Part shown: positions 1 through 12,988 of the stretch, in pieces
How positions within the stretch are numbered: the first letter of the stretch is position 1
Layout of the letters: the number at the start of each line of letters is the position of its first letter
Origin: a virus
Taxonomy: Duplodnaviria > Heunggongvirae > Uroviricota > Caudoviricetes
Reading direction: 5' to 3' (one strand)
IMG/VR virus record: IMGVR_UViG_2778261465_000007
Length of the DNA: 12,988 nucleotides
Position numbers and translations under genes: made by a program
The notes under the pieces: model-generated
Database searches by the model: none
Told to the model about the DNA's origin: nothing
The model's input: the letters and a program-made list of their open reading frames with translations, nothing else

Positions 1-234
1 ATGAAATCAAAAGACACCCTAAAGTGGTTCCCTGCGCAGCTTCCTGAAGTAAGAATTATCCTAGGGAATGCTGTAGTGGAAGTAGCAAAACAGGGAAGAC
101 CTATCAATACCAGAACATTGCTTGATTACATTGAAGGAAACATAAAGAAAAAATCATGGCTGGATAACAAAGAATTATTACAAACAGCGATATCAGTTCT
201 TAAAGACAACCAAAATTTAAATGGTAAAATGTAA
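1..234 (+). CDS. ynaE: small AT-rich prophage protein, YnaE/YdfK-like (77 aa); ATG sits exactly at the window edge so the true 5' end cannot be confirmed
   Basis: ORF 1..234 with TAA at 232-234; strongly AT-biased codon usage; lies immediately upstream of and co-oriented with pin, as ynaE does beside pinR in Rac. Assignment is from recalled gene order, not from a motif. Confidence 0.45.
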   Translation: MKSKDTLKWFPAQLPEVRIILGNAVVEVAKQGRPINTRTLLDYIEGNIKKKSWLDNKELLQTAISVLKDNQNLNGKM

Positions 235-399
235 TATAATAAACTTACTTTTTTATCATTTTTCCACTTTAACAACATTTTGCTCCACTTTTCCACGACC
301 AAACAACTTGAAATCTGGTTAAAATAACACGCAACACTATTCTTCTTCCTTGAGTCCGCCCGGAACTCGAAAAACAAACCGAGTTAAAGCCATTTTTCA

Positions 400-413
400 C
401 AAAATCGATTTTG
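400..413. promoter_or_regulatory. 14-bp perfect palindrome CAAAATCGATTTTG in the AT-rich 316-bp intergenic region upstream of pin; candidate operator or recombinase-binding site
   Basis: Exact dyad symmetry read directly from the sequence; function unknown. Confidence 0.3.
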
Positions 414-482
414 GGTCTCACCAAAATTACGGGGTTGCATACGCATTCGTTTATTTTCGAACGTGTACATACAAATATGCAC

Positions 483-512
483 AAAAATAATCATAATTAT
501 TTTCTGAGATGC
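483..512 (+). repeat. direct repeat copy 1: AAAAATAATC - 12 nt - TGAGATGC, ending 38 nt upstream of the pin ATG
   Basis: Exact 10-mer (483-492) and exact 8-mer (505-512) shared with copy 2 at 1141-1164. Confidence 0.5.
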
Positions 513-550
513 ATTATGATATGAACACCAATTTCGTATAGAGTCTCACT

Positions 551-1141
551 ATGTCTCGAATTTTTGCTTACTGTCGGATATCAACGCTGGATCAGACCAC
601 CGAAAATCAACGCCGGGAAATCGAAAGTGCAGGTTTTAAAATCAAACCTCAGCAAATAATCGAAGAACACATTAGCGGCTCAGCAGCAACCAGTGAGCGT
701 CCTGGTTTTAACCGGTTGCTTGCTCGCCTGAAATGTGGTGATCAATTGATTGTGACAAAACTGGATCGCCTTGGTTGTAATGCAATGGATATCAGGAAAA
801 CAGTGGAACAACTGACCGAAACAGGTATCAGAGTGCATTGCTTAGCATTGGGTGGCATTGACCTGACCAGTCCAACAGGAAAAATGATGATGCAAGTAAT
901 TTCAGCAGTCGCTGAATTTGAACGAGACCTTTTACTTGAACGCACTCATTCCGGGATAGTAAGAGCCCGCGGCGCAGGGAAACGTTTTGGTCGACCACCT
1001 GTGTTAAATGAAGAACAGAAACAGGTGGTATTCGAACGAATTAAGTCAGGTGTAAGTATAAGTGCCATTGCCCGGGAATTCAAAACCTCGCGGCAAACCA
1101 TTTTAAGAGCCAAAGCAAAACTTCAGACACCTGACATATAA
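551..1141 (+). CDS. pinR: Pin-type serine recombinase / DNA invertase (196 aa)
   Basis: N-terminal catalytic motif YCRISTLDQ (serine nucleophile), resolvase/invertase core (LDRLGCN, GRPP) and C-terminal helix-turn-helix ([18 protein letters not shown]); 196-aa length and sequence match my recollection of PinR/PinQ; convergent with tfa as in Rac. Confidence 0.9.
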
Positions 1142-1164
1142 AAAATAATCTCGGTGTGAGATGC
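1141..1164 (+). repeat. direct repeat copy 2: AAAAATAATC - 6 nt - TGAGATGC, starting at the last base of the pin stop codon; contains inverted repeat ATCTC-GGTGT-GAGAT (1148-1162)
   Basis: Exact 10-mer (1141-1150) and 8-mer (1157-1164) shared with copy 1. Confidence 0.5.
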
Positions 1165-1238
1165 TTTACGTCTTCCAAGCCCCCTTCCTTGCCGTAAATG
1201 GAAAGATACATCTAATTATAGAATTTATATGTTTTACC

Positions 1239-1814
1239 CTACGGCAGTGCTGGCCATTCAATATCCTGTGCAGTTGACGTATCAACACGGTTCAGCAATA
1301 CCCGATACTTTTTCCATGCTTCCAGCAACGAGATTTCTTCCTCCGTTGCAATTTCCAGATCTGCAGCATCCTGAAGCGGCGCAATATGCTCACTGGCTAC
1401 CTGCATCAGGTTGTTTTTTGTTTCTTCCGCCTCCCGGATCCGGAACAGTTTTTCTGCTTCCGTATCCTTCACCCAGGCTGTGCCGTTCCACTTCTGAAAC
1501 TCCCCTTCCGGCGATAACCAGGTAACATTTTCCGGTAACGGACCGAGTTCAGAAATAAATAACGCGTCGCCGGAAGCCACGTCATAAACCGTTTTACCCC
1601 GATGATCTTCAACGAGATGCCACGATGACTCATCACTGTTGAAAACAGCCACGAAGCCAGCCGGAATATCTGGCGGTGCAATATCGGTACTGTTTGCTGG
1701 CAGACCTGTATGAGGCGGAATATATGCATCACCTTCACCAATAAATTCATTAGTTCCGGCCAGCAGATTATAAATTTTTATGGTCCGTGGTTGTTCACTC
1801 ATTCTGAATGCCAT
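1239..1814 (-). CDS. tfaR: tail fibre assembly protein Tfa (191 aa)
   Basis: Translation [24 protein letters not shown]...DIEWPALP is typical of lambdoid Tfa; GAGG Shine-Dalgarno 8 nt upstream; start overlaps the stop of the upstream fibre remnant (TAATG). Confidence 0.85.
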
Positions 1815-1954
1815 TATGCAAGCCTCACAATATAGTTAAATGCGATGTTTTTGACGGTGTTTTCCGCGTTACCAGCAGCGTTAACGGTGATGGTGTGTCC
1901 ATGTGAACCAATCGCAACGGAGTGCGTGTGTGCACCAATAACCATCGCCAAATC
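1814..1954 (-). pseudogene. side tail fibre (Stf) C-terminal remnant, 46 codons, in-frame stop immediately upstream
   Basis: Minus-strand frame reads [46 protein letters not shown] then TAA overlapping the tfa ATG; the HTH...[15 protein letters not shown] ending is the conserved C-terminus of lambdoid side tail fibres; in-frame TAA at 1955-1957 and no upstream fibre coding sequence before the tape measure stop at 2026. Confidence 0.7.
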
Positions 1955-2025
1955 TTACAGTTTTTATCGATGGTTTATTTTCTGTTTTCATTCCATCCTC
2001 TGGTAACCAGTGAAATTCTTCCGTA

Positions 2026-5000
2026 TTAGCCACTTAACATTCCCCCATCACGTCGCATATTTAACAGATTGCCCTGCACCCGCTGATCAACCATCCCCAT
2101 AAGTGCTTTTATTGCCTGAGGGCCAATCTCTCCATTCTGGCCGTCATTTTGAATAGTGATTTGGTATACAGGGGCATAGGTAATATCTCCGCCTCCATTA
2201 CCACTTTTACTATTAATAGCTCTGACACCAAGAGAACCATCGGAAGTTCGTGTTAATGGCATAATGGCTTCCGGACCAGCCTCACCAAAAACACCAGCCC
2301 CTCTTGCAAAAGCAAAAAATTGCGGGGAATCATAAATACCGTTCGAATACGTGTTCAATGACGGAGACTCATAAACACCGCCCTTTGCATTCGGAATAAA
2401 TTTACTAATAGCACTCCCGATAGTTCCTAAAATCCCCCCAGAAGAACTGTTACTAATGCTGTCGAAAATCCCAGTAATTGAAGCCTTTAATGCTATTCGA
2501 CTAAGATCCGAAATCACGGAAGTAGCGAAAGAACGAAAATTTGCCTTGCCTGTCGTGACAAAATCACCCAGCGCATCGGTCATTCCATCAAACATCTGAG
2601 TCGTGGTTGATTTTATCTGCTCACTGATATCCTTAGTGTCATCCAGCCAGTTATTGAATCCCTGGGAGGCACCACTAACCCAGTCTCCTGCCTGAATATC
2701 GAGCTGCTCGTTTTTCTGTCTGACAATTTCTTTTTCTCGTTCCAGAGCATCATTCAGAGCCTGCATTTTCTCCTGAAAAACATGATTTGACATCCCACGG
2801 GATTTATCTGCATAGTCACGTTCAAGTTGCAGACGCTGATTGTTATATTCACGTTCAATCCGCAGTAATTCCTGCTGGCGTTGCTGATTTTTATCGCCAA
2901 CCCCATAACCAGCAATCTGAATATCATACCCCTGTTGACGATTATCAATCGAAGCCTGCAATGAATCACGCCATGCAGCTATTTCGGCGGATTCCTTGAT
3001 TAGCCTGTTATTTTTTTCAATCGCAACATTTTTCTCCATCAACGCGGTTATTTCTTCCCGGTGTAAGAGAAGCGATTTCTGATCCTGGGTTAATTTCGAT
3101 GACGGTCGTGACTCCAGGTCGGCAATCTGCTGACGCCACTTAACCAGTTCCTGTTCAGAGGAACTTAATTTAACGGTTAATTCAGTTTGTGAACTTAGTA
3201 ACGCATTCTGTTGATTCAGATGATCAATCATTCGTTGGGCAGCATCATCCGAATAACCTTTCGCCTTTGGTTGCTTTGGATCTTTATAACGCTCATTTAT
3301 TTGAGCGATAAAATTATTATATTCTTCCTTTGAATACTGACTCTTTAGCTTTTCCAGTTTTGCAAGTTCACTAGCTCTCTGCTGCTCCCGGGTCTGATAT
3401 TGTTTTGAAAAGGCATCTGCTCTCTGTCTGAGTTCAATTCCTTCCTGTTGTCGCTTGTTGTAATCGTTTATTGATGAATTTAGGACGTCCTGAGCAATTT
3501 TTTCTGCTTGAAGTACGCCCAATTGCTGCTTTAATCGTGCCAGCCTTTTATTTTGAGCTCCGCCATCTCCAATGCCACCTAACCCGAAAACTCCGGGTCG
3601 GGTATTTTTTTCTATTTCATCAATTTGACGGAGAACATCTGAGATTTTTTGATCAAGGGAGGCCTCACGGCCAATGTCCAGCATGGAATCCCATGCCCAT
3701 TTTGCGGAGTCTGCGACAGCTTTCCATGCAGTCTCAAGATAACCAAGATTTTCTTTAATCTGGTTGGTGCGCTGGATCATTGAGGATGAGTATGCTTCTG
3801 TCGCAATGCGGGCGGCCTCCTGCTGGTTCCCTTCATCCTGTAGCGCCTTAATCTGGTTATAAGTCGCAATTGTCAGAAAATGGTACTGATCATTAAGTTT
3901 TGATATGGCACTGACAGGATCCTTTGCAATTTCATTGAAGTCATTAACCAGTTGTTCGGTTGATATTCCTGTTACTTCGCTCGTTTTTACTATCGCTGTC
4001 GTCACTTGCTCCAGCGAACTGCTCGCTACCTTTCCCGAACGCACAAGCTGGTTTAATACTGCCGCCGCAGCGCCAGTTGTCGAATCAGCCGCATTCCCGG
4101 CACGTTGAGCTATATCGGCCAATTGCCCGCTGGTTGTCCCCAACTGATTTCCGGTAAGAATAAGAGATTTATTAAATTCGTCCTGCTCCTGAGAGCCTTT
4201 ATAGTAAGCCAGTCCTAAGACCCCAACGGCTGCTGCGGCCAGGGTAAAAGGATTAAGTAATCCCAGCACATAAGAACCTACACCTTTGATCGCCGGGCCA
4301 ATCCCACCGAACATATCTTTTAGCTGGCCGCCCTGCTGCATTAACACCATAAATGGCGACTGACCAGTGGACAACCCAACAACAATATCCGTCATTTGTG
4401 CAGGCAACATGCGCATAGCAAAAGCCGTTTGTTTTGCCGACATTCCGGTTTTGCTTAATTGTGATTGAGTAACCTCAAGCTCACTCCGCATAGCACGAAG
4501 TTTTCCAGAAAGCTCCTCATACATTTCAGGAGAAAGCATCCCCTTAGCTTTTGCTTCATTGAGCTGTTTCTGTTGTTCTACCAGACGATTAAAAGCAGTT
4601 CCGACAGGATCAAGTTGAGCAATCAGACGTTGCAAAGCAACAACCTGTTCATCATGCGCTTTTGCTGCTTCTCGCTCTGCCTGAGCCTCTCCGGTAAGCT
4701 CTCGCCGTGTTTCCTGTATTTTTCGGCTATAATTCTCAAACTGAGAACCATTTATTTTCCCGGATGCAAACGCAGCATTAAGTTCATCATGCTGTTGTTC
4801 AAGATTTCTTAGCGCCGCAGCCAGAGGGTCGATCTTGTCCAGCATTCTTTGAAAGGCCTGAGCCTGCGCTTCCTGCTGGGCGGCAGCAAGTTTTCCGGCC
4901 TTCTCGGCTTCTCTCTGCGCTTGCGCAACCCCGCTCAATTCCTCTGTGGTTTCATTAAGTTTACGGACAAGAAATTCATATTCTTCTTTATCAATAAGCC

Positions 5001-5259
5001 CTTTATCGAAAAATTTCTTTAATTCAGAATAGCGTCGACCGACAGTATCAATTGCGGCACCAACTGGATCAATAGCTGCTTTTAATTTTGCGAGCGCGTT
5101 CTTCTCATCTTCTGTTGCCTTAGTCACTTTCCCTGCGCTATTTGCAGCAGTTTCCCCAGCCTGCGTCATTTTGACTAATGAGGAGGTCAGATTGTCAGCA
5201 TTATTTTTCGCTCCAGTGCTATCAATAATTATTGCGAGACGCGAGGTTTGCTCTGCCAT
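2026..5259 (-). CDS. tail tape measure protein, lambda gpH family (1077 aa)
   Basis: Long coiled-coil-rich ORF with three N-terminal ~75-aa repeats, a central hydrophobic segment and the lambda-H-type C-terminal region ([22 protein letters not shown]); AGGAG 9 nt upstream of the ATG; directly follows the G/G-T chaperone genes. Confidence 0.85.
4450..5094 (-). repeat. three diverged tandem ~75-aa (about 225-nt) repeats in the N-terminal part of the tape measure protein
   Basis: Protein-level periodicity: [18 protein letters not shown] (aa 63-80), [18 protein letters not shown] (aa 143-160), [18 protein letters not shown] (aa 216-233), each followed by a ...ELSG/ELTG/ELEV segment. Confidence 0.5.
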
Positions 5260-5279
5260 TTATTAAAACTCCTGACAAC

Positions 5280-5304
5280 AAAAAAACCACCGCGAAGTGG
5301 GTTT
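5280..5304 (-). terminator. weak hairpin (CCAC-loop-GUGG) followed by U7 on the minus-strand transcript, about 20 nt upstream of the tape measure ATG; possible attenuator
   Basis: Minus-strand RNA AAACCCACUUCGCGGUGGUUUUUUU; the stem is only 4-5 bp, so weak. Confidence 0.25.
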
Positions 5305-5424
5305 CAGGCGACATAATAGTAGATATAGCGATTACGAGGCCACGCAATGCTTTTCTCCAGGAGCATCATCGATTTAATTAAAGACACCATCACATCTCTG
5401 TAACAGAGTGTACGTAATTAACAA

Positions 5425-6194
5425 CTACACACACTGCTCCTGAAAATACTGGTCATCCAGTGCAAAGATCACTGCTTCAAATTCATCGCGCTCAATCAAT
5501 ACCGGATGAGTGGCTAAATATTCATTTATCTCTGTCAGAGATAAAGGCAAAGGCACCCCAGCCATTCCAGCATAACGTCGGGCACGGGATATTACCGAAT
5601 AGGCGTACAACAACTCCTTAAGCACCGGGTCTATTTCTGGTTCCGGTATCGGTGGCAACCTGAGTTTTTCTCGCTTCCATCTTGCCTTTTCCCCCCTTTC
5701 TCCCCCGAACTCCGATAACCACCGCTGGGCAGCTATGGCTTTTTTATCGTATCCTGCTTCTGCTGCTCTTTACCCTGGGCGATGCTGGCTGCTTCTGCAA
5801 GGATCTGCCAGTACAACTCTGGATTCTGCTTAAGCAGCGCGATCCCTCGTTCTGCCGTATATTCCAGTGCAACCTCAACACCATTAACCAGTTCACCAAC
5901 CCCTTTCCAGTCTTTCAGCAGATAACGAGCGGCATTATCAATGAGTAAATCATCAACAGAATCCACCTCGGAAACCTTTGAAATATCAAACTCCTTCGTT
6001 CCGACGTGCAAACTGGCATCCATTTTCTCAATGTGGCGACGGATTAATGCATTACGGGAGCGATACTGATCGTTATCGCTGCTTGCCACCAACAGTTTTA
6101 ACCCGTCTACAGGTTTTAAGTCCTTCATTGGCGTAAACCAGCGTTCTCCACCAATGATAATTTTCTGATTAAGAATAAACATCCATAACCTCAT
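5425..6194 (-). CDS. tail assembly chaperone G-T fusion produced by programmed -1 ribosomal frameshift
   Basis: The frame of ORF 5425..5658 stays open upstream to overlap the 3' end of G; slippery heptamer A-AAA-AAG sits 2 codons before the G stop; position between major tail gene and tape measure gene matches the conserved G/GT arrangement. Confidence 0.55.
5733..6194 (-). CDS. tail assembly chaperone G (153 aa; alternative start at Met5, 6182)
   Basis: ORF ending ...QDTIKKP-TAG directly upstream of the tape measure gene; GGGGGA (or GAGG for Met5) Shine-Dalgarno; carries the frameshift site. Confidence 0.7.
   Translation of the reverse strand: MRLWMFILNQKIIIGGERWFTPMKDLKPVDGLKLLVASSDNDQYRSRNALIRRHIEKMDASLHVGTKEFDISKVSEVDSVDDLLIDNAARYLLKDWKGVGELVNGVEVALEYTAERGIALLKQNPELYWQILAEAASIAQGKEQQKQDTIKKP
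5739..5745 (-). other. -1 programmed ribosomal frameshift slippery site A-AAA-AAG (minus-strand mRNA)
   Basis: mRNA reads ...GAU ACG AUA AAA AAG CCA UAG; after a -1 slip the frame continues as AIAAQRWLSEFGG... into the T segment ending at 5425. Confidence 0.6.
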
Positions 6195-6242
6195 TCAATG
6201 CGTCCCCCTGTAGGGCAGTACCACAGGAGAAATAACGGAAAA

Positions 6243-7205
6243 TCAACTAATCGCCTCAGCACTGGCTTTTGCGATCACGGCAGCCGGGGAATTTTTTTTT
6301 CTGGTTATCGTAGGTGCTTCATCTGCTGCGGTAATGCTCAATTGAACCTGGATAATGTCGCTATTACCCCCATCAGGCCATTCACCTGACACCTGAACCT
6401 TCGGGAAACTGAAAGTGTATGCCCCCTCTCCATTCGAAAGCGTGAAGCTGAACGGAACTGTTTCTCCAGTCAGTGTTTTACTCCAGATTTCCCACGCGGC
6501 TTTAGACCATGAAAGCGTCACCGTACCGGACGGTGTAAAAGTAGTCGGAATATTTGCTCCTGCATAAGGCGAGCCAGTCCCGATACAACGCTGTGTCTGG
6601 AGTTTGTTATCGAACTGAATATCAAAACTGTCGATACAAAAACCGTTACCTCCGGCAACACCATTCAGGCTTACTGCTGAAACCTCCTTAAACGAATAAC
6701 GTAGCTTTCCTGCACTATCCACAGGTTCGCCTTTGATAAAATTCGTATCATCGGCCTTTGATTCCCAGTCCAGTCCGGCAAAGGTTACGGTCGCTGTAAT
6801 ATCGCCGTCGTTAGGGATCTGCATTTTCCATGAGCCAACCTGCGCTCCTCTGACGACAGAGGCAATTCCGACATCGGACGCATAGGTCGCCAGAGAAAAT
6901 GTTATTCGCTCATTCCCCATTGTCAGAGAATCGCCTGACCATTCCGCGCCGAAACAGGATGCAAGAAAATCATCATGTTGACCCCAGCGAAATTTGGTAC
7001 CAACATCACCGCCGACATCCACAGTGCCAGGCGTCGCCCCCTGAGCCATCCGGGAGCCACCAATCTCATTATTTTCGCCTTTATTCTGGGTGGGTTTTAC
7101 TTCCCAGCTTGTGCGTTTTAATAAACTCCAGTCACCACTTGCTGGCGTAGTGCCTGCAACCGTCTCCCGGATAAATGCCGAGATAACCTTTGCACCTGAA
7201 CTCAC
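6243..7205 (-). CDS. major tail (tube) protein, 320 aa, with a putative Ig-like C-terminal extension (inferred from size, about 75 aa longer than lambda gpV); GTG start
   Basis: Gene immediately upstream of the G/GT chaperones; GTG preceded by AGGAGG at a 5-nt spacing. Confidence 0.65.
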   Translation of the reverse strand: MSSGAKVISAFIRETVAGTTPASGDWSLLKRTSWEVKPTQNKGENNEIGGSRMAQGATPGTVDVGGDVGTKFRWGQHDDFLASCFGAEWSGDSLTMGNERITFSLATYASDVGIASVVRGAQVGSWKMQIPNDGDITATVTFAGLDWESKADDTNFIKGEPVDSAGKLRYSFKEVSAVSLNGVAGGNGFCIDSFDIQFDNKLQTQRCIGTGSPYAGANIPTTFTPSGTVTLSWSKAAWEIWSKTLTGETVPFSFTLSNGEGAYTFSFPKVQVSGEWPDGGNSDIIQVQLSITAADEAPTITRKKNSPAAVIAKASAEAIS

Positions 7206-7231
7206 AGGAGCCTCCTATGTCATTAATTGCG

Positions 7232-7624
7232 CTAGAGCGCGCGATATGGAATTTGAAGATTAAGCTGGAACCAGCCATTCTTTTCGCCAACGGCTATTGA
7301 GGAAACAGCCTGGTAACTGAGACGATCGTCATCCTGAAACTCAAACAGTTCCCGCAATTTATCGGCTGTCTCAGTAATGAGTTTTGAACCAGAACCTGCG
7401 GGGACAAATAACTGAATAATGATTATCCCCGTGCGATAAACAACCGGCCCCGCGCCAATTTCATTAACTCCAGCCTGCCCGGGAATATTACTTAACCGCG
7501 CCCAGATTAACTTACCGGAAGGATCGAACGTTGGCCCGTTCGGATACAATACGTCTTTTCCATCAATAATCGTCTGTGCCGTCATTCTGGAAATAACCGT
7601 ATTTCTGATTTCAGTAAACTTCAT
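7232..7624 (-). CDS. head-tail joining / tail terminator-like protein (130 aa)
   Basis: Small ORF between the HK97-gp10-like gene and the major tail gene; ATGA start/stop overlap with the upstream gene; function from position only. Confidence 0.45.
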   Translation of the reverse strand: MKFTEIRNTVISRMTAQTIIDGKDVLYPNGPTFDPSGKLIWARLSNIPGQAGVNEIGAGPVVYRTGIIIIQLFVPAGSGSKLITETADKLRELFEFQDDDRLSYQAVSSIAVGEKNGWFQLNLQIPYRAL

Positions 7625-8001
7625 TTGTAAGCCTGTAAAACACCATGAAAAGCGTTGGCATACACGCCAGTTGGCGCTTGTTGTGAATGACCGTTTTCAA
7701 GAGCCTCTGCATAAGGAAGGTTATTCTGGATATAAATAACCCCGTAATTTGCAGCTTTCGAAATAACCCCGATCCCACGCTGAACAGCAATCGTACCGTT
7801 CGGATCCACGTTATCAGATATACCAAAATCGGGATGCTGTAACGACACCAGGTTGTTATTTCTGAAACGTCCGGTATCAACCGGAGCAGCAATATCAATA
7901 GCAGTAAGAATCTGCATAGCGATGTAGCGAATCTTCAGCCCTACATCTTCCTCAATCATCCCGGCAAATATTGACGGTTCTATATCCCATGCCTTTGCCA
8001 T
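7621..8001 (-). CDS. tail completion protein, HK97 gp10-like (126 aa)
   Basis: VDTGRFRNN motif resembles the DTG-x-LR signature of the HK97 gp10 family; start directly follows the upstream stop (TAA-ATG). Confidence 0.5.
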   Translation of the reverse strand: MAKAWDIEPSIFAGMIEEDVGLKIRYIAMQILTAIDIAAPVDTGRFRNNNLVSLQHPDFGISDNVDPNGTIAVQRGIGVISKAANYGVIYIQNNLPYAEALENGHSQQAPTGVYANAFHGVLQAYK

Positions 8002-8385
8002 TTACGCTCTCCTTAACTGGATAGAGTAAACTGATGCGGAAGGATCTACACTTGCTGTAATTACCTCGTATCGTTGTAACTGCCTTGATACAGGATCATA
8101 AATCTCAATAATATGGTCGACAGCTGGTTTATCCGTAACCTCGCATACCAGAGCGGTTAATTTAAGGTCACCATGCAAAATATTAATCCCATCAATTCTG
8201 CCCAGCTTATAACGTGTCAACACGCCTCGCCCGGTATAGATTGCGGTGGATTCGCCGCCAGTTTCCGTCACAGGATCCCAGTGCCGGTGCGTAACGTAAG
8301 AACCAGAAAAATCACTCACGGCGTCCGCTAAATCCTCATCAAAAGCAGCGGCAACCTCTGACTGAATCTCTTCACGAAGCCCCAT
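8002..8385 (-). CDS. head-tail joining (head closure/adaptor) protein (127 aa)
   Basis: Position in the coupled head-tail cluster; TAATG overlap with the upstream gene; no diagnostic motif recognised. Confidence 0.45.
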   Translation of the reverse strand: MGLREEIQSEVAAAFDEDLADAVSDFSGSYVTHRHWDPVTETGGESTAIYTGRGVLTRYKLGRIDGINILHGDLKLTALVCEVTDKPAVDHIIEIYDPVSRQLQRYEVITASVDPSASVYSIQLRRA

Positions 8386-8780
8386 TATCCCCCCCTCACA
8401 ACCCTGACTTGTGAGCGACTAAGTCCGTACGGTTTCAGCAGTGCTATCGCAAGCTGTAAATCGGGTTCAAGCAATGCAGTGCTGTTTGCTGGCAACTCAG
8501 AAAATGATTTCGATACACTGACCCCGTCAGCCGACACGGCTTTACTGATAACAACGCCAGAATCATTTTTCTGCTGAAACAACTTACCGAATGAGGCAAT
8601 TCTGGCTGCATATGCTCCCGCAAGTTTTACCTCTTCCGGAATACGGGATGGGTTAATTTTCAGGTTGAAGCCATTAAGCCAGGCATTAGCCATTAAAACA
8701 GCTTTATTTTTAGCGTTCTCACTCGTCCAGGCGTTCCCAAACGCATTATCAACGTCATCACAGGTCACGTAAGTGATCAT
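8385..8780 (-). CDS. head-tail connector protein, gp6-like (131 aa)
   Basis: First gene after the capsid gene; N-terminal MITYVTCDDV...AWL pattern resembles the gp6-like head-tail connector family; AGGGG Shine-Dalgarno. Confidence 0.5.
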   Translation of the reverse strand: MITYVTCDDVDNAFGNAWTSENAKNKAVLMANAWLNGFNLKINPSRIPEEVKLAGAYAARIASFGKLFQQKNDSGVVISKAVSADGVSVSKSFSELPANSTALLEPDLQLAIALLKPYGLSRSQVRVVRGG

Positions 8781-8783
8781 GTG

Positions 8784-8960
8784 TTACCCCTGAGTTTTCC
8801 AGCCCATAGCCTTCCAGTTGTCAACTTCATCAGGATGAACATTAGCGATAGTTGGTGCGCCGGGAAACATCTGATAATCGGTCACCATAACCACTAACTC
8901 AATTTGCGTTTTTTGTGCGGCTTCACGCTGTGCTCTTTGCTCTTTAGTTAATCCGGCCAT
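8784..8960 (-). CDS. unannotated small ORF, 58 aa (MAGLTKEQRAQREAAQKTQIELVVMVTDYQMFPGAPTIANVHPDEVDNWKAMGWKTQG), translationally coupled to the connector gene
   Basis: ATG at 8960..8958 preceded by a GGGGGG run; TAA at 8786..8784, 3 nt before the connector ATG; absent from the ORF track, apparently because it is under the size cut-off. Confidence 0.4.
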   Translation of the reverse strand: MAGLTKEQRAQREAAQKTQIELVVMVTDYQMFPGAPTIANVHPDEVDNWKAMGWKTQG

Positions 8961-8970
8961 ATGCCCCCCA

Positions 8971-8997
8971 TTAAAAATGGGGCCGAAGCCCCGTTTG
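8971..8997 (-). terminator. intrinsic terminator/attenuator: GGGGC-UUCG-GCCCC hairpin followed by AUUUUUAA (minus strand), about 100 nt downstream of the capsid gene
   Basis: 5-bp all-GC stem closing a UUCG tetraloop (8979-8992) with a run of 5 U immediately 3' on the minus-strand transcript; on the plus strand the same hairpin is followed by GUUUGAAUGUUU. Confidence 0.5.
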
Positions 8998-9092
8998 AAT
9001 GTTTAACCAAGAATCAGACAACCATGTGCCGGCTTCACTGATGAAACACCCCATGCCAGTCCAACTTCATAGCGCACCTGGCGATACTGACG

Positions 9093-10142
9093 TTACAGTG
9101 CAATCTGGAACGTAATCCCTGAAATCGGGTCCGTAACATTCATTACATCATCAGCATTATCGCCACCTTCCGGCATTGCCGGAGTACGGGATGCCAGCAG
9201 AAACGCGTTGCGATCAAACGCCATATTTGCAGTAAAGGCCCCAACAACTGTGATGGCAGTATCATCGGCCAGATCCTGACGCAGTCCGGGCGCTGCAAGA
9301 GTAATCAGATTGCTGGTCGCTGCTGCCACAACATACTGATTCGGATCACCAGCGAACGTAACAATCTGACCTGCAGAAATACTCCCCGAACCAGTATCAA
9401 TGGAAATAAGAACATCGCCTTCTTTTTTCTCTCCATTCACGAGATAACCAGTTGCAGCAACCTTTGGCGCTCGTTTCACACCTGCCGAACTGTGAATATT
9501 GAATCCCTCCAGACGCCCCAACACGCCCTCACGCAGTAGCTGTTCAGTGCCGGATTCATTCACTTTAAACAATACAGACTGTTTTCCGCGCAAATTAGCA
9601 ATGGCAGTGGAGCCAAGCACCATCTGCAGATCGGTTGTCGGTGCGCCGTTATCCTCCAGAACCTGACGAGCCAGAGCAGCATCAGAAAGATCATCTTTAA
9701 CACCAAACGGCGTTGTCCCTGCGGTTCCCACGGCGCGGGAAGCACCGAAATACAACGCACCAAGATCAGCCTCAACCTCGTTTGCAAGGGCGCGAAAAGC
9801 CTGCTTGAACTGATCAGCCAGAATGGTGTTGTAAGTCCCTGAAGGGCCAAGAGCCAGTTGTTCTTCACCATTCCATTTAACCGGTGCCATTTTGGATTTA
9901 GTAATTTTTACATCAACAGTGCCAATATTTTGATCACCGGTATTCGGAGCTGACGGCCCCGGTACGATATCTTCGGTTTTCGCCTCAGGCGCAACTGGCG
10001 CGGTTACCGTCTGATCTTTTGCTGCGGCGTCAGCTTTTGCGTTTTTTGCTACCGCAGGGATAAAACCTACCTGCTCACGGGATACAACATCCAGGGCGGT
10101 ATAAATAGTCGGGATCAACCCGGTCAGGGTATTTCCAGCCAT
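9093..10142 (-). CDS. putative major capsid protein (349 aa from ATG 10142; the ORF-track N-terminal extension to 10235 is rejected)
   Basis: First large gene of the virion block, directly upstream of the head-tail joining genes; AAGGAA Shine-Dalgarno 8 nt upstream of MAGNTLTGL...; assignment from position and size, not a recognised motif. Confidence 0.55.
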   Translation of the reverse strand: MAGNTLTGLIPTIYTALDVVSREQVGFIPAVAKNAKADAAAKDQTVTAPVAPEAKTEDIVPGPSAPNTGDQNIGTVDVKITKSKMAPVKWNGEEQLALGPSGTYNTILADQFKQAFRALANEVEADLGALYFGASRAVGTAGTTPFGVKDDLSDAALARQVLEDNGAPTTDLQMVLGSTAIANLRGKQSVLFKVNESGTEQLLREGVLGRLEGFNIHSSAGVKRAPKVAATGYLVNGEKKEGDVLISIDTGSGSISAGQIVTFAGDPNQYVVAAATSNLITLAAPGLRQDLADDTAITVVGAFTANMAFDRNAFLLASRTPAMPEGGDNADDVMNVTDPISGITFQIAL

Positions 10143-10240
10143 AATTAAATATTCCTTAAAAATTTGCGTAATTGTGAATAGATGGAGTAATGAGCTATCC
10201 AGCCCTGACACCAGCTCCCATCCGGAAGCTGACAAATGTG

Positions 10241-10477
10241 TTAATCAACGATTGTGACCGGAACAGAATCCATTTTGAGCATTTCAGCCGCCATAACACG
10301 ACCGTGACCCGCAATAATTTCGCCCTTTTCGTCAATCAGCACCGGATTAGTCCAGCCGAATTGCTTAATACTTTCTACCAGTTGTGCCACCTGCTCAGTA
10401 CTGTGCGTCCTGGCGTTGTGCGCATACGGTGACAATTCTTGTAATGGGCGATAGACTATCTTTAATTTCTCGCTCAT
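10241..10477 (-). CDS. ynaK: ParB-like nuclease-domain protein (78 aa), probably a truncated domain
   Basis: ParB/Srx N-terminal-domain signature (PYAHNARTHS ... IIAGHGR); sits between trkG and the structural genes as ynaK does in Rac. Confidence 0.55.
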   Translation of the reverse strand: MSEKLKIVYRPLQELSPYAHNARTHSTEQVAQLVESIKQFGWTNPVLIDEKGEIIAGHGRVMAAEMLKMDSVPVTIVD

Positions 10478-10496
10478 ACAGCCTTGCTTTATGAAT

Positions 10497-10528
10497 AAAA
10501 CGCACCCCAGCAGCCAGTGCTACTGGGG
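10497..10528 (-). terminator. putative intrinsic terminator downstream of trkG: CCCCAG...CUGGGG hairpin with inner stem, then UGCGUUUUAUU (minus strand)
   Basis: 6-bp GC-rich outer stem (10505-10510 / 10523-10528) plus 3-bp inner stem and tetraloop; the U-tract starts 4 nt after the stem, so only moderate. Confidence 0.35.
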
Positions 10529-10614
10529 ACGGAGGTGTTGCTGGTAAAGTTAGGTATTGGATCAATGAGTGAGTCAACATAATATTAAACTCACAATTAT
10601 AAATCAGCCATATA

Positions 10615-12072
10615 TTAGGAGCGCCAAAAAAAACCTGAAAACAATATAATAACAGGATAAATTTCAAGGCGACCAAGAATCATAGCTATGCACATTAAAC
10701 ATTTTGCAATGTCATTAAGCACTCCGAATGACGATGCAGTAGCCCCAAAACCTAATCCCATATTATTAATACATGCAGCCACTGTTGCAAATGATGTAAG
10801 AAAATCATATCCCATACCATTTAACACCAGTATAAAAAACACCGTAAAGAGAGTATAAAGAAAAAAGAAACTCCATACAGACCTCATTACACGATCTGTA
10901 ACTATCTTCCCTCCTACATTTACACTCAACAACGCTCTGGGATGAGAAAGCTGATTTATCTCGTGTTTGCTTTGTTTGAAAAGTATAAGAAATCGAAGTG
11001 ACTTAATTCCACCACAAGTTGAACCTATACATCCCCCAAAGAAACTTGACAACAGCAAAAACACTATCGTGTGCGTGGGCCAACTTGCATAATCCTGCGT
11101 AGCTAAACCATTATCAGTGAGCATGGAGCTGGCAAGAAAAAACGAATGAATAAAACTTCCATGCAAGTCATACATACCTATATGCCAGACCTGGAAAGAG
11201 GTAACAATGATCACCCCTAAGGCTATTAACAGAAAGAAACGAAGTTCAATATCTCTGATTAAAGGTTTTATCGTTTTCCTGCTAATAACAATATACCAAA
11301 GAGTGAAGTTGAAAGCCGATAGCAGGGAAAAAGAACCAGCCACCAGCTCAACCAAATAGTTATTAAAATATCCGATACTCTCGCTATGAGTTGAGAAACC
11401 ACCAAGCGAAACTGTGGAAATCCCGTGACAAATAGCATCAAACAAAGGCATTCCTGCAAGTCTATAACAGACAATACAAGCAATACCTAATAAAGAATAA
11501 GTTATCCACAGTGTCCGTGACGTATCGGCCAGGCGGGGAGTGAGTTTGTCATCCTTAAATGGCCCCGGCATTTCTGACTGATAAAGCTTTGCACCACCAA
11601 TACCCAATAATGGCAATACAGCAACCGCCAGAACAATAACTCCTAAACCACCTATAAAATTTAACTGTGACCGATAGTACAAATATGCCCGAGGTAATGA
11701 ACTAACATCATCAATTACAGTTGCTCCTGTTGTTGTTATTCCAGAAACCCCTTCAAACAGAGCATCAATGAACGTTAAATTAAGTTCTGAGTCAATCCAT
11801 AAAGGGAATGCACTAATAACAGAAAACAAAATCCAAAACATTACAATTATAATAAACCCATCACGGGTACGTAATTGAATGCCAGATTTCTTAGTTGTAT
11901 ACCACGCTCCGCCACCAATGCAAAAAAATATAACGAAAGTTATAAAGAAAACAAACAGGCTTTTTTCTTTATAAAACAATGCTACAACCATTGGTGGCAA
12001 CATTGAAAGACTATAGAGCCAAACCAGGAACCCACACATATGAGTAACAACTCTTACATGAGATGTATTCAT
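10615..12072 (-). CDS. trkG: TrkH/TrkG-family potassium uptake membrane protein (485 aa from ATG 12072; alternative TTG at 12090 has a better Shine-Dalgarno)
   Basis: Polytopic membrane protein with repeated glycine-rich selectivity-filter-like motifs (GITTTGATV, GCIGSTCGGIK, NMGLGFG); markedly AT-rich compared with flanking phage genes; position right after Rz/Rz1 as trkG in Rac. Confidence 0.9.
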   Translation of the reverse strand: MNTSHVRVVTHMCGFLVWLYSLSMLPPMVVALFYKEKSLFVFFITFVIFFCIGGGAWYTTKKSGIQLRTRDGFIIIVMFWILFSVISAFPLWIDSELNLTFIDALFEGVSGITTTGATVIDDVSSLPRAYLYYRSQLNFIGGLGVIVLAVAVLPLLGIGGAKLYQSEMPGPFKDDKLTPRLADTSRTLWITYSLLGIACIVCYRLAGMPLFDAICHGISTVSLGGFSTHSESIGYFNNYLVELVAGSFSLLSAFNFTLWYIVISRKTIKPLIRDIELRFFLLIALGVIIVTSFQVWHIGMYDLHGSFIHSFFLASSMLTDNGLATQDYASWPTHTIVFLLLSSFFGGCIGSTCGGIKSLRFLILFKQSKHEINQLSHPRALLSVNVGGKIVTDRVMRSVWSFFFLYTLFTVFFILVLNGMGYDFLTSFATVAACINNMGLGFGATASSFGVLNDIAKCLMCIAMILGRLEIYPVIILFSGFFWRS

Positions 12073-12089
12073 ATCTAAATATTCTTTCA

Positions 12090-12123
12090 ATTATAACCAC
12101 CTTGCTGCAATATTATGATTATA
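12090..12123 (-). promoter_or_regulatory. candidate sigma70 promoter region for trkG: two TATAAT hexamers on the minus strand (12095..12090 and 12123..12118) in AT-rich DNA
   Basis: Perfect -10 hexamers read from the sequence; no good -35 at canonical spacing, so weak. Confidence 0.3.
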
Positions 12124-12209
12124 CTGTATAAAATTTAACTCCTCTTAGATCTTACTTCACTGTTCCTTATGAAACAATCATCAAAATGAATCATATTGTA
12201 GTTAAGATT

Positions 12210-12674
12210 TTACTTTAAACACTGCTCGGTTATGTATTGCTGAGCACCTTCAAGTTGGGCCTGCATCATTACCAGTCGTTCCCGGAGGGTGAAATAATCC
12301 CGTTCAGCGGTGTCTGCCAGTCGGGAGGAGGCTGCATTATCCACGCCGGAGGCGGTGGTGGCTTCACGCACTGACTGACAGACTGCTTTGATGTGCAACC
12401 GACGACGACCAGCGGCAACATCATCACGCAGAGCATCATTTTCAGCTTTCGCATCAGCTAACTCCTTCGTGTATTTTGCATCGAGCGCAGCAACATCACG
12501 CTGACGCATCTGCATGTCAGTAATTGCCGCGTTCGCCAGCTTCAGTTCTCTGGCATTTTTGTCGCGCTGGGCTTTGTAGGTAATGGCGTTATCACGGTAA
12601 TGATTAACAGCCCATGACAGGCAGACGATGATGCAGATAACCAGAGCGGAGATAATCGCGGTTACTCTGTTCAT
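12210..12674 (-). CDS. Rz i-spanin, lambda Rz-like (154 aa from ATG 12674)
   Basis: Near-identical to my recollection of lambda Rz ([54 protein letters not shown]...); ATGA overlap with the endolysin stop. Confidence 0.85.
12269..12454 (-). CDS. Rz1 o-spanin lipoprotein embedded in the +1 frame of Rz (61 aa)
   Basis: Signal peptide with lipobox LVVVGC and proline-rich mature region ([17 protein letters not shown]), as in lambda Rz1; wholly contained within Rz. Confidence 0.8.
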
Positions 12675-12988
12675 TGCTGACCCCACAAACAGATTTCACG
12701 CTCAATCTCACGACGAGTCATGAGACCTTTCCATTGCTTACCGCCAGCATATGTCCAGCGACGTAGCTGATCACATGCGCCTTTGATATCGCCCTGGTTT
12801 ATTTTGCGAAGAAGCGTCGATGTTCTGAAATTGCCAGCACCCACGTTGTAAACGAATGAGTAAAGAGCGCCGCGCGTTGTTTCCGGTATATCGACTTTGA
12901 TGTACGGGTTAATTTGTCTGGCGACCGTGGCAAGGTCTTTATTCAAGAGTGTTTTGCATTCTGCTTTGGTATACGTTTTACCGAGCAT
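12671..12988 (-). CDS. endolysin, T4/P21-type lysozyme (glycoside hydrolase family 24), C-terminal 105 codons only; 5' end lies beyond the window
   Basis: Translation ...[66 protein letters not shown] matches my recollection of P21-type lysozymes (RrrD-like); directly upstream of Rz. Confidence 0.8.

Follow-up and report, generated by a model that had tools for sequence, protein, structure and literature searches.

The recombinase gene pin and its flanks, at positions 351-1184 of the 12,988-nt stretch of DNA analysed here (the window), very probably represent the fossil of a non-autonomous Tn3-family mini-transposon, and the two copies of a bipartite repeat that bracket the gene would be relics of different parts of this element, alike only incidentally. 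Block 1 of the repeat (AAAAATAATC) is present in the window sequence at 483-492 and 1141-1150 and block 2 (TGAGATGC) at 505-512 and 1157-1164; the blocks are separated by 12 nt in the upstream copy (483-512) and by 6 nt in the downstream copy (1141-1164), exactly as a sequence-only reading of this DNA had described. Between the upstream copy and the pin ATG (551) there are 38 nt, and the downstream copy starts on the final base of the pin stop codon (TAA, 1139-1141). The inverted repeat ATCTC-N5-GAGAT that the same reading had placed in the downstream copy is indeed there, at 1148-1162.

The sequence-only reading had also considered two exact blocks on both sides of a recombinase gene unlikely to be chance. 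A pattern search finds the combined two-block pattern at only two places in the window, although the expectation of zero that goes with this search holds for an exact pattern picked post hoc. The real 13-kb window has about eight distinct places with a generic 10+8 bipartite direct repeat within 30 nt, and a Markov-1 shuffled window has about 3.0 such repeats, with at least one in 93% of the shuffles. When only the flanks are compared (351-550 against 1139-1238), a shared 10-mer arises in 2.9% of dinucleotide shuffles and a bipartite match in 14 of 20,000 (0.07%). The match is therefore improbable for pin taken alone and unremarkable given a window-wide search with free block sizes, so that the earlier judgement holds for the flanks but not for the window as a whole. 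These statistics leave the question of chance open, and it is the comparative evidence that decides it. According to that evidence the repeat itself is unimportant, being most likely a coincidence in decaying DNA; what the comparison supplies is a probable origin for pinR/pinQ, as a transposon resolvase rather than a tail-fibre invertase, together with exact boundaries (351-1184) for a locus that roughly one in two of the complete E. coli genomes searched carries, K-12 among them. Such a fossil is apparently undescribed for pinR/pinQ, and its novelty is provisional: nothing linking these genes to Tn3, TnpR or a resolvase was found in the literature searchable, most subscription journals lying outside it.

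Terminal repeats, probable target duplication and res relics

The left end of the element is marked by a 38-bp relic of a Tn3-family terminal inverted repeat (IR) at 351-388 (plus strand), which is identical at 26 of 38 positions to GGGGTCAGTTTGGAATTCGGAAAATAAACCATGTTAAG, the left IR of an intact element on plasmids. The right IR relic (35 nt, 1150-1184, minus strand) has lost 3 nt near its outer GGGG end; its reverse complement, GGGG---GCTTGGAAGACGTAAAGCATCTCACACCGAG, matches the family IR GGGGTCCGCTTGGAAAACGGAAAATATCCCACGCTAAG at 27 of 35 positions, and in two members of the family (L017 and L036) this IR overlaps the 3' end of tnpA. Both IRs of the window are decayed, yet the ~38-bp GGGG...TAAG type is present at both ends, and the homology between the window and the plasmids can be seen directly to begin and end at the IRs, giving the fossil a span of 834 bp (351-1184). 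A degenerate gix-like site at 363-388 (AAACCGAG), followed up as a separate candidate, proved to be the inner portion of the left IR.

Directly outside the two relics lie identical 5-bp sequences, TTCCT, at 346-350 and 1185-1189, and the left copy is also found in the L002 and L003 lineages. Direct repeats of 5 bp, sometimes of 6 bp, are a hallmark of Tn3-family insertion (PMC13367494). Calling TTCCT a target site duplication (TSD) rests on placing the 3-nt deletion inside the right IR, where MAFFT had put the shift at its outer end; we prefer the internal deletion because it keeps both the GGGG terminus and the duplication, and the length of the C-run also varies between lineages (L002). The IRs, the boundaries and the TSD together suggest that a mini-element entered a lambdoid prophage in the ydfK-tfa interval, whereby TTCCT would have been duplicated. 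A single insertion is suggested by the TTCCT junctions common to all lineages, and the element would have decayed afterwards. Its original layout would have been IR, res (three TnpR-binding subsites with an embedded tnpR promoter), tnpR, 8 nt, IR. A search of 5,426 E. coli genomes and 50,697 phage records for an empty target site, a junction with a single TTCCT, gave no uninterrupted match, and no second insertion with a 5-bp duplication was found. Between the IR relics tnpA is absent and pin is the sole gene, so the element would have been non-autonomous and not a complete Tn3-family transposon; its full-length relatives do carry tnpA (DDE_Tnp_Tn3). The Tn3-family traits found in the window are thus the ~38-bp IRs, the 5-bp TSD, which depends on the gap placement, and a tnpR with a three-subsite res, present as relics.

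An intact counterpart of this arrangement exists on E. coli IncF plasmids, where an 852-bp IR-res-tnpR-IR unit occupies positions 2847-3698 of L001 and 1344-2195 of L034. Its recombinase gene is an 83%-identical copy of pin with its sites intact, and the unit is bounded by 38-bp IRs, GGGGTCAGTTTGGAATTCGGAAAATAAACCATGTTAAG on the left and GGGGTCCGCTTGGAAAACGGAAAATATCCCACGCTAAG on the right, the latter inverted and starting 8 nt past the stop codon. The plasmid counterpart of the downstream repeat copy reads GAAAATAGTC TTAGCG TGGGATAT. No TSD surrounds the plasmid unit (TTAGC against AAGGA), so the plasmid copy gives no independent proof of mobility. In L001 the unit adjoins a RelE/CopG toxin-antitoxin pair, and in both plasmids it is annotated merely as 'recombinase family protein'.

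Seven diverged loci have one upstream layout in common, a res array followed by the ATG: TGTCCGAAA-N8-TTTCGGACA; about 14 nt; TGTMCGAAA-N14-TTTCGKACA; TATRAT; YGTACA-N4-TTTCGTACA; about 10 nt; ATG. The window can be aligned to this array column by column, all on the plus strand. The relic of subsite I (9+8+9 bp) is at 438-463 and aligns to TGTCCGAAA-N8-TTTCGGACA. That of subsite II (9+14+9 bp) is at 478-509, aligns to TGTMCGAAA-N14-TTTCGKACA and holds most of the upstream repeat copy. The gene-proximal subsite III relic, TGAACA..TTTCGTATA, is at 522-540 and aligns to YGTACA-N4-TTTCGTACA. The subsite names are given by analogy with Tn3 and gamma-delta, and by the same analogy subsite I would be the crossover site. 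In Tn3-family res, resolvase binds three subsites, site III lies beside tnpR and recombination takes place in site I; promoters lie inside res and are repressed by TnpR (PMC7157771). A TATRAT block is nearly invariant in 10 family members, in most of them as TATAAT, and the window has TATGAT in these columns (515-520, plus strand). We regard this as the probable -10 hexamer of pin (tnpR), in view of its conservation and of its position between subsites II and III, like that of the res-embedded promoters of Tn3 (PMC7157771).

Decay of the sites is directly visible when they are scored with a weight matrix built from the family half-sites, for which the family median is 14.9 bits. The left and right halves of subsite I score -3.1 and 7.6 bits, those of subsite II 2.8 and 1.3 bits, and the right half of subsite III, the best preserved, 12.1 bits. 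With the same matrix, no intact TnpR dimer site and no intact res was found across the 13-kb window, and resolvase binding at the res relics has presumably been lost. At the level of the repeat, block 1 of the upstream copy corresponds to the final 4 nt of the left half-site of subsite II plus 6 nt of the spacer, and block 2 to the final 5 nt of the right half-site plus TGC. Judged by this alignment, the upstream copy is a decayed res subsite II directly 5' of a conserved -10 hexamer. It would be what remains of an accessory TnpR-binding site and of the -35/spacer region of the pin promoter; it is probably still in that region of the promoter, and any operator activity, together with subsite III, may be weak at most. 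A 13-nt inverted repeat that may be chance, ATTATTTTCTGAG / CTCAGCAAATAAT at 496-508 and 648-660 (92% complementary), has one arm in the subsite II relic and the other within the coding sequence of pin.

The downstream copy (plus strand) has another composition: it opens with the final base of the stop codon, continues through an 8-nt linker (1142-1149) and ends with 15 nt from the inner end of the right IR. It would thus descend from the end of the gene, the linker and what was formerly a transposase-binding end, and it is probably inert beyond forming the 3' untranslated end of pin. The sequence-only reading had offered several roles for the repeat. A cassette boundary remnant describes the downstream copy, which overlaps the inner end of the right IR, and not the upstream copy, which appears to derive from the res site. 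A recombinase binding site describes the upstream copy, as a decayed putative res subsite II, and not the downstream one, where GGTGTGAGA scores -19.8 bits as a TnpR half-site.

Descent of the recombinase

The gene pin (551-1141, plus strand; pinR/pinQ type, 196 aa; Pfam Resolvase and HTH_7) appears by descent to be a Tn3-family tnpR resolvase gene. The locus, with the gene order ydfK - pinR/pinQ - tfa - stf, corresponds to one end of a lambdoid prophage of the Rac/Qin type. Among 5,426 complete E. coli genomes, 2,877 contain the pin region, most of them with at least 99% identity; a dozen phage records, mEp460, 2H10 and Kati among them, contain it as well. A scan with one genome per species returned Pin relatives at 57-78% identity. 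In protein alignments, Pin shares 84%, 77%, 78% and 61% amino acid identity with four proteins of the TnpR clade (84% with the recombinase of the plasmid mini-element and 77-78% with the L017 and L021 proteins) but just 38%, 35% and 35% with PinE, Gin and Cin. In addition, its HTH and three indels are those of the TnpR clade and not those of the invertases PinE, Gin and Cin. Scores against solved structures (Gin 105 bits, gamma-delta resolvase 83 bits) discriminate poorly.

The genomic context of the relatives is that of transposons. In Shewanella (L017), a 77%-identical gene is divergent from one for a 992-aa protein with DDE_Tnp_Tn3 (1e-148) and DUF4158, and relatives on plasmids of Vibrio anguillarum and Salmonella adjoin genes that RefSeq calls 'Tn3 family transposase'. 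The Erwinia oleae relative (L021) has the same res array upstream. Taken together, the protein and locus comparisons indicate that pin is by descent a transposon resolvase, not an invertase of the Hin/Gin/Cin type. At 1268-2652 of the Erwinia oleae locus there are two divergent resolvase genes (198 and 194 aa), and the array between them is extended by extra TGTACGAAA-type half-sites.

Codon 76 of pin (776-778) specifies Cys in the motif LDRLGC, where all aligned TnpR-clade relatives and PinE, Gin and Cin have Arg (LDRLGR). Cys76 is common to prophage lineages that differ at 29 other residues, and the plasmid copy has Arg. The position corresponds to R71 of Tn3 resolvase, whose mutants have lost recombination and cleave about 1000-fold more slowly (PMC2794168). 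The dN/dS ratio of pin is 0.36 between prophage lineages, against 0.15-0.19 relative to the plasmid copy. Second pin copies in Shigella flexneri (L027) and in E. coli ECGI0523 (L028) are pseudogenes with frameshifts or stops, and they retain most of the flanking relic sequence. Meanwhile, Pin proteins 97-100% identical to that of the window occur in four assemblies labelled Alistipes, Draconibacterium, Caldithrix and Nocardioides (L009, L012, L013 and L033), and these loci are most likely contamination.

Relation between the two repeat copies

In the intact plasmid copy of the element, block 1 matches at 6 of 10 positions between the upstream and downstream counterparts (GAAAGTCAGC against GAAAATAGTC) and block 2 at 3 of 8 (GGACATGC against TGGGATAT). 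The identity of the blocks arose in the prophage lineage, largely through G-to-A changes and two upstream transversions. The copies also vary independently: in the L003/L015 lineage the upstream copy reads AATAATAAGC...GGATATGC, a match of 8/10 and 6/8, with the downstream copy unchanged and, in L003, with a Pin protein identical to that of the window, and in L002 the downstream copy reads TGAGATTC. The junction expected of a deletion between the copies is directly seen to be absent, occurring in 0 of 5,426 E. coli genomes. Because the copies trace to different ancestral elements, match poorly in the ancestral state, vary independently and have left no recombination products, they appear to be non-homologous, one going back to a resolvase site and the other to an end bound by transposase, and their 10+8 identity is most likely coincidental. 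A few substitutions specific to the lineage, in A/T-rich DNA undergoing decay, would have produced it. The deletion that the sequence-only reading thought worth looking for is therefore missing from the genomes surveyed, and its proposal of a related, functionally paired repeat does not agree with the ancestral match of 6/10 and 3/8, the independent variation or the missing deletions. Its suggestion that other pin loci be searched for the motifs gave a divided answer: both recur almost throughout the ~2,600 near-identical loci in E. coli, but the upstream motif differs in L003/L015 and the downstream one in L002.

Several observations count against the fossil mini-transposon. The flank-only shuffle figure of 0.07% would make chance uncomfortable without the window-wide search; going from 6/10 and 3/8 to 10/10 and 8/8 took several substitutions, all towards identity; and the empty site is missing, the TSD depends on the gap placement and the plasmid unit has no TSD.

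The directionality of the substitutions is what gives some standing to short-patch gene conversion or template switching, by which one flank would have been copied to the other with no function implied. The G-to-T and C-to-G changes in the upstream copy of the window's lineage exactly match the downstream copy, which is more directional than A/T drift. However, this process would need two separate patches with different spacing, and the sequence between and beyond the blocks is unrelated, with a similarity of at most 76% over 17 nt and, by eye, about 8 of 17 matches past block 2. The remaining convergence is mostly by G-to-A changes, as decay would produce. We consider such copying very improbable.

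The copies might instead be a promoter element upstream and a terminator downstream, similar only by accident. The first half of this proposal, which the sequence-only reading had also raised, agrees with the position of the upstream copy directly 5' of the conserved, predicted -10 hexamer, but it is compatible with the fossil mini-transposon and already contained in it. The second half finds a 5-bp hairpin within the downstream copy; this is weak (-4.4 kcal/mol, z = -1.2), 23 of 200 shuffles folding as well or better, so that it is not significant against shuffles and was dropped as a candidate. No T-tract follows it, a site search of 200-1300 found no terminator, and the palindrome is lineage-specific. 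The promoter and terminator pair as a whole is thus very improbable.

Very improbable, too, is a functional pairing in which both copies bind PinR, Fis, IHF or some other protein, might loop or regulate pin and are kept identical by selection. The rarity of the flank-specific coincidence (14/20,000) would fit such a pair, and so would the retention of both copies by almost every one of the ~2,600 near-identical loci in E. coli, which at ~99% identity carries little weight. The ancestral origins of the two copies differ, however, and the L003/L015 upstream copy has diverged to 8/10 and 6/8 while Pin is identical or nearly so. In addition, L002 carries TGAGATTC downstream, the TnpR half-site matrix gives the downstream copy -19.8 bits, against the family median of 14.9, and the spacers differ in length by 6 nt, about half a helical turn. 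Compared by eye with the consensus sequences, the copies bear no convincing likeness to Fis or IHF sites.

Finally, that the copies serve for crossover in an inversion system of the Hin/Gin/Cin/Pin type, as sites comparable to gixR, pix and cixL, is hardly credible. The positional analogy is attractive, since P1 cixL overlaps the cin stop codon and since gin and pinE have the Mu G-segment boundary and the e14 site, respectively, no more than ~70-80 nt upstream of them. But a hix/gix/cix/pix half-site matrix rejects it (true sites ~29 bits, the candidates at 1139 and 487 below 0, the best score anywhere in the window 9.0 bits), Pin is only 35-38% identical to PinE/Gin/Cin with a different HTH, and the copies are direct repeats, not inverted ones.

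Comparison with known systems and the neighbouring stf region

Among known systems, the Tn3 family (Tn3, gamma-delta/Tn1000, the Tn21 subgroup) corresponds most fully to the putative element of the window: 38-bp IRs of the GGGG...TAAG type with a 5-bp TSD, a small serine resolvase gene preceded by three subsites of inverted 9-bp half-sites, and subsite III and the promoter adjoining tnpR. It differs in having no transposase gene and in the decay of its IRs and res, the left half of site I scoring -3.1 bits and both halves of site II less than 3 bits. Subsites I and II here are 26 and 32 bp long, and those of Tn3 are 28 and 34 bp. The family half-site TGTCCGAAA is very like the half-site of gamma-delta site I.

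TIMEs are likewise IR-bounded non-autonomous derivatives of the Tn3 family with 5-bp direct repeats, and some of them carry a res site (IS101, TIME244). They are 50-500 bp long and hold no gene, whereas the IR-res-tnpR-IR unit is 834-852 bp long with a complete tnpR. A limited literature search found no description of such a unit. Resolvase-only mini-transposons would be a derivative form of the Tn3 family that annotation pipelines label with nothing beyond the generic recombinase name.

With Hin, Gin, Cin and PinE, pin shares a small serine recombinase with Resolvase and HTH_7 domains beside phage tail-fibre genes. In Mu and e14 a recombination site is located immediately upstream of the invertase gene, and in P1 one overlaps its stop codon. 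The difference lies in the 35-38% protein identity, in the recognition helix region and in the three TnpR-clade indels. Inverted 26-bp crossover sites (half-site ~TTMTCNNAAACC) were not found in the window, the best score being 9.0 against ~29 bits, and no invertible segment was found beside pin. Descent from a transposon resolvase would explain why pinR/pinQ have neither a cognate site nor an invertible segment next to them.

A further, rather doubtful possibility is that pinR/pinQ are a domesticated Tn3-family resolvase, delivered by an undescribed resolvase-only IR-res-tnpR-IR mini-transposon that is still intact on IncF plasmids. Domestication would fit the destruction of the gene's own res, the Cys in place of the catalytic Arg (Tn3 R71) and the TnpR-type recognition helix. 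A 2025 study reported inversion of the e14 P segment, at Din-type repeats (TTCTCCCAAACC-type sites), by overproduced PinQ/PinR and noted that a delta-pinE strain is locked; it mentions neither Tn3 nor a cognate site (PMC12529663). A direct action of PinQ/PinR in this inversion sits oddly with a TnpR-type helix, 35-38% identity to the Din proteins and locked delta-pinE cells. If domestication were true, the reported inversion might be indirect or might come about through an unexpected change of specificity. In any case, the recognition helix and Cys76 do not fit direct Din-type inversion, which raises a question for that report.

Beyond tfa (1239-1814), a gap of 210 nt at 1815-2026 separates this gene from the 1077-aa stf ORF, which ends at 2026. 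The gap holds an orphan Rac-type stf 3' end at about 1816-1945, not in frame with the long ORF. At 1938-1940, beside an imperfect palindrome (1940-1975), the homology to most genomes breaks off.

Follow-up and report, generated by a model that had tools for sequence, protein, structure and literature searches.

Judging from its sequence, the window (the whole stretch of DNA analysed, 12,988 bp) appears to be the late region of the Rac prophage of Escherichia coli, with genes on the minus strand. The Rac markers trkG, ynaK, ydaY, pinR, tfaR and ynaE/ydfK are all present in Rac order, and these common parts are 99.6-99.9% identical to Rac of K-12 MG1655 (b1345-b1375), which is the same prophage. 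This agrees with the assignment made in the initial annotation. The window begins at ydfK and finishes in rrrD, both of which lie inside the prophage. In the nearest relatives, VE-T9, strain 190 and K-12, Rac is located at the ttcA / uspF-ompN locus. The features relevant to this study are listed in Table 1.

Table 1. Features of the window (coordinates are those of the window; L002 is a locus of the VE-T9 genome)
Feature	Position	Strand	Remarks
ydfK/ynaE-type small gene, right end of Rac	1-234	+	100% identical to VE-T9 L002 14802-15035, annotated as ydfK
pinR, serine invertase, intact, 196 aa	551-1141	+	Pfam Resolvase and HTH_7; DNA 100% identical to VE-T9 pinR
tfaR, tail fibre assembly, intact, 191 aa	1239-1814	-	PF02413 Caudo_TAP, E 3.6e-43; DNA 100% identical to VE-T9 tfaR
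stfR 3' remnant, last 41 codons and TAA	1814-1940	-	identity to stfR ends at 1940
Chimeric 50-codon ORF	1881-2033	-	M residues 1-32 and 18 out-of-frame codons of stf DNA
Deletion junction 1	1938-1940		3-bp microhomology ATA, shared by the two parental ends; sequence across the joint: GTGTGTGCACCAATAACCATCGCCAAATCT
Gene M 5' remnant, codons 1-32 (lambda-M-type minor tail protein)	1938-2033	-	GTG start at 2033
Quasi-palindrome, native M sequence	1940-1975		inverted repeat; breakpoint at the base of the stem
Tape measure gene, intact, 1077 aa	2026-5259	-	Pfam TMP_2, TMP_4, Tape_meas_lam_C
P22-type major capsid gene	9003-10142	-	nonsense codon at 9093-9095
Deletion junction 2	10255-10257		3-bp microhomology TGA; 7,418 bp removed

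tfaR and pinR, previously described as intact, are indeed full-length, and the tape measure stop had been placed correctly at 2026-2028; the tape measure protein aligns with that of strain 190 over its full length at 99.7% identity. The ydfK/ynaE-type gene gave no match in a Pfam search. An Rfam match to IS009 falls inside tfaR (1273-1471). The ORF at 1229-1525 on the plus strand was considered as an inverted tfa' remnant and rejected on reading, since its sequence resembles the opposite strand of tfa. The capsid gene is interrupted by a TAT to TAA change that turns Tyr350 into a stop; the capsid gene of VE-T9 carries a stop at the same codon and is labelled “internal stop” in RefSeq.

Two gene remnants lie between tfaR and the tape measure gene. 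The first is the 3' end of stfR, whose translation (IGAHTHSV...IVRLA) corresponds to residues 1092-1132 of the 1132-aa StfR of VE-T9. It is devoid of the N-terminal domain, the shaft and the collar that are present in the full protein. Its TAA (1814-1816) shares its last base, 1814, with the A of the tfa ATG. Identity to stfR breaks off at the same position in comparisons with VE-T9, K-12 and phages such as mEp460. The second remnant is the 5' end of gene M, with an 8-nt overlap between its GTG start and the tape measure stop. In a tblastn search residues 1-32 of the strain 190 M protein (112 aa) align with 2033-1938 at 100% identity, and in intact relatives RefSeq has a 339-nt “phage tail protein” gene that begins at the equivalent GTG. 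The remnant matches positions 1-28 of the 108 positions of the PF05939 profile with 24 bits, below the cutoff of 39, compared with 109 bits for the intact M gene of VE-T9; the window contains a fragment of 32 codons here and not a gene of the gpM type.

The initial annotation had the tape measure gene adjoin the stf remnant directly and missed the M remnant between them. It had also reported an in-frame TAA at 1955-1957 followed by 46 open codons with a stop that overlaps the tfa ATG. The arrangement exists (the open codons occupy 1954-1817), and the last 41 codons are the C-terminus of stf, identical to VE-T9 StfR. The upper five codons and the TAA are M-gene DNA read in another frame, and the position of this stop in M-derived sequence is coincidental. 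Four ORF products could be encoded across the scar (50, 36, 45 and 43 aa), none of which is on record according to an exact-product look-up. In a promoter and terminator scan of 1100-2400, no signal relevant to the scar exceeded what shuffled sequence would give. We suggest that 1881-2033 and 1814-1954 be flagged in annotations as remnants of M and stfR rather than as small proteins.

The Rac prophage of VE-T9 (NZ_AP027963.1) represents the state before the deletion. Its genes have the same order and orientation as in the window, and it differs from the window by just six SNPs in the 12,988 retained bases. According to the annotation it keeps the tape measure gene, M, L, K, I, J, lom, stfR, tfaR and pinR. 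The 9,714-bp M-stfR interval and the 7,418-bp scaffold-ynaK interval are both still present in VE-T9, whereas the window has neither. Comparison of the two establishes both the parental arrangement and the breakpoints. Positions 1-1940 of the window correspond to VE-T9 L002 14802-16741 (100% identity) and positions 1938-8223 to L002 26456-32741 (99.97%); both blocks are colinear with VE-T9 and in the same orientation. The missing interval, L002 16742-26455, is annotated with M, L, K (C40 peptidase), I, J, lom and stfR. The losses at junction 1 comprise L, K, I, J, most of M, lom and all of stf but the last 41 codons, which bears out the earlier view that tail tip, lom and fibre shaft had been deleted while tfa and pin were kept.

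The position of the junction was determined by comparing three sequences: the window, the stf side of VE-T9 and its M side. It had been expected within 1955-2025; in fact bases 1941-2033 are native sequence and the breakpoint falls at 1938-1940. Alignment with VE-T9 also provided the microhomology that had been proposed as a check, namely the common ATA. The boundary at 1940 on the stf/tfa side is seen independently in comparisons with 4,831 E. coli genomes and phage records, and the boundary at 1938 on the tape measure/M side with 720 E. coli genomes and phage records. The quasi-palindrome at the M-side breakpoint, folded as ssDNA, has an energy of -6.8 kcal/mol (z = -4.15; none of 200 shuffles folds as well). 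Junction 1 is absent from 5,426 complete E. coli genomes, where a record had to cover at least 80% of a 1.4-kb or a 201-bp query spanning the joint, and an exact 30-mer across the joint has no match in GTDB species representatives or metagenome contigs.

A second deletion lies 8.3 kb from the first. At junction 2 the interval 9125-16542 of VE-T9 locus L006 is absent from the window. With it were lost the genes for scaffold, minor head protein, portal, TerL and TerS and two hypothetical genes; the ParB-like ynaK is cut after its first 74 codons and the rest is gone. We considered similarity between the ends of this deletion as a cause of recurrent losses of ~7.3-7.4 kb and rejected it: the only match is 22 bp long (86% identity; score 29, shuffle maximum 27), and it does not lie at any of the breakpoints.

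We interpret 1814-2033 as the scar of a single illegitimate, microhomology-mediated deletion of 9,714 bp in an already defective Rac prophage, and estimate the probability of this reading at about 0.88. Junction 1 has colinear flanks, an overlap within the range of 1-9 bp and no long repeat, IS element or recombinase site. The absence of a Pin site, a long repeat or an IS element from the ends is what identifies the deletion as illegitimate and mediated by microhomology. The stop at Tyr350 is common to the window and VE-T9, therefore the capsid gene was inactivated before the deletions and the ancestor was already defective. The second deletion in the same prophage bears the same signature. 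Taken alone, a 3-bp microhomology is short and would be expected by chance in about 5% of cases, and in sequence the results of slippage and of end joining would look alike; by our calculation, an overlap of at least 3 bp has a probability of ~0.05 at one random junction and ~0.003 at two. In E. coli, ligA-dependent end joining gives rise to microhomology deletions as large as 40 kb, as summarized in PMC4872102, citing Chayot et al. 2010. The present deletion is likewise of kilobase scale, here with an overlap of 3 bp and no long homology or recombinase site.

The course of events would be as follows. In an ancestor nearly identical to VE-T9 Rac, with the whole set of genes from the tape measure gene through M, L, K, I, J, lom, stfR and tfaR to pinR, short-homology recombination at the common ATA would have joined M codon 32/33 to stfR codon 1091/1092. 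The likely route is a template switch during replication or, following a break, end joining independent of RecA; a DNA hairpin whose start coincides with the breakpoint on the M side may have aided the deletion. The join is out of frame and leaves the 50-codon chimeric M' ORF and a promoterless stf tail of 41 codons, and we expect no function of either. Because M, L, K, I and J are gone, no tail tip can form, and the genes that remain for tape measure, tube and connector are unable to give rise to a tail. The survival of tfaR and pinR is presumably explained by their position outside the deleted interval and by the recent date of the event, rather than by any demonstrated selection.

It is very unlikely that the junction is an assembly artefact, i.e., a false connection in the contig between two segments of an intact Rac prophage. 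The junction is unique to the window in every collection searched, hence the allele is without independent confirmation, and no called gene product across the joint is on record. However, assemblers collapse at repeats, and the ends share just 3 bp with no direct repeat. On either side of the joint the sequence is colinear with the intact prophage, another clean deletion of the same style is found in the window, and comparable independent deletions are known in finished genomes. Recombination driven by homology, performed by RecA or by the relaxed RecET/Red-type system of Rac on diverged repeats or on a pair of lambdoid prophages, appears highly improbable. Such exchange is known: Rac and other defective prophages swap tail-fibre regions with lambdoid phages via Rad52-like recombinases (PMC3945230). 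The stf/tfa/pin module is also multi-copy, with a median of two places per E. coli genome. Yet only 3 bp are common at the joint. The stf and M sides resemble each other over no extended stretch, the ends carry no members of a repeat family, and the parental ends in VE-T9 have no common stretch of 12 bp or more. No second donor is needed, since both flanks are nearly identical to one prophage, the Rac of VE-T9.

An intact pinR is located 800 bp away, and the tail-fibre genes of Mu, P1 and e14 are targets of invertases of the Pin family, which could speak for a site-specific deletion by PinR, or else by an IS element, at cryptic sites. We consider such an event extremely unlikely. No paired 26-bp sites with a 2-bp core were found: the sequence that we take to be the 26-bp Pin/Gin/Hin crossover consensus, TTNTCNNAAACCNNGGTTTNNGANAA, gave no match at three mismatches or fewer when searched for in the window and in VE-T9 locus L002 (32.7 kb), although a very divergent site could be missed. 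A direct-repeat search through the whole deleted interval of VE-T9 found none at the ends, and the joint shows neither IS sequence nor target duplication. Moreover, the breakpoint is 41 codons from the end of stf, inside the His-x-His repeats and not at a constant/variable boundary. Lambdoid tails are mosaic, and a short protein could in principle follow the tape measure gene natively, with no deletion at all; this has virtually no chance of being correct. The ORF after the tape measure gene consists of M codons 1-32 and then of stf DNA in the wrong frame, where it soon meets a stop, and the flanks match the intact prophage at 99.95-100% identity. The colinearity with VE-T9, the ATA joint and the M/stf chimera already refute such an architecture.

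Under the preferred reading, a deletion at the ATA microhomology, the join may also have created a translatable small gene, which we regard as a remote prospect. A frame of 43 codons would start at the ATG 1945-1943 in M-derived DNA. It enters the His-x-His tip of Stf (...RLA) and ends in a TAATG overlap with tfaR. If this frame were translated, tfaR would stay translationally coupled, and the block from the tape measure gene to the connector genes, tfaR and pinR might be selected and not merely uneroded.

Taken as an ordinary deletion scar, the locus matters little beyond annotation. It is at the same time an exact example of prophage erosion dated by its context: a capsid nonsense mutation came first, and then two kilobase-scale deletions at 3-bp microhomologies. 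The nearly identical VE-T9 reference makes it a clean case for work on deletion bias and on how prophages decay.

In different lineages of E. coli, Rac has followed several paths of decay, independent of one another. K-12 Rac, mapped in the coordinates of VE-T9 L006 and of the strain 190 locus L001, likewise has two internal deletions in the late region, but with 2-bp overlaps. One runs from ynaK to ydaY (11,560 bp lost, from just past the ynaK breakpoint through the tail tube gene); the other runs from tape measure codon ~312 to lom codon ~67. The breakpoints differ from those of the window; the independent decay of the two prophages suggested in the initial annotation holds. K-12 Rac keeps lomR::IS5 and full-length stfR, while the window has lost lom and stf and keeps the genes from capsid through the full tape measure gene. 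The decay had also been proposed to be complementary, which holds only in part: terminase, portal, scaffold and L-K-I-J are missing from both remnants, therefore together they would not rebuild a phage. The K-12 prophage Qin (ydfK-pinQ-tfaQ-stfQ-nohA) carries the same right-end module as the window, with tfa and pin intact, and there too an stf 3' remnant directly adjoins an upstream late-gene remnant. Qin keeps 320 stf codons next to a remnant of the terminase small-subunit gene, whereas the window keeps 41 codons next to the M remnant; the Qin copy is 99.7% identical to positions 1200-1940 of the window.

The window is part of the Rac prophage of E. coli. It carries the Rac genes ydfK/ynaE, pinR, tfaR, ydaY, a remnant of ynaK, trkG and lysis genes, and the parts that it shares with the Rac prophage of K-12 are 99.6-99.9% identical. 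A published survey of 638 genomes detected Rac at its locus in 69% of them and described the K-12 copy as incomplete (PMC6379469). The Rac prophage of E. coli strain VE-T9 (NZ_AP027963.1) differs from the window at six positions over all 12,988 retained. Its gene order is ydfK, pinR, tfaR, stfR (1132 aa), lom, J, I, K, L, M, tape measure gene. Every late gene of the window lies on the minus strand.

Features round the stf-side scar and at the second junction (window coordinates)
Feature	Position	Strand	Evidence or remark
Serine invertase ORF (pinR)	551-1141	+	Pfam Resolvase plus HTH_7
Tail fibre assembly gene tfa (tfaR)	1239-1814	-	Caudo_TAP 3.6e-43
Open stretch, 46 codons, between tfa and tape measure gene	1954-1817	-	Sequence
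Chimeric M'-stf ORF	ends at stop 1881-1883	-	50 codons
5' remnant of lambda-M-type minor tail gene	1941-2033	-	First 32 codons; native sequence downstream of tape measure gene
Tape measure gene, lambda-H-type	2026-5259	-	1077 codons; Pfam TMP_2 4.8e-81, TMP_4, Tape_meas_lam_C
Junction 2	10255-10257		Flanks: capsid gene 9003-10142, ynaK remnant 10247-10477; 3-bp TGA overlap

The initial annotation described a 46-codon remnant of the side tail fibre gene stf beside the tape measure gene, with a deletion junction within 1955-2025. The feature is real and was recognised correctly in outline, but its location was wrong. When window 1200-2600 was searched against complete E. coli genomes (n=5,426), the tfa/stf side was matched in 4,831 of them, with all matches listed ending at window 1940, and at least 80% of the query was covered in none of the 5,426. 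Window 1930-3200 matched 720 E. coli genomes, in which a "phage tail protein" gene comes after the tape measure gene; among the matches listed, those of full identity begin at window 1938. Phage records repeat both boundaries (1940 and 1938).

Both halves sit in the one Rac prophage of VE-T9. Positions 14802-16741 of its locus L002 equal window 1-1940 (100% identity), and positions 26456-32741 are 99.97% identical to window 1938-8223. In a base-by-base three-way comparison of the window with the stf and M sides of VE-T9, the window agrees with the stf side as far as ...CACCAATA and with the M side from ATAACCATCG..., and both parental ends carry the trinucleotide ATA. This places the true junction at 1938-1940, 15 to 87 bp off the interval proposed initially. 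Missing from the window are 9,714 bp of VE-T9 (L002 16742-26455).

The 46-codon open stretch, the TAA at 1955-1957 that bounds it on the upper side and its own stop (TAA 1814-1816), which shares its last base with the A of the tfa ATG, are all present in the sequence. As an stf remnant it stands only in part: in the stf frame, only its last 41 residues equal the StfR C-terminus, whereas the upper five codons and the TAA above them are M DNA in another reading frame. This TAA is a coincidental stop. From its GTG start at 2033, M overlaps the end of the tape measure gene by 8 nt, an arrangement that RefSeq also annotates in intact relatives. By tblastn, the 112-aa M protein aligns over its residues 1-32 to 2033-1938 with 100% identity, and the fragment matches profile positions 1-28 of PF05939. 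Past residue 32 (…VRFGDGY) the frame continues out of frame in stf DNA. The stf frame contains an ATG (1945-1943) from M-derived DNA; the ORF that starts there has 43 codons and terminates at a TAATG overlap with tfaR. By inspection, the sequence upstream of this ORF has no good Shine-Dalgarno motif; tfaR is preceded, at 9 nt, by a GAGG of its own. Expression of the 43-codon ORF is extremely improbable, and none of the scar ORFs is expected to have a function. No record was found of ORF products spanning the joint.

At junction 2, sequence lying a short way upstream of the capsid gene gives way to the ParB-like gene ynaK. The 7,418 bp absent here (VE-T9 L006 9125-16542) include scaffold, minor head protein, portal, TerL, TerS, two hypothetical genes and ynaK after its first 74 codons. 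Independent deletions of 7.31-7.37 kb in three finished-genome classes cover almost the same interval as the 7.42 kb of the window. We observed ynaK as a recurrent breakpoint in the window, K-12, BL21-type strains, ECCWS199, CP66-6, A10 and other genomes, a recurrence that is partly ascertainment because the query spanned the junction. In each of them homology breaks off at a base of its own, within some 300 bp of the gene (VE-T9 L006 16237-16543, which corresponds to window 10255 onward; also L003, L004, L005 and L008). Similarity of the end regions was rejected as the cause of recurrent deletion, as a 22-bp match of 86% lies at none of the breakpoints. The recurrence may reflect a hot spot or selection for keeping trkG.

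The exact M'-'stf joint was found in none of the 5,426 complete E. coli genomes, GTDB representative genomes or metagenome contigs. The allele is either private or rare, or else its source genome lies outside the searched collections. Misassembly could also create such a joint, but there is no repeat at junction 1 and the window holds a second scar of similar type, which makes this origin very unlikely. The scar is an ordinary product of prophage decay; what is new is only an uncatalogued Rac deletion allele with an unusually clean pre-deletion reference.

A 26-bp crossover consensus of the Gin/Hin/Pin type had no match with up to 3 mismatches in the window and VE-T9. Neither a direct repeat family with copies at both ends of the first deletion nor an IS sequence at junction 1 was found. 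This leaves illegitimate recombination at microhomology. By our calculation, a random joint has an overlap of at least 3 bp with a chance of about 5%, and both joints with about 0.3%. The native 5' part of gene M contains a quasi-palindrome (1940-1975) whose base coincides exactly with the M-side breakpoint; as single-stranded DNA it folds at -6.8 kcal/mol (z = -4.15), and 0 of 200 shuffles fold as well. Replication pausing and template switching would be consistent with this hairpin. Alternatively, the deletion may have arisen by ligA-dependent end joining at microhomology, which in E. coli makes deletions of up to 40 kb (PMC4872102, citing Chayot et al. 2010).

The initial suggestion of an independent decay path was right, as K-12 Rac has two deletions, both different from those of the window. 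One joins ynaK to ydaY, with a loss of 11,560 bp (VE-T9 coordinates) from a point just past the ynaK breakpoint up to and including the tail tube gene. The other joins tape measure codon ~312 to lom codon ~67 and removes what remains of the tape measure gene together with M, L, K, I and J. The decay is "complementary", as was also proposed, only for capsid-to-tape-measure versus lom/stf; the packaging module and L-J are missing from both strains. A classic precedent, in which tfa and pin stay intact beside a 3' remnant of stf, is K-12 Qin (pinQ-tfaQ-stfQ remnant-nohA). Further independent deletions of Rac occur in other finished genomes, such as ECCWS199, CP66-6 and A10. In ECCWS199 (L004 12817-13061) the small gene that neighbours the capsid gene lies almost immediately beside a full-length stf; all connector, tube, tape measure, tip and lom genes are lost, and stf, tfa and pin are retained.

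In lambda, tube polymerisation is initiated by a tip complex in which J, I, L, K and M join the tape measure protein. Since the window has lost L, K, I, J and most of M, its remaining tail genes would be unable to build a tail. Terminase, portal and scaffold are also gone and the capsid gene is truncated, so that no particles would form either. The P22-type capsid gene has a nonsense codon 350 (TAT to TAA, Tyr350 to stop, window 9093-9095), 30 codons short of the natural end. The window and VE-T9 have this stop in common; therefore their shared ancestor was already unable to make capsids before both deletions. The tfaR, pinR, tape measure and connector genes are intact in the window, which is uninformative on selection because the divergence from VE-T9 is so small.

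VE-T9 Rac is also defective otherwise: in place of the whole early region there is an IS1 beside a truncated integrase (L006 19855-21190), and J is annotated as frameshifted (L002 20748-24160). The window ends in rrrD, and both lesions fall outside what it shows. A full-length match (220.9 bits) to the candidate E. coli small RNA IS009 (Rfam RF02111) occupies window 1273-1471 (-), inside the coding sequence of tfaR and on its strand.

Follow-up and report, generated by a model that had tools for sequence, protein, structure and literature searches.

The stretch of DNA analysed here (the window, 12,988 nucleotides in all) represents the late-gene half of a lambdoid Escherichia coli prophage of the Rac type, from which a single 7.4-kb deletion took the DNA-packaging and head-assembly genes, and in which the major capsid gene is a nonsense pseudogene with an incomplete reading frame. 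We regard it with high confidence as an ordinary Rac-type prophage that is decaying piecemeal, by a capsid nonsense mutation and, most likely after it, two deletions at microhomologies, with the remaining genes surviving by virtue of recency. Direct observation covers the deletions with their breakpoints, as well as the nonsense mutation and its presence in relatives without the deletions.

Gene content of the window

The structural genes of the window all lie on the minus strand (Table 1), along which the order is Rz/Rz1 (stop at 12210), trkG, a 78-codon ORF with a ParB_N domain and the capsid gene (ATG at 10142). The Pfam families PF06085 (Rz1) and PF03245 were matched on contigs identical to the window, and trkG is followed by a terminator-like hairpin (10505-10528, from a consensus scan only). 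ORFs, Pfam and PHROG agree that there is no terminase, portal or scaffold gene in the window, including the interval between the ParB_N ORF and the capsid gene; in other words, only trkG and a 78-aa ParB-like fragment separate the lysis cassette from the capsid gene, as an earlier note on this DNA had stated. Terminase and portal genes are likewise not to be found immediately beyond the window in the same operon, a location that the earlier note had left open, since the window is cut off at its right end within the lysozyme gene, which precedes the structural genes in the direction of transcription, and the DNA to the left, as seen in a contig with the identical junction, leads into ynaM and the part of the chromosome towards uspF.

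A pair of tail assembly chaperone genes separates the tube gene from that of the tape measure. Of this pair, the upstream one (G, 5733-6194) is the homologue of K-12 ydaY and the other (T) is an extension in the -1 frame, open to 5425. A slippery heptamer for a -1 shift, A_AAA_AAG, stands at 5739-5745, near the end of the G ORF, the heptamer and its frame both being read directly. The position and layout of the pair thus fit a programmed -1 frameshift of the lambda G/GT type, which is predicted here from sequence.

Table 1. Features of the window, with the joins found in other strains given in coordinates of L005 (the LHM10-1 locus)
Feature	Position	Strand	Basis or remark
ydfK	1-234	plus	
pinR	551-1141	plus	
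tfaR	1239-1814		
stfR stub	1814-1940		flanks deletion junction A
Deletion junction A, 3-bp microhomology ATA	1938-1940		BLAST segments, L005 annotation
gpM-like gene stub	1941-2033		flanks deletion junction A
Tape measure protein, 1077 aa, full length	2026-5259	minus	PHROG 24; length as in LHM10-1 and VE-T9
Tail assembly chaperone pair	5425-6194	minus	PHROG 313; PF23812 on the T part
Tail tube protein	6243-7205	minus	PF18906, E 7e-32
Tail terminator	7232-7624	minus	PF13554, PHROG 179
Tail completion / Neck1	7621-8001	minus	PHROG 169, E 2.8e-55
Head closure Hc1	8002-8385	minus	PHROG 161, E 1.5e-28
Head-tail adaptor Ad1	8385-8780	minus	PHROG 493, E 7e-49
Conserved small head-region gene, 58 aa	8784-8960	minus	PHROG 1514
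Terminator-like GC hairpin and T-run, closely following the capsid gene's native stop (9003)	8979-8992	minus	consensus scan only
Major capsid gene, P22-coat-type HK97 fold, natively 379 codons	9003-10142	minus	pseudogene in the window
Native scaffold-capsid spacer, 98 nt	10143-10240	minus	AAGGA ribosome-binding site kept
Last four scaffold (DUF6651) codons, TIVD, and stop	10241-10257	minus	translations of the window ORF and the L005 scaffold
ParB_N ORF, 78 codons	10241-10477	minus	
Deletion junction B, 3-bp microhomology TGA (plus strand)	10255-10257		ParB joined to scaffold end
ParB/Srx-like (ynaK) 5' remnant	10258-10477	minus	codons 1-74 out of 263 kept
trkG, potassium transporter cargo gene, low G+C	10615-12072	minus	
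Rz spanin, end of lysis cassette, with Rz1 embedded at 12269-12454	12210-12674	minus	relatives' annotation
Lysozyme, 3' part	12671-12988	minus	cut by the window end
ParB-to-capsid join, ECCWS199	L005 23273 / 30612		
ParB-to-capsid join, CP66-6	L005 23170 / 30540		
ParB-to-capsid join, 2018-10-1CC and EC05	L005 23005 (left breakpoint)		

The capsid protein and its nonsense mutation

The capsid ORF encodes a P22-coat-type major capsid protein with the HK97 fold, which bears out the assignment made in the earlier note for the 349-aa product. In its 379-aa form, the protein matches the PHROG 283 major head protein over residues 3-379 (E 1.9e-135) and the P22 coat family PF11651 at 44.1 bits against a cut-off of 24, and it is 75% identical to the major head protein of phage HK639. 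Searches of PDB sequences, whether by single protein or by profile, gave no match to the capsid, and among the PDB comparisons it was the fold search alone that matched. In this regard, an AF2 model of the 379-aa form (pLDDT 82, pTM 0.81) has an HK97-type fold with an inserted domain, as in the solved coat proteins, and the top 17 Foldseek matches to it are all coat chains of P22 gp5, Sf6 or CUS-3, the best being procapsid and virion chains of P22 gp5, followed by Sf6 and CUS-3 (E 1e-16 to 1e-14, TM up to 0.72; for the P22 chains, E 1e-16 to 1e-15 and TM 0.64-0.72). This model drew on added diversity from a second homologue search, seeded with a marine phage capsid protein of 48% identity; a model from a shallow alignment (20 sequences of at least 82% identity) had a pLDDT of 33 and was discarded.

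The native capsid gene is, however, longer than the ORF of the window. In the relatives the coding sequence corresponds to window positions 9003-10142 and gives a product of 379 aa (WP_000918487.1), whereas the window has TAA at 9093-9095 on the minus strand where the relatives have TAT; a substitution at 9093 converts Tyr350 to a stop, such that the 349-codon ORF is the 379-codon gene without its 30 conserved C-terminal residues. This premature stop accounts both for the gap of 132 nt that separates the 349-codon ORF from the next gene and for the placement of the terminator-like hairpin. A 61-nt probe over codon 350 is matched exactly in one of the 744 complete E. coli genomes that carry the capsid segment, namely VE-T9, whose capsid copy is called a pseudogene with an internal stop by PGAP. 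The other 743 are one base off the window within the probe, and tyrosine is encoded in those loci that were read directly.

The importance of the lost residues can be gauged from homologues. Almost all of the 240 listed are of 376-390 aa, the exceptions being a few partial or fused products, and those from phages, even at identities as low as 40%, can be aligned as far as the C-terminus (residues 373-379). Moreover, Y350, Y353, R354, Y358, E359, W364, G365 and G379 are invariant in 70 homologues of about 48% identity, and in the model the lost region contributes to three confidently predicted beta-strands (344-352, 355-368 and 374-378). Conservation and predicted structure together suggest that the 349-aa protein would be non-functional.

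The two deletions

When aligned by BLAST to the LHM10-1 locus (L005), the window falls into three collinear pieces (1-1940, 1938-10257 and 10255-12829), with an overlap of 3 bp at each junction. The collinearity to the right of the capsid start extends through the spacer as far as window position 10257. A 380-codon ORF with a TTG start also runs through this spacer, but this TTG is not where the gene begins, which by the annotation of relatives corresponds to window position 10142.

At junction B, 7,420 bp are absent in comparison with LHM10-1 (L005 23321-30740) and 7,421 bp in comparison with VE-T9, the ParB gene of the latter being without a 1-bp frameshift. The genes lost are most of ParB, two small genes, TerS, TerL, the portal gene, the gene of the Mu-F-like head protein and the scaffold gene, as was to be expected from the earlier note, which had posited a deletion of the packaging and procapsid-assembly genes. 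Its list of missing genes holds for terminase, portal and scaffold; it had also included a protease, and here it does not hold, as a prohead protease is neither annotated nor recognisable in the modules of LHM10-1, VE-T9 or HK639, and no protease was therefore lost from the window. What remains of the ParB/Srx-like gene matches Pfam ParB_N (E 2.4e-6) and PHROG 620 (E 5.9e-38) and was aligned to the full-length 263-aa gene of VE-T9. The tail of the scaffold gene is fused in frame to ParB codons 1-74, and it is from this tail that the 78-codon ORF has its stop. Apart from the microhomology, comparison of the two parental breakpoint regions gave no longer homology or repeats, only chance 7-9-mers and a weak match of 22 nt (E 0.24).

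The exact ParB-capsid junction occurs in none of the 5,426 complete E. coli genomes searched, nor does the whole arrangement of the window. An exact-protein look-up of the 78-aa fusion ORF nevertheless returned 11 draft or Logan contigs with the same junction, all 99.99-100% identical to the window. Among these, GCA_031682385.1 is 100% identical to window positions 241-12988, GCA_965179105.1 has one mismatch, and one Logan contig occurs in at least 20 samples. The junction and the fusion ORF are present in the assembly GCA_002485495.1 as well. The recurrence of the junction in independent, near-identical assemblies indicates that it is real and that it marks a clonal lineage.

At junction A, 9,706 bp (L005 5298-15003) are absent. 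The loss comprises the bulk of the gpM-like gene, which is the first tail-tip gene and stands where M does in lambda, then gpL, a C40 peptidase gene (gpK-like), the gpI-like tail assembly gene, gpJ, lom and the bulk of stfR.

Relatives and the prevalence of the module

The three segments of the window match annotated prophages at the Rac locus of E. coli at 99-100% DNA identity, and the Rac markers trkG, ynaK, ydaY, tfaR, pinR and ydfK/ynaE are present in Rac order. The window itself includes no chromosomal flank. One locus with the identical junction (L016) runs further left in collinearity with VE-T9, past ydfK and ynaM, and reaches a point some 50 bp short of uspF. Of the two flanks of the Rac locus, ttcA and uspF/ynaM, the one seen in L016 is the latter; near-identical modules in other strains sit at the lambda attachment site.

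The full late region is kept in LHM10-1 (L005) and VE-T9 (L007). There the order runs from lysis, trkG, ParB/Srx, a 310-aa TAGT/GREB1-like gene, a 69-aa ORF, TerS, TerL and portal (DUF4055) through the Mu-F-like minor head protein, scaffold (DUF6651), P22-type capsid, connectors, tube, chaperones and tape measure to the tail tip (M, L, K, I, J), lom, stf/stfR, tfaR and pinR; the tail-tip genes of both are annotated as phage tail protein, minor tail protein L, C40 peptidase, tail assembly protein and gpJ. The module is common. In the 5,426 complete E. coli genomes the TerL type was found in 786 and the capsid segment in 744, many of these copies being at least 99% identical, and the 5' end of ynaK in 1,458; in other strains the segment from trkG and ParB through packaging to capsid is also found at the lambda attachment site (bio-ybhC). 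Among 638 strains of Escherichia and Shigella, the Rac locus is reported to be occupied by a prophage in 69% (PMC6379469).

Deletions of the same kind have occurred elsewhere. Three or more additional ParB-to-capsid deletions of independent origin are known from other E. coli strains (Table 1), each joined at a microhomology of 2-3 bp with no longer homology. A deletion hot spot might be read from the clustering of these junctions; this is unproven, since the query recovers only joins near the window's own. Lesions that would disable these genes are common in other strains, examples being a frameshift in the capsid gene of AH65, a stop in the tube gene of RX24, and a stop or frameshift in J in LHM10-1 and VE-T9. 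Records with identical capsids under names of the form 'Escherichia phage vB_EcoS-...' were set aside as evidence of an active module, as they are prophages predicted by PHASTER.

Order of events

The exact 349-aa product is found in four settings. It accompanies a complete packaging module, collinear with VE-T9, in locus L017; a deletion of 3.7 kb in L018 that begins in TerS and ends within the Mu-F-like gene, to which L019 adds a deletion in the connectors; one of 5.1 kb in L020 that extends from ParB to within the Mu-F-like gene; and the 7.4-kb deletion in the window. As the nonsense allele thus occurs both with the full module and with other deletions, it is most likely, on grounds of parsimony, that capsid was inactivated by the nonsense mutation before any of the deletions took place. 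Alternatively, recombination could have moved the allele from one prophage to another.

If the nonsense mutation did come first, then Tyr350 would have become a stop in a prophage with the full module, after which illegitimate recombination at a 3-bp microhomology would have joined ParB codon 74 to the very end of the scaffold gene, with the loss of 7.4 kb from ParB codon 75 onwards. Another such event, also at a 3-bp microhomology and also after the nonsense mutation, would have taken the 9.7 kb of tail-tip and fibre genes, and the sister lineages would have undergone their own, independent deletions. On the reading favoured here, the surviving 8.3-kb block keeps its frames, its overlaps and its frameshift site only because there has been too little time for further mutations. 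The decay suggested by this sequence of steps is one in which a point mutation in the capsid gene is followed by erosion of the packaging genes through microhomology deletions, whilst trkG, which is useful to the host, stays.

Recency, selection and other explanations

The earlier note had described the capsid-to-tape-measure genes as an intact, coupled operon with no internal stops and had offered either very recent deletion or retention under selection as the reason. Its tight overlaps between genes are indeed there, as is its preserved frameshift site, but the block is not intact, the capsid gene being cut by the TAA at codon 350. As to the two reasons, the block of 8,320 bp has only three base differences from LHM10-1 and four from VE-T9. 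Taken with the near-identity of the contigs that share the junction, so few differences indicate that the open frames reflect recency, as in the first of the note's two suggestions, rather than selection. An absence of selection on the block is therefore what we infer, on the evidence of sequence comparison.

It could be argued that the block has been kept as a domesticated device, tailocin-like or gene-transfer-agent-like, or as a set of parts used with a helper phage. Nine of its ten genes (all except capsid) have the same length as in the complete relatives, with overlaps and frameshift site preserved; the configuration is common to at least 11 contigs, one of them in at least 20 samples; and over a longer range dN/dS is about 0.3, as measured against the more distant RX24 (21 synonymous and 21 nonsynonymous differences). 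This last value reflects past constraint, which is expected from a history as a live phage, and is compatible with present constraint too. The T-frame segment was read off-frame in the calculation, which, as that segment is without differences, leaves the counts unaffected and shifts the site totals slightly; the counts against AH65 (one synonymous, nine nonsynonymous) are too small to interpret. Set against a domesticated device are the nonsense mutation in capsid and the absence of the portal, scaffold, terminase, tail tip and fibre genes. In P22 and lambda, assembly of a head requires the portal, the scaffold and a full coat protein, and a tail cannot be started without the tip complex. By analogy with these phages, loss of portal, scaffold and terminase together with truncation of the capsid would leave the element unable to build a head, and loss of the tail tip complex would leave it unable to build a tail, such that, unless a helper phage made good the losses, assembly of neither could start. 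A tailocin, moreover, would have tail tip or baseplate and fibre genes alongside tube and tape measure, whereas the window has lost M, L, K, I, J, lom and stf at junction A. Three or four differences in 8.3 kb allow no time for selection to be detected, the one change in the block that sets the window's lineage apart from all others compared is nonsynonymous (E58G in the 58-codon gene), and sharing among samples at 99.99-100% identity can be put down to clonal descent. Retention of the block as a selected device is thus very improbable, and the note's suggestion to this effect is not borne out.

Other readings are far less probable than recent, piecemeal decay. The remnant may act as a reservoir for homologous recombination, from which incoming phages of the Rac or HK639 type take genes for connectors, tail and tape measure while the host is under no selection to retain them, and the abundance of near-identical TerL and capsid segments, along with the presence of the module at bio-ybhC, indicative of exchange between prophages, is in keeping with this. 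Such a role, however, would be a consequence of the remnant and not an explanation of its structure, and nothing in the window bears on it; as an account of the window it is unlikely to a high degree. More improbable still, the 349-aa fragment could poison head assembly by a superinfecting Rac- or HK639-type phage when the late operon is switched on, in what would be prophage-encoded exclusion; if true, this might be the reason for the survival of the nonsense allele in several sub-lineages with different deletions, and neither the truncated allele nor the recurrent loss of the packaging genes beside it would then be neutral, but clonal inheritance accounts for the persistence more simply. That the junction is an artefact of assembly, with the packaging genes really present, has a probability close to negligible: the absence of the exact junction from all 5,426 complete genomes is the one thing that speaks for it, and against it stand the same junction and 78-aa fusion ORF in independent assemblies and Logan contigs, and the clean 3-bp microhomology of the join.

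Comparison with known systems

The window is an instance of an already understood kind of prophage decay, with no sign that the block has been kept for a purpose. In incomplete prophages the genes for replication, packaging and release are preferentially lost (Khan, Burmeister and Wahl 2020, PMC7744054), and the window is one more example of this pattern, with no difference of substance. Its value is modest, as a clean and datable example of the order of prophage decay, and it has little importance beyond annotation. In this latter respect, the capsid ORF is to be annotated as a pseudogene, the 78-codon ORF as a ParB'-'scaffold fusion remnant and the element as a doubly deleted Rac-type prophage, the useful correction being the pseudogene status of capsid, which most likely dates from before the loss of the packaging genes.

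Of the systems with which the window can be compared, the Rac prophage of K-12 has the same gene set in the same order (ydaY, ynaK, trkG, tfaR, pinR, ynaE/ydfK), and Rac-locus prophages of other strains have 99-100% DNA identity to the window for ydfK, pinR, tfaR, ydaY, the 5' end of ynaK, trkG and Rz. The difference from K-12 Rac lies in the deletions: in the window the truncated ynaK adjoins the capsid gene and the block from capsid to tape measure survives, whereas K-12 Rac presumably retains only fragments of that block. The K-12 gene ydaY corresponds to the window's tail assembly chaperone gene and not to its capsid gene. LHM10-1 and VE-T9 have synteny identical to that of the window from capsid to tape measure, and VE-T9 has the window's capsid nonsense allele and yet retains both of the regions that the window has lost. 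HK639, an isolated and sequenced phage, has the same order as the complete relatives, TerS, TerL, portal, head morphogenesis (MuF), scaffold and capsid. The coat proteins of P22 (gp5), Sf6 and CUS-3 resemble the window's capsid in fold, with a sequence identity of just 12-15%. As with the P22 coat, the capsid gene is natively accompanied by a separate scaffold gene and by no annotated or recognisable protease gene in the module; unlike it, the native protein has 379 aa rather than 430, belongs with a tail module of the siphovirus and not the podovirus type, and in the copy carried by the window is truncated at residue 349.

Repeated deletion between the ParB-like and capsid genes

The capsid gene has been joined to the ParB-like gene, or to trkG, by at least three more independent deletions in other E. 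coli strains (see table), with 2-3 bp of microhomology at each of these further joins. Breakpoint coordinates and frame arithmetic make P0004, an in-frame 507-aa ParB::capsid fusion protein, a candidate product of the CP66-6-type join. Some of the joins have one breakpoint in common, at 23005 or 30540 in the coordinates of L005, the complete relative from LHM10-1, and this sharing suggests either nested events or recombination between prophages. Within the nonsense-allele lineage, two different deletions (Logan contigs L018, L019 and L020) have a common left breakpoint at 24997 in the coordinates of L007, the complete relative from VE-T9, with right ends at 28662 and 30112 and a 9 bp overlap at one join. 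The common left end could reflect successive deletions from one site, or an insertion sequence since lost.

The complete relatives have the ParB/Srx gene at its full length of 263 aa; a 310-aa gene overlaps it, and the pair lies directly upstream of the terminase genes. The 310-aa gene, which PGAP names 'GREB1-related', matches Pfam PF20691 (TAGT), and the two may form a putative DNA-modification or packaging-associated pair. In many strains a 1-bp frameshift cuts the ParB gene down to the 'ynaK' remnant.

Coordinates of joins, gene regions and other features
Feature	Location	Strand	Remark
Further ParB/trkG-capsid joins	L001 15311; L010 10208; L011 9983-10009; L012 10043		other E. coli strains
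ParB/Srx + 310-aa gene region	L005 29245-30960 / L007 29245-30961		deleted from window
Terminator-like hairpin, strong	window 10505-10528	-	after trkG, before ParB remnant
Prophages at bio-ybhC	L002, L011, L012		E. coli H9Ecoli, 2018-10-1CC, EC05
Chimeric 50-codon ORF	window 1881-2033	-	from mechanical ORF list
Tail assembly chaperone G	window 5733-6194		K-12 ydaY

Tail genes

The first tail-tip gene, in the lambda M position, contributes its 31 initial codons to the chimeric ORF, which spans deletion junction A and continues in out-of-frame stfR 3' sequence. Chaperone G corresponds to K-12 ydaY (Pfam PF27119, Phage_YdaY); in the PGAP annotation it appears only as a 119-aa version with an internal start, and its -1 frameshift product is absent.

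trkG and exchange of the late region

The G+C content of trkG (0.32-0.41) is markedly below that of the structural block (0.44-0.52), as judged from the composition of window 10500-12250. Taken with the downstream hairpin, this composition fits an independently expressed cargo gene, and such a cargo role is the likeliest cause of the neighbourhood having persisted. The trkG-ParB-capsid region is also found in prophages at the lambda attachment site (bio-ybhC) rather than at the Rac locus, that of H9Ecoli retaining its packaging genes. This indicates that trkG and the late region are exchanged among lambdoid prophages.
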